From the NCBI RefSeq assembly GCF_009914755.1, contig NC_060934.1: 64,000 bases of DNA; one strand, given 5' to 3'. The translations under genes and the position numbers were made by a program. Positions 1 to 64,000 of the stretch are shown in pieces. Within the stretch, counting starts at the first letter, position 1; each line of letters starts with the position of its first letter. The stretch comes from the human T2T-CHM13v2.0 reference genome, Homo sapiens. The notes below the pieces were generated by a model that worked only from the letters and a program-made list of their open reading frames with translations, did no database searches and was not told where the DNA came from.

Positions 1-445
1 TCCACGAGACTGGCTCTACCACCCTGACCAGAGAACGCCCTCTCCCTCAGCCCTAGTTTGCTCATCTGGAAACAGAAGCACCACCCCCTGACCTGCTTTT
101 CTCCAGGGTGTGCTGGAGACCCAGTGAGGGATTCACCAGAAGGACAAGTAGGAGGTCAGGAAAGGTGACAGCTCTGCCTGGAGGAGCTGGAGAGTCTAAC
201 TGCCTCTGAGGATGCCAAAGCTGCCCCCGGGGCCCGAAGCCTGGCTCGGCTCCTTGCTCTTAGCTCAGCTCCTGGCTCTTGGCCGGGCCTCCCTGAGGGC
301 TACTCCTTGGCTTCACATTTTCCTGCTGCTGGGCAGAGTGGGGTGGGACCCTGTGCTCCCTGCTGCCCCTGACTCTGGCTGACCCAGGGCCTACAGCATG
401 GCCAGGAATAAGAGAGTGTACGGAGGAAGGGTCCAAATTACTCAC

Positions 446-591
446 AAGAGAGAGTTTTTGGCCGCACTCACAATACAGGAGACCCTATCGGCATCCACAT
501 AGTCGTAGGTGAACTCTTCTGGGTCTGTCTTGGAGCCTGACTCAGAGAGCAGGAGACCCAGCCAGTGGCCCATTTCCTCGGAAGACTTGGC
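446..591 (-). CDS. AFAP1L2: AFAP1L2 exon 12 (AKSSEEMGHWLGLLL...YDYVDADRVSCIVSAAKNSL), 146 nt
   Basis: ttccag|GCC acceptor, TT|gtgagt donor, phase 0-2; end of PH2 and YDYV tyrosine motif. Confidence 0.96.
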
Positions 592-1417
592 CTGGAACGA
601 GGCCAAGAGAGACATAAGCAGGGCCAGGCAGTGCTGCCTGGTGCCAGCCCCTCCCCACCAGGCCATGACCGTACCCCTACCCCTGAGCCTGCCCACGAAA
701 GCCTCTGTAACAGCCCGGGGCTGTGCTTCTCCTGTTCACCAGCCTATCCCACCCCCCAGTGGCCCCAGATAATATTTCCTGTCGTCAGTGACATCTTGAT
801 GCCACCTCAATAATGCTGTGGACTTTTGTCCCAAGGGCCATATGAGATGTATATACACTGTGTTTCTAGGAGGTGAAAACTTATCACCAGGTGGTCACTA
901 TTAAAAACTGTTAGTGACCACCTGTTAATTAATAGTTTTTAAAATGATTAAAAAATTGTATGTCTTTTAAGTTGACACTTGTATTTTATGAACAATGCAT
1001 GTCATTCCCCCAATCCCATATACAACAAGACTTCCTGGATCCCCAAGAAATAACAACATTCAAATTTATTTTGTTCATGGCTTCAGTAAAGTCGGGACAT
1101 CTTTTAAATACCTTACACTAGCTCAGCTGCTAAATCATCATCAAAATCCCAGTGAATTTGGTATTTTTTTTTCCAGGGGACAATGCATTCTAATCAAATG
1201 CATCCATTGGGTACCTCAATTAAAATGTCCACACTGTTTCTTACCTTTATAATGAGAAAAAACTGCCCATTTAATCAAAGCTATAGGTTTATTTTGATGA
1301 GGAAAATCAGCCCCCTTTGGTATAACCCATAGCTCCATCACGTTTGCTGCTACATTCTCTTCATCAAAGAGGCCGTGATGAGCAGAATTTGACATTTAGT
1401 TGGTTTCCTTTTCCCAG

Positions 1418-1713
<296 letters not shown>

Positions 1714-2825
1714 CCCACTTAGTTTCAACTGGATTCTAAATACAGCTTTTCATGGGCCTCCCCTAGTCCAGGCTGCGTCTCTGCCCTGGACAGCTGCGAC
1801 AGCTTCCTAGCAGGTCCCTTCTTGCCCCCTCCGATCCACTCCCACCCCAGTAGCTGGAGGAAGCATCTCAAAACCCCGATCTGAGCTTGCCGCCCTCCCC
1901 TGAAAGCCATCAGGGCTCCGTTGCTCCTAGGATCAAGCCCTGTCCCTCCCGCTCCAGCCTGTCACCCAGACCCCAGTACAAGTCTATAGCACCCTCCCCA
2001 CTTCTTTCCAGCCATTGTAGCCCAGCGATTGGCTGGGTAATTTGCTGAATAACATCACACTCCCAAACTAGGATGTAAGTGCCACAAGGACGGAGTCCAT
2101 ATTGCTCTTGTCCACCATATTCCTGTGCTGAGAAGATGTCTGTTGATGGGGAACCTCTGAATGGATGAATATAAGCTACAAGCTGGACCCTGGGAAGCAA
2201 TTGCGATGTGGGTCTTTCAGCCACCAGAGGGCAGGATTGGAGCAAAGTTTGGATGAGGACCTCCACATCAAAGACTAAGTGAACGGACATTCACGGGCAA
2301 GTGTGTGCTTCCATGCGTGGAAGGGACTCGGTCTCCGCCTGCCGCAGCTTGCAAAGCGTTATGTCACTTCTTATTTTTGTAAACGTAACATCACATCAAA
2401 GGGAGGATGGGGAGCGAGAGGAATGTAATTGTATCACAAAGCGAATTTTTTCCCCCAGATAAGCTCTAACAGTGTGGTTTTTACGTACTGGGCCTAGAGG
2501 CTCTCCCAGCTGGTGATACCCAAACAAAACAACACCCACTTTGAATCCCCAGCAGCTTTTCCAGTAGCTCAGAGAACTAAAAATACTCCTTCTGCCCTAA
2601 GTGCAGGAAGTAGCGCATGGTTCCACTCTTATAACGCAACTACTCTGAGGTCAGAAAAGGAATGGAAATTTTTAAAAATGCAAACAATCTCAGGCAAACG
2701 AAGTAAAAATAACACGCGGGGACATTGATTCTCCCTTAGTAGCATTACAGTCCTGGAGACTGGCAGCAAACAGCCACCACCGCCACACCCTGGCTGGCCC
2801 TGCTCCCCCTGCAGGCCGGCGGTAC

Positions 2826-3037
2826 CTCAAGCTTGGCCAGCTCCTCGCCCTTGTGGAGGATGCGGAAGGAGTAGAGGTGGTCGGGGCTGGGGTCTGGGAC
2901 CACCTCGCAGCCCACCAGGCTGAGGGGTTGCTGGGCCACCTTGCTCCGGTTCCGGTCCTGGTAGAAGTGCAGGTGATTGTCCCTGACAGAGCACCAGCGA
3001 GACTTCCACTGGCTGTTCACCAGCACGTTCAGGTAAC
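2826..3037 (-). CDS. AFAP1L2: AFAP1L2 exon 11 (SYLNVLVNSQWKSRWCSV...EELAKLE), 212 nt, PH2
   Basis: cctcctgcag|GT acceptor, GAG|gtaccg donor, phase 1-0; PH-domain motif YLNVLVNSQWKSRWC. Confidence 0.96.
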
Positions 3038-4547
3038 CTGCAGGAGGAAGTGCAGATGCAGGAGGGGACAGGGCTGCAGGAGGGGACGCAGATGCAGGAG
3101 GGGGCGGGGCTTCGGGAGGGCACACAGATGCAGGAGGGGGCGGGGCTGCGGGAGGGGAAGCGGATGCGGATGCAAGAGGGGACTGGGCTCCAGGAGGGGA
3201 CGCAGATGCAGGAGGGGACCGGGCTGCAGGAGGGGACGCAGATGCAGGAGGGGACTGGGCTGCAGGAGGGGACTGGGCTGCAGGAGGGGACGCAGATGAA
3301 GTAGGGGGCGGGGCTGCGGGAGGGCATGCAGATAAAGGAGGGGGCGGGGCTGCGGGAGGAGACGTGGATGTGGGAGGGCACGCGGATGCAGGAGGGGATG
3401 CGGACGCAGGAGGGGACGGAGCTGCAGGAGGGGTCGCGGATGCAGGAGGGGACTGGGCTGCAGGAGGGAGCGGGGCTGCAGGAGAGAGCGGGGCTGCAGG
3501 AGGGGACGGCGCTGCAGAAGGAGATGCAGATGCAGATGCAGGAGGGGACGCAGGTGCAGGAGGGGACGCAGATGCAGGAGGGGACGGGGCTGCAGGAGGA
3601 GATGCAGGAGGGGGTGCAGGTACAGGAGGGGTTGGGGCTGCAGGAGGGGACACAGATGCAGGAGGGGGCGCAGATGCAGGAGGCGACGGGGCTGCAGAAG
3701 GAGATGCAGATGCAGGAGGGGATGCAGATGCAGGAGGAGATGCAGATGCAGGAGGGGATGCAGGTGCAGGAGGGGACGGGGCTGCAGGAGGGAGCGGGGC
3801 TGGAGGGGACGGGGCTACAGGAGGAGATGCAGATGCAGGAGGGGGTGCACGTACAGGACTGGTCGGGGCTGCAGGAGGGGACGCAGATGCAGGAGGCGTC
3901 GGGGCTGCAGGAGGGGAGGCAGATCCAGGAGGGGACGCGGGTGCAGGAGGGGACGCGGGTGCAGGAGGGGGCGCAGGGGCAGGAGGGGACGCGGGTGCAG
4001 GAGGGGACACAGGTGCAGGAGGGGACGGGGCTGCAGGAGGAGATGCAGATGCAGGGGGGGTGCAGGTACAGGAGGGGTCGGGGCTGCAGGAGGGGACGCA
4101 GATGCAGGAGGGGACGCAGATGCAGGAGGGGACACAGATGCAGAAGGGGGCGCAGATGCAGGAGGCGACGGGGCTGCAGAAGGAGATGCAGATGCAGGAG
4201 GGGATGCAGATGCAGGAGGGGATGCAGGTGCAGGAGGGGACGGGGCTGCAGGAGGGGATGGGGCTGCAGGAGGGAGCGGGGCTGCAGGAGGGGATGGGGC
4301 TACAGGAGGAGATGCAGATGCAGGAGGGGGTGCACGTACAGGACTGGTCGGGGCTGCAGGAGGGGACGCAGATGCAGGAGGCGTCGGGGCTGCAGGAGGG
4401 GACGCAGATCCAGGAGGGGACGCGGGGGCAGGAGGGGACGCGGGGGCAGGAGGGGACGCGGGGGCAGGAGGGGACGCGGGGGCAGGAGGGGACGCGGGGG
4501 CAGGAGGGGACGCGGGGGCAGGAGGGGATGCGGGGGCAGGAGGGCAT
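3038..4547. repeat. GC-rich minisatellite (VNTR), ~18-bp unit gcaggaggggacgcagat / gcaggaggggacggggct, roughly 80 units, in intron 10
   Basis: Direct reading of tandem units; explains the long low-complexity ORFs on both strands. Confidence 0.97.
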
Positions 4548-5971
4548 GGGTGTCTAGGTGTGTCCTAGGCTGGCACTGCCTCTAGGCTTCCTTAGAGTCC
4601 CCCAGATTCTCAGCTTCAGAACCCATCGGACACCTTCCCTGTCCTAAGGGATTGGAAGCTGCCCTGAGCTTTGGCTGGCTGAACCAGGCAATAGCGTGAA
4701 AATGCACAGCTACCTTCCTGCCTGGCCCAGTGGGGATCATGCATATCGCCAAGCCACATTAACACAAAGTGGAAGAATTAGAGACCAGGACTGAGATGAC
4801 ACACACACCCGTCACAATCCTCTGGACCACAGAGAACTTTGGATCATGAGAGGTGGGATCTCAGATCATTAAGCACCCCCAGTCCTGGGAAGGAGAGCAG
4901 CTGTATTCTCTCTCAGCCCTCCCCTAGCCGCAGGAAGCATACTTCACTGCTGAGTAGACATCCAGCAATCACCCAGCCACATCTCTTAAACAGTGACTCA
5001 CAGGGACTGAGCTCCCAGGCCAAACATCATGCCCCCTGAGGCCACTGCCTGGCACCCTGGCTGGAGAAGCCGGAGAATGCAAAGACACACCTCCTAGCCC
5101 ACCCCCACCACCCTGCCAGCCTCAAAACACAAGAAAACTCAACTGGGACTCAGGAAGGGAACCCAGAGATGGGACAATAATGGCCTTCAGGCCCCTGGAA
5201 GGATGACCCCCAATGTGGGACCCACTTGGGGATCAAGATACCAGGCCCACCCCAAGATATTTCCCAAGAAAGGCTTGTCGCTCCTCCTAACCTCAGTTTC
5301 CCTGAGTATGAGCTAAGGCTGTAGAGATGACCTCTAAGAGCCTACCTGCACCCATACCCTCTGCACCAGTACAGGGTTCTCATTGTCCCCTTCATAGTCT
5401 CGGTTGTTCCCATTTCAGAGTCATTGCTCCTGTCCACAAGCACCATTCCAGCCCATTCCACTCCTACATGCCCCTCAAGGCTCAGGTCCACAAAGCTATC
5501 TCTGACCACAGGGCAAGAAAAGTTCTCTCTGTCCCTGAGTCCTGATAGCTACGAAGATGGCACAGTGCGTGCTTATGGGTATAAAATCATCACCTCCCTC
5601 AGGCAGGCTGTGAGCTCTCAGTACTGTGCCTGCCATCCTTCTGCTTGGTCCCCTTTTAGCAAGGTCCCTGCTATATACCCTGTAAATATAGATCAAATGA
5701 ACATCATTTTTAAAAGAATACTAGGAGGACACCAATCAGTTACCCTTCACTTCCACAAAGGCCCCAACATTGCAGCAAGAGAGAGTTGGATCAGGCATAA
5801 AGAACTGCCTGCAGTAACAACAGACGGGAACCTGAGGGCTGCAGGCTCTCCATTCCTAGAGATGTTTACGGAAGACCTAAAACCCCCTGCCTTCGCTGTC
5901 TGAGCTCGCCTTCCTGCAGGTTCCAGCCCAGGAAATGAGCCTGTGGTCCCGGAGGTAGCTACAATTCTTAC

Positions 5972-6076
5972 TGGATGTCTCGAGGGACCTCTCCACAGGC
6001 TCCAGTGAGGTGGATTTCTTCCTGCCCAGATTCATTAGGTTGCTCAGTTTGAGGCCAGCAGAACATTTCTTCTTGA
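5972..6076 (-). CDS. AFAP1L2: AFAP1L2 exon 10 (VKKKCSAGLKLSNLMNLGRKKSTSLEPVERSLETS), 105 nt
   Basis: tgacag|TC acceptor, A|gtaag donor, phase 1-1. Confidence 0.95.
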
Positions 6077-6599
6077 CTGTCAAGATGAGACAGAAAGCAA
6101 TTCGTATTGCACGTGGTCCACCCACGTGCCCATGAGAGATGGAAAAAATAGCAAACCCATTTCCACTCCATCCACCCATCCCTCCCCGCTACATATGCGC
6201 GCACATATGCACGCATACACACACACACATCTCCTCAAACCAGGACCTGCAGGCCACAGTCAGGTGTCTTTAAAGTCACACACTCAAGAGGGGTACACAG
6301 ACTTCTTATAGAATATGCAACCACTTGAGAATCTTTACACACTGTACTGGCTCAAAGAGATTTGAAATAGGGTTAGCAAACAAGAAGAGATGGAAGAACA
6401 TTCTATCCCCAGCATTTCATGAAGCTTAACTTCAATTTGGCCGAGTCTCCCTTTTTCCTGGATCTAACAGCAGTATTTCCGAGTGGTTTATTAATAGGGG
6501 GCCATGTTAGAATCCGCTGCTAAAACCCATCAGGGTTGAGCCTGACAGCCCAGCCTCACAGCCTGGGACACCATTCCCCTCCCGACCACATGATGTTAC

Positions 6600-6684
6600 C
6601 GTCTTTGGTTTCTGGGACCTCAGGGTGGCCATCCACGGAGCTCCCATACTCTGAAGCCGACAGGTACTTCTCAGCTATATCTGG
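6600..6684 (-). CDS. AFAP1L2: AFAP1L2 exon 9 (PDIAEKYLSASEYGSSVDGHPEVPETKD), 85 nt
   Basis: ccatag|CCA acceptor, G|gtaac donor, phase 0-1. Confidence 0.93.
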
Positions 6685-8021
6685 CTATGGACAAAAGCGA
6701 CATGAATGGGGATCACTGGCTGGGAACAGTTACCTTGGAGACCACAATTGAAGGGAAAATAATAGATGGCTCTTGGTTGTATGCCAGAGGTCAGCTGAGC
6801 AAATCCCTGCCGGCCACCTAAACGGCAGAATCCAGGTCACTGGTAGGACATTGGCCCAGCTTCCAAATGGCTGCTCAACCTGATGTGACAGTGACCCTGT
6901 AGCCAGTGGGCAGGGCAAGCAGGCTGCTCAGGGGTGGCATTAGAGTCTGCATCCCCTATGATGTTAACTGTCAAGCTAGAAACCACTCATACTGAGAGTG
7001 TGAAGAAGTCTTTTGAGAGCTGACTGTTCTAGCAATGTGAGCTGGTTCGTCTGCACAGGAGCAGACCATGTGATTTGAGTCCTGGCCGGAGCATTCTGCT
7101 GCCAGGCTGGTGCCCAAGTTAAATGAGCCTCTCTGAGCCTCACTCTGCATGTGTCACATAGGGATGACATCCCAGTCTGCTCACAGGGGTGTTGGGGACT
7201 CAAGATGATCCCTAGAAAAGTGTAGCTGCTGCTACTGTTAGAACATGAAACCCTCAGAATATTCCAATCAAGCTGCGTTTAGAGAGTCACCGACTCCATA
7301 CCTCTGGAAAACAAGCTGACAGTCTCCCAAGCAACAGGACCGGCCTTAGGCAGGGTCCAGGGCCAGCAGTCCCTGGCCAAGGAAGCACTGCATGCCGAGT
7401 CTTTGAAGAAAACCCAACTTCTTTCCAACTTTTGTTTTCTTGTCAGTGGCCAAGGAATAAATGAGATAATGAAAAATGGCCCCTCCTGAGTCACTCTGGA
7501 ATCTGGAAGGACTGTGGGCTATTTCTCCATGTGGGATGACCTGTGCCTTCTGGAGAGTAAGTGGCCTCCTTTCTGCTCGAGCCCTCTGTGTGCCTCTTGT
7601 TTTCCTCCCTGCTGGGGTGGGGACCCCAAGAGGAGCCACAGTGATGTTCTGGCTGTTCTATGTGTGCCCACGCTTCAGGACACCTACCTGCAGGTACTCA
7701 GGGACAGGAAATGTGACCCCACAGGTGATGATCCTCCTTTTGGCCAGAACCTAATTCAACTTTTTCAGCCTTGACCTTTAAGCCTAAAGCTCCCCCGAAA
7801 GCACCATGCAAATGAGGACTACAGCCCTTTGGTTGCAATCAGCCTTGAGATAGCGCCCCAAGCCCAGAGGCGCTACTGAGGAATAAGGGGAAAGGAAGTG
7901 CCTCATAAAATCAATCTCCCTACTTAAGAATGCAGGCCAAAGTGACTGTTGTTCCAATAAAGCTTCCCCCTGTCTCCCCACTCGCCCACCCCCGGCACCT
8001 ACAAGCAAGAAAATATTTTAG

Positions 8022-8395
<374 letters not shown>

Positions 8396-8521
8396 TCAAG
8401 CATTGTATGTTTCTTATTAATTGGACTGAAATATAAAAACGAAGCTCCCAATTTTGCACTTTTAATTTTTACAGAGAAAACATGGAAGGGGACTCTCCCT
8501 CCAGGCAGGGCAGAGGCTTAC

Positions 8522-8611
8522 TTTCTGGCAGTTAAAGCGCTGGGCATCCGGGGTGTACTGGTTTCCTTCAGATGCTCCTTCGGAAGGCAGGCCGCTCACT
8601 TCCTGGATGAC
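8522..8611 (-). CDS. AFAP1L2: AFAP1L2 exon 8 (VIQEVSGLPSEGASEGNQYTPDAQRFNCQK), 90 nt
   Basis: cctcag|GTC acceptor, AAA|gtaag donor, phase 0-0. Confidence 0.95.
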
Positions 8612-10402
8612 CTGAGGCAAGAGGGAAGCCGTCAGCAGAGGCTGAGGTCCTCTGGCCAGCACTCACAGCCAGGCTGAAGCCAGGGCCCCTGCAGGTCAGG
8701 GGAGAGTGGGTGGAGGTGAGAGAGAAGATGAATTTCCAAGGAAGAGGACCCACCCGACCCCAGCCCCAAGGCCTGCATGTGGCCTCAGACCCAGCTGGGC
8801 AGGCTGCAGTGGGGAGGGCTCGTTGTTTAGCTCCTTTCCGCAGGTCCCACACGTTCATGGGCATGCGAGGGGGGGCCTTGGCAGCAAAGGCCAAAGATGA
8901 CCAGAGCCACCAGCCCAGGGCTCCGCGAGCCCCTTTCCTGCCACCATTCCAGGCAGGGCTACTGTTCTGTTGCAGGCGTGATCAACAACTGCCTTGCTAG
9001 ACAGTCCTCTGGCTTTTCAGAGGTCATGCAACTCTCTGTGGAGTCTCCACGCTGCCTGAGGAGCAGGCCTGCAAACTCCCTTGTTCCAACCACCCTCTGG
9101 CTCTCCCGACTCGCCTGCCGCCACCCACCCACCCGCCCGCCCGCCTCTGGGAAGGGGCCTCTTCACTGGCTTCATTGACCAGTGGAGGAAGAGGGTCTCT
9201 CTGTAAAGGCTGGACACAGAAAGGCTGTGCCTTCTGAAAGCGTTCTTGTCTTTGAAACCCCAAGCAGAGGCTATGGGGCAGGGGGTCTCAGGAAGAGGGC
9301 GTGAGACTCTGGGAAGGGAGGCTGGGTCCGGAAAAGGATAGGTGGGTTTGGGCAGTCAGAGGAACAGAGCCTGGGCTGGGGGCAGATGCAGAAAGTCAGC
9401 AGTGGCTCTGACTATGAAAGCATTGCCTCAGTCTGAGCCAGGGGCACTCCCTTCTTGCCGGGGGAACTCCCAGGGTGACCAGAAACACACTACCCACCTG
9501 GAAGCCCTTTGGAAACGCAGAATTAGTTAGAGTGATTTCATAGATCCCCCTCTTTCAGTCTATGCCTAGAGCAGTTTGTGGAAATGGGTTTCAAATCAGA
9601 AGAGCCCAAGAACTCCAGTTCGGGACTGTGGTCCACACTGAATATGCAACCCAGTGTCATAGGAAGAGCACAGGCACTAGGGTTGGCACCTGAGTGACAT
9701 TGAGCCTGAGCCTCAGCCACTGCATCTGTAAGCTGGGTCAATACCTTTGCCACGAGCCAGCTGTGAGCGCTTGTATGTCAAGCACCCAGCACAGGGCAGG
9801 CACATGGATTACCATCCCTATTAGCTTGGGCCAAATACACGGATGGCCCTGCCCAGGGAAAGTGCCACTAAGCCAGGAGTTCAGGAGTGGGGTGGGGGCA
9901 GGGTCATGCTTCCTGGGAAAAGCCCTGCCTTGTGCCTTCCTTTACTGGGACCGTCGTCCCATAGTCAGCATCTCCCGTTTACTGTCATATACCTGTCTCA
10001 CCCTGGGCATGGGTGCGGATATGCAGAATTGGGACACAGAGGTCCAAGGAAGGTAGATGGGCTTCACAAAGCCAATGCAGGTAGGTGGAGAGCCCATCAG
10101 ACAGGTGGACCAGCCCCCACTGCCAAAGCGCAAGAGTGGGCGGCTTCTGAGAGCAGGCATTTCCAGCCAAGTCCACCTCTGCACTTGTCTGAGCTGGGGG
10201 GAAGGGTCTCTCTGTGGAGGCTGGACACAGAAAGTCTGTGCCTGCTGAAAGCGTTCTTGTCTTTGAAACCACCAGCAGAGGCTATGGGGCCAGGGGCCTC
10301 AGGAAGAGGGCGTGAGAGTTTGGGGAGGGAGGCTAGGGGCCAGGGAGAAGATCGGTGGATTTGAGCAGTCAGAGGAACAGAGCGGGGAACTGGGGGCAAG
10401 AG

Positions 10403-10406
<4 letters not shown>

Positions 10407-10446
<40 letters not shown>
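10407..10446. repeat. (GT)20 microsatellite followed by a degenerate TG/CA-rich tract to ~10585
   Basis: Direct reading. Confidence 0.97.
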
Positions 10447-10448
<2 letters not shown>

Positions 10449-12036
10449 ATATACATGCGCAATGCATGCATGAGCAAAAATGTGTATGCAAATGTGCATA
10501 CATGTGCATTTGTCCGTGTGTGTACAAATGTATACATGAATGTGCATGTGTGCATATATGTGTGCAAATGAGTATGTGTGTGTAGTGGGTGAGGCAGGAG
10601 ACTGGGGTAAGAAACCAACAGCCCAGAGCTCTGGGTCCTAATCAGCTCTGCAGCCCAGGACAAGCCCCCCATTCCCTCTGGGCCTCAGTGGTCTTATCTG
10701 TACTATCCAAGTTTCACGGAGCACTCAGTATATACCAAGCACACAGTGCTAAGCACTTTGTGCACATTAAAGGATCCAGCCCCAAATCACTCAGCTAAAC
10801 AGGGGTGAAGCCAGGATTTGAACTCAGAGCCCTGGCTCTTAAATGCCCAGGGCTGGCCTTTCAGAGCTTGTTAGCTCTCTCAGGAACCCCACCCTACATG
10901 GAGATCTGTGAAGCCAAACCACAAACCTGTCTATGCAGTGGCCTTTTTCTACATACCACTGTCTTTCACCACTTGAAGATTTTGCAATAAAGATGGGGAT
11001 ACCTGTCAGCACCTTCTAGAAGCTTGGTTAGGACAGGCCTGGCATTTCCAAAACAATTAGTGGATTTACAAAAACAGCCTGCCTGCTCCAAATCTAGGAT
11101 ACTCAGCCTAGGGGTGGACCAGTGCCTCAGGCGGGTACTGAGGTCCTGTTTTACCACAGCGGTCCAGATCTGTTTCTGACAGGCTCGCCAAGGTGGTTAT
11201 GTTTAGCTGGGTGGCAGGTGGAGTGGGGTGGGGTGCGGGGTGGATAGAACGCTTCTGGGCTGAAGTGGTTGTGATGGGAGAGGGGGCAGCAGGAAGGAGG
11301 GGAGGGGCAGCAGGAAGGAGGGGAAGGGCTGCTCTGGCTCTCACTGGCCTCACCAGGGTCCCTGCTGGGTTTGGAGGTCCCTCTGGAACTGGGGATCCAT
11401 TCCTGGTGCAAACTTTACATCCGCTGGAAGCATCAAGCCCAGCTTTCACCTGAGGCAAGCAAGCCCCTCCCCAAGTGCCTCATAATCACACCCAGGGACG
11501 CGTGGGCAGAGTGGGCCACGTGCATTCGTGGTGGGAGGAGGCACAGCACTGTGTAGACGGGCCTCGGTCTGAGAACCAATGCTGCCACCACTTGGCAGAC
11601 GACTTTGATCCATCACCTCCATCCTTTGAGCCTTAATCACCACTCCTGTAAAATGGGGACATGAACATTCCCCAGCCATCCCCAGTGTGGTTACGTGGGT
11701 TAAAGATGCTAATAGTCCTGGGTCTATGGCAAATACGTGGCAAATGGCAGCGACATGTATTCTTCTTTAATAAGGAGGAGGGGGATGCCTCACTAAAGGC
11801 AAAAAGGGAAATGGATTTCAACTGCACCCAAGTCCGGGCTACTGGGGATTCAGAACTGGCAGCAGCACGCTGTAACCCATTTGCAGAAGACAGATCGTTA
11901 CCACTTAGAACACGGGAAGCCCTGCAAACTTGAAGGATCACAAATCCTCTACCCCTGACCCTATCATCCATCCCTTTAGAAAAGCTGGGGGCCACAACTC
12001 TAGGAACCCCTCCAAGTGGCTCGGTGTCGCCCTCAC

Positions 12037-12216
12037 CCTGAGCCACTGCTCAGCCTGGTCCTTGCTCTGCAGGCCCAGCACAATCACATCGGCATTCATC
12101 GGCGTGATCTTCAGCTTGTGCTCCTTCTTCCGCACTTGCTTCTCCTTGTGAATGACGCTGCTGCCCAGTAGGTTCACGTCCAGCTGAGGGCTGTGGTCCT
12201 TGGAGGACTTGTAGCA
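12037..12216 (-). CDS. AFAP1L2: AFAP1L2 exon 7 (CYKSSKDHSPQLDV...KDQAEQWLR), 180 nt, PH1
   Basis: ttccag|TGC acceptor, AGG|gtgagg donor, phase 0-0; PH C-terminal helix Trp. Confidence 0.96.
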
Positions 12217-13026
12217 CTGGAAGGAAAGAGAGAAGATACACCACTTTGCCAGGGGTGCCGGGCGGAGGTGATGTCTGCAAAGGAGGGGCCGCTGGACGTT
12301 GCAGGACTCACCAAGAGCCTGACTTAACCCAGCAAGACTAAGAGGCTGGACACCCCGAAGCAGGCCTGGAGCCTTAACCTCAAATATCAGCAACTCCTGT
12401 TCTTCACATCAGATTGTCCCTCTCTCCCTCAAGCCTCCTTCTCACTGGCCTCAGCCAAGGATGTTCCAGGATGCTGCCATCCAAATGGCTCAAACTTGCC
12501 CCAGGCCTGGAGGGCCTAAAATACGTCCTCTGTGTTCACCGTTCAGTTCTCCAAAGTGGACAGACTTTCACTGTTTCTCCACCTCTCTGTATTGCTTGCT
12601 TGGCTTCTGGAGTAAAGGATCCATAAGGCACAAAAACTAAGCCTCTTATCTGCCTAGTTAGGAAGATGATGTATTAACAAAGAAAGGAAGGACTCTTCCC
12701 CTACTAGAGAAAATACTTTATCCCTTGGCTTCCCATTTGTAAAATGGGGTTACAGGGTTGCTTAAAAGGATTACTTGAAATAACATTGGCACGGAGCAGG
12801 GCCTGTTGTAACCAGGCAAGAAAAGGTGTTTATAATAATTCCGTGGAATTTCAAATCAGGACACGCAACTGGGAATTTTAATTTAAAATAGCAGGAAACA
12901 GGACTGTTGTCAGAGTAATGTCTGGTTCCTTGCTGGGTCTGGTCTTGTAATCACTAATTCAAAATATTGTTGCTTCTGAGAAGATACCTAGCATTCTCAT
13001 GCTGCACAGATAAAAACAGTAGCCAG

Positions 13027-13443
<417 letters not shown>

Positions 13444-13640
13444 TCACAAAGAGGAGGGTGGGATGGGGATGGGGGAGGCGGTGGTAGTCACAACCCCCTT
13501 TGAGAACTTGATGAAACTACTAGACCTTTCTGGTTCAGAAAAAGTACATTCATCCATACACACAAAATCCTGTATACAATTTCAGATTAGGGAGAAGTTA
13601 AAATCTCCTGACATAAACAAGCTCGAAACCTCTGGGGTCA

Positions 13641-14297
<657 letters not shown>

Positions 14298-15744
14298 CTA
14301 ATTCCTCAAATGAAAGATGAAAGGCGTGGGGTGGGATGTTGCCAGGTTCTCCCAGGCCTGGCCTCTGGCATTCCAAGGGCTCAGGAGGAAGAGAACGCCA
14401 TCCGTGCTCCACCTGAGCTGTATGTGAGGCAGGCCTCTGATGGCCGCTGGCCTGGCTGGGCCTGGCTCAGTCCTAGATCTGGGGAAGGGGCTGTGGCTCC
14501 TCAGAAATAAAAGTCCAAATAAACCACAGCAGGAAACACTTTCTGGGGAAAGGGGCCACCTTCTTACTCCCAAATACCCTCTCCCAGTCATAGCCCTTCT
14601 TCAAACCTCCACTCATACCCTCCACAGACACTGCTTGCTCTCCCTCCCTGCCTAATACCTCCTGGCACAAATGTAGCTCCTTTTACTAGTGTCTAACTTA
14701 AACCCTTCCTCTTTTGTTTTGAAAGAATCCTAAAACTCATCAGAGCACAAATCATGCACGATTCTACGCATACCCCAACTGCCTCAGTTTCTAGTTTCTG
14801 CCCCCACCACCCTGCAAGAGCTATTCTGTTCCCAAGTCCTACTGCTCTATTCAAGGACAAAACAAAAACCATGTGAAGAAAAATCAATCAGTTCATCTGT
14901 CCATCGATTGATTGATCTATCTCTCTCTCTATTCATCCATCCATCTATCCCTGAAAAGCAGGACATGGAGGAAAGGGAACCTCAGGGTTTCAGTCCAACC
15001 CCTGGCACAGGAATCCTGTCTATCATAACCTTGATGCTCTGCCCAAATTTCCCACGGAGGGCTCACTATCTCCTGATCCCTGGATACTCCCATTCCCGGC
15101 AGCCCTGTCAGTTAGGAAATGGACTCAGCATCTATTTCCCTGACTTCCGCATGGCAGTCCTTGTTCTGTCCCCTTGAGTCAGGCTGAATGACACTCTGCC
15201 TTCATTCCCATGACACCCTTCAGAAGAGGACCAGCCCATAGACCCGTAAGTCTTGGCAGAAGAATCCAGAAGCCCTTTCTCCTATCTGTATAGCTAGATA
15301 AAATGTTGTCGATTTTACTAAGAAGCACGTTTGATTTTACTAAGAAGCACATTTGAAACAGAATATAGAAAAATGGGATGAGGCCTCTGCAATAGTTATT
15401 CTAGCAACAGTGCCAGTGAAAATGTGTTTTAATATTTCTAAAAACAACATTTTAAACATTTTAGTATCAATTTTCTTTAAAAGCCATGTGACACTACTTC
15501 TCTTAATGGCTTAATATAAAAGTGTATAATTTATACCTATTAAATAAGACTGAAAATAGCAGTATTACCCAGGATGGAACCCTGAACTCTTACGTTATAG
15601 GTGACAACGTAAATTAACACAGGCTTCTCAGAAAGCAGTCTGGCAGCCTGTTTCAAGAGCCATAAAAAACACCCATACTCTTTGATCCAATAATCCCAGT
15701 CCTGGTATTTTATCCTAGGAAACTAGTTTTTTAAAAAGAGAAGG

Positions 15745-16032
15745 GGCCAGGCGTGGTGGCTCACACCTGTAATTCTGGCATTCTGGGAGGCCAAGGCAGG
15801 TGGATCACTTGAGCTCAGGAGTTCAAGACCAGCCTGGGCAGCATGGCAGAACCCCATCTCTAAAAAAAATACAAAAATTAGCTGGGCATGGTGGTATGCA
15901 CCTGTAGTCCCAGCTACTTGGGAGGCTGAGGTGGGAGGATGGCTTGAGCCCAGGAGGCGAAGGTTACAATGAACTGAGATCGTGCCACTGGCACTCCAGC
16001 CTGCGCAACAGAGTGAGACAGTCTCAAAAAAA
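15745..16032 (+). mobile_element. Alu (AluJ-like), inserted in an old L1M fragment
   Basis: Diverged Alu dimer with ggatggcttgagcccagg right arm. Confidence 0.92.
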
Positions 16033-16557
16033 AGGGCGGGAGTGGGAAAGAATGTTACATGCATTAGGATATTCATTCAAATGCTGTTTAGCAGTCAGCA
16101 GAAGGGGACTGGGTAAGTAAAGCATGATTTTACCCACTTAGTCATGTCCATGCAACTGTAATCATTTAAAACTCTGAAAACTAGTGTGCAGCTGGATAAA
16201 CTCCCTAAGGTATGATAAGGGAGAAAGCACAGTTAGAACTATACATGCAAACAGATCAGCACTGCAAGCAACATAGAAAAAGCTCAAAATAGTTGATTTG
16301 ATGGGTAGTAGGATCAGGGTGATTTAAAAATGTTTTTCCTTATTGCCAGTATTGCATTATCTGTATAATAAGCGACATTTAAAAAATGATATACTGTCAT
16401 TGGGATACTTCCTTCAGTAACAAAAATTAATGGAGGAGGCTACAGAGTTTACTGTGAAGAATTTGGGTAAGTCTCCACTGTTCTGTGCTTCTGGGGTTGC
16501 CCCACATGTTTCATGAAGAATTCTAACATCTGCCCATCCTCCTCCATGGGGGTATTA

Positions 16558-16929
<372 letters not shown>

Positions 16930-17011
16930 CAACAAATCATACTCCTGGAGTATCTTGGAGGAAATTTAGAGCAAATATATTAATAATTGTTTTTACCCCT
17001 AAAAGGGATCA

Positions 17012-17455
<444 letters not shown>

Positions 17456-17494
17456 CTACCTCACTGTGTCCTGTGGAACTGAGGGCAGAACAGC

Positions 17495-17663
17495 CATGCA
17501 CACTGTGGGTCTTTTAGCCATGTGTTTTGATACCACATGGGTGGGGGGTGGGGGCTGTGGAAAGCCAAGTAGGTTGCTCCTCTGGAAGATCGCACGTGGC
17601 ATGCAAGTGCAAGACTCATGCACGAGGACAGGAAGAAGACAGTGGCCACCCTCGGGACATGCA
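17495..17663 (-). promoter_or_regulatory. Cluster of four TGCATG RBFOX elements downstream of the cassette exon
   Basis: Plus-strand catgca at 17495, 17600, 17617 and 17658. Confidence 0.7.
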
Positions 17664-17729
17664 CACATCTTTGAGAGACAGGCAGCAGGCAAGAATCACT
17701 GGCATTCCAGCTCGGGGAGTAAGCAGTAC

Positions 17730-17813
17730 CCAAGGTGATCGTGGCATAAATGACTCCTTCGGGCACCTGCACCCATCTGGGGACTCCAGTGGGGAGAAAT
17801 CCGCCAGAGTGAC
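17730..17813 (-). CDS. AFAP1L2: Alternative cassette exon between exons 5 and 6 (GHSGGFLPTGVPRWVQVPEGVIYATITL), 84 nt, phase 1-1
   Basis: Long CU-rich tract then tatgcag|GT acceptor; G|gtactg donor; length divisible by 3, no stop, phases match exons 5 and 6; four downstream TGCATG motifs. Confidence 0.75.
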
Positions 17814-19293
17814 CTGCATAACATCCAGGAGCACAGACAGAGGGAAGAGAAGAGAGACAGAATGAAGAGAGGAGCACGCCCAAGTGCAGAGACACAAAGA
17901 GAGAGACCCAGATGTGGCAACTCGGCTGCCAGTCCACCAGAGGTTAGTGCTTGCCCATCAGAGGTGTAGGCTGTTGGGTGAGGCCACTGCTAAGCCAAGG
18001 ACATCATTTCCTAGATCCAGACCCCTTCACATCCAGAGATGACCATGTGACTACTTGTCACCAAGGGACTGTGGGCAGAAGTGATGTGCGTGACTTCCGG
18101 CTGGTGCTGTTAAGAAGCAGATAGGGGTTCTCTGCTCTCTCTTTGCAGAGGATTTTGCGTCCCTCGAGGGTGGCCGAGACAAACATGGAAGGAGCCCGGG
18201 CACCTAATCTACATGAGGATGAGTAATGCCCCACACTGAAATACCCGAGTGAGAAACAGGTTTGCATTGTGTTACTATAAACAGGAGCTGCTGGGTTATT
18301 TGTTACAGCTGCTAGCAGTACCCCAGGGTGAGACACCATCAGTGAAGAACCTGGTATCTCTGGCAAGCAGGGCAGACCCCGATATCCCTAGCACAGGCCA
18401 GCAGGGCACTTATTACACATGTGCTCAGAGAGAGGGACATGACCCAGGGGAGCGGTGTGGGGATAGGGCTGATAGAGCAGGTCAAGAATCCAAGCAACTG
18501 GCCTTTTGCAAGAAGTCAGCAAATCGCTATGGCCGCCAACTATAGCAAGGGGCTGGGGCCCCACGCCTATTCCTCCAGTCACAACCTGCATGTCACACTG
18601 TTTGACCAGGCAGGACCTGAGGTCAGGCCAGCTTGTAAGGCAGGTGAAGGCCTCCCTCTGTGCTGACCATGACTGCTTCTCCCCAAGTCATCCCCAGGCC
18701 TCTCCTTGGCAGGACAGGCAGGGCTATGTTCCCTCCCACCTCGCAGCTGGTTTTCCTCCATCTTGGAGCTTTCCTGACCCACTCCACACAGTGAGTTCAA
18801 GCTGTCCTTGGGATGACCCCTAGTCCCGGCTACGACCAATATGAACTCACAGTTGAGAGACAAAACCAAGAAGCGCTGGCCTTTCTGACCACTTGTTTGT
18901 GTCGAGATGGAGTGTCTGACCCACAAACCGGCCCCCTGGTGCGTCTGGCAGGCAGGCCCCTGCTGGCCCGGCCACACCTGGGAGCAGGGAAGTGCTCACT
19001 GCGGTGAGTCACTGTTTCCACCTTCAACGCGCATCCAGACAGCAGCACCGCACCCTCGCCTTTGGTCTGAAATCACAGCCCGACTGGTGAGCTGGCACCA
19101 CCTCGCATGCTCAGTGGGTCAATGCTAAGTGCTGGCTGCCCACAAAGCCAGCGTCTTAGAATAGACTCAGCCTAAACAGGCGCTCACTTCCCACAGAGTT
19201 CCCAGCAGGAGGTGGCAGGTAAGTGTGAAGGAAGGGCAGGGGAATCCCATCCCGCTCCCAGTCACCGGTCCCATCTCATCCCTGGTCCTGTTC

Positions 19294-19697
19294 TTTTTAT
19301 TTTTATTTCAATAGTTTTTGGGGTTCAGGTGGATGCATTCTTTAATGATGATTTCTGAGATAGTGCACTGTCATTCGAGTGGTGTACACTGTACCGAATA
19401 TGTAGTCTTTTATCCCTCACCCCCACTCCCAATCTTCCCCCGCTAGTCCCCAAAGTCCATTATATCACTCATGCCTTTGGGTCTTCATTGCTTAGCTCCC
19501 ACTTATAAGTGAGAACATAAGATATTTGGTTTTTCATCCTGAGTTACTTCACTTAGAATAATGGCCTCTAGCTCCATCCAAGTTTCTGCAAAAAACATTA
19601 TTTTATACCTTTTTCTGGCTGAGTAGTATTCTGTGGTGTGTATGTACCACATTTTCTTTATCCCCCTCATTGGTTGATGGCACTTAGGTTGGTTCCA
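19294..19697 (-). mobile_element. 5'-truncated L1 3' end (L1PB-like) with ~20-bp TSD ctcat.cctggtcctg.tcttt
   Basis: Typical L1 3'UTR (cccacttataagtgagaacat; ggctgagtagtattc); flanking direct repeat at ~19275 and ~19699. Confidence 0.88.
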
Positions 19698-20071
19698 TCT
19701 CATTCCTGGTCCTGCTCTTTATGGAACCAACAACACCTTCCTCAGCCTAGTTCATTCCCAGCCCCAGGGGCCCTAGCCTTTTATATCTGCTGATTGATTT
19801 ATGCTTTGAAAGCCCTTTCACCTACAAAGGAAGGAAAGAGAAGGAGGACAGAAGGGGAGGACCACAGTCCAGCTGCCACAGAGACGAGGGTCACAACCAC
19901 TTCTTTCTGAATCTCAAAGCCTTCCTGTGTGATCAAATCCCCACACCAAGAGCACTTTTGATCCAACTTCCTCAGGCTGAGAGCCATCAGCCAAGGACAG
20001 AGGGTGTTAGCATGAGCCCTGCCTACAGAGCCGCTCACACAGTGTCCAGGGCGATCTTTTCAATACCTAAG

Positions 20072-20430
20072 TGATATAGTTTGGCTGTGTCTCCACCCAA
20101 ATCTCGTCTTGAATTGTAGCTCCCATAATTCTCACGTGTCATGGGAGGGACCTGGTGGGAGGTAATTGAATCATGGGGGTGAGTCTTTCCCATGCTGTTC
20201 TCGTGATAGTGAATAAGTCTCACGAGATCTGACGGTTTTATAAAGGGGAGTTTCCCTGTACACGCTCTCTCTTGCTACTGCCATGTAAGACGTCTTTGCT
20301 CTTCGTCTTCCACCATGATTGTGAGGCCTCTCCAACCATGTGGAACTGTGAGTCCATTAAACCTCTTTCCTTTATCAGTTACCTAGTCTCGGGCGTGTCT
20401 TTATTAGCAGCATGAGCACAGAGTAATACA
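20072..20430 (+). mobile_element. THE1 (MaLR) solo LTR with perfect 5-bp TSD ctaag
   Basis: tgatatagtttggctgtgtc...taataca termini; TSD at 20067-20071 and 20431-20435. Confidence 0.93.
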
Positions 20431-20509
20431 CTAAGTTAGGTCAGTCCCTAAGTAACCCTCTGGAGGTTTGCAGTCTTTCCTCATTCAGAACTAGGCCAAA
20501 GTCATTCCT

Positions 20510-20870
20510 GTGGCTGGCAGCCCCATCTGCGTCCCCACCTCCTTTCATTCTCCCCTGCTCCTGCCATGCTGGCCTCCTTGTTGTTCCTCAGACACACCCA
20601 GAGCTCTCCTGCCTTGACGCTTTTGCAGATACCATGTTCTCTGTCTGGAAAGTTCTTCCTGAATGTATCTGCCTGACTCACTCTCCACTTCATTCAGGAA
20701 TCTGTTTAAGTCATGCTATCAGAGAAGCCTTCCCTATCTAAAGTAACTCCCCTGTCCTGCAGAAGCCCAGCTCCTGTTCTGTTTTCCATCCTCTCACTTA
20801 TCACCACCGACACATGCTGTTTATTTGTTGTCTGTTTTCTCTCACGGAATGTCAGTGCTGGGATGACTGG
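20510..20870 (+). mobile_element. L2 3' fragment
   Basis: ctggcctccttgttgttcctcagacacacc...tttatttgttgtctgt resembles the L2 3' end. Confidence 0.6.
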
Positions 20871-21338
20871 GCTCCTGTCCCTGACACAGCGGGAGCACCA
20901 TAACTATGAGTCCAGTGAAAGAACATGGAAACTGAGCTCAGACTCAGCCTGACCGCCACTTCCATTGCTGACCAGGGCCTTGGGCCTGTTGGCCAACACT
21001 CCTCTCTTCTGTCACCTTTGTGCTGAAATCTCACAACTTGCAGGCAGGAACCACAGAAAACATCAGATGCAGTCAATCTATTTGTTGTGTACCATCCCTC
21101 ATTCCTCCTTGCAGGACAGCTAGGTCTGCTGTGGGTCTTGGCTCCCCATTCACACTAAAGGCTGAATGCTCTGTGGCCAGTTCTCAATTTGGACCATGCT
21201 TTCCTGTCACAGCAGCCCAGACTACCCTCTGTCACCCAGCCCAGGATGAGTGTATCTGTTACCCCCAGGTAAGTCTGCACCAACATCTGTGCAGGAAGCA
21301 GTAAGTCACCCTCCCAAGCCCCAGCCGCTGGGATGTAC

Positions 21339-21429
21339 CATTGAGGGATGTGTCATATGGCTCAGCCTCTTCATAGTAGCCCTCTGGAGACTCCGTCTTT
21401 GGGATGGCAAGCTGTTTCCGTTCTGGAAT
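21339..21429 (-). CDS. AFAP1L2: AFAP1L2 exon 5 (IPERKQLAIPKTESPEGYYEEAEPYDTSLN), 91 nt
   Basis: cacag|ATT acceptor, G|gtacat donor, phase 0-1; peptide visible in ORF 21259..21483. Confidence 0.95.
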
Positions 21430-22396
21430 CTGTGGTATGAACAAATAAGACAAACGTTTGCAGATATGGTACACTGGGAGCAACTTGGAAATAACTCTTC
21501 GGGTGGAAGTCTAGAAGACAAAAATGCCCAGCTGGACTTTAAACTTTAAGCAAGTTGGGAGGGAGAACATGCAGTATCATGAATCCCATCAGTCACAGTC
21601 CATAGTGTTTGGTCTGTAGCCACGGAAGGGCTGTGGGCACGTTGTTTAACCTTGCCAAGACTCAGCTTTCTCCCCTGCAAAATGAGGCTCAAGCCCCCTA
21701 CCACACACACAAAATATCATTATGTACATGATATATCATGCACTTAGCAGTCCAGAGAGTGCCCGGCTGTTGGGATAGCTATTGTGGCTTTTAAATAGAA
21801 TATATTTTCTAAAAAGACAAGTGCTAATCAATAGCACAGGGAGAAAGAGGACCAGGTTTCTAAATCCTACACTTTTACCATAATATAGTTCAATCACTCA
21901 TTCAGCAAATATTGGATGACTTCCATGTACTAGCTGAGAGGGACACATCGAAATTTCAGGAGTCAGTCCTAAGAAAAGCTTGAGTAGCTGGTAGATTTTT
22001 AACAGCTCCTGGTCAAGTGCATTGTGATATAGTAGTGCTATAATGGACAAGGTCAAAGTTCTGTGAGAACCACAGGAGGGTGTGAGGAATATTTAGGACA
22101 AAGGAAGGATGCCCAGGGTATGTGATCTTTGCGCCGAGCCTCAAAGATGACCCTGAGCTTATGTGGGATGAGGTTGAACGTGTGCAATTTGAGAATAAAA
22201 AACACCTGCAACTGTGTCAGAAGCACAGAACGTGAAATCATTGTGTTCCTCCCTTATTCCACCTGCATAGTAGGCACTAGACTATGAAGCTATGCTTCAA
22301 TAAGCTACCTTTATAAACAACCATGGGGGAGAAAAAGAGGTAATTTGTTGCATTACTATTATGACAGACAGGTCGTGAATGTGTAAGCACCCTTGA

Positions 22397-22723
<327 letters not shown>

Positions 22724-24351
22724 TGAATCATGAAACTCCATGGGAATATGCATAATGAGTTCACAACAGAAGTGGCAGAGCTCGAAATGTATTCCCTCCC
22801 ACTCTTGATTTTGAGAAGTCCTTGTGCTGCGCCCTCCGCGTGAGAGGGAAGGCCTGGGCCTTCAAGGAGGCTCCACGTGAAAGCACAGGCAGGCTGTGAG
22901 GTGGGGGAGGTTGTAGGGGGAGATGATGGAAGCAGCAGCCAATGGAAGGACGCTGCAGTGCCCTGAGCTCAGGTGGACCCCTGTGCTTTGGGGGAGAGGG
23001 TAATGCTAGGAATCCAGAAACTCCTGCCATGAAAAATGGATTTGGGGGACCCAGGATGGAGGTAGCTCCCCTACTCCTGGCCCAGGAGACAGTGGGAGGA
23101 CAGGCAGCCTGTGCTTAGCCCCTGTGGGACAGTCCTCAGCCTGGGCTGCAAGAGTATCCCTTCCAGCTTCCCCAGGGTGAGGATACCAGGGTCCCCAGAG
23201 CCCAGTCCTGTGTGGTTTGGACTCTACAGTCTGTTTATATAGACCCTGGAGTTCATGTAACTTGATTTCAATCCGGGCTTCAGGACCTCATAGATTTAAC
23301 CTTGGGTATGTGACAGCCTCTCTGAGCCTTGCTTTCCTTCTTTATAAAATAATAATACTAGGGTTGTTTTGAAAATTCAATGAGACAAAACGTGATAGTG
23401 TTTCCACAGGGCCTGGCCCATATTAAATACAAGGAGGCCATTGTTATCACTGTCTGGGGCCCCTCCACAGTCCCAGGGTCTGCAGGTTGCGCAGTGAGGG
23501 CAGTTAATGTGACAGGCAGTTAATGTGTTGTCCTGAAAGCTGAGACGAAGAGGATCGACCCTGTCGGGGCATCGCAGAGGGTTGGCTGAGGCCAGGCCAC
23601 AGCCTGGGTCCAGCACCAGATCTGGTCCTGTACCAACAGAGCTGATATGAGGCACAGGGCAGGCTCAGAACAGCCTTCAGCCCTCCTCTGGCATGTGGCA
23701 CCCCCTACAAAGAAAGGAATCAAAGAATTTGGTCACTTCATAAGCAAACCCGACACTGTACTGGGCTGACAGACGCACTGCTGAAGGGAGCCAGGTTGCA
23801 CACCTCTGCCCAGGCTCCTGCCTGGCAGCCAGGCCCTAGCAGACAATGAGCGTGCCATTGGTAACTTCTAGTGTATGGTCCTCCCTCTTTGCCAGCCCCA
23901 GCCTGGTACAAGATCTTTGCTCTCTCAGCCTTTCCTGGTCCCCCTGGTCAGCCAGCAGCCTGAGAAAAGGCTGAGACAGTGACAGACTTGCCTGTGGTCC
24001 ACTAACAACAGGCTCCCTAGGGTCCACAGGGAAAGGGTCCTCTCGCCTCTGTGGCAGTAAGGTCTCCCCAGTGGGTCCCAGGGCTCATCAGCCTGATCTG
24101 GCTGGGCCTCCAGCTCCAGCCTCCAAGAAACTCCGTTCCCGTCAGGTGGGTCCCATCTGGAGAAAAGCTCTGGGCACCCGAGATCTGGCCCAAGGTCAGG
24201 ATTCTCTAGAGTCGAACAGGACAAAGGGAGGAGTGAACCCTTCTGCAGGAGCTCCCCATGGGTCATCATCACCACAGGGTCTGTCCCTGGGGGCCTCCTG
24301 TCCTGTCTAGGGTGGAGCCAGGCAGTGTTTTGTGAGTGTCTCCTAAGCTTC

Positions 24352-24777
24352 TGTTGAGAAGAAAAATAGCTCAGAGAAGTTTGAGCTACGCGAGGTGTGC
24401 AAAATGTATCAAGCCCAGGAGTATGGGGCTTCAGGCACCGTTTTCTCCCCTCCCCATTCCTGGGGGCAACTGTTTAAAGGCATTTTACTCCTCACTAGCT
24501 GCCTCATCCATTGTCTTCAGGTTCCTGTAATTTATGATACAAAGAACAATGTTTAGCTGATCGATAGCTTACAGTATTTTAATATAAAATATTGGTAAAC
24601 AACTTAAAAACTGCCTCTTCTTTTTCCTTTGAAAACCCACTTGTAACTGCTGCCAATAGGAACATGGATTCAGGGTAACTTGAATCTGTGCTCTTGGGCT
24701 GCAGCCCTGAAATTTTGGTCAGAATAAACTCTCTACTTATATTTATTTTGTCTCCGTTTTTTGCCTGTAGGTTGACA
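24352..24777 (+). mobile_element. Solo ERV LTR (LTR47-like)
   Basis: TG...CA termini (tgttgagaag...gttgaca), AATAAA near 24723, LTR-like length; subfamily tentative. Confidence 0.65.
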
Positions 24778-25298
24778 CTGCAAAATCTGAAAATGGCTCA
24801 CTATGCAGAGACAGTGCAGGGCAGGAGTGGAGTCCGATCTCCAGAACCAGGCTTGAATTCTGACACTGGGACATCCTTGCTATGTGACTCCGACCAATTC
24901 ACTTGACCTCTCTGGACTTGGCATAAGAAGGGGAGAATAGAAATATCTGTCACATGGGGTTGCTGTAAGGATTGAAGTGTGCCTATCACTATTCAATATT
25001 CAATACATATTAGTTTTTACTAATCTAAAAAATAAAATGTAAAAATAAGAAAGGGAGAAAAGTTTTGCGTATATGTGTTTGGTGGAGGATAAACTAGTGT
25101 ACTCTGGGGGTGGGTACAGAGGAGACCATAGGGTGGAGTCCCAGCTCTCAAGAATGCTGGGTTAAATGATGAGTCACATGATTAAACAGACACAGTGACC
25201 TATTATCAGAGCTTCAAGGAGACAGATCCTCATCTCACAGGGTTAAGGAGAAAGGACTATTATTTTGATTATTATCATTATGATGGTGAAGACCGTGA

Positions 25299-25594
<296 letters not shown>

Positions 25595-25721
25595 GAAGAC
25601 TGTGAATATTAAATGAAGATCCAGAAGAGATTTAACATCAAAACCTGAAAAACTTTGACTGTTTGGAGGAAGGGACTGCGTGAGCGAGTCAGGCTTGGCA
25701 GGATTGACCAGACCAGAGGTC

Positions 25722-25953
25722 CAGAGGGCCGCAAATCTTTTCAGGAAAGGGCCAAAAAGTAAATATTTTAGGGACTTGTGGCCACTCGGGACCTCTGTCT
25801 TATCTCAGCTATTCAACTCTATTGCTTGCTGTAGCTCAGAAGTCCACAGACTAATACAACTAAATAAGGCTGGCTGTGTTCTAATAAAACACTATTTACT
25901 AAAGGATGTTACAGATCAGATTTGGCCAGTGAGCTACAGTTTGCCAACACCTG
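25722..25953 (+). mobile_element. MER58A-like hAT-Charlie DNA transposon
   Basis: cagagggccgcaaa...agtttgccaacacctg terminal inverted ends; ggctgtgttctaataaaac internal motif. Confidence 0.8.
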
Positions 25954-26203
25954 GCTTAGACTAGACACAAGAGCTGATGAGGGGTGGCTCAGAGGACCCG
26001 AGGCATCCTCACAGCTCTAACCATCCTGCCCCAGAGTATGCTGCAGAAGGCTCCCAGGTGGGGGTGAGTGGACAGGCCAGGCCCAGCCTCCGAGGCTAGC
26101 CACGGCAATGTCCTTTTAGGGATTAAGTGGTTTCCCCCACAGAGAAGCTCATGTAAGAGCAGGCCAGCGCATGGCCAGGCCTCAGAGGGACGATGGGGTG
26201 GAG

Positions 26204-26812
26204 ATGGCCATGCTAGCCAGACCATCAACCATGGCCAACAAACATCTGTTTCTCCTGCAAGGACCACGGCACCTGGCTGTGCAGACAGCAGCCTGGAGAG
26301 GCCACAGCTGCCTGAGTCACTGTCCACACCCACGAGGTTGCTCCAAACCCCTGGCTGCCCCTTCTATTGCTGGACAGACCTGCTCTCTACTGAGTCTGTA
26401 GGGGTTGGAGTGAGGACATCTGGGCTCGTGGCCGATAAGCATCCCGAGCCTGTGACCGAGGCATGATCCTGGCCCAGCCATAGGCCCTGAGGACCCCAGG
26501 TGGATGTCCACGTGCTGCTGCAGGTGCTGCTGCAGGTGCCGGTGAGCCCAGGGCCAGGCAGCTGTGCAGGGCCCAGCCCTCAGGTGGACAAACCTCCCTG
26601 AAGTTCTGGGATCAAGGGAGGAAGGGCGGGTTTTCTGTCTGAGGAAGAGACGCCACAGGGCACTCCAGGCTCAGGGTTCCAGCCTGAGCTGGACAGTGAC
26701 TCAGGCAGCTGTGGCCTCTCCAGGCTGCTGTCTACACAGCCAGGTGCTGTGGTCCTTGCGAGAGAAACAGATGTTTGTTGGCCACGGTTGATGGTCTGGC
26801 TAGCATGGCCAT
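26204..26812. repeat. Inverted repeat: 123-bp arms (26204-26326, 26690-26812), 5 mismatches, 363-bp spacer
   Basis: Manual alignment of arm 1 with the reverse complement of arm 2; also seen as near-identical peptides in opposite-strand ORFs 26068..26466 and 26580..27080. Confidence 0.95.
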
Positions 26813-28899
26813 GGGGTTCCAGCGGCCATGGCCTCTCCCTGCTCTGGTTCTCCTCCTCCTTCAGAGCCACAGACATGACTCCACCCTGACGCTGCTCCTC
26901 TGGGGGCCTTGGACTAAGAGTGATGGCTGCTTCAGCCTGATTCAACAAGAGAGGAGGCCTGAGGGAGTGAGGACATGTGCTCATGTGTGTGGGCAAGGAC
27001 AGGGAGAGTGCCCGGTGAACACCACCTACATCCCCACACCACATCTGGAACACCCTGGGGTAGAGGTGGGTGCCTTGCACAAGACCAGGTGGGACCTAGC
27101 CAGGGGACTCGCAGTCCACACCCGTCTCTGGTCCTTCACAGCAGAGAAAGTCCACAAAGTGGGAGGGAGCTGCCTTTTCCTGTCAAGTCAGCTGGCTTTG
27201 CTAGAAGTCTCCCTGGGGCCTGGAAGCTGTCCACAGGCAGTTACCACTTGGCTGAAAGGCCTCCTTGGGATCGTGCCATTCCTGGGTGCTGATATTTTCC
27301 CCAACTGCCGCACCAGTTCCTTTCAAACAGGGACACAAGCCCTAGTCACAGACGACAATCCAGGAAGTCTACTTCAGAGGGGGCCACGCTCCCCTCCCCA
27401 CACTCAGTGTCTGAGGCACAGGGCACTGGCTGAGGAACAGAAGCCAGCATTGGAATCCCAGGGCCCGCAGGGACTCTCCGTGGCCCAATTAACTTACAGC
27501 TGTAGCCAGGTCCCAGACCCTGGGCCCCTCAGTCCATGCTGTGCTTGTAAAACACAATTTCTAGAACACTCACACAGTACGCGGTGCTCATGAAACTCTG
27601 CCCCTACCCACCAGGTGGGGACCCACCAGCAGCTGCCCCTGGTGGGGCAGAAGATGGCACTTCCACTAGCAAAGCCCAAGATACCTTGGTCAGAATCAGA
27701 CGCTGGATTTAGGATAGAAAAGTTCCAGCCGTGGCTCAGAACAGCCACCTTTCCACTCCCACCACCCAGCAAGCAATGCCTGGGCCATACCAGAAAACCT
27801 CTGGTTAAAGCCATCAGCCAATGGATGGGACAGCAGAGGGGCTGTGCTCTTCCCCCAGGTATCAGGGCTGAAAGTGAGGGGAGCCTGGCACTGGAGGGAG
27901 CATAGCTTAAGCCTTTGCTCTGTTACAGAGAGAAGCAAATGTCAGGGAGGCCCAGGCTGGGGGAGGAATTGGGAACAACAACAACAAAAACCTGCATTTA
28001 AATCCTGGCCTAGTACTTCCCAACTGTGGGACCGTGGCCAGTGGTTTTTAACTCTGAGTCTGTTTCCTCATATGAAAAACAGTGACAAAAATACCCATCC
28101 CTCGATGGGTGGTGGGCGGATGGTGTGTGTGCATGGTATGGGGTTGAGGCTCAGGGTGTAGCAGTCGCTGGCATTGTCAGCATCACAGGGACACCAGGGA
28201 CTCAGGTTCAGTCCCGACATCAAGCCTCACTCAGCCTGAGATGAGGAGTCTCCACCAGCTGTCACCCAGCTCAAGGGACGGCATGCAATGGGACACTGTC
28301 CCAGGTTCTCCAGAACTGCCCACCCACCCCACATGGTAGAGTCAGATCCTCAGCTGTGGCCCCTTCCCCCCAGGAAGGCACGAATGAAGGGGCCAGTCCA
28401 GAGCCATTCTGGGGCTGGGACCCCCTCCACGGAAACATGAGCCCACAGATCAGGTGACGGTCAGTTGGCAGGAGCTTAGCTTCCTGCTGGCGCTGACCCA
28501 AGACCCCCTGGCTACCCACATAAACCCTCCTAAGCTGAGACCCCAGTCCTGCCCCAGGATCCCTCCCCAGCCATGCCCTACAGAGGAAAGAACCTGGGTT
28601 CAAATGCTGACTCTGTCACTTACAGGCTGTGTGACATTAGGTTTCCTCACCCTTAAAATATAAACACTACCACTTACCTCACTGAATACTAGCACAGTAT
28701 GCCACACACAGTGGTGGGGGGGCTGCCATCCTTAGCCCATTAAATAAGCCCATCTGACGAGACAGATGTGAGCATTTCTTCCATATAAACCAGGAAATAG
28801 AGGATTAGAGACTTTAACTTGCTCAAGTTCAAAGAGCTAGTGGCATGCAGAACTGGGATTTGAACCCACATCCATATGATTTTACAACTCCATCCACAT

Positions 28900-29390
28900 T
28901 AATGGATATTTAGGTATGGCCTACATCTGTCCATGTCTGCAGATACTGGACACAAAATAGTAAACGAGAGACAAGGTCCTTGTCCTCAGGAGCTGACATC
29001 AGGAGAGGAGACAGTAAACAAGACTTCCAGTAGCAGGTGCCATGGAGTGGGTAACTGGGTGGTGGGTAGATAGCAACCCAGGTGCAGATGGGGGAGGGAT
29101 GCCTTACTTAGCCAGGTCAGCAGGAGTCTCTCTCAAGAACTCTGGAGAGATGAGAAATTGGTAGAGGCCCAGGAGGTACAAAGTCTCTAAAGCAGGCCTG
29201 ACCACAGTGACAGAATCCAGGGGCAGAAAGGAGGCCAGTGAAGACCCTGGATGAGGAGGCAGGACATGCAGCTGAGCCAGATCATAGGCCCTGAGGCCAT
29301 GCTAAGGAACGGGATTTTTTTTTTTCTATGTTTAATAAGAACTACTGGTAAGGTTCAAGCAGGTAGTACAGTGTGATATGTTTTATGAAT
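28900..29390 (-). mobile_element. L2 fragment
   Basis: agacaaggtccttgtcctcaggagctgaca...gatcataggccctgaggccatgctaagga resembles reverse L2. Confidence 0.55.
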
Positions 29391-29462
29391 TTTTACTTTT
29401 CCTTTAAACTCCAGAACAATGTAGGGGAATTAAATTATTTATTTATTCACTTATTTTATATG

Positions 29463-29623
29463 TTAGAGATGGGGTCTTGCTATGTTGCTCAGGTTGGCCT
29501 GTAGTGGCTATTCACAAGTGTGATCACAGTACACTACAGCATCAAATTCCTAGCCTCAAGCAAGCCTCCTGCCTCAGCCTCCTGAGTAGCTGGGAATACA
29601 GGTATGCACCACTGCACCTGGCT
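29463..29623 (-). mobile_element. FAM (fossil Alu monomer)
   Basis: Monomer retaining the 7SL-derived gtgaatagccact segment that dimeric Alus lack. Confidence 0.82.
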
Positions 29624-29965
29624 AGTGCAAATTTTTTAAAGGTCACTGTGGTCTAGGCTGGTGACCACAGCTGTTCATGGCCCTGTTCACATGGTGCTGG
29701 ATAAAGAGCCTGAGTAGCGTCAGGTGGCACTCAATCAAATGTCCCCAGACCCATCACCCTCAGCATCCGGAGTACTGTGGCCCCAAGCAAATCACCTGTA
29801 GGCAGGTTTACTTTTGCTCTGTCCCTACACGTGCCTTGTCCCAGTCCCTGAACACAGTAGCTGCTCAGAAAATGCCAGACACTTAGTGAGCTGACACCTG
29901 TGGAGACAACTGGAAGTTCAAGGGGCTCACGTCAGGGAAATCAGGGGTCCTGAACTGATGCTTAC

Positions 29966-30060
29966 CATCTTGGGTGGCGGGAGGTCTGGAAGGCTCTTCT
30001 GAGGGGCCGAGGAGTGCTGGCTGGGCTCCCCATTGGGTAGCAGGCCCTGCTCCTCAGGCG
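29966..30060 (-). CDS. AFAP1L2: AFAP1L2 exon 4 (APEEQGLLPNGEPSQHSSAPQKSLPDLPPPKM), 95 nt, proline-rich SH3/WW-type ligand
   Basis: cgcag|CG acceptor, ATG|gtaag donor, phase 1-0. Confidence 0.95.
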
Positions 30061-31383
30061 CTGCGGGCAGCAAAAGGAAAAGGCTTCGGTGAGGGGTGAC
30101 CAGCCTTACACAGGGTCTCCTTCCTCAGGAATGCCCGGTCACATGCACCCTGTGAGTTCTTTTTGAGCAGGTGTTAATTACCCAGGCAGGCGGTCCCTGG
30201 AACCGAAGTTGTTTTTCCTCCCTGCAGTAATAGGGTGCAGGAGTGCCCCAGACATGTGCCTGGGGTTTCTGGCAGCCTCTGTACCTGCTCCCCTACCCAT
30301 CCCATGTCAAAAAAAATGGTCTAGCCACAGAGCTTTGGCCAGCAGAGAAGCTGCCTGGTGGCCACTATATTGAGCCACTCTCAGCATGGACCCTGTGATT
30401 ATGGCTCTTTCCTCCCACAGTTTACCCAGAAGGCAAGTGACCCCCGCCAGAGTGGCCAACCTCATCTGGATGAGCTCTGCCATGTCCCAGGCTTGGTGAG
30501 GGGCAGGAAGTGAAGGAGCCACACTGGGGAAGTGAGGCCACCAACCCTCGGTGCACTTGGAAGGAAAGGTGCCGAAGACACTTCTGAGCCTGTCCATTTC
30601 AGCCAGCCCTGGGACAGACAGGCTCAGGCAGGCCCGATATCGGGGATTTGGTGGCTGATGTCTCAAAGACAAGCCTTCAACAGGACTGAGTGCTTTGCCA
30701 TGCTGTGTTCCCACCCCTCTCTAAGCCTTTGTGGTTAAGTCACAGGCTTGGAAGTTAGGAATTGGAGCTTCTTAGCCTGCGTCTTCTGCAACTAGGCAGC
30801 TCTGCATACCTCTGGGCCTCCCCGGGGTCTTGCCAGGCCCCTCCCTGGAGGTTTTAAGGGAAAAGCAGAGAGCAGAACAGAGCAGAAGAGTGAGGCACCA
30901 TGGAAGAAAACATATGTCCTTCCCATGGGAGACTAAACGTTCCGCCAAAGTCAGCACCTTTGAACATCATCTTTGACTATTAAGGCAGTTGCTGACACCA
31001 CCATTTACTTCTCTCTCCTCTTCCTCAAAACAGACTTCTATCAAAAGACATAAAGGCAGAACCGTGGGATCAGCACCACACACAGCTGCTTTCTTCGAAC
31101 ATCTGAATTATGACTTCCTGTTCCTGGGATGATGCTGGGAACAGCCAAAAAGTTTTAGAGCCAGATTCCTTATCCAATGGGCAAGGAAGGGGTGGCCTGT
31201 TGAAACATCCTGAAATACATCAACCCAAAATACGACCAACAAAAATGTGGCTTCCAAAAATAACTCCGCCAGGCGGGTCTGTGTGCCGGCTGGGAGGAAA
31301 GAGAGGTGGGACAGAACCAGCTTGGACCTTCCCCCATCCCAGGAGTGGCCATCATACCAGCGTCAGTGATCCCAGCCTCATAC

Positions 31384-31458
31384 CTTTGCCTTGAGACTCT
31401 GCATTCTGTTGCTTGTTGATGGTCACTTTGTTCATATAAATGTACTCCTCATCAGAGC
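31384..31458 (-). CDS. AFAP1L2: AFAP1L2 exon 3 (SSDEEYIYMNKVTINKQQNAESQGK), 75 nt, contains the YIYM (YxxM) PI3K-p85 docking motif
   Basis: ctgcag|GC acceptor, G|gtatga donor, phase 1-1 continuous with exon 2; too short for the ORF track, read manually. Confidence 0.95.
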
Positions 31459-31731
31459 CTGCAGAAGGAAGGAGACACAGGCTTTGTGTGACTTCCTGAA
31501 GAGAAAGGGCCTCCAGCTAGAAACCCTGTTACTCCAGAGCTGTTTTCATCTGCCTAGGTTCCAGTAAAAGCACACAGCATTTTCAGTGGATTGAAAGAAT
31601 AGTCCAACATGCAAAGAGCTGACAGATTTCCAAAAGAGAAATGGCAAGTTGCTGACTGCTAGTTTTCTAGCCTGACCGAGGGTGTGGGGGCAGGTAAGAT
31701 ACAGAAGGATAGCTTATGGTATAAAAATCCT

Positions 31732-32065
<334 letters not shown>

Positions 32066-33493
32066 TCATTTAAATTGTAAAATATTTCCTGTCATTCTCA
32101 CCCTAGTCTGAATTACTTGAATGGGCTGATCCAGTGTGTATAGATAACCCAGGTCACACTGAAGACCTGGAAGTTTAGTTCGCAGGCCTCTAGGTAGGGG
32201 GCCATTGGATGGGTGAACGGGGACCTGAATAGCCAAATCATGTGATTTCTGAATTTAAAGGGGTATCCTGAGAATAAGAACTGAGGAACCACCAGCCACC
32301 TGCTCTACCCTATAGATTATACCCTGCAGTGGCACAATCCATGCCTCCTTTAAAACCACTTCTGTGCAGGTTAAGTCACCTTTCCCATGCCTGCCTGGGC
32401 AGAGAAAAGCTGGCCTCCTAACTCTTGCTCCATTTCCAATCCCCCAAGGACCCTTTCTTCAGAAGTCTTCAGAGGAAGCTCATTCTAGTGTTTCTCTTCA
32501 TCAAAATCCTCTTGAATTTCTTCTGCAGCCTTAATTTGCATTTCCTAGAAACTTGTGGCTGATAAATTCCAGTGGTTAGAGACCGCGTTACTGAGCCAAA
32601 GGACCCAGTTCTAACCTCTGGCGAAGGAAGCAGTTCAGTGTCACTCTGTTGCACGACCACAGACCGCCCAAACTCCAGCCAACAGGCCTGCAAAAGCAGG
32701 GACCCGAGAGCCAAGAGGAACAGGAGGGGGCTGGATACAGCCTCAGTGATGAGCACCTCTGGTTGTCATCTTAGTGCCTTGCCCTGCCAGGACCAGTCAG
32801 CAATGTTACCCCTGTGCCAGGGACTGCAGCAGTTTATGCAGTTGATGCATAGTGGGAGCTATGAGGTACAAATGGAGTGAACCGGAACTCACAGATTCCC
32901 ACCCACTGAGACTCAGAGGGGGCTGGGTCAGTCCCTTCTCCAGCACATGGCAGAGGGGAAAAGTGCCCTGCAGGGAGAGGCAGGAGACGGGGTCTCAACC
33001 AAAGCTTTGCCGTAACGGCATCATTCTGGGCAAAGCACCTAACCCTTGTGCCTCCGTTTTCTTGTCTGCATGACAAAATACTGCCTGTTTCAACCAAACT
33101 CTTCAGTTCTCAAGAGTACAAAACTCAGATACTAGGGGGTTTGGAAAGGTAAGGTAACCTTACAACTAAGATGAAAAATGACAGCTTAAAACATGGGACA
33201 TGACTCAAAGGCTCAACAATAGGAAAATGGTAACAAACCATGGCACATCAACATATATAACAGCAAGTCACCTTTAAAAACTAAATGGGTTACTGAAGAG
33301 GGTATAAATTGGCATGGCCATTTTAGAGATGATTTTGGAGGATACATTTTTGTGTTCATATTCTTTGACCCAGCATTTCTACTGCCAGAAACTTATCCTA
33401 CAGATAAACTCTAGCATTTAAAGAAAATTGTATTTGAGGACATTCACTACAATACTGCATGATTTTTTTTTTTAAAAAAAGAATACAACATAT

Positions 33494-33805
<312 letters not shown>

Positions 33806-36609
33806 CTACCAATAGGTTAAACATTAGGATTCATCCAGCATTGAACTCTACCCAATCGTGAAAACTAGCAAGGTAGCTCTGTGTCTGTTTACAAAGATAC
33901 CCAAGACCTAGAGTTTAATTATAAGATCATGTTTCAGAATAGCAAAAAAAGAAACAGTATATGAATCGTCAACACATGGAAATGTGTGCATGCAGCAATT
34001 CTAAATATAAAAATAACGTAAAGCAGAAACAGAGGCAAACCACAGCTACTCCAAAATATTCAGATAATGCTGATAAGGATCAGAAAAGGAACTGGAAGAA
34101 CATAAATAGTGTTCAGTGTTCATTTTTTTTTATATCATTAACTAAGTTCACATACCTATACAAAAAATAAAAGCCAAGATGTTATTGTTTTAAATGTTGG
34201 ATTCTGAGCAGGTGTTTTCTCTCTAAGATGATGATTTGTAAGTTGCAGAGAAAACTCACACTGGCCACTTCATGAGGGTGCATCGGCCCACCTCGGGTGG
34301 GCTGCAGGCTGAGGCTGACTTGGTTTTGATTCTCAGAGGGTTGTTAATCTAGGACTCTCCAGGTTGGTAAGTAAGAAGTTCCCAAGACCTTCTGCAATTG
34401 TGGGAAAAATACAGTAAACCTGGCCCTAGACTGGGAGGCCACGGACAGGCAGGCCAGACTGCTCAGTCCTGTCTGGGAGGCGGCAGCCTTGGGCTAGAGA
34501 ACTTTCTATCATTCACTCAACTATCTGACGAAGTGCATTCAGCATCAGCACTGTGCTAAGTGTTGGGGATACAGCAGAAAACAGATGTTACCTCTGCCTT
34601 TGTGAACCCCACAGTCCGGCAGGAGAGACATACCTGAATCTGATCGTTACACAGTGGGTGGGAAATGACTACGGCCTGAAGGTGTTGGGAAGATGAGCTC
34701 AAAGTGCTTAGAGGTCTGCAGAGGGTGGTCCTTCCCAGAGAACTGGCATAGGGTGGGGAGGAGGAACATGAACCTCTTTGCTACCACTGGATACAGAACA
34801 TTTGAAGTGCTTTTGATCAGAGGGGCAGCCACTGAAATGTCCCTGGAGCCTCTGAGGGTGGGGGTGGGAGTGTGAGGCAGGAGTGGGGGCTGGTGTGGTG
34901 GGGACACAGCTGTCACTGGTGAAGGCTAGAATAGACAACAGGGAGCCAAGCCCTCAATAAACAGATCTTAGTCTATGCCTGGACCTCTCCATCCAGACAA
35001 AAAGCAAAGAGGGTAGAAAAATTTGTGTTACACTGAGAAAAAAAGAAACAAAGATCAGAAAACTCAAAGAGGCAATTCCCTTTGTGAAGTGTAAATGCAC
35101 ACATACACATCCTGCCCAAAATGTGTGGAAGTCCCAGAAGCTCAGCCTGTTGGACCACGGCTATCTTGAGATGATCACCTCGCCTCCACCTACAAGTCTC
35201 AACAGGCTGAGCTAAGTTTTGGGTAGAGGTGGGCCTGGGAGGCCGAGGGAAAGAATGCTGTAATTTCAGGTGCGGTATGTGTGTTTACGATTCTGTCCTG
35301 TGCGACACGACAGTTAACTGCAGTGCAATGGAGCAGGGGGAGATAAGGTTAGGTCCACCTGTCCAGGCCCAAGCCCTGGCTCTGCCCTCAGAGCCGTGTG
35401 CCCTCAGGCAAGTGACTTTCAGAGGCTTGGTTTCCTTGTTGGTAAAAAGGGAATACACTTTGGGATAAAGGATGAATGATGTCATCCATGTCATTTACTG
35501 CATTAAGTACAGGGACACAGAAAGTACACAATAAATGTTGGCTGCTATTGTACCTACTCTGCAGTCTAAGGGGTACAAAGAGGACCAGGAGGGAAGTTCC
35601 GTTAAACAGTGGCTATTAACAAGTGGGCTTCGCTTCTGAGAATGCAGGCCCCAGGCCTCAGTGTGGCTGTGCATGGGTGGCACTCTGGAGGTGATTCACC
35701 TTGGGGAACCCATGACCAGTTCTCAGCAGCTTCCCACCCCCTACGAGCTGCAGAGTCCACGGAGAGGGGAAGGCCTGACTTTATAAGAGCCGATCAAGGG
35801 CAGAACAAAAAGGTCATCCTACAGGAAGCCACATCATAGGTTAATTCAAAAAAGAGACCACATGTAGGAGGCGCTGCCAGAGTGGTTAGCACCAAGATCC
35901 ACGGGTCAGACTTATCACAAACAGGTGGTTTCCAGTTCCCAACAGAGGTGTTTCTTATCATTGAACATTCAAGGTGGAACATATCGGAAGTGGTGTGGGG
36001 AGTGTACTTTTTAGAGGATTCCACTGATGAATCCTTCATGGAGTGAATCATCCCCCTCCAACCTTCCCGCTTTGTAATGTAGATTTCCCATCTGTGTTCC
36101 CACGATGGGCTGCTTTGATGTGCTGTTGACCAGCACTCCCGGCGGCAGGCGGGCGGACGCTCCCTACAAAGCCTTCAGGAGCATGGGAAGCTGCAAAGTC
36201 TGAAAGAAAACACCTCTGATGAGAGGCTAAGGCAGATGATTCCTCCAGAAGAGAAGACAGATGGGCATATAGCGACATGCCTCGGCTTTACGACTGCTTA
36301 TTCAGAGAATAGAAACTAGTTCCACAGGGAACAGGGAAGGGGAAAGTCCTTGAAATGTAGCCTGGCAGATTCAGGTTGGACACAAAGAAGCATTTCTGGA
36401 CTGTGATGGCCAGGGCAGGTGGAGACTTCCCTTCCCTGGCAGGACTTGGCCTGTTCCCGCTGGGAGGCAGATGGATTAGATGCCCTTGCACGGTCCCTGA
36501 CCGTCCCCAAACAGCATTTCCAGTTCTCAAACATCTGACATAAAAATCAACTCAACTGTTATGACTTCACAAAAAGGGTTTTCCTTTTTTAAAAGAATCT
36601 GAATTTGCC

Positions 36610-37065
36610 AGAAATAAAACCATATGTCCACAAGACGACTTTTTCAAGAATGTTCCTAGCCGCCTCCTTCGTAATAGTTCAAATCTGTGAACAACTCAAA
36701 TGGCCATCAGTAAGTGAAAGGATAAACAGATTGTGATGTATTCACAGAATGGAATACTACTCAGCAATAAAAGGAACAAACTACAGACACACTCAACAGC
36801 ATGGATGAATCTCCAGAGAAGCCAGACATACAGTACACATCGTATGAATCCATTTATACAGAGCTCCAGCACAGGCAATATCAACCAGCACAATGGTTGC
36901 TTGTGTTGGGCGGCTGGGAATGGCCAAGACAGAACTTTCTGGAGGATGGAAATGTTCTATATCTTGTTTTGGGTGATCAGGACGCAAGGGTATACAATTA
37001 TCAAAACTCACTGAATTATTTCACATATGTGCACTTTATACGTAAATGATCTCAATTTTAAAAAG
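36610..37065 (+). mobile_element. Old L1 (L1ME/MC-like) 3' fragment
   Basis: aatggaatactactcagcaataaaaggaac and atggatgaatctc motifs. Confidence 0.8.
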
Positions 37066-37339
37066 ACAGAAAAATCATGGACTCGGGGTTCTGTAATTTA
37101 CAAAGTCTTCCAACTATGTTTTCCCTTGGGTTGTATAATATTGGGCAGGTTAAACTCTCCAGGTCTCAGTTTCCCCCTCTATAACAACAGCACCAGCCTC
37201 ACAGGGATGTCTTAAAGATGAAATGGGTTATTACATATGCTCATGGGAATGCTCATTAAGCCCTAGCTATTATTATAATTTATTATTCCATCTCTACTTT
37301 CAACCAGCATGGAAGAGTGCTTTGAAAATACTTCACTTA

Positions 37340-37632
<293 letters not shown>

Positions 37633-37893
37633 TTAAAACCTTACTCGTGGGCTGCTGTGTCAAGTGACCAGAGATTTCTGGGGCTCGGGCCCAACTCGGG
37701 TCAGTCCCGCACCATTGTTATGGGGTGAAGTGTGTCCCCTGAAAATTCATATATTAAATCCTAGCACCCAGTATACCTTGGAATATGATTGCATTTGGAG
37801 ATAGGGTCTTCAAAGAGGTAACTAAGTTAAAATAAGATAATTAGGGTGACCCTAATCGACTATGACTGATATCCTTATAAAGAGAGGAGATTA

Positions 37894-38487
<594 letters not shown>

Positions 38488-38764
38488 GTTAATTAAAAGA
38501 AGAGGTGACTGGGACACAGACACAGAGAAAAACCCATGTGAGGACACAGGGAGAAGACAGCCATCAGCCCGCCAGGGAGAGAGGCCTCAGAAGGGACCAA
38601 ACCTATTGATACCTTGATGTTAGACTTCTGGCCTCCAGAAGTGTGAGAAAATAAGTGTCATTTATAGCACCCAGCCTGTGATCCTTAGCTATGGCAGCCC
38701 GCACTGACTCACAACCATCTCTTTTGGCGTGGAGGCCTCTGCACCACCCAGGGCCCACACTCAC

Positions 38765-38893
38765 TGCTGCTTTTGGTGTAAAGCCGGAGGAGCTCCGCCA
38801 GGCAGCTCTTCTTCACCAGTGCTGTGCTGCTCAGGTTCTCCTGGTCAAGAATCTTGAGGAAGTCATCCAACTCTGTCAGCAGCTGTTCCAGGG
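38765..38893 (-). CDS. AFAP1L2: AFAP1L2/XB130 coding exon 2 (ALEQLLTELDDFLKILDQENLSSTALVKKSCLAELLRLYTKSS), 129 nt, phase 1-1
   Basis: Translation matches the recognised XB130 N-terminus; minus-strand tag|CC acceptor after a pyrimidine tract and A|gtgagt donor. Confidence 0.96.
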
Positions 38894-39493
38894 CTAGGGA
38901 CAGGAAACAGAAGAAACTTATAGTGGCTGCCCGCTCTCCAAAGCCCAGCTCAGATACACCTCGGGACCCTGCAGCCTCCCACCTCGAACCCTCTGGTCCC
39001 AAGAGGAAGGGTTTGGTGTGAGGTCTGGCAGCGTATGGGGGGACTGGGCAGAAGATGGGATTCTCAGCTCCAGGGCCACAGGGAGAGAGAAACAGGCCCT
39101 TGGCTTGGAGATGAACAGCCTCCGCTGAAGTCCCAGCCCTACCAGGTGCTGGAAGAGTGACAACGGCCTCGTCGGCCAACTTTCTATCTCCTCCACTGCA
39201 AACGCCTGCCCTCACAGGGCTCTTGTGAAAACTAAGAGAGCACTACTTCCAAAATGCTTTGAGAGCTGTTGAGCTCTGCTCTTAGAGCTGTGGCTAGAAT
39301 GAGGGTTACTCTCATCTTGATCCTCTCCGGGTGGCTTTGGGCCCATTTACTTCTTAAGTCTATTAGGTCAAATGCTTTGTAAAGTTCCTTCCAGTTCTGA
39401 AGCTCTATGGTTGTAAGCCTCGCCTTGGCTTGACTGCACGGCTTTAAAGTACGAATCTGTTCACAGGTTGTCCATGATTAAAAGCCACACCTG

Positions 39494-39807
<314 letters not shown>

Positions 39808-39981
39808 GGCCACACCTGGTTCCTCAGAAGCCCTACCTGGCCTCCAAAGCCCTGCAGACTGAAGCAGCCTCCCCCGTGGTCACTGTCATACTCCACAGCC
39901 CGGACACAGCACCCCTCTTTCCTTCTCTGGTCTTCACACATCATGGTCTTCTCCCCCTCTGCTAAATCACAATTGTCCCTG

Positions 39982-40485
39982 TGTTACCAGTGGTAGTTAT
40001 CCGTATAGATCTGCAGCTACCTCAATTCTTGCCTCCTCAGAAGAAAGAATTTGAGAGGCATAAGGCAGAAGGGGAAACTGAGACAAGTCTCAGAGCAGAA
40101 GTGAAAGTTTATTAGAAAGCTTTAGAACAGTAAGGAAAGGAAAAGAAGCAAAGTCCAACTTGGAAGACGGCTACGTGGGTGACCTGAGAAAACAAGTGTG
40201 AGGCTTGACCGCTAGACTTGGGGTTTTCTACGCTGGCATACTTCTGAGATTTGCCTTACTTCTCCCACTCCTGAGATCTTATTGGGAAGCTGCTGATTGC
40301 TTTCAGGTGTTTTCTATGAGGAGACTGCCTTTCTCTGGCACTAGCTGTGACCAATCATTCCTTTAGAGAAACAGTTAACAACTGCCTGACCATCACCTGG
40401 TGGTCATCCAACACTCCTAGTGTGTGGGGTGAGGTGGGGAGCCCTCTCCTCCCTGCTCATACCTAACTAGCTATCCGCTGTAACA
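39982..40485 (-). mobile_element. ERV1-class solo LTR (MER50/MER4-group-like)
   Basis: tgttacc...tgtaaca termini, reverse AATAAA near 40110, cctcaattcttgcctcctcagaagaaagaat motif. Confidence 0.75.
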
Positions 40486-40570
40486 CCTCAGGTCTTGGTC
40501 TAGATAACATTCCTCCTGAGACACCTTCTCTGGGCCTCTTTAACAGATCCATGTTACCAGCACTGGCCTC

Positions 40571-40999
40571 TGTGGTGGGCTAAATATTGGGCCCCTAATG
40601 ATATCCATGACCTAACCCCTCAAATCTGTGAATATGCTACTTGACGTGGCAAAGGGACTTCACAGATGTGATTTAATGAGGAGATTATCCTGGTTTGTGC
40701 AGGTGAGCACAGTGTAATCACAGTGGCTCTTATAAGCGGGGAGGTAGGAGGGTAAGAGTCAGGGAGATAAGATGCTACCATGTTGGCTTTGGGGATGGAG
40801 GAAGGGACCATGAGCCGAGGAACACAGGTGGCTTCTGGAATCTGGAAAAGGTGAAGAAGTAGATTCTTTCCTAGAGCCTCCAGGAGCCCTGTGGCCCCCT
40901 CTCAGATTCTGATCTCCAGAACTGTAGATTAACGAGTTCGTGTTGCTTTATGTCACTAAGTTTGGTAATTTGTTACCACAGCAATAAGAAACTGAGACA
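40571..40999 (+). mobile_element. MLT1D-like MaLR LTR
   Basis: tgtggtgggctaaata start, ggcaaagggactt.cagatgtgatt core, tgttac.acagcaata end. Confidence 0.82.
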
Positions 41000-42835
41000 T
41001 CCTCTCACAGCTCTGACTGCATCACAGCGTAGCTGTCTGTGTCGCCATTTAGCTGCAAGCTCCAAGGACAGGCTTTGTGTGGAGCTCACATTTCCAGGGC
41101 CCAGCACAATATCCAATAAATATTTGTTGACTAAATGAGTAAATGAAAGCAAAGCAAATCTATCCACTTACTTTGTACATGAAAGAATCCCATGGCTGAA
41201 TTATAAGAAAAATAAATTAGTGGCCTGGATTAAGAGTAAAGAGAAGTCCACTAAAAATCCAGGTATCTGGCAGGTCCTATCTAGCCAAAATACTGGAACA
41301 GATGGGATTTTAAAAAGCATCTCCTCTACTTATCTAGCTTACATAATACACTCACAACACTGAGAACCCAAACAATTCTTCCCCCAAATGGCCTCCATGA
41401 AACCAACTCCTAGGGTTTACTGCATGAATGAGCTGTTCTGAAACCTGGACCCCAGCAACTTGCCCACCATCCAGAACCCTTGGCACCTCCTGCTTTCCTC
41501 GTGATCACTCTGCTCCAGACCAGCATGAGCTCCCCGTCTGCATGGGCAGCCTTTCATTTGTGTCACTCTAGAGGCAAGTCAGTGGCTCAGGAGAAACAGG
41601 CACTTTGTGGGAAGCCTGCACTCATTTGCTCACCTCACCCCTGCTCCTTTGTCTCCCTGGCATTGCTGGTCAGCCCCACCATGACACTGAGCAGATTTAC
41701 AAATAACCAGCAAGGAGGGAGGGAGGGAGGCTGGCACTGGGCTCACCAGAGTGCAGGGCAGAGACTAAGCTCTTCCAGGTAGTTAAGTGTTTGCACAAAG
41801 AGCATGGGTCACAGGAGCTTCTCAGCAGACAGAGAAGCATCGGCGGGATCAGTTACTATGGGCATCACTAGAGGTTGCACCTGGCAAAAGTTGCCCTGTT
41901 GCCCTTGACCTTAACCAGTAGGGCCTCCCACCATCTGACCCAGGGGAGCTTCTCTGCTGGAGCTGGAGGCCCCAGCCCCATGCCCTGCTGTGACCAGACT
42001 TGCTCACCAAGGGCCAAGAGCCGCACTGCCAGCATCACCACACCCTCATCCAAGGCAATGGTGCTGCTGGGCCTGGATGACTGAGCCGAACCAGAGAAGA
42101 ACGGGAGACAACACCAAGGCAGAGAAACTGAATTAAACAAGGAAATGAAAGGAGCGTGATGATGGCAAAATTCCAACTCTTGCCTGAGATAAAGTGAGGA
42201 GGGACCATAATCTAGCCTTATAAATGAGAGCCCTGATGGTCTGCAAACAAACATTTCCTACTGTGAAGTCCACGAGCATTGACTCAGCATCTGCTAGGCT
42301 GGCCCACAGAAGCATTTAAAAGAAAGAATAAAGCATGTTCTCCCAACTAAAAGGCCTTAGCTTGTGTTGTGTTTTGTTACTAACAGCTATTCATGAGTTT
42401 CCTGTCGGCCCCAGGAACTCAAAAGCAGTGAGCTTAAAGAAGCCAAACCAGGGAAAATAAATGGAGGACAACGACAGTGAGCCTTGAACTCAACTTCAGG
42501 GGACAAGGGAAAGTGAAAGGGCCTTGCAAGGCAATCGGGGTCTCAAGCTGCATTTTTCCTGACTTCTGAACTTCTCAAGGCTGTCCCTCTGCTGCCACTT
42601 CAAAAAAAAACCCATAAAAACTGTAAGTATCTTTTCACTTCCGCATCCTTGGCTATTCCCAAAAGCTGCCCAATTCCTGGAAAATAGCCTTTGTTTCTAT
42701 TTCACGTGAGCCAATATGTACCAAGCCAAAGGGTGGAAAGTGCTGGGCCTGGCCCTGGGGAAACAAAGGTGACCCCAAGGGGTCCTCAGCCCTTCCAGAG
42801 GCCTAGTGAACCCAGGGTGAGAAGAGAACTAATCA

Positions 42836-43468
<633 letters not shown>

Positions 43469-45549
43469 TTATTATTCTGCTCAGAAGTTGGTGCCTTATT
43501 CTGCAGGGTCATGCAAGGCTGTTCTTTAAGCAGACTAGAGAGAATAATCCTGAAGCTGTGGGTCCTCAAGAGGATGGATGGAAGGGGACTGGCAGTGGAG
43601 GCAGGGAGGCCAGTTAGATAAACTCATTAGTGCATATGGAATGATGAGGGTGTGAGCTAATCATGGCAGCTGGGCACCATGCCATCAGCTGTGCCCCTAC
43701 CACCTCAATTCTCACAACCACCCTGCAAGTGCACAGCTGTGGGAATGGGCTAAGGAGGCTGAATTACAACCCAATTTGGCCACATCCCTGATGAGTAGCG
43801 GCACGGGGGATCAAATCCAAGCATATCCAAGTTCAAAGCACTTGTGTCTGCCATCCATCCGTTGGCTGTAGTCATTCCCAGGGAGCCAGGAAAGTGCATC
43901 TGAGTCATGGCCCCTGCCCATCAGTCCTTCATACTCCACAAGGCAAAGGGTGTGGGGATGAAGAGAAAGAGTGGACTGGAGACATGAGACAGGGAGAGCC
44001 CACAGGACCTGCCGATGTGGGCACTGGGTGGTGGAGATGCGGAAAGCCATCAGACACCGTGGTGAACCAGGCAGCCATGGCACCTGCCCATCGGGGAGCG
44101 GGTGGGCCAGCCAGATGTGTGGGGAAGAGCAGCTCTTGGGTGCTGTCTGCTGAGGACAATGTCGAGACCCTCCTTCTCTTCTAGGCTGTGGCAGGTGAAG
44201 GGGAAGCCCCAGGGTTGAAGGAGCGCAGGCCTGGGGATGAGAGAGAGTCAAAAGGGAAGGATGTTCCTTCCCTTCCTCTCTGGATCCATATCATTGTTCC
44301 AGGTCCAGCCAGGCCCCTTCTCCAGAAAGCCACTGTGACCAGCGGCACTCAGCTCTCTTGCTGGCGTCTGCCTCCCTAGGTTGTGGACTGTCAAAACCAG
44401 TTGCGCATAGTCGTCTGGGTGTGTGTCTATCTCCAGGGCAGAAGCTCTTTCCGGTCAAGGGTCAAGATTTATAGATTTGGGTGTCCGACAAGGTGCTAAG
44501 CACACAGGAGGCCATAGGCGATTCTCCTCCAGACACACCCTTTCGGGATCCAGCCACAGGCTTGGGGAAATAACAATCAACAAAGGCAAGGCCCCAGAGT
44601 GCCAACCTCAGTGACATTTATCAACCCCCAGGGCTGGGAGGGGTGGGCATCCCTTAGAGGAATGTGGCTATTGCCCTGAGGCCCTGGAACTCGCTCACCA
44701 CATTTCCTTTCTCCCCCACCATCCCCCACACTTTCATTTCGGTCTCTTCCTCGTCCTCCTGTGGAGCGAGGGAGAAATAAATGTGTTGTTCATTCTGGAA
44801 ACTGTAGGCCCTTGTGCAGGCTTTCCATCCCGGCTCTGTTAAAGTTCAGGGTTGTCTGCTTAGGGTCAATAAGTTTCTTGTTTGAGACTTCCAAGGCCCA
44901 CGCAGGGCTGGGCGGTTCAACTGCTCGATTCATTGCCCTCCTCTGTGGTGAAGCTCTTCCTCCAGATGACCTCCTCCCCCAGCTTTTCTCATCTTGAGGC
45001 TGTCTTGCTTTTTGGTCACTAAGTTCCCAACCATAAACGTCTTCCCAACATGCCGAAAAAGCCACTCTTCACGGTTTCCCTGCTGTTCTATGCACACATT
45101 TTTATTTATTCAGCTGCATTTGCTGAAGACCTGAGATGGAGCATGATTTTCCTTCCCAATGTCAAACTGAGCAGACCTGCGCTTTATATAGAAAGACTGT
45201 ATCCCTCTGCCCCAACAGTTCCCAAGATCAAGCCACTGAATGTATTATCCTCATGAGCCCAACTGCTGGGGAGCAGTCAGTGTTAGGAGCCTGTGACACT
45301 TTCTGTGAGAAGCAACAGCATCCTACAGATGCCAGGGAGGGTGGAAAATGTCGAAGATCTTCCTCCTGATCAGAGAGAGCTCTCAAGTTCTCAAGATGAG
45401 CTTCTGGAAAAATACACTCCTCACACCACCTAAGAAGGGTGACCTCAGAGCAAATGCCCCTTGTCTTCAAAAATGCAAAACACTGAGTCAGCCTTTAGCA
45501 CGTATCTACTATACGTCTGGCCTGTTCATAGAAAGTGGGATTTTTTTCT

Positions 45550-45884
45550 TATTTTTATTTTACTTTACTTTCTTTTTTTTGAGACAAGATGTCACTCTGT
45601 CATCCAGGCTGGAGTGCAGTGGTACAATCATGACTCACTGCACCCTTGACCTCCCAGACTCAAGTGAGTCTCCTTGAGTAGCTGGGACTATAGGCATGTA
45701 CCACTTGAGACTATATGGTCTCAAGTAGCTGGGACTATAGGCATGTACCACCACGCCCTGCTAATTTTTAAATTTTTTGTAGAGACAGAGTCGTGCTATG
45801 TAGCCCAGGCTGGTCTTGAGCTCCTGGCCTCAGGGGATCCTCCTGCCTTGGCCTCCCAAAGAGTGTGAGCCACCACACCCAGCC
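45550..45884 (-). mobile_element. Alu (AluJ-like) with internal 28-bp duplication
   Basis: Reverse diverged Alu; duplicated agtagctgggactataggcatgtaccac. Confidence 0.9.
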
Positions 45885-45889
45885 TTCTT

Positions 45890-46620
45890 TTTTTTTGTGA
45901 TGGTAAAATACAGATAATATAAAATTTACTACTTTAACCATCTTAAAGTTTACAATTCAGTGGTGTTAAGATTCCCAATGTGTGCAACCATTACCACTAT
46001 CTAGTTCCAGAACTTTTTTTATTACCTCAAAGGAGAACTCCTTAGGCAGTGACTTCCCTATTTCCCCCTAGGCTCAGATGCTGGCAACCGCAAATCTGCT
46101 TTCGGTCCAGTGGATTTGCCTATTCTGGGTATTGCATATACATTTTGCATCTGGCTTCTTTCCCTTAGCATTATGTTTTCAAGGTTCATCCATGTTGCAG
46201 TAGGTATGGCTACTTCCTTCCTTCTTAAGACTGAGTACAATTCCATTATATGGATATACTACATTCTACTTACCCATTCATTGTTGATAAGGCAATGGCT
46301 TTTTTAAACAAAAAACTTTTTTATTGGGATATAATTTAAATACAGTAAACGCTCCTGTTTTTACTGTGAAATTCTATTTGTTTTGAGAAACACCCTCAGC
46401 TGTGTTAGGCACAGAACCTTCCCACTACCCGAGAAAGTTTCTTTGTGCCTTTTATAGGCAGCCCTCTCCCTACTCCCACAGCATGGCAGCAGGAATAGCT
46501 TTCGGAGTCTGACTTCTTTTACTTAACATAAGGCATATGAGATTCATCCCGGTTGTAATGCATGAGAAGTTTGCTCCTTTTTCTTGCTACATAGCATTCC
46601 ATCGTGTAGATGTAGGAAGA
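45890..46620 (-). mobile_element. Old L1M 3' fragments (L1MB/MC-like)
   Basis: tgtgcaaccattaccactatctagttccagaac and ggttcatccatgttgcag motifs. Confidence 0.75.
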
Positions 46621-46790
46621 ATCTTTATAGCCCCTCTGCTGGGCACTTCTGCACAGAACAGCAGTTCCTGCTTTCCCACACCAGATTGCCATGCTCTCAA
46701 AGGCACCTCACTGCTGACTTTACAGGACGTGCTCTACTTTAAGTTCACGCAATGTGTAGCCACTCAGAGGCATGCATACAAGAGGTAAAG

Positions 46791-46960
46791 CAGTGATTCT
46801 CAGCCCGGGCTGCACACTGGAATCACTGGGGAAACTTATAAGAATCCTGATGCCTGGGTGCACCCCCAGAATTCTGCTGTCATTCCTCTGGGTGTGACCT
46901 GGGGCAGCACTTTTCAATCTTCCCAGGTGAGTCTAATGCACAGCCAAGGTCAAGAACTGC
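46791..46960. mobile_element. MER5-like hAT-Charlie element
   Basis: cagtgattctca...ggaatcac...cccaggtga.tctaatgcacagcca...gaactg palindromic layout. Confidence 0.78.
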
Positions 46961-47182
46961 CTAGCTAAAGTTGTGATGATTTGCTTTATGAAGTCTTTTT
47001 ACCTAATAAAATTATGTGTAAAAAAATGCAAACTTTCAAAGTGCTCCTATATGATCCTTCTGATCTACATGTAGAACTTTCTAGGCTCATGCCTGTTATA
47101 GAAAGTCAGATATATTTCAAAATACATTTTCTCCTAAAGTCCTTTTCCTTCTGGACAGTAAGAGTGCAGAAGGCCAGGCTGG

Positions 47183-47660
47183 GGCTAGGTGCAGTGGCTC
47201 ACACCTGTAACCCCAGCACTTTGGGAGGCCGAGGTGGATGGATCACTTGAGGTCAAGGGTTTGAGACCAGCCCGGCCAACATGGCAAAACCCCGCCTCTA
47301 CTAAAAATACAAAAATAAGCTGGGCATGATGACACACACCTGTAATCCCAGCCACTCAGGAGGCTGAACCATAAGAATCACTTGAACCCAGGAGGCGGAG
47401 TTTGCAGTGAGCCGAGATCGCACCATTGCTCTCCACTCCAGCATGGGCAACAAGAGTGAAACTCGGTCTCAAAAAAAAAAAAAAAAAAAAAGAAAAGAAA
47501 AGAGAAACAAAAAAGAAAAAAGAAGACTGAGCCAGGTGTGGTGGCATGCACCTGTAGTCCCAGCTACCCTGGAGGTGGGAGGATTGCTTGAGCCCAGGAG
47601 TTCAAATCCAGCCTGGGCAACATAATGAGAGCTTGTCGCTTGGAAAAAAAAAAAAAAAAA
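47183..47660 (+). mobile_element. Alu dimer (47183-47521) followed by a FLAM-like monomer (47526-47660)
   Basis: Two consecutive Alu-derived units, each with an A tail. Confidence 0.9.
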
Positions 47661-50276
47661 GAACACAGTGTAGAAGGCAAGGGTCAAGATGTCTCAAGAT
47701 ATCTATATGTTTACATATCACTGTACTCAGTTTTTTGTCCTGCTTAAGCTCTTATCCCTGAAAATCAGCACCCAAAGCAGACTGTAGTCATTTCTGCCTG
47801 CTTGAAACCCAGTAAACTGAGCCAAATGTAAATAACTTTCTCCAGTGTAAATACTCAAGAAGTTTTTCTTTATCTCCATCTCCAAGAAATGGCGAGGGGG
47901 GCGGGGGGGTTTGCTTCACTTGCTAGCACTGTGAATGCTCTGCTCCCGCCAAGCCTGGCCTGCAAGGGTCATCTTGCCATCATTTCTGCAAGATCTGCTT
48001 TTTCTCACCTATCTTTGAGTCTCATCACTTAAAACACTTTCCCCAGGAACAGCCCACCCTCCACATTCCCAGATTAGCCGTTGAAACTGAGACAGGACAG
48101 ATGCTGGGCTGTGGCTTGCACTACTGGAAAAACAACTTGAGTTGCTCACTGCCGACCTCTCCAGTGGAACAAAACTCCCCAAGAGCAGAATTCCAACCCC
48201 AGCTTAGGAGCCAGCTGGAATCAGAGCTTCTCAGACAGGGCCTTTGAAAATTCACACAGTCACAGCTGAAGACATGAAACCAAGCACAGAGAAGGAGAAA
48301 AGACCTCAGTCCTACCAAGGGCCACATCCACTCTGTCTGGAACTGCCCAGAAGCACTACCTGTCCATCCGGCCCAATAGCACACAGGGCTATTACTTGAC
48401 GATTCAGCCGTCTTTATTGTTCTCTGTTGTCCCATGGATGCAAGTCCTTTGTCCCCAAATGAAATTGAAACTTCTGTGTGGGTAGGGACTATATCTTCTG
48501 GTTTGATTTCCTCCCCCTCTGTGCCTAGATAGTGCTTTGCTAAGGTCAGTGCTTGGAGAACATCTGCCGAACATAAGGCTTCTAAACAGATAGACAGACA
48601 CATACTACCTGCCTTCACTAACGAAACCTCCTCCTATTTAAAGGTTCTGGGCTGGTCAGTCCAGTAGACCTGGGCAAAGGGCTCACAAGTCCCATCTGGG
48701 CCAGTTAACGTCTCTAAAACGAGCCACCAGAGGCAGACCCTGGCAGCTGATGGGCTGGAAGGACAGGAGGCATCTCACTCTTGGATGGTGCTCTGATGGG
48801 AGAATTTTCTCAAGGGTACAGGTGGGAAGGGCATGGAGGTGGCTTGCTCCCCTAGGGATCAGAATCAGAGAGAACCCACGGTGAAAGAAACCCGACCCCT
48901 GAGGCACTCCAGCAGTTCAGAGGGCACGTGAGGGCAGACTCAAGACACTCCAGGTTCCAGCGGCGACCAGGGTCCAGGCCAGACAAAGAGGCTTTGGGTC
49001 CCGGGAGGCCTTTGTTCCTCAGCCCATTTAAGACATTCCTTAAATGCAATCTACCAGAAGAGTGGCTTCATTCAGAGCCAGCGGGGGCCAGTTATGCGGG
49101 TGGGAGGCACAAAGGTTTGCCTGGGTATCTCCCTGCGCGGCAAGTCCCACAACCAGCACAAACCACTTTAGCCTCAGAACAAGAGGCTGATGGGGGTCAC
49201 TCGAGTTCACATTGGAAAGGCTGTGTTGGATAGGAAAAAAGAAGGCTGGAAAATGATAACAGCAATTATCTTTTGGTGGAGGGGCTATGGGAAATTTTCA
49301 CTCCTTCTTTATAGCCTCCCCTGTTCCTCAACACAGAAGAGCATGGAGTTTTTACGCAGAGAAAAGAAGTTGTGCAGTGGCCGCTATGTTTTCATTTGGA
49401 GCCGTAAATCTAAGGTTGTCCCTGTTTACTTGATATTTGTATCAGAGAAAAAAGACATATTAAAGATGGATGGAAGGGGGAAAATCACCGTATGTCCAGA
49501 TTTACTGTTTCCTTCCAGCATTTGGCAAAAGTAATGAGACAGCATTGGACTGGTGTGCTGGTCGGGACCTTTTCATCCTGTCCAGGCCCCTGCCTCTAAG
49601 CAGGTCAAAATCAGCCCCAGCAATCCAAAGTGACCACCACTCTGAGGTTGGAGTCAACCGGGGGGAGGCACGCGAGGCTGATTAGGTGCCCACTGGACCA
49701 CCAGGCAAAAGCCCTTCCTTGGGGCTTCAAGGAACCTGGGCAGGAGAAACGAAGGCCTCCTGGGCCACCCCCCTGCCCCAAGCCTCTTTGGCCCCTGGTG
49801 GCTGCTGGAAACTGCAGTGCCTCTCACTTGAACTTATGCGCCCTCTGAACCGGAAGTGCCCTAAGAGTCAAGTTCCCCTTGCCCTGGGTTCTTGATCTTG
49901 CAAGAAGCAGCCACCTCCGCCCTTCCCACAGGTACCACACTCCAGATTCAAATTGCCTAAATATTAGTTCCACATCTTGGCTCACTCTTGGCTGCACCAT
50001 ATACTGGCTGTGTGGCCTTGGGGAGCTTAATGAGCCTCTCTATGCTTCAGTTTCCTGGTGTGTAAAATAGGGCTAATAATAGTACCTAGGGACTAGTTCG
50101 TGGGATTAATGTGAAGATCACAAAATAACCTCCTAAAGTGCTTATACTACATTAAATGTTAGTTGCTAAATAAAACCCTCATTCCTCTTATAAGAGTGGT
50201 AGAAAAAACTCTCCATAGACTGTAAATACACACACACATTACAATTCTAGCAGACAGCTTCAAAAAAGCAGCTGTA

Positions 50277-50634
<358 letters not shown>

Positions 50635-50989
50635 TTATGTCCTGGTAGACAGCAACAGGGGCAGGTGAGGAGGAATTTGGGTTAAACCCTTGCAGGAAAC
50701 CACCTTCATAGAAACATACAGTACTGAGAATGAACAAGTGAAGGTTTTCAAAGTTTTCTGTAGCTTAGCCCAGGTGTCAACAGGTTAAAGCCAACACTAG
50801 AAACAGGTCGAAAGAATGAGCGTCAGCTCCATGCTATGATTTGAGAAGTGGCTACCAGGTCCTTTGGTGTTTTTCTCCATCCTTCTGCCTGTCTGCCCCC
50901 TTTCCACTGCTCCGACAGCCACAAGGGGCAATGTTCCTTTCGGCAAACAGCACGGCACTATCAACATTGCCCTAGAAGGAATAATCCAT

Positions 50990-51530
50990 GACTGTGTACA
51001 GTGGATACCTGTTGCTTTTCCCCCTTCCCCCTCATCCATTCACTCATATTTGGAGCCAAATTTCCCTGGGGAAACCCCCTTTCCTTACTGTCTATATTTG
51101 TGGAACTAAAACGCCACACCCAACTCCATGGGCAGTCACGTGACCTTGGACCTAACCAGTCAGAGCATTTCATTCCCCAGCCACAATGACTGGCTTAGAG
51201 ACAGACCCATGACCAGAGCCAAGCCAATGAGCATCAGCCATGGGACTCTTCCTGGAACTACTAGGAAGTGGGCTTTTCCTTCCTGGGGGTTGAGCTGCTA
51301 GAATGTTGGCCTGAAACTTTTGTGGCCATCTCCAGAAACAGTCCGCCTGAGGAGGGAAACGGGGCCTGGAGATTCCTGACAGCATCATTTCAGCACTTAG
51401 ATTCAGCCATGACTCAAACTAGCTGTTCTTCTATACCACTCAGTAATATGTGGCCAAAGCACCCTATTTGTTTGTTTAAGCCAGCCTGAATTAGGTTTCT
51501 TTTGCTTGCAAACTGAGAGTGAACTACTAG
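50990..51530 (+). mobile_element. Old MLT1 (J/K-like) LTR
   Basis: catgacc...agccaatgag...cagccatgactcaaactag...tttgtttaagccagcctgaattagg pattern. Confidence 0.55.
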
Positions 51531-52559
51531 CACATTGTTGGACCCCAAAATCTGGACCAGGCAGTCTGCAGATCCAATTCTAGTTCATTCTGTGAAGTAG
51601 GCATTACCATCCCCAGATTTGAAGCCAAGGGAGGCCATGTGGTTCCACCAGGGTCACACAGCAAGTTCAGCGCTCAGAATCAACAGGTCCTCCTGGCCCC
51701 AAGCCTAGAGTTTATTCCATTGCTCTGAGTCGACCTTACATTGGTAAAGATTTGCTTATTAAAACAGACTGTACAGAGAGTGGACTTCAAAAACATTCTA
51801 AGGACAGCAAAGTGTGGGAAAAGATCCAGATAAAAGCAACTTGAGAAGCCTGGGATATAATGTCACCAAGTCCTGGGGTGGGGGACAGAGGATAAGTGGA
51901 TAGAGGACAGTGAAGACAAACTTCCACCAGCCTTAGAAAAAAAAGGGTGGAAATGGAAGGGGGAATTCCAAAGACCCAGGAGGCCAAGTAGAGCAGAGGC
52001 ATGGCATCTTGGGAGACGGAAGGATGTAAAGAAAGACCTTCACTTATTCCAGGGAGTGCTGATGGATTTCAAGATTGTGGAGCCCTCTGGGGTAGCCTGA
52101 TGGGAGATACAAGAGTGGAAGCTGCAACTCTTGGCTCATGGAGCACGACCGCTGTGGAAAGAATGCCATCCCGGAACCTTCGCGCCTGAGTCCTCAGTGC
52201 CAGGGGCCAGAACCTAGAGGCCAAAATAGCTGATGAAATGGATGGAACGTGATTGTTAAATTATGAGGCACCACAAGAAAAGGGTCTGCCTAAAATGATC
52301 CTTAATATTAGGAAGAGTGGAAGAGCAAAAGCCGCCACACAAAGGAGCAATTTTAGTATAGCAGGTGGTTCTGAATGGCTGTCAAGCTTCGACTAACTTG
52401 CTTCTGCTGATCGTAGCACCTCTAATGGACAAGAACCAATAATCAGGGGACAGCCTGTGTGTAATTCCTTTATCTGAACCATATCAACTTGAAATCAGTC
52501 CTCTTAAGCCTTGAAGAAGTTAGAGAACAATAATGAGTGGAAATTAATCATTTGGTCTA

Positions 52560-53010
52560 TTTTTCTCCTTCTTTGTATAATGAGAGGACCTATCCCATAT
52601 GGTTCAGATTTGACCGGCCCCACCTAAGCCATAGGAGAAGGGGATGTAGTTGAGGTCTGGTCATCCCTCAGGCCCTGGTGATGAGTTCAACTAATTCAAG
52701 CAAGACTGTTATCTGGGATTTGCTATATGGGCTTTGGGAGAAAGAGATCTTTCTTCTCTTGGGATTGCAAGCCATGAGGATGCATAATTGGAGTTAGAGG
52801 AGACCCCTCTTTTTCCAGTCTAACGATTAAGCCAGTGCTCAGAAGGAACAAAGCTAATAACTAGAGAAAGAGACAAAGCCCTGACCACATAGCTAGGGTC
52901 CCTAGGTCCAGCCATGCCTGAAGCTAACTTTGCACCTGCCAACTACAAGAACCAACAAATTCCCTTTTCATATAAGCTAGGCTTTAGTCACTGATGACCA
53001 AAAAGCCTTT
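52560..53010 (+). mobile_element. Old MLT1 (K/L-like) LTR
   Basis: ggtccagccatgcctgaagcta...ccaacaaattccctttt pattern. Confidence 0.5.
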
Positions 53011-53350
53011 CTAAATATAGAAGTGAAGGTTGAACAAATGGTGGCTCCATATAAACCATTCCCTATATAAGGCATACCCCAATTTTTCAAGGTCATACAA
53101 TGGCCCCATAGAATCTAACTTTCTTGCTCCCTTTGAAAAGTCCAAGCACAAAATCGACAGGACCAGGTAATTATCCTGGATAAACCATGGCCAAACAACT
53201 AGAAAAGTGCTGATGATGGCCAACAAACACCGAGGGGTATGGCTGTAATCGGTGCTATTTAAACCACAGTGGAGTATAGCAGGCCTAGGGATGGATGCGG
53301 GTGGGGGGAGGTTGCCTCCCCCACAGAAGCCTTTCTCTTCTCGCTCTCTC

Positions 53351-53489
53351 TTTTTTTTTTTTTTTGAGACGGAGTCTCACTCTGTTGCCCAGGCTGGAGT
53401 GCAGTGGCACGATCTTGGCTCACTGCAAGCTCCGCCTCCCGGATTCACACAAACTGCTGTGATTATAGGCGTGAGCCACCACGCCCGGC
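53351..53489 (-). mobile_element. Internally deleted Alu (AluY-like ends fused)
   Basis: Right-arm 3' end joined directly to the left-arm 5' end. Confidence 0.85.
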
Positions 53490-53781
53490 TCTCCTCTCTC
53501 TTTTTTCTGACTGATGCTCACATCCCTGTGCGACTCTCCATGGTCCCCAGTACAGGGCCCACAGCAGTGCTTTGGAAACTATGGGCATAGTCTTTTAGGT
53601 GGGCTGTGCTGTCAATTCAGTGCATTAGCACTGGTAGCTTAAAAAAAAAAAAAGTTTTGCTGAGTTTTGCTGTGAACTTAAAACTGCTCTAAAAATAAAG
53701 TCTTTGCAATACATGTAGTAGAAAATATTTGAATGCATACCATCTAATAAAGGCACATACTCTATCAAAAAATTTCTGTCG

Positions 53782-54072
53782 GGTCCGGGCACAGTGGCTC
53801 ATACCTGTAACCCCAGCACTTTGGGGGACCAAGGTGGTTGGATCACTTGAGCCCAGGAGCTTGAGACCAGCCTGCGCAACATGCAAAAACCCTATCTCTA
53901 CAAAAAATACAAAAAACTAGCCAGGCATGGTGGCACATGCCTGTGGTTTCAGCTACCAGGGAGGCTGAGGTAGGAGGAGAATCTGAGCCCAGGAGGTCGA
54001 GGCTGCAGTGAGCAGTAATTGCGCCACTGCACTCTAGCCTGGGTAATAGAGTGAGACCCTGTCTCAAAAAAA
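53782..54072 (+). mobile_element. Alu (AluJ-like)
   Basis: Diverged Alu dimer (ggaggtcgaggctgcagtgag). Confidence 0.92.
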
Positions 54073-54499
54073 ATTGTTTCAGGTGTATGTGTGTGTGCAT
54101 CAGTGTGTGCATATGTGTGTGTGCACACCCTGGGGAACAATATAAAATACATTTCTTACCATGTATATAAAATACATTTCTTACTATGGTCATAATCAAA
54201 AAGTTTGAAAAACATTTATCTGAAACTCCCAAAGCCAGAGATATTTTGAAATTCAGTGTATTTTGGAACAGTAACATGGTGCATATTCCCCCAGCAGAGT
54301 CTGGGGAAATACTCAGGAATAAAGTACATTAATATTTCTATAATAAAATACACAATTATTTATAGTAAGTGGGATAAACAGATAATGAGTCGCCTCACAT
54401 CATTTCAGGGCCGTTTTTATCTCCAAATTAGTTTGTGCCTGCTTTCCAAAAAACTTCTGGTTTCCAAGAAACTTCGGTTTCCCCCGCCAAACAAACAAA

Positions 54500-54697
54500 A
54501 AGAATGTAAAATAAACATTTTTAAAATATTGATGACATGTTGAAATGATGATATTTTGGATGTGTTGAGTTAAATAGTCTATTCTTAAAATTAACTTCAT
54601 CTATTTTTCATGTTTAAAAATGTTAAATGTAATTTAAATTTAAGTGTCATTAAAATTACATATGTGTTTTAAATTTTATTTCTATTGGATAGTACTG
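54500..54697 (+). mobile_element. MER33-like hAT-Charlie fragment
   Basis: tgaaatgatgatattttggat...aaattacatatgtg...tttctattggatagtactg. Confidence 0.7.
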
Positions 54698-56625
54698 ATC
54701 TAAAACATCAGAGCATTTTTAAAAGTCATCCCTCTGATTAAAACAAAACAAAACAATGTTCAGAGAGAGAAAGGGACTTCATCCAAGTTGCACAGAAAAC
54801 CCAAATTTCCTATTCCTGCCCAAGGCTTTCTAAACCCAATTTCGAGTAGTTTTGTATCCTAGAGAGCAAAGGAAAGAAGAAAGGTTATTCTTGAATGAGA
54901 ATTCCATGGGAGCAGTGAGTAAAGCTTGGAAAAGGGCTTTTACATGTGTTGGTCATGATTTACCAAGGTGAGAAGGCTCTAAAAAAGGAAAGTTCTCTCC
55001 TCAGGAAAACAGCTGTGCCCTGGATGAAAAAGATGTGGTTACTCCGTGCAGGCTGTACTTTGTTTACATGAACAAGAGCCAGTTATTCATCACAGAAATA
55101 TTCTAAATTAAACCCTTGAAGCCCTATTATATAAACAAGCTAAAGGTATCACAGAGTTTTGAGTTGGACCATTGTTTTTCTTTAATGTTTCAGCCAAAAT
55201 TTGTCAAAAGAAACTGCTGATGTACAATTTCAGACTCTTCCAGAGCATTTCATTTGGGGAATAGTTTGCATTTGGCTCTTTAATCAAATCCTCTCTTCCC
55301 TTTCTGGCCAGTCTCAAAAGGACGCCTCGGATCCTCACCTCCCTGCCCTGCCTATGCTCCTTGCTATAATTTCTCCAACACTGTGGCCTCCAACTTCAAA
55401 CACCCTTAAATTTCTTTAGCTACTCTTTCTCTGGTGTAACCACATTCTCTAATGCAACACCCACACACACTCATACTCACTCTGAACTGTTATCCCCTTG
55501 ACCTTGAAGCCAGGCTTTAACAAGGCCCCAAGGTGTGGTCAGCATTTCAGCCCCTCCCTGTCCCAATCTCACAGTACCCCTGTCTACCCACAACAACATT
55601 TCCCAGGTAGTGACTGCATAGCCAATATTCCATGTTGGATATGCAATATGGAATATCCAATATTCCATTGAAAGCAGTAGTGAGTATCGGCTCTCTCTCT
55701 CTGCCTGGGTCTTGCTAAGCAATGCAGTGGGGAAGATAAACATGCAAATTCCAATTTCCCCATTTCTAATTTACATGTATTCCTTGAAATAATAAAAGAA
55801 GAATGCATGTTGCAATTCTGTTTGCATTAATGTAGCTGTGTCCCTCAAATAGGGTGCTACTAAAAGGAAATGTTTCTTAGAATCAGTGACATTTTAGAAT
55901 CAACCATTACTCAATCAGCTCCTGTCCTTCCAACCACGGTTATTTTCCATTCCCTCACAGGGGCTTATTTGCAGTGTGTTAAGTTTCTTTTGACAATACA
56001 CACTTTCTAAGTGTTTTTAAGGGCCTTCAATGCTAAAATTGTGTCTGTCTCAAATCTCAAACCAGATTCCTACAGTATAAGCATCATGTCTGAGAGTTCA
56101 GCCTCCCCAGAACAATCCTAGCTCTGAATCCCAGTGTGGTTCGGGAGTTGCTCACTTCAAAGTGAAGTTGAATTAGAAAAACCTAGGAATAAACAAGCCT
56201 CTCTTTTGTTTTCTGTTGTTCTGAATATAATTTGGCATAAAGTAAAGCAAAAATTCAATGACCTCTAAATTCGGCAACAAGGATTAATAGGTTTTATGAT
56301 GGGCAATTTTCTATTGAAATAAACTAGGAAGATAGAATTACAGTTAAGGAAATAACACAAAATGCTATCAATAATAAAGCAGTCAAAGAAAAATAAGTCT
56401 ACAACCCAAACAAGGGAAATTGCTTTTATTAATAATAAAGTCAGCCAAATGATGACAAAGGATATCTCACTGAACTCAGACTCATAATAAAACTACATGG
56501 TATATCTCATCATCCCTTAGATGAAGAAACAGACTCAGGGAGGTTAAATAACTTGGCCAAAGTCACACAGCCAGAAAATCCAGATCTGAATTCAAATCAC
56601 TCTAACTCCTTCCACCATCACCTCA

Positions 56626-57021
<396 letters not shown>

Positions 57022-58060
57022 AGAAAATAGAGCCTTAGCAGAGAAGGTATATCTAAGAGACGACTGTTTGCCTAGATTCGTATATACATACAGGAGAATT
57101 ATGGTCCATTTTGACCCTGGTTATTAGTACAAGTTGTCAGTGATCAAATCATATCCTCTGAGAACAAACAGTAAAAGAAAATGGTAAAAAGACTCAAGAA
57201 ATACATTACAAGAGGTAATGTAAGAACTGAGACCACTGTTATTAGGATTCCTGGTGTGTAACACTGAGTTGTTCAAACACTTGACAAGTTTATGAGCAAA
57301 TCCAGCATGGTGATGATTTTGTTAGTATAATATTTGTTAAGCATGGGTGGCCAAACTGCAAACCATAACAATGTTATAATTGGGTTTAAAATGACTTTTG
57401 GTATTCAAAAGGCTATATGACTTCTGATAAAGTTAGCTAATAAGAAAACAAATCCACCACTCAAATGCATTTTGTGAGCCCCATGTGTAAACTTTCCTTG
57501 TACTTCTTAATGGAGCAACTGGGAAATGAAAGATGGTGCGAAGGAGGCTGAAGGAACATCCACAGACCAGTACTGCTGGTGTCATTCATCTGAGTCATCT
57601 GCAAATGGATCAACTTTCCCCGCACCCTGCAGAGCAGTTCTGCTCATCAGAATGAGTTCATGGGGAGTTAGAACTGCTAAAGGAAGGTAAAGGTTGGCTG
57701 GCAAATAATGTTTTAATCAAAGCCTTTTCCTCTGGATTTTAGGCTTCAAACAAGTGATCTGTTGGCTTAGTATGGACCTGGACAAAGAAACCCAGATAGT
57801 TCTTGGTACACTGTAATAGTATATCCTATCCATCATCTCTTTCATTCATTTAACTAAAGGTGCTGACGTGGTCAGGGCAAGAGGCAAAGGAAGCCAGTGG
57901 AAACTCAGAAGGCTAAGTAAACATCCCATCTTAAGGGCTCCTCTTTTGGATTTCTGCCTTGGCCCCTCCAATCCTGTTTTAACTGGTGTCCTTCACCAAG
58001 GACATATATGACATTGCCACCTTACCAGAGCTAAGGACAAACATTTTCCCACAAAGAGAG

Positions 58061-58586
58061 TGTGATGGTTAATTTTATGCATCAACTTCACTGGGTCACA
58101 GGGTGCCCAGGCATTTGGTCGAACATTCTTCTGGATGTGCTGGTGAGGATGTTTCTAGGTGACAGGAATATTTGAATCAGTAGACTGAGGAAAGCAGATG
58201 GCCCCTCTATGTGACTGGCCCTCATCCAATCAACTGAAGACTTGAATAGGACCAAAAGACTAAGAGGGAATTCCTCCTGCCTGTCGGTCTGAGCTGAGAC
58301 ATCAGTCTTGTTCTGCCTTTGGACTAAAAAGTTGGCTCTTCTTGGGTCTCAAACCTGCAGGCTTTCAGACTGGAACTCTGATTGGATCTTCTGGTACTCA
58401 GACCTTCAGACTCAAACTAGAACTACACCATTGACTCTCTTAGGTTTCTAGCTTGCCAGCCACAGATCCTAGGACTTCTCAGCCTCTATAATTGTGTGAG
58501 TCATTTCCTTATAAGAAATCTCTTCCCAAATAGATAGATACCTCGATATCTCAATATCTAGATAGATAGATAGATAGATAGATAGT

Positions 58587-58646
<60 letters not shown>

Positions 58647-58708
58647 CGGACAGACAGATAGACAGACCGACCTACTGGTTCTGTTTCTCTGGAGAACCTG
58701 ACTAGTAC
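58061..58708 (+). mobile_element. MLT2 (ERVL) LTR containing a GATA repeat
   Basis: tgtgatggttaattttatg start and ggttctgtttctctggagaacctgactagtaca end. Confidence 0.87.
58559..58646. repeat. (GATA)n tetranucleotide STR, ~21 units with one GTTA interruption
   Basis: Direct reading. Confidence 0.97.
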
Positions 58709-58993
58709 AGAGAGCTTCTGCAAACCAAGGAGATAATCTGTTCAATTTGAAATACATTTTTTAAATGGCAAGAAAAATGTTACACAGTTGGAAATTAAAC
58801 CATTTACCACTATTATTCTGAAACCTAAAACTTCCTAGGTACTTTTATCTCCCAAATTTATTCCAATGAACATAGTTCAAAACCCCACAGATCAGGACAA
58901 TATCTTGGGGTTGAGGGTCAGAAGTTCTCAGAACTTTCCACATGCATTTTCTTTTTCAAGCAAAATTCCTGCATCATTACAATGATTTCCTCC

Positions 58994-59340
58994 TGCATTA
59001 GTCTGTTTTCATGCTGCTGATAAAGATATACCTGAGACTAGGCAATTTACAAAGGAAAGAGGTTTAATGGAGAACTCGCAGTTCCACATGGCTGGGGAAG
59101 CCTCACAATCATGGTGGAAGGTGAAAAGTATGTCTCACATATCGGCAGACAAGAGAAGAGAACTTAGCAGGAAAACTCCCCCCTTATAATTAAACCATCA
59201 AATCTCGTGAGACTTACTATCACAGGAACAGCATGGGGAAAGACCTGCCCTCATGATTCAATTACCTCCCACCAGGTCCCTCCCACAACACGTGGGAATT
59301 CAAGAAGAGATTTGAGTGGGGACACAGCCAAACCATATCA
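58994..59340 (-). mobile_element. THE1 (MaLR) solo LTR
   Basis: Reverse complement of THE1 ending gacacagccaaaccatatca. Confidence 0.92.
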
Positions 59341-60319
59341 CCCCCACTTACATATATTCTCTTCTGGTGGAATCACAGGACCAAGGGTCAGAAAATCAAC
59401 ATGAGCAGAAAAAGGTGGGCAAGTTTCTGTCTGGGAAGGTGTGGAATTCAGTAGCATTCCTGTAATGCCTTAACCTATCCCAGTCCAGAAATATCAATGA
59501 GACTGTCTGGAGATTGTTCCCAAACTCCGGGCACCTGACTTTTAACACAGACTCATACCCTGAAGGTACCCTGTAAAACGTTAAACCGAAAGCCGGGGGA
59601 CAGTACTCACTCAAGATCAGTACTCCCATCAGACACAGGAAACCTGAACAGAGAGGCTAGGACACCTCTGGTGCTGGGTTTGCAAAGTGATGGAAACATC
59701 TTGGCTTCCCTTTGGCAGCTACGAGGTCACATCCTATAGTGGAGCCCTGTCCCAAGCCAGCTACATCGTTGTGCTTCCCACGGCTTCATTTCCTTGGGAA
59801 CTCACTTCTGCACCAAATATGTATGGAGCACCTAACATGTGTTAGACCCTTAGATTTTGTCACTAAATAAAATGGGTATGGCCCTCTTGGAGTGTACATC
59901 CACATGTCTCAGTATAGGTTATCCTGCTATAACCTAGAATTAGGTTATATTAGCTTTTCTGCACCTCTTGGATGAGGCTCCATGCAAAATTTCTGGTATT
60001 CTTCTGCGATTCTCTATGCAAAAATGGATGGTAGGATATTTTACTATCTTACCACGACAGCTATTCAATTTTTTCTTTCTTATGATAAAGGGTGGACCCT
60101 GTATAGTGGAGAGAGCTGGATTGGAATTTAGGAGTTGCACTAACAAGTGCTGTGAACTTCAGCAAGTTTTATCGCTTCTTTGAGCCTTGGTTTCCATGCC
60201 CATAGAAGTGAGGGAGAAATCAGATCTATGTCTCAAGGTTGGTATGGGAATTAAATGCAATGACACATGAAAATTGCCAGACACAAAGCACTATTCAATA
60301 CATGTTATTACTACCCACT

Positions 60320-60781
60320 GCAGTGGGTTGATTTGTGCCCTCCCCAAAAAAGATATGTCTAAGTCCTAACCCCTAACGCCTGTGAATGTGATCTTATTTA
60401 AAGTTGGATCTTTGCAGATGTAATTAGATTAAGGATCTTGAGATAAGGTTATCCTGGGTTTAGGGAGGGCTCTGCACCCAGCGACTGGGGTCCTTGTAAG
60501 AGGAAGAAGAGGGAGATCCAAGACACAGAGAATAAGGTCTTGTGAAGACAAAGGCAGAGACGGGAGTGATGCCACCCTGGCCAAGGAACACAGGGCACTC
60601 CCAAAAGCTAGAAGAGGCAAGGAAGGATAGTTCCCTAGAATCAGCAGAGGGAGCGCGGACCTGCTGACACCTTGATTTTGGACTCTGCCCTCCGGAACCA
60701 TAAGAGAATAAATTCCACCTGTTTTAAACCAACATAAGCTGTCGTGGTCATTTGTTATGGTAGCCCCGGAAAATCAATACA
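60320..60781 (+). mobile_element. MLT1C-like MaLR LTR
   Basis: ctttgcagatgtaatt, ctgctgacaccttgatttt and tttgttatggtagcc motifs. Confidence 0.82.
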
Positions 60782-61904
60782 CCCCCATCAACTCACGGAG
60801 CTAGAGTAGAATAGGGGTCCGTAGCTTTAGGAAGAAAACAAAGAGCCCCTGTAAGGAACAGACTTACAAAAGATTAACCTCATTAGAAAAAAATCTGATT
60901 TTCCACTGGATTATAAGAATTTGATTATATTTCAAATCAGTCAGACAAAAACTTCTGATTTGAAAACATTCACTCTGCTGAAACAAGGCCCTCCATCTGT
61001 GCCATAGATAATTATGAATAACACTCACGAAAAGCTGACGCACAGTGGGCCGGGGAATTCCCTGGTGGCAGCCCGACAGGTGGGGAGGGACAGCTGCATG
61101 GAGCCCACCAGAGAGGACTGTGCCCAGGCTGCTCTCCGCTGGGGTCGGCCCCTCACTTGGTGACAGTGGGATCCGAGCCTCTCAGCACTGGGCGTCGTCA
61201 TCTTGCAGGAGCAGGTTCTGAACACATAAGCAGCAAACTGGGGAAACGGGTTCCTGGGAATCAAGGAGAGGCAACTCTTGAAATGTATGCTGGACTTAGA
61301 AATTCCAAGTTGCATCTCTTGGATGGTCCTTGAGCCCACCGGCTTCTTTACCGTAACATGTAGCCTGCAGAATTCACCACACACGCTCTGAGGCAGCGTT
61401 TCACTGGCCCAGAATCAGGCCAGCGGTCCACTGTGCCATTCTTGAGAGCTAGTCCGCTGGGCCCTCACCAGCCCCAAGCAGGAAGAATGAGGCTGAGCCC
61501 TTGCTCTCTGATCCTGGCTCCTGGTCCTTCATGCCCTGTCGCGGCTCCAACCAACATTTACCAAATGCAGAGGCACTGGGCTGGGCACTTGTGTAATTTA
61601 ATTAAATTTCATTTAATCTTCCACAAGCTTGTGAGATGAGATGAGATTTTATTAGCCAATTGTAAAGCTGAGAATGCTGAGTTAAGTAACTTTCCTAACG
61701 TTATAGATGAAACAGGTGGCAGAGTTAAAGTCAAAGCCTAGATCTTTGGCCTGGCATTCACTGCTCACCCACCACCTCTGGGAGGCCTTCCTTGATCAGT
61801 CCATTTGGCTTCTGTCCTCCAACATTCAGCCGGTTCTGTTCATATCATGAAAGAACAGTGCTGTTGTGTGATGGCCTGCTATGCCCATTCTACTCACATT
61901 GTTT

Positions 61905-62050
61905 TATTTAATCCTCACCACAACCCTATGTGAAATATAGCATTATCCCCATTTTACAGATGGGAAAACTGAGGTCTCTGACAGAGAAAGTGCCTTGCCC
62001 AAAGACACATAGCTAATGTGCAGAACAGGATTTGAGCCAGGATCCTAAAG
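61905..62050 (-). mobile_element. MIR core
   Basis: attatccccattttacagatgggaaaactgagg...cttgcccaaagacacatagcta. Confidence 0.8.
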
Positions 62051-62339
62051 CCCATTCCTTTTCCCCAAACAGAACCCTGTCTGTGCTGCTGACTCAATAG
62101 CAAGGCATCTTTGAGCAGCAATTGTTGCTGTGGGGCTAGTTAAAGGTTAATGTCACTAATATTTCATTCTTTGAGTCCCTCTTTGCTTGCTGACATTCTC
62201 CTGTGCAGGCTGCAGCTTTGTTAAAACTCAGTCACAGCTGTGACAACTGCAGAGGGTCTGCCCCTGGGCTCCTGCTGCTGTCCAGGTCAGGGAAGGGGCC
62301 TGGCAGTCACCCCTCATGTGGGCCAAGATCCTGGGGGCC

Positions 62340-62792
62340 TGTATCCATGGCCCAGGACTGACGCAACAATGTGCCACAGATTAAATGGCTTAAAACAACA
62401 GATGTTTATTCTCTCGCGCTTCTGGAGGCTGGAAGTCCAAAAATCACAGGTTGACAGGGTCCCACTCCCTCTGGAGTCTCTGGGGAAGAACCTTACTTGG
62501 CTCTGCCTGGTCCCTGGAGTTTGCTGGTCATCCTCAACATTCCCTGGCTTGTGGCTGCATCCCTCCCATCTCTGCCTCTGTTGTCACATGGCATGACATG
62601 TGTCTCCCTGTATGTCTCTGTGTCCAAACTCTCTTCTTCTTATAAGGACACCAGTCACGGGATAAGTGCCCGCCCTAATCCAGTATGACCTTATCTTCAC
62701 TTGATTACATTTGCTAAGACCCTTTTCCAATCACATTCCAGGGCTTAGGACCTGAATATGTCTTTGAGGGGAATACAGTTCAACCCACAACA
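62340..62792 (-). mobile_element. MLT1B/C-like MaLR LTR
   Basis: ggcttaaaacaacaga.gtttattctctc...cttataaggacaccagtca...ttcaacccacaaca. Confidence 0.82.
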
Positions 62793-63789
62793 GGACACAG
62801 GGAAGCCCAAATTAATAAACCCCCTTCTTTGAGCCCTCTCACCTGTGGCCCCTGCACTGAGCAAGATCCTTCCTCCTCCACTACCGGGGGCTGAGCTGAT
62901 TTACCAGGCTGGCTACAGAGGGCCAGGAATGGGAGGGGGAGCCTTCTGAGTCCTCATGCTCCTTCTCGGGTCATGAATTTTGTTTTGTTTTAACATCCAT
63001 GTTCCAGACCAAACCTTTCTTGGGGGCCTTCAAGTACCTGGAGGCCTCCCAGTTGAGTCAAATAACATGACAGGATGAAGAGCCAGAGTCCGGGGGCATA
63101 AATGTGCTAAGTCATTGGTTCAAGACAGGTGGTAAGTCATATGCAGCCAAGGGCTGGCACCCCTGTGCACCGTGCTTCCAGACTTTCCCCAGCTCTGTGT
63201 ACCCTAACGTTCCTTAGCAGTCAAGGTCTGTTTAAGGCCTGCCTCTCCTCTCCTACTTCCCCTGGCCCAGAAGTGTCTAGGTATGGACATTGTTCTCTTC
63301 TGGTATGGACATTGTTCTCTTCCATTCCCAACCCAACACATAATGAAGGAACCCCCAGGCATACGCTCGTGGCTCCTCCAGGGAGTCTAGTTGGTACTGT
63401 TATTCTTGGTGATCCCTGGGCACCAACCTGAGAGGAAATATAAATGAGGCACCAAACTCCCAGTCATTAGGCGGCCATTCAGATGATCCAGAATATGTTT
63501 CAAATAATTTTTTTAAATTTTACTAGAATGAAAATATAAAATTTTAAATCCTCATAGAGAATTCCTAGAAACAAATAATATCTAGGATCAGGTTGAGAAA
63601 GATAATCTTTATCCTGTATAGAAAACTACCTACAGTAGCCCCAATGAACTGGTCCCCTTCCTCAGTGATACTCCCCATGAGGCTCATGGCCCCTACAAAT
63701 GCCTTTCTAGCCCAATTTCTTCCAAATCCAGTTACCATGATGGATCTAAGGGGAAGCCTTTCTTTGACCGCCCTTACTTTTCTTTTTTC

Positions 63790-64000
63790 TTTCTCTCTCT
63801 CTCTTTTTTTTTTTTTTTCTTCTGAGACAGGGTCCTACTCTTCTGCCCAGACTGGAATGCAGTGGCATGATCATGGCTTACTGCAGCCTTGAACTCCTGG
63901 GCTCAAGTGATCTTCCTGCCTCAGTCTTTCAAGTAAGCTAGGACTACATACAGCATGGGCCACCATGCCCAGATAATTTTTAATTTTTTTTTGTATAGAG
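63790..64000 (-). mobile_element. Alu (AluJ-like), cut by the window edge
   Basis: T-rich tail then reverse Alu right arm. Confidence 0.9.

What the first reader, a model, noticed from the sequence alone, without database searches (positions are those of the whole stretch)
3038..4547. A minisatellite made out of the exon-11 splice acceptor: an array of in-frame decoy 3' splice sites
Seen: the VNTR begins at the acceptor itself; on the sense strand its unit is a pyrimidine tract ending cctcctgcag/cctcctgcat, the same as the true acceptor cttcctcctgcag|GT. About two dozen units end in YAG. The nearest decoy AG (3074) is only 36 nt upstream, and decoys checked at 3074, 3224 and 4031 are 36, 186 and 993 nt away, all multiples of 3, with no stop (open frame 2745..4547). 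Beyond a 1-nt slip at ~4055 decoys are out of frame (4084 is 1046 nt away). No yUnAy branch consensus is visible in the last ~40 nt; the nearest I found is ~3297. Inference: use of upstream AGs would insert a length-variable Pro/Ala/Ser (PxxP-rich) linker just before PH2, while distal AGs would trigger NMD, so VNTR allele could tune XB130 splicing, dose and SH3-ligand content.
Basis: partly seen in the sequence, partly recalled or inferred. Interest (0 to 1): 0.75.

Follow-up and report, generated by a model that had tools for sequence, protein, structure and literature searches.

The report
Minisatellite that repeats a splice acceptor
The last 1.5 kb of one AFAP1L2 intron is a C-rich 18-base tandem repeat whose final unit is the real splice acceptor, so the intron holds about 29 look-alike acceptors, but nothing seen here shows that any look-alike is used.

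Summary
TRF finds an 18-bp array of 82.6 copies at 3057-4544. My unit walk places 84 units from 3038 to 4551, and the last one is the true acceptor of exon 2826-3037. The array holds 37 further AGs. Of these, 29 are unit-end YAGs behind a pyrimidine tract; 21 are in frame and 8 are out of frame beyond a 1-nt deletion near 4055.

The "open frame" is a composition effect, because all six frames are nearly stop-free. Every decoy has C or T after the AG, never a purine. None of the 41 RefSeq transcripts in the hub table starts an exon inside the array.

The two human paralogs share the intron position but have no array, so the acceptor is older than the repeat.

Most likely this is a gene-specific GC-rich minisatellite that grew out of the acceptor's pyrimidine tract. 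The true site probably wins by exon definition and by having its branch site downstream of the last decoy.

It is the acceptor-side counterpart of the known donor-reiterating minisatellites (F7, IFI6, CBS). Decoy use and allele effects could not be tested here. I found no paper describing the array.

The parts
3038..4551 (-). 18-bp-period C-rich minisatellite of about 84 units filling the 3' half of AFAP1L2 intron 10 (intron 3038-5971)
   Evidence: TRF (3057-4544, 82.6 copies) and the unit walk. Composition: sense strand 54.5% C, GC 70%, 76 CpG at o/e 0.58.
3038..3055 (-). Last repeat unit, which is the true polypyrimidine tract and acceptor AG (the G is at 3038) of exon 2826-3037
   Evidence: plus the exon coordinates in the hub table.
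2826..3037 (-). Exon 11 (212 nt, start of PH2). Its first 40 nt are 55% purine. Its donor is GAG|gtaccg.
   Evidence: plus the hub table.
2770..2825 (-). Start of intron 11 with three G-runs (GGGGG, GGG, GGG) within about 40 nt of the donor. They are candidate intronic enhancers, which is an inference.
   Evidence: Sequence read.
3074..3091 (-). Nearest decoy acceptor unit (AG|C, +36 nt, in frame). It matches the true site at 19 of 26 positions over -23..+3.
3278..3333 (-). The two decoys (3278 at +240 nt, 3314 at +276 nt) that each lie 19 nt downstream of the only two yUnAy branch-like motifs (A at 3297 and 3333)
4049..4066 (-). Unit 57, which carries the 1-nt deletion that puts every more distal decoy out of frame
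   Evidence: (gap against the duplicated copy).
4408..4533 (-). Distal block of 7 near-identical units ending CCTGCCC or CCTGGAT. It has no AG, and its + strand reads as the recalled classical minisatellite core GGGCAGGANG.
4031..4443 (-). Distal copy of an internal higher-order duplication of about 485 bp
   Evidence: lag 485, 79-100% identity in the first five 100-nt windows; 94% mean column identity against 3566-3958.
3566..3958 (-). Proximal copy of the same higher-order duplication
3076..3125 (.). RefSeq 'silencer' feature inside units 3-5. It contains one of the four GGGGCGGGG boxes (3101).
   Evidence: The hub table (not verifiable here), and for the GC box.

Best explanation
This is a GC-rich, strand-asymmetric minisatellite specific to AFAP1L2. 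It expanded from the pyrimidine tract and AG of a pre-existing acceptor, so it reiterates that acceptor's core about 29 times upstream of the real one. It is an intronic passenger repeat, not coding sequence.

The real acceptor probably wins for four reasons, all inferred:
1. It is the only copy followed by exon: a purine at +1, purine-rich exon sequence, and a donor 212 nt downstream flanked by G-runs. That favours exon definition.
2. Its candidate branch A's (-20, -14) lie downstream of the last decoy AG (-38). Once that branch site is engaged, the first AG reached is the true one, and all decoys lie behind the branch.
3. The decoys share the same weak, non-consensus branch context and a more C-rich tract.
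4. Using decoys beyond about +100 nt would give exons too long for efficient definition.

I expect the decoys to be silent or minor. The array's more probable consequences are a longer intron, a C-rich RNA platform, and spare acceptors if the true AG is lost.
For: Shown here:
- The array and its register reach the exon boundary exactly.
- The decoy core matches the true site at up to 21 of 26 positions over -23..+3. The +1 base is C in 31 and T in 6 of 37 decoys, against G at the true site.
- The true tract has 13 of 16 pyrimidines. The ten other acceptors of the selected transcript in the window have 11-16 of 16.
- The nearest upstream AG is at -38, and A's lie only at -20 and -14 inside that zone.
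- Purine content downstream is 55% at the true site against 25% after decoy 3074.
- All six frames are nearly open, so there is no coding signal.
- The paralog exons on chr4:7.77 Mb and chr5:149.85 Mb keep the same intron position and phase, with ordinary acceptors and no tandem array in the 1.5 kb upstream. The acceptor therefore predates the array.
- The array is single-copy in the genome.
- Internal turnover is visible as a 485-bp duplication at 94% identity and a near-perfect 7-unit block.
- The hub table shows that none of 41 RefSeq transcripts uses a decoy.

From print:
- Donor-side counterparts exist. Pseudo-sites are silent in F7, LMNB2 and PDGFA, and partly used in IFI6 and CBS (PMC1557585: abstract and passages of the introduction and discussion).
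Against: - No RNA data were available, so silence of the decoys rests only on the RefSeq table. RefSeq would not model a minor isoform.
- By local sequence, several decoys are about as good as the true site. Examples are 4031 at 21 of 26 positions and 3512 and 3692 with 7 T's in the tract.
- Two decoys, 3278 and 3314, have a better branch consensus than the true site.
- In two of the five donor-side precedents, proximal pseudo-sites are used.
- I had no calibrated splice-site model such as MaxEntScan or SpliceAI. Strength is judged only from identity, pyrimidine counts and recalled consensus preferences.
- An independent 12-bp CTCCTGCAGCCC array exists on chr4. The motif may therefore be a generic minisatellite unit rather than acceptor-derived.
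Confidence: 0.6

Rival explanations
1. Proximal decoy AGs are used at appreciable levels and insert in-frame Pro/Ala/Ser linkers of 12, 36, 62 or more residues before PH2. Distal ones cause nonsense-mediated decay. VNTR alleles then tune isoform ratio and dose.
For: 21 unit-end decoys are in frame and stop-free, and 8 distal ones hit a stop 89-191 codons after the junction. Decoy cores are near-identical to the true site. Proximal pseudo-sites are used in IFI6 and CBS on the donor side (PMC1557585 introduction). A preprint reports that CAG repeats create acceptor sites (PMC10614865, seen only as a search listing and abstract start).
Against: No RefSeq transcript (0 of 41, hub table) starts an exon in the array. 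Frame openness is compositional, since all six frames are nearly open. No decoy has a purine at +1. The freshest-looking block has no AG. No paper in the library pairs AFAP1L2 with VNTR. Its single sQTL co-mention is a cattle selection study. It is absent from the searchable supplements of a tandem-repeat splicing catalogue (file 1 was not searched).
Confidence: 0.12
2. The array acts mainly at the DNA or chromatin level. It would be a CpG-rich block that forms G-quadruplexes or i-motifs and binds GC-box or MAZ-type factors, working as a silencer or as a polymerase pause site just before exon 11. Copy number would then affect expression rather than acceptor choice.
For: GC is 70%, with 76 CpG at o/e 0.58. 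There are 51 overlapping G4 pattern starts (loops of 7 or fewer) on the + strand. GGGGCGGGG occurs 4 times and GGAGGGG 56 times. The hub lists a RefSeq silencer at 3076-3125 inside the array. Intronic VNTRs are reported to affect splicing or expression in ABCA7 (PMC5954066) and TERT (PMC11830802); both were seen only as search listings and abstract starts.
Against: Motif counts in a repeat are not evidence of binding. I could not see the data behind the silencer feature. No eQTL record for this array turned up in the supplements that could be searched.
Confidence: 0.15
3. The transcribed array is a C-rich RNA platform for poly(C)-binding proteins (PCBP1/2, hnRNP K). These make the C-rich exon-11 acceptor dependent on them, or coat and mask the decoys.
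For: The sense strand is 54.5% C, with UCCCCUCCU-type tracts in nearly every unit. Binding of alphaCP to a cytosine-rich subset of polypyrimidine tracts drives a cassette-exon splicing pathway (PMC4797308, title and abstract start only).
Against: This rests on motif resemblance alone. The supplement of PMC4797308 could not be searched. No CLIP data are available here.
Confidence: 0.1

Closest known systems
Donor-reiterating human minisatellites: F7 IVS7 (37 bp), IFI6/6-16 intron 2, CBS IVS13 (31 bp), LMNB2 (100 bp), PDGFA intron 4 (81 bp). As described in PMC1557585 (abstract, introduction and discussion passages).
   Same: In both, a tandem array begins at an authentic splice site and reiterates its consensus many times inside the intron. 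Only the exon-proximal copy is normally used (F7, LMNB2, PDGFA), or the nearest few copies as well (IFI6, CBS). In both, the array offers a natural test of how one site is picked among identical ones.
   Different: Those arrays are on the 5' splice-site side, and in F7 the unit spans the exon-intron boundary. This array is on the 3' side and is purely intronic. It stops exactly at the AG, and the three bases after each decoy AG (CCC and similar) differ from the exon (GTT). Polymorphism is shown for those arrays and is untested here.
Amphioxus 'mirages': minisatellite-like duplications of intron-exon boundaries (PMC3087553, passages)
   Same: They include acceptor-side cases (3' end of the intron plus the start of the exon). 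Many units keep AG/GT signals, and regular splicing is reported as undisturbed.
   Different: Their units are 10-160 bp, include exon sequence, and number only a few copies (3-6 in BflGb6). They are in a different phylum. Here there are 84 short units with no exon part.
Classical GC-rich 'core' hypervariable minisatellites (Jeffreys type; the core motif is recalled and comes from no call)
   Same: The unit is 18 bp, GC is 70%, and purines and pyrimidines are strongly segregated between the strands. The recalled core GGGCAGGANG is exact at 8 sites on the + strand of the array, against 4 in the other 62.5 kb on both strands. The array also has internal higher-order duplication.
   Different: Hypervariability was not tested. 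The locus is interstitial on chr10 at 115.2 Mb, and the PRDM9 13-mer is absent (0 hits).
Intronic VNTRs tied to splicing: ABCA7 intron 18 (PMC5954066) and TERT intron 6 VNTR6-1 (PMC11830802). Both seen as search listings and abstract starts only.
   Same: Each is a long GC-rich intronic VNTR close to a regulated exon.
   Different: In those cases, allele length was shown to be associated with splicing. Nothing of the kind is shown here, and those arrays are not built from the splice site itself as far as I could see.

Membership tests
Minisatellite / VNTR | Head-to-tail tandem array with a unit of roughly 10-100 bp | tested here: met
   Period 18, 82.6 copies, score 1181. 84 units in register.
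Minisatellite / VNTR | Copy number variable between individuals | not testable with these tools
   Only one haploid assembly is held. The only indirect signs of recent turnover are a near-perfect 7-unit block and a 485-bp internal duplication at 94% identity.
Minisatellite / VNTR | GC-rich with strand asymmetry and a core-like motif | tested here: met
   GC 70%, with C 54.5% against G 15.9% on the sense strand. The recalled core motif is exact 8 times.
Splice-junction-reiterating minisatellite (F7 / IFI6 / CBS type, 'mirage') | The terminal unit of the array contains the authentic splice site | tested here: met
   Unit 1 (3038-3055) ends in the annotated acceptor AG (hub exon table).
Splice-junction-reiterating minisatellite (F7 / IFI6 / CBS type, 'mirage') | The unit spans the exon-intron boundary, so exon sequence is repeated too | tested here: not met
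   After the true AG comes GTT. After the decoys comes CCC, CTC, CGC or TCC. No exon sequence is reiterated.
Splice-junction-reiterating minisatellite (F7 / IFI6 / CBS type, 'mirage') | Pseudo-sites carry the same splice consensus as the real site | tested here: met
   29 unit-end YAGs sit behind tracts of 12-14 pyrimidines out of 16. Identity to the true site over -23..+3 is 12-21 of 26.
Splice-junction-reiterating minisatellite (F7 / IFI6 / CBS type, 'mirage') | Pseudo-sites shown to be silent or used in transcripts | not testable with these tools
   No RNA data are held. The only evidence is that the hub table of 41 RefSeq transcripts lists no exon starting in the array.
Coding VNTR (protein repeat) | One frame is kept open against a background of closed frames, and the sequence is included in mature mRNA | tested here: not met
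   All six frames are nearly open. The array is annotated as intron in the selected transcript (hub table).
Tandem alternative acceptors (NAGNAG type) | Competing AGs 3-12 nt apart downstream of one branch site | tested here: not met
   The nearest upstream AG is 36 nt away.

The most novel reading that the evidence does not exclude
This is the first human acceptor-side counterpart of the F7/IFI6/CBS donor minisatellites. The nearest in-frame decoys (+36, +108, +186 nt) would be used at a measurable level that depends on tissue or allele. That would give XB130 isoforms with 12-62 extra Pro/Ala/Ser residues in front of PH2. The array would also act as a bank of spare acceptors that turns loss of the true AG into an in-frame insertion rather than exon skipping.
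Probability: 0.12. Interest if true: 0.65.

Novelty: new member of a known kind. Interest (0 to 1): 0.4.

Why it matters
If the decoys are silent, this locus is a ready-made natural test of 3' splice-site choice. It offers 29 near-identical tract-plus-AG copies in one intron, of which only the exon-proximal one is annotated as used. The F7 IVS7 array served the same purpose for 5' sites.

If the proximal decoys are used, a length-variable repeat would write a variable proline-rich linker into a signalling adaptor.

In either case, short-read pipelines cannot genotype the array. The one AFAP1L2 repeat I found in a VNTR catalogue is a different 15-bp UTR repeat. Any effect of this array on AFAP1L2 would therefore have gone unseen.

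Tried and rejected
- Coding reading: rejected. All six frames are nearly open across the array.
- Long-range RNA pairing between the C-rich units and the G-rich start of intron 11: the minimum-energy fold of 2760-3110 does pair them, but it is no more stable than shuffles (z = -0.34; 36 of 100 shuffles fold at least as well). A seed-10 inverted-repeat scan of 1-9000 found no arm inside the array. I set the idea aside.
- Recursive splicing: there is no AGGT anywhere in the array. The same script's donor-like scan listed no site.
- PRDM9 13-mer hotspot motif (recalled): 0 hits on either strand.
- Known RNA families: 0 Rfam hits at gathering score in 2000-6500.
- Strong polarity of unit divergence along the array: not found. 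Identity at lags 18 and 36 is 0.67-0.84 in all eight 180-nt bins. Only the distal 7-unit block stands out.
- Dispersed family: the array is single-copy. The other genome hits are weak look-alikes at 67-77% identity.
- Literature:
  - AFAP1L2 + VNTR gave 0 papers.
  - AFAP1L2 + 'tandem repeat' gave 12 papers, none about this repeat judging by title or abstract start.
  - AFAP1L2 + minisatellite gave 1 paper, a thyroid cancer review.
  - AFAP1L2 + sQTL gave 1 paper, a cattle study.
- Supplements:
  - No AFAP1L2 in PMC10078293 (file 1 not searched), PMC10234305 (file 1 not searched) or PMC11701250.
  - PMC8024321 lists only a different 15-bp UTR repeat.
  - The PMC4797308 supplement was not searchable.
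- Tools that closed:
  - Paper reading closed, so the supplements of PMC13263140 and the main texts of the ABCA7, TERT, CAG-acceptor and alphaCP papers were not read.

Full report
**What is there.** Read on the sense (-) strand, the last 1.5 kb of AFAP1L2 intron 10 (3038-5971) is one tandem array.
- TRF reports 3057-4544, period 18, 82.6 copies, 75% matches, score 1181.
- Walking in 18-nt steps from the exon boundary gives 84 units from 3038 to 4551. They stay in register apart from a few 3-nt shifts and one 1-nt shift.
- Unit 1 (3038-3055) is the annotated acceptor of exon 2826-3037, so the array runs right up to the intron's last base.
- The sense strand is 54.5% C, 21.9% T, 15.9% G and 7.7% A. 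GC is 70%, with 76 CpG at o/e 0.58.
- The strongest self-similarity is at lags 36 and 18 (0.76 each). The working unit is therefore an alternating pair: one unit ends ...CCTCCTGCAG and the next ends ...CCTCCTGCAT.

- There are 38 AGs in 3038-4547, including the true one.
- Positions 3074, 3224, 4031 and 4084 lie 36, 186, 993 and 1046 nt upstream, exactly as stated.
- Of the 37 decoys, 35 are YAG. Of those, 29 are unit-end YAGs behind a tract with 12-14 pyrimidines in -20..-5, and 6 are secondary CCCAG/ACCAG sites. The other 2 are RAG.
- 21 of the 29 (all at or below 4031) are in frame. The 8 at or above 4084 are shifted by a 1-nt deletion in unit 57 (4049-4066), which shows as a gap against the array's own duplicated copy.
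- Simulated transcripts show no stop for any in-register decoy up to 4031. Decoys from 4084 outward reach a stop 89-191 codons after the junction.
- Only two yUnAy motifs exist in the array, with the A at 3297 and 3333.
- One correction: the normal junction codon is A+GT = Ser. Decoy 3074 would replace that Ser with TLSPPASALPPAG.

**What is not more than chance.**
- The long open frame (2748-4553, 602 codons) carries no information. The other two sense frames have one stop each, and the three + strand frames are open for 506, 426 and 410 codons.
- In-frame spacing follows simply from a period of 18.

**How the decoys differ from the real site.**
- Over -23..+3 the unit-end decoys match the true site at 12-21 of 26 positions.
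- The systematic differences are downstream of the AG. The true site is AG|GTT. All 37 decoys have C (31) or T (6) at +1.
- The 40 nt after the true AG are 55% purine, against 25% after decoy 3074.
- The true tract (13 of 16 pyrimidines, 6 T) falls in the range of the ten other acceptors of the selected transcript in the window (11-16 of 16). Its nearest upstream AG, at -38, is also typical.
- Inside that AG-free zone the only A's are at -20 and -14. Both sit in a non-consensus UGCAY context, which most decoys share.
- The two decoys with a consensus branch motif 19 nt upstream are 3278 and 3314. Using them would lengthen the exon to 452 and 488 nt.
- The exon-11 donor is weak (GAG|gtaccg) and is followed by three G-runs.

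**Origin.**
- The PH2-exon homologs on chr4:7.77 Mb and chr5:149.85 Mb (by recall, AFAP1 and AFAP1L1) have the same intron position and phase (ag|GCTAYCTGAACG). They have ordinary acceptors, one of them ending ctcctccag.
- TRF finds no array in the 1.5 kb held upstream of either.
- The acceptor is therefore ancestral, and the array is a later event specific to AFAP1L2.
- The array is single-copy in the genome.
- It shows internal turnover. A segment of about 485 bp is duplicated at 94% identity (4031-4443 against 3566-3958). Seven near-identical units form the distal end (4408-4533).
- That distal block has no AG. On the + strand it reads as the recalled classical minisatellite core, which is exact at 8 sites in the array against 4 in the other 62.5 kb.
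- An independent 12-bp CTCCTGCAGCCC array of about 78 copies on chr4:62.96 Mb shows that this motif class can expand elsewhere. 'Made out of the acceptor' is therefore likely but not proven.

**Is it used?**
- I could not look at RNA.
- The hub's table of 41 RefSeq transcripts lists no exon starting in 3038-4547.
- I found nothing in print about this array in four AFAP1L2 searches of the library (VNTR, 'tandem repeat', minisatellite, sQTL).
- Three searchable catalogue supplements lack the gene. A fourth lists only a different UTR repeat.
- Paper reading closed, so other supplements remain unseen.

**Comparison with known cases.**
- A class of human minisatellites that reiterate a splice donor is in print: F7, IFI6, CBS, LMNB2 and PDGFA. 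Pseudo-sites are silent in three and partly used in two. In F7 the exon-proximal site wins by position (PMC1557585).
- Amphioxus 'mirages' include acceptor-side duplications that leave splicing undisturbed (PMC3087553).
- The AFAP1L2 array fits this class on the acceptor side. The difference is that no exon sequence is repeated.

**Verdict.**
- The structural reading is supported.
- The functional reading is untested, and the annotation, the +1 base and the AG-free young block weigh mildly against it.
- My best explanation (confidence 0.6) is a passenger minisatellite seeded at the acceptor's tract, with the true site chosen by exon definition and branch-site geometry.
- The rivals are decoy use (0.12), a DNA-level silencer or G4 role (0.15, with a RefSeq silencer at 3076-3125 in the hub table), and a poly(C)-binding-protein platform (0.10). 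These are not mutually exclusive.

Noticed in passing
L007 991-1964 (G000:C4, about 62,962,482-62,963,455): An independent 12-bp minisatellite, CTCCTGCAGCCC, of about 78 copies at 87% matches. It carries the same CCTCCTGCAG core and a CAG in every unit. I did not determine whether it also abuts an exon.
   Followed up: partly
window 2770-2831: The exon-11 donor is weak (GAG|gtaccg, no G at +5). Three G-runs (GGGGG, GGG, GGG) follow within about 40 nt, which is the usual look of G-run intronic enhancers. One of them (CUGCAGGGGGAG) is nearly complementary to the repeat unit, but the fold is no better than shuffles.
   Followed up: partly
window 24041-24205: The two alternative exons 24047-24191 and 24047-24205 share a donor that reads GAG|gcgaga, that is GC rather than GT. 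The upstream end of 24191 has no AG, as expected for a first exon.
   Followed up: no
window 3076-3125: The hub lists a RefSeq 'silencer' wholly inside repeat units 3-5. It includes a GGGGCGGGG box at 3101, and three more such boxes lie at 3137, 3305 and 3341. I could not see the source assay.
   Followed up: no
window 3038-4551: The 1.5-kb array does not appear in the hub's list of the longest masked repeats, although it would be the longest entry. It seems to be unmasked in NCBI's file.
   Followed up: no
L010 and L011 (G000:C4:7,772,331-7,772,540 and C5:149,852,563-149,852,772): The paralog PH2 exons (49% and 46% identical in protein) keep the phase-1 intron at the same codon, and both begin GCTAYCTGAACG.
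   Followed up: yes

What the first reader, a model, noticed from the sequence alone, without database searches (positions are those of the whole stretch)
17730..17813. Cassette exon that would add an ITIM-like / CagA-EPIYA-like motif (VIYATI) to XB130
Seen: an 84-nt phase 1-1 exon encoding GHSGGFLPTGVPRWVQVPEGVIYATITL between exons 5 and 6. Established: V-x-Y-x-x-I fits the ITIM consensus (S/I/V/L)xYxx(I/V/L) bound by SHP1/SHP2 SH2 domains, and IYATI is the core of the SHP2-binding H. pylori CagA EPIYA-C/D motifs; canonical XB130 couples tyrosine kinases to PI3K p85 via YxxM (exon 3). Inference: a splicing switch giving this adaptor a phosphatase-docking site in particular tissues. The exon itself may already be annotated in a longer isoform; the signalling interpretation is my hypothesis.
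Basis: partly seen in the sequence, partly recalled or inferred. Interest (0 to 1): 0.8.

Follow-up and report, generated by a model that had tools for sequence, protein, structure and literature searches.

The report
Conserved XB130 cassette exon, YATI motif
This is a real, already annotated optional exon of the human signalling adaptor gene AFAP1L2 (XB130) whose tyrosine motif has stayed unchanged from frogs to humans, so it probably works as a regulated docking site, though which protein binds it is untested.

Summary
Window 17813..17730 (minus strand) is an 84-nt, phase 1-1 exon with AG/GT borders. It inserts GHSGGFLPTGVPRWVQVPEGVIYATITL between Asn and Glu at the exon 5/6 junction of AFAP1L2. 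It is already annotated: proteins that their source names human "isoform 6" and "isoform 20" carry it.

New here:
- The cassette occurs in mammals, squamates, birds, turtles, alligator and a frog. Y-A-T-I is identical in 24 of 24 distinct cassettes, while the N-terminal half drifts.
- It is single-copy in the genome and lies in a low-confidence, probably disordered stretch of a model whose domains fold well.
- Four sense-strand UGCAUG (RBFOX-type) motifs lie within 230 nt downstream. This is the only such cluster in the 64-kb window. The upstream tract is very CU-rich and the donor has the lowest consensus match of 13 exons.
- The Y-A-T-I core also occurs in the PD-1 ITSM peptide printed in PMC11085718.

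So a regulated tyrosine docking motif is well supported. SHP2/SHP1 binding is plausible but untested, and my literature searches found no XB130-SHP2 link or mention of the peptide. Moderate interest; a new member of a known kind.

The parts
17730..17813 (-). 84-nt phase 1-1 cassette exon of AFAP1L2 (between exon 21339-21429 and exon 13728-13933); encodes GHSGGFLPTGVPRWVQVPEGVIYATITL
   Evidence: sequence, frame; identical peptide in proteins named human isoform 6, isoform 20, X27, X29, X30; single copy in the genome
17731..17760 (-). Codons for E-G-V-I-Y-A-T-I-T-L, the constrained part of the cassette; the Tyr codon TAT is at 17748-17746
   Evidence: sequence; Y, A, T, I invariant in 24 of 24 distinct cassettes; Gly -3 in 23/23, Val -2 in 22/23, Ile -1 in 20/23, Thr +4 in 22/23, Leu or Met +5 in 23/23 of the 28-aa cassettes
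17814..17913 (-). Acceptor AG (17815-17814) and a strongly CU-rich upstream tract (PTB-type motif density)
   Evidence: pyrimidine fraction 0.77 at -50..-4; 16 overlapping TCTT/TCTCT/CTCTCT hits in the upstream 100 nt, against 0-6 for the other 12 exons examined
17724..17732 (-). Weak donor TGG|GTACTG
   Evidence: 4 of 9 positions match CAG|GTAAGT, the lowest of the 13 exons scored (the others 5-7)
17495..17663 (-). Four sense-strand TGCATG (UGCAUG, RBFOX-type) motifs at 17658-17663, 17617-17622, 17600-17605 and 17495-17500, i.e. +67, +108, +125 and +230 nt from the donor
   Evidence: 0 such motifs within 300 nt downstream of the other 12 exons; the only place in the 64-kb window with >=4 in 250 nt; Poisson P about 5e-6 per 250-nt window at the window's own density
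21339..21429 (-). Upstream constitutive exon (exon 5), ends in phase 1, encodes ...ESPEGYYEEAEPYDTSLN
13728..13933 (-). Downstream constitutive exon (exon 6), starts in phase 1, encodes [16 protein letters not shown]... and the start of PH domain 1

Best explanation
Window 17730-17813 is a genuine alternative coding exon of AFAP1L2/XB130 that is conserved across tetrapods. It adds 28 residues to the disordered linker between the N-terminal adaptor region (YxxM at Y54, YEEA at Y124) and PH domain 1. Only the C-terminal E-G-V-I-Y-A-T-I-T-(L/M) stretch is under strong constraint.

The most likely function is a switchable short linear motif. When the exon is included and the Tyr is phosphorylated, pY-A-T-I-T-(L/M) would dock SH2 domains that prefer a small or medium non-polar residue at +1 and an aliphatic residue at +3. 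SHP2 and SHP1 are the first candidates and SHIP2 is an alternative. A phosphatase would then be brought to the same scaffold that recruits PI3K p85.

Inclusion is probably controlled by RBFOX proteins binding the downstream UGCAUG cluster, and probably opposed by PTB-type proteins on the CU-rich acceptor region.

Shown: the exon, its frame, its annotation, its conservation pattern, predicted disorder, motif matches and intronic motif architecture. Inferred: phosphorylation, the SH2 partner, the splicing regulators and the tissues.
For: Exon and frame.

Annotation.

Conservation:
- The cassette is present in named proteins of primates, carnivores, bats, rodents, aardvark and porpoise, of squamates, birds, turtles and alligator, and of the frog Ascaphus truei.
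- There are 24 distinct cassettes and Y-A-T-I is identical in all 24. Flanking E(-4), G(-3), V(-2), I(-1), T(+4) and L/M(+5) are kept in 20-23 of the 23 28-aa cassettes. Positions 2-15 vary freely (column table).

Disorder: in the model built on 72 sequences the PH domains, the N-terminal helices and the coiled coil reach pLDDT about 87-97. Residues 127-191, which include the cassette, stay below 50 with no secondary structure. Pfam finds only PH domains, outside the cassette.

Motif:
- It fits the ITIM consensus, and Ala at pY+1 is typical of SHP1-recruiting ITIMs such as BTLA IVYASL (PMC8631942).
- The PD-1 ITSM peptide EQTEYATIVFP and the PZR ITIM GPVIYAQLDHS, as printed in PMC11085718, share the Y-A-T-I core and the V-I-Y-A pattern respectively.
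- In CagA EPIYA-C/D, Ala +1 and Ile +3 fill the SHP2 N-SH2 pocket, and a hydrophobic +5 raises affinity (PMC9569640). The cassette keeps Leu or Met at +5.

Substrate status: XB130 is a known substrate of Src, RET/PTC, Lck, EGFR, Abl and ERBB2 (PMC4068053).

Regulation: four UGCAUG motifs within 230 nt downstream, unique in the window, plus a CU-rich acceptor region and the lowest-scoring donor of the 13 exons.
Against: - I found no evidence that this Tyr is phosphorylated. The peptide strings gave 0 papers (supplements were not searched).
- XB130 with SHP2 gave 3 papers. I looked at 2 of them, and neither links the two proteins. The third I saw only in the search listing.
- Published GST-SH2 pull-downs list Src, GAP, p85alpha and PLCgamma as XB130 partners, not SHP2. 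The isoform used was presumably the 818-aa form without the cassette.
- The frog has Glu at -2, which breaks the ITIM pattern, so -2 may not be essential.
- The ITIM pattern is loose (2 of 23 Tyr fit).
- A single motif is a weak activator of tandem-SH2 phosphatases. Two sites would have to come from XB130 multimers (multimerisation: PMC4939424) or from a partner.
- XB130 is a cytosolic adaptor, not a receptor tail.
- The RBFOX reading rests on motif counts in one genome. I could not test conservation of the intronic motifs or any CLIP or knock-down data, and AFAP1L2 with RBFOX in papers gave nothing on splicing (12 papers listed, one examined).
- More distant, unnamed AFAP1L2-like representatives (P0170, P0175) lack the cassette. 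Only one isoform per cluster is held, so this says little.
Confidence: 0.5

Rival explanations
1. The motif works without phosphorylation as another class of short linear motif. Y-A-T-I also fits the tyrosine-based YxxPhi pattern read by clathrin-adaptor mu subunits and the core aromatic-x-x-aliphatic pattern of LC3-interacting regions (both patterns recalled, not from a call). The exon would then tie XB130 to endocytic or autophagic machinery.
For: XB130 overexpression enhances endocytosis in HEK293 cells (title and abstract of PMC4939424). The motif lies in a disordered, acidic context, which suits such motifs.
Against: Constraint extends from -4 to +5, which is wider than a four-residue YxxPhi core. 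Ala +1 is invariant; it matters in the SH2 pockets described, and I know of no such requirement for YxxPhi or LIR motifs. No data tie this isoform to AP-2 or LC3.
Confidence: 0.13
2. It is a phosphotyrosine site, but the partner is not a phosphatase. Candidates are Csk, an Src/Abl-family SH2, or another adaptor, so the exon tunes kinase coupling rather than phosphatase recruitment.
For: XB130 already binds several SH2 domains (Src, GAP, p85alpha, PLCgamma, Lck). SHIP2-SH2 binds CagA EPIYA-C/D phosphopeptides with KD about 3 uM, which shows that pY-A-x-I ligands are shared between SH2 classes.
Against: The closest printed matches to the core are SHP2/SHP1 docking sites (PD-1 ITSM, PZR and BTLA ITIMs). 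Nothing here discriminates between SH2 domains.
Confidence: 0.2
3. The hydrophobic V-I-Y-A-T-I-T-L stretch is a structural element, for example a beta-strand that packs on PH domain 1 or mediates self-association. It would change membrane or actin binding rather than act as a docking motif.
For: The sequence alternates hydrophobic and small or polar residues, as a strand does. The first, poor model drew a 4-residue strand at 159-162.
Against: That model was unreliable throughout (mean pLDDT 41.5, cassette about 25-28). In the better model the PH domains are confident, while the cassette has pLDDT 35-40, no secondary structure and no assigned contact. The cassette peptide gave no sequence hit in the PDB.
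Confidence: 0.07
4. The exon is splicing noise or a neutral annotated variant without function.
For: It has a weak donor and no published function.
Against: The same 28-aa length and an invariant Y-A-T-I occur from frog to human. The frame is preserved. The exon is single-copy and not in a masked repeat (repeat list in the hub table). A dedicated intronic motif cluster lies downstream.
Confidence: 0.03

Closest known systems
PD-1 ITSM (peptide EQTEYATIVFP as printed in PMC11085718), the main SHP2 docking site of PD-1 (PMC8631942 abstract)
   Same: Identical Y-A-T-I core, hydrophobic residue at +5, acidic residue upstream. The site is read by SHP2 SH2 domains after phosphorylation.
   Different: An ITSM needs Thr at -2; the cassette has Val (Glu in the frog). 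PD-1 is a transmembrane receptor tail and its motif is constitutive. Here the motif is in a cytosolic adaptor and delivered by an optional exon. Binding is untested.
Classical ITIMs with Ala at pY+1: PZR GPVIYAQLDHS, BTLA IVYASL
   Same: Hydrophobic -2, Ile/Val -1, Ala +1 and aliphatic +3; fits S/I/V/LxYxxI/V/L.
   Different: These are receptor tails, usually with two motifs in tandem. XB130 offers one motif per chain.
Helicobacter pylori CagA EPIYA-C/D segments (PMC9569640)
   Same: Ile -1, Tyr, Ala +1, Ile +3. These are the residues that fill the SHP2 N-SH2 pocket, and they are also bound by SHIP2-SH2.
   Different: There is no Glu-Pro at -3/-2 (the cassette has Gly-Val), so it is not an EPIYA motif. 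The resemblance probably reflects the bacterial protein mimicking host ITIM/ITSM-type ligands, not the reverse.
Tissue-regulated cassette exons in disordered regions that add or remove linear motifs, and RBFOX-activated exons with downstream UGCAUG (general knowledge, recalled; no paper read here)
   Same: Short, frame-preserving and conserved; lies in a disordered linker; weak splice site; UGCAUG cluster within 300 nt downstream; CU-rich acceptor region.
   Different: No expression, CLIP or knock-down data were available, so regulation is inferred from sequence alone.
Tyr-rich optional segment at the same junction in the chromosome 5 paralogue (AFAP1L1 by recalled map position)
   Same: It sits at the same place in the protein, just before the DSD/[16 protein letters not shown] exon. 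It is present in some stored proteins and absent from close relatives, and it is tyrosine-rich.
   Different: The sequence is unrelated (about 33 aa, DGYYEDAD-type). tblastn with AFAP1L2 cassettes finds no counterpart in the equivalent introns of the chromosome 4 and 5 paralogues.

Membership tests
Annotated alternative coding exon of AFAP1L2 | AG/GT borders, frame kept between the flanking exons, present in deposited isoforms | tested here: met
   the hub table lists 17730-17813 among exons of other transcripts
ITIM | Sequence S/I/V/L-x-Y-x-x-I/V/L | tested here: met
   V-I-Y-A-T-I; consensus from PMC8631942. Val at -2 in 22 of 23 distinct 28-aa cassettes, Glu in the frog
ITIM | Lies in the cytoplasmic tail of a transmembrane inhibitory receptor | tested here: not met
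   XB130 is described as a cytosolic adaptor with PH domains and a coiled coil (PMC4068053). Pfam finds only PH. The model shows no membrane-spanning segment, only the N-terminal helices, two PH domains and a coiled coil
ITIM | Tyr phosphorylated on stimulation and recruits SHP1, SHP2 or SHIP | not testable with these tools
   No phosphoproteomic or binding data were reachable; paper searches were negative
ITSM | T-x-Y-x-x-V/I | tested here: not met
   The -2 residue is Val, or Glu in the frog, and never Thr; the core Y-A-T-I equals that of the PD-1 ITSM
EPIYA motif (CagA, Pragmin type) | Glu-Pro-Ile-Tyr-Ala | tested here: not met
   The cassette reads E-G-V-I-Y-A; Pro is at -5 in mammals and absent in sauropsids and the frog
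RBFOX-activated cassette exon | (U)GCAUG in the first ~300 nt of the downstream intron | tested here: met
   Four motifs at +67, +108, +125 and +230; none downstream of the other 12 exons; the only cluster of this density in the window
RBFOX-activated cassette exon | Motifs conserved in other species; RBFOX CLIP signal; inclusion falls on RBFOX loss | not testable with these tools
   No other vertebrate genome, CLIP or RNA-seq data are held; the paper search found nothing on this
Short linear motif in an intrinsically disordered region | A locally conserved island in a variable, unstructured stretch | tested here: met
   Identity to human averages about 0.97 over E154-T162 and about 0.54 over positions 137-153 (my arithmetic on the table). 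pLDDT is 35-40 against about 87-97 for the folded domains

The most novel reading that the evidence does not exclude
A splicing switch at least as old as tetrapods, driven by RBFOX, equips the PI3K-coupling adaptor XB130 with a pY-A-T-I docking site of the type found in the PD-1 ITSM and CagA. In the tissues that include the exon, the scaffold that activates PI3K would then also recruit SHP2, SHP1 or the lipid phosphatase SHIP2, changing the sign or duration of the signal. This would also make XB130 an endogenous cytosolic bearer of the host motif class that CagA imitates.
Probability: 0.2. Interest if true: 0.65.

Novelty: new member of a known kind. Interest (0 to 1): 0.45.

Why it matters
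XB130/AFAP1L2 is studied as a tyrosine-kinase substrate that feeds PI3K-AKT signalling in thyroid, lung, gut and oligodendrocyte-lineage cells. Nearly all of that work uses the 818-aa form without this exon. An isoform with an invariant, PD-1-like tyrosine motif could behave differently, for example by recruiting a phosphatase. That could explain tissue-specific or contradictory effects. The conservation pattern and the intronic UGCAUG cluster give two cheap, direct tests: a Y-to-F comparison with a phosphopeptide pull-down, and a minigene with RBFOX depletion. If the motif proves inert, the exon remains an ordinary annotated variant.

Tried and rejected
- the 27-aa exon peptide is below the 40-aa minimum of the homologue search. 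I queried with the neighbouring exon 6 instead and looked for the cassette among the hits.
- badly posed paper searches. min_terms let XB130/AFAP1L2 drop out, so they say nothing.
- papers holding AFAP1L2/XB130 together with splicing, isoform, exon or RBFOX terms. In those I opened, the passages around the search terms did not mention this exon. Many of the papers listed I saw only as a listing. The 2014 review mentions only "seven putative splicing variants".
- the peptide strings gave 0 papers. Supplements, where phosphoproteomic tables live, are not covered by the search.
- searching with the frog cassette region returned only the frog protein itself, so I have a single amphibian example.
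- Fish: unnamed distant representatives lack the cassette.
- tblastn of five cassettes against the equivalent introns of the chromosome 4 and 5 paralogues. No cassette counterpart appeared; the only low-E hits (0.017 and 0.033) fell on the flanking SSSYES exon. The positive control in the window scored E = 4e-18.
- the first AlphaFold2 model (24 sequences) was too poor to use, with mean pLDDT 41.5.
- no PDB sequence match for the cassette and no Rfam family in 16500-19000.
- all frames are open around the exon, so frame openness is no evidence.
- Complex prediction was not used. It accepts no human reference and no phosphotyrosine.

Full report
**1. What is in the sequence**

On the minus strand the window reads ...ttatgcag|GTCACTCTGG...GATCACCTTGG|gtactg. 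The exon is 17813..17730, 84 nt, with AG at 17815-17814 and GT at 17729-17728.

Joining the 11 annotated in-window exons gives one open frame. The upstream exon 21339-21429 ends in phase 1 (...TCA AAT G) and the downstream exon 13728-13933 starts in phase 1 (AG GAC...). The 84-nt exon therefore keeps the frame. It inserts GHSGGFLPTGVPRWVQVPEGVIYATITL between Asn and Glu (...DTSLN | cassette | EDGEAV...).

The Y54 YxxM motif (EEYIYM) lies in exon 31384-31458. That is the third exon if one coding exon lies upstream of the window (MERYKA in P0010).

**2. It is already annotated**

I searched with the neighbouring exon 6 against the large protein collection. The hits included vertebrate AFAP1L2 proteins with names given by their sources. 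Proteins named human "isoform 6" (P0010, 759 aa), "isoform 20" (P0011, 763 aa), X27, X29 and X30 carry exactly this cassette. Isoforms 15, 16 and 3 and others lack it. The hub table also lists 17730-17813 as an exon of other transcripts. The exon itself is therefore not new.

**3. Conservation**

The cassette appears at the same junction in named proteins of many groups:
- Mammals: apes and Old World monkeys, cats, otter, bats, porcupine, mole rat, aardvark and porpoise.
- Reptiles and birds: Varanus, Anolis, Zootoca, Paroedura, many birds, three turtles and alligator.
- Amphibians: one frog, Ascaphus truei. The protein was found and named.

Of 312 stored proteins, 154 had both flanks recognisable. 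Of these, 78 carry an insert (77 of 28 aa, one bird model of 26 aa) and 76 do not. This set was enriched by a cassette-directed search, so the ratio is not an inclusion rate.

There are 24 distinct cassettes, and Y-A-T-I is identical in all 24. Among the 23 distinct 28-aa cassettes:

| Position | Residue | Count |
|---|---|---|
| -4 | Glu | 22 of 23 |
| -3 | Gly | 23 of 23 |
| -2 | Val | 22 of 23 (Glu in the frog) |
| -1 | Ile | 20 of 23 (Leu, Val, Thr once each) |
| +4 | Thr | 22 of 23 |
| +5 | Leu / Met | 13 / 10 of 23 |

Positions 2-15 differ freely between mammals and sauropsids (HSGGFLPTGVPRWV against LFGRLAAAGPRPGL). In a 24-species alignment, G155, Y158, A159, T160 and I161 are invariant. 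This is the signature of a short linear motif under purifying selection inside a drifting linker.

More distant, unnamed AFAP1L2-like representatives lack the cassette. That library keeps one protein per cluster, so absence in fish is not shown.

**4. Origin and paralogues**

The exon with its flanks is single-copy in the genome. It is not in a masked repeat (hub table).

tblastn with five cassettes against the equivalent introns of the chromosome 4 and chromosome 5 paralogues found no counterpart. The control in the window scored E = 4e-18.

The chromosome 5 paralogue does carry an unrelated, tyrosine-rich segment of about 33 aa at the same junction. It is encoded at L004:4022-4120, and some close relatives lack it.

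**5. Structural context**

Pfam finds only PH domains, outside the cassette.

The first AlphaFold2 model (24 sequences) was unusable, with mean pLDDT 41.5. A second model on 72 sequences including paralogues gave confident domains:
- N-terminal helices: blocks 77-94 over residues 1-40.
- PH1: blocks 89-96.
- PH2 and its following helices: blocks 87-97.
- Coiled coil: about 94-97.

Residues 127-191 stay below 50 with no secondary structure, and the cassette blocks score 35-40. This argues against a folded or PH-docking role and fits a disordered docking motif. No PDB sequence match and no Rfam family were found nearby.

**6. The motif against known ligands**

- V-I-Y-A-T-I fits the ITIM consensus S/I/V/LxYxxI/V/L. 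Ala at pY+1 is conserved in several SHP1-recruiting ITIMs, for example BTLA IVYASL (PMC8631942, passages).
- PMC11085718 (passages) prints the PZR ITIMs GPVIYAQLDHS and ESVVYADIRKN and the PD-1 ITSM EQTEYATIVFP. The PD-1 ITSM core Y-A-T-I is identical to the cassette core. The PD-1 ITSM is described as that receptor's main SHP2 site (PMC8631942 abstract).
- For CagA EPIYA-C/D, PMC9569640 (passages) states that Ala +1 and Ile +3 occupy the SHP2 N-SH2 hydrophobic pocket. It also states that Phe at +5 (EPIYA-D) binds better than Asp (EPIYA-C), and that SHIP2-SH2 binds both with KD about 3 uM. The cassette keeps a hydrophobic +5.

Three caveats apply:
- The cassette is not an EPIYA motif (Gly-Val instead of Glu-Pro before Ile-Tyr) and not an ITSM (no Thr at -2).
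- XB130 is not a receptor tail.
- The ITIM pattern is loose. Two of the 23 tyrosines of isoform 6 fit it, Y158 in the cassette and Y387.

That Ile -1 and Ala +1 suit Src- and Abl-family kinases is my recollection, not a call. XB130 is reported as a substrate of Src, RET/PTC, Lck, EGFR, Abl and ERBB2 (PMC4068053).

**7. Splicing architecture**

The donor TGG|GTACTG matches 4 of 9 consensus positions, the lowest of the 13 exons scored. The 100 nt upstream of the exon hold 16 overlapping CU-rich PTB-type hits, against 0-6 for the other exons.

Four sense-strand TGCATG motifs lie at +67, +108, +125 and +230 from the donor. None of the other 12 exons has one within 300 nt downstream. This is the only place in the 64-kb window with four in 250 nt. 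At the window's own density of 28 sense-strand sites, the Poisson P is about 5e-6 per window. A looser cluster (3 in 200 nt) lies at 16050-16262.

Downstream UGCAUG promoting inclusion through RBFOX proteins is established knowledge (recalled). I infer RBFOX-dependent, tissue-restricted inclusion at roughly 0.6. I could test neither conservation of these motifs nor expression.

**8. Literature**

- The peptide strings gave 0 papers.
- XB130 with SHP2 gave 3 papers. I opened two, and neither links the proteins. The third I saw only in the listing.
- AFAP1L2 with RBFOX gave 13 papers (12 listed). I examined one of them, and it says nothing on splicing of this gene.
- AFAP1L2 with splicing and exon gave 40 papers (38 listed). 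The five I examined do not mention this exon (PMC4905481 and PMC13238895 were already looked at).
- The 2014 review gives 818 aa, 19 exons and "seven putative splicing variants". It lists SH2-binding sites at residues 54-57, 124-127, 148-151 and 457-460, and SH2 partners Src, GAP, p85alpha and PLCgamma.
- Zebrafish Afap1l2 pY55/pY57 appears in a Shp2-mutant phosphoproteome, but that is the YxxM region.
- AFAP1L2 is a PTPRZ1 substrate in oligodendrocyte-lineage cells.

Supplementary tables were not searched and could hold phosphosite or PSI data.

**9. Verdict**

What is added here:
- It is a tetrapod-wide cassette whose only constrained part is E-G-V-I-Y-A-T-I-T-(L/M).
- That part is predicted disordered and matches bona fide SHP2/SHP1 docking cores.
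- The exon sits in an intron context typical of RBFOX/PTB-regulated exons.

A switchable phosphotyrosine docking site is the best explanation (0.5). SHP2/SHP1 specifically has a probability of about 0.2-0.25. The rivals are another SH2 partner, a phosphorylation-independent motif, and a structural role that the second model disfavours. Interest is moderate: a well-founded, cheaply testable hypothesis on an annotated exon.

Noticed in passing
L004:4022-4120 (G000:C5, intron between the matches at C5:149837173-149837349 and C5:149842211-149842450): The chromosome 5 paralogue encodes a tyrosine-rich segment of about 33 aa (DGYYEDAD-type) at the same protein junction as the AFAP1L2 cassette. Stored proteins P0178, P0180, P0188 and P0211 contain it and the close relative P0181 lacks it. 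This junction may therefore host optional Tyr-bearing exons in more than one family member.
   Followed up: partly
P0152-P0162, P0165, P0166 (birds, turtle); junction of cassette and exon 6: In many bird and turtle models the Glu/Asp that follows the cassette is present in one isoform and missing in another (ITM-EDGEAV against ITM-DGEAV). This looks like a 3-nt alternative acceptor at exon 6.
   Followed up: no
window 24047-24191 (- strand): The other alternative exon in this intron region has a GC donor (GAG|GCGAGA) in the simple scan. The protein named human isoform 3 (P0024, 871 aa) has a different sequence in the stretch before exon 5.
   Followed up: no
window 16050-16262 (- strand): A second, looser group of three sense-strand TGCATG motifs lies about 1.5 kb further down the same intron, next to a masked repeat (15719-16038).
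   Followed up: no
P0002, P0003, P0039-P0043, P0051, P0054, P0056 and similar short proteins from unnamed sources: Short predicted proteins read from intron sequence straight into exon 6 (...[11 protein letters not shown]...). They look like ORF calls on unspliced mammalian DNA in mixed collections rather than real isoforms.
   Followed up: no
window 17461-17943 (- strand): The cassette's frame stays open for 160 codons through both flanking intron stretches, and all six frames are fairly open here. ORF length is therefore uninformative in this region.
   Followed up: yes
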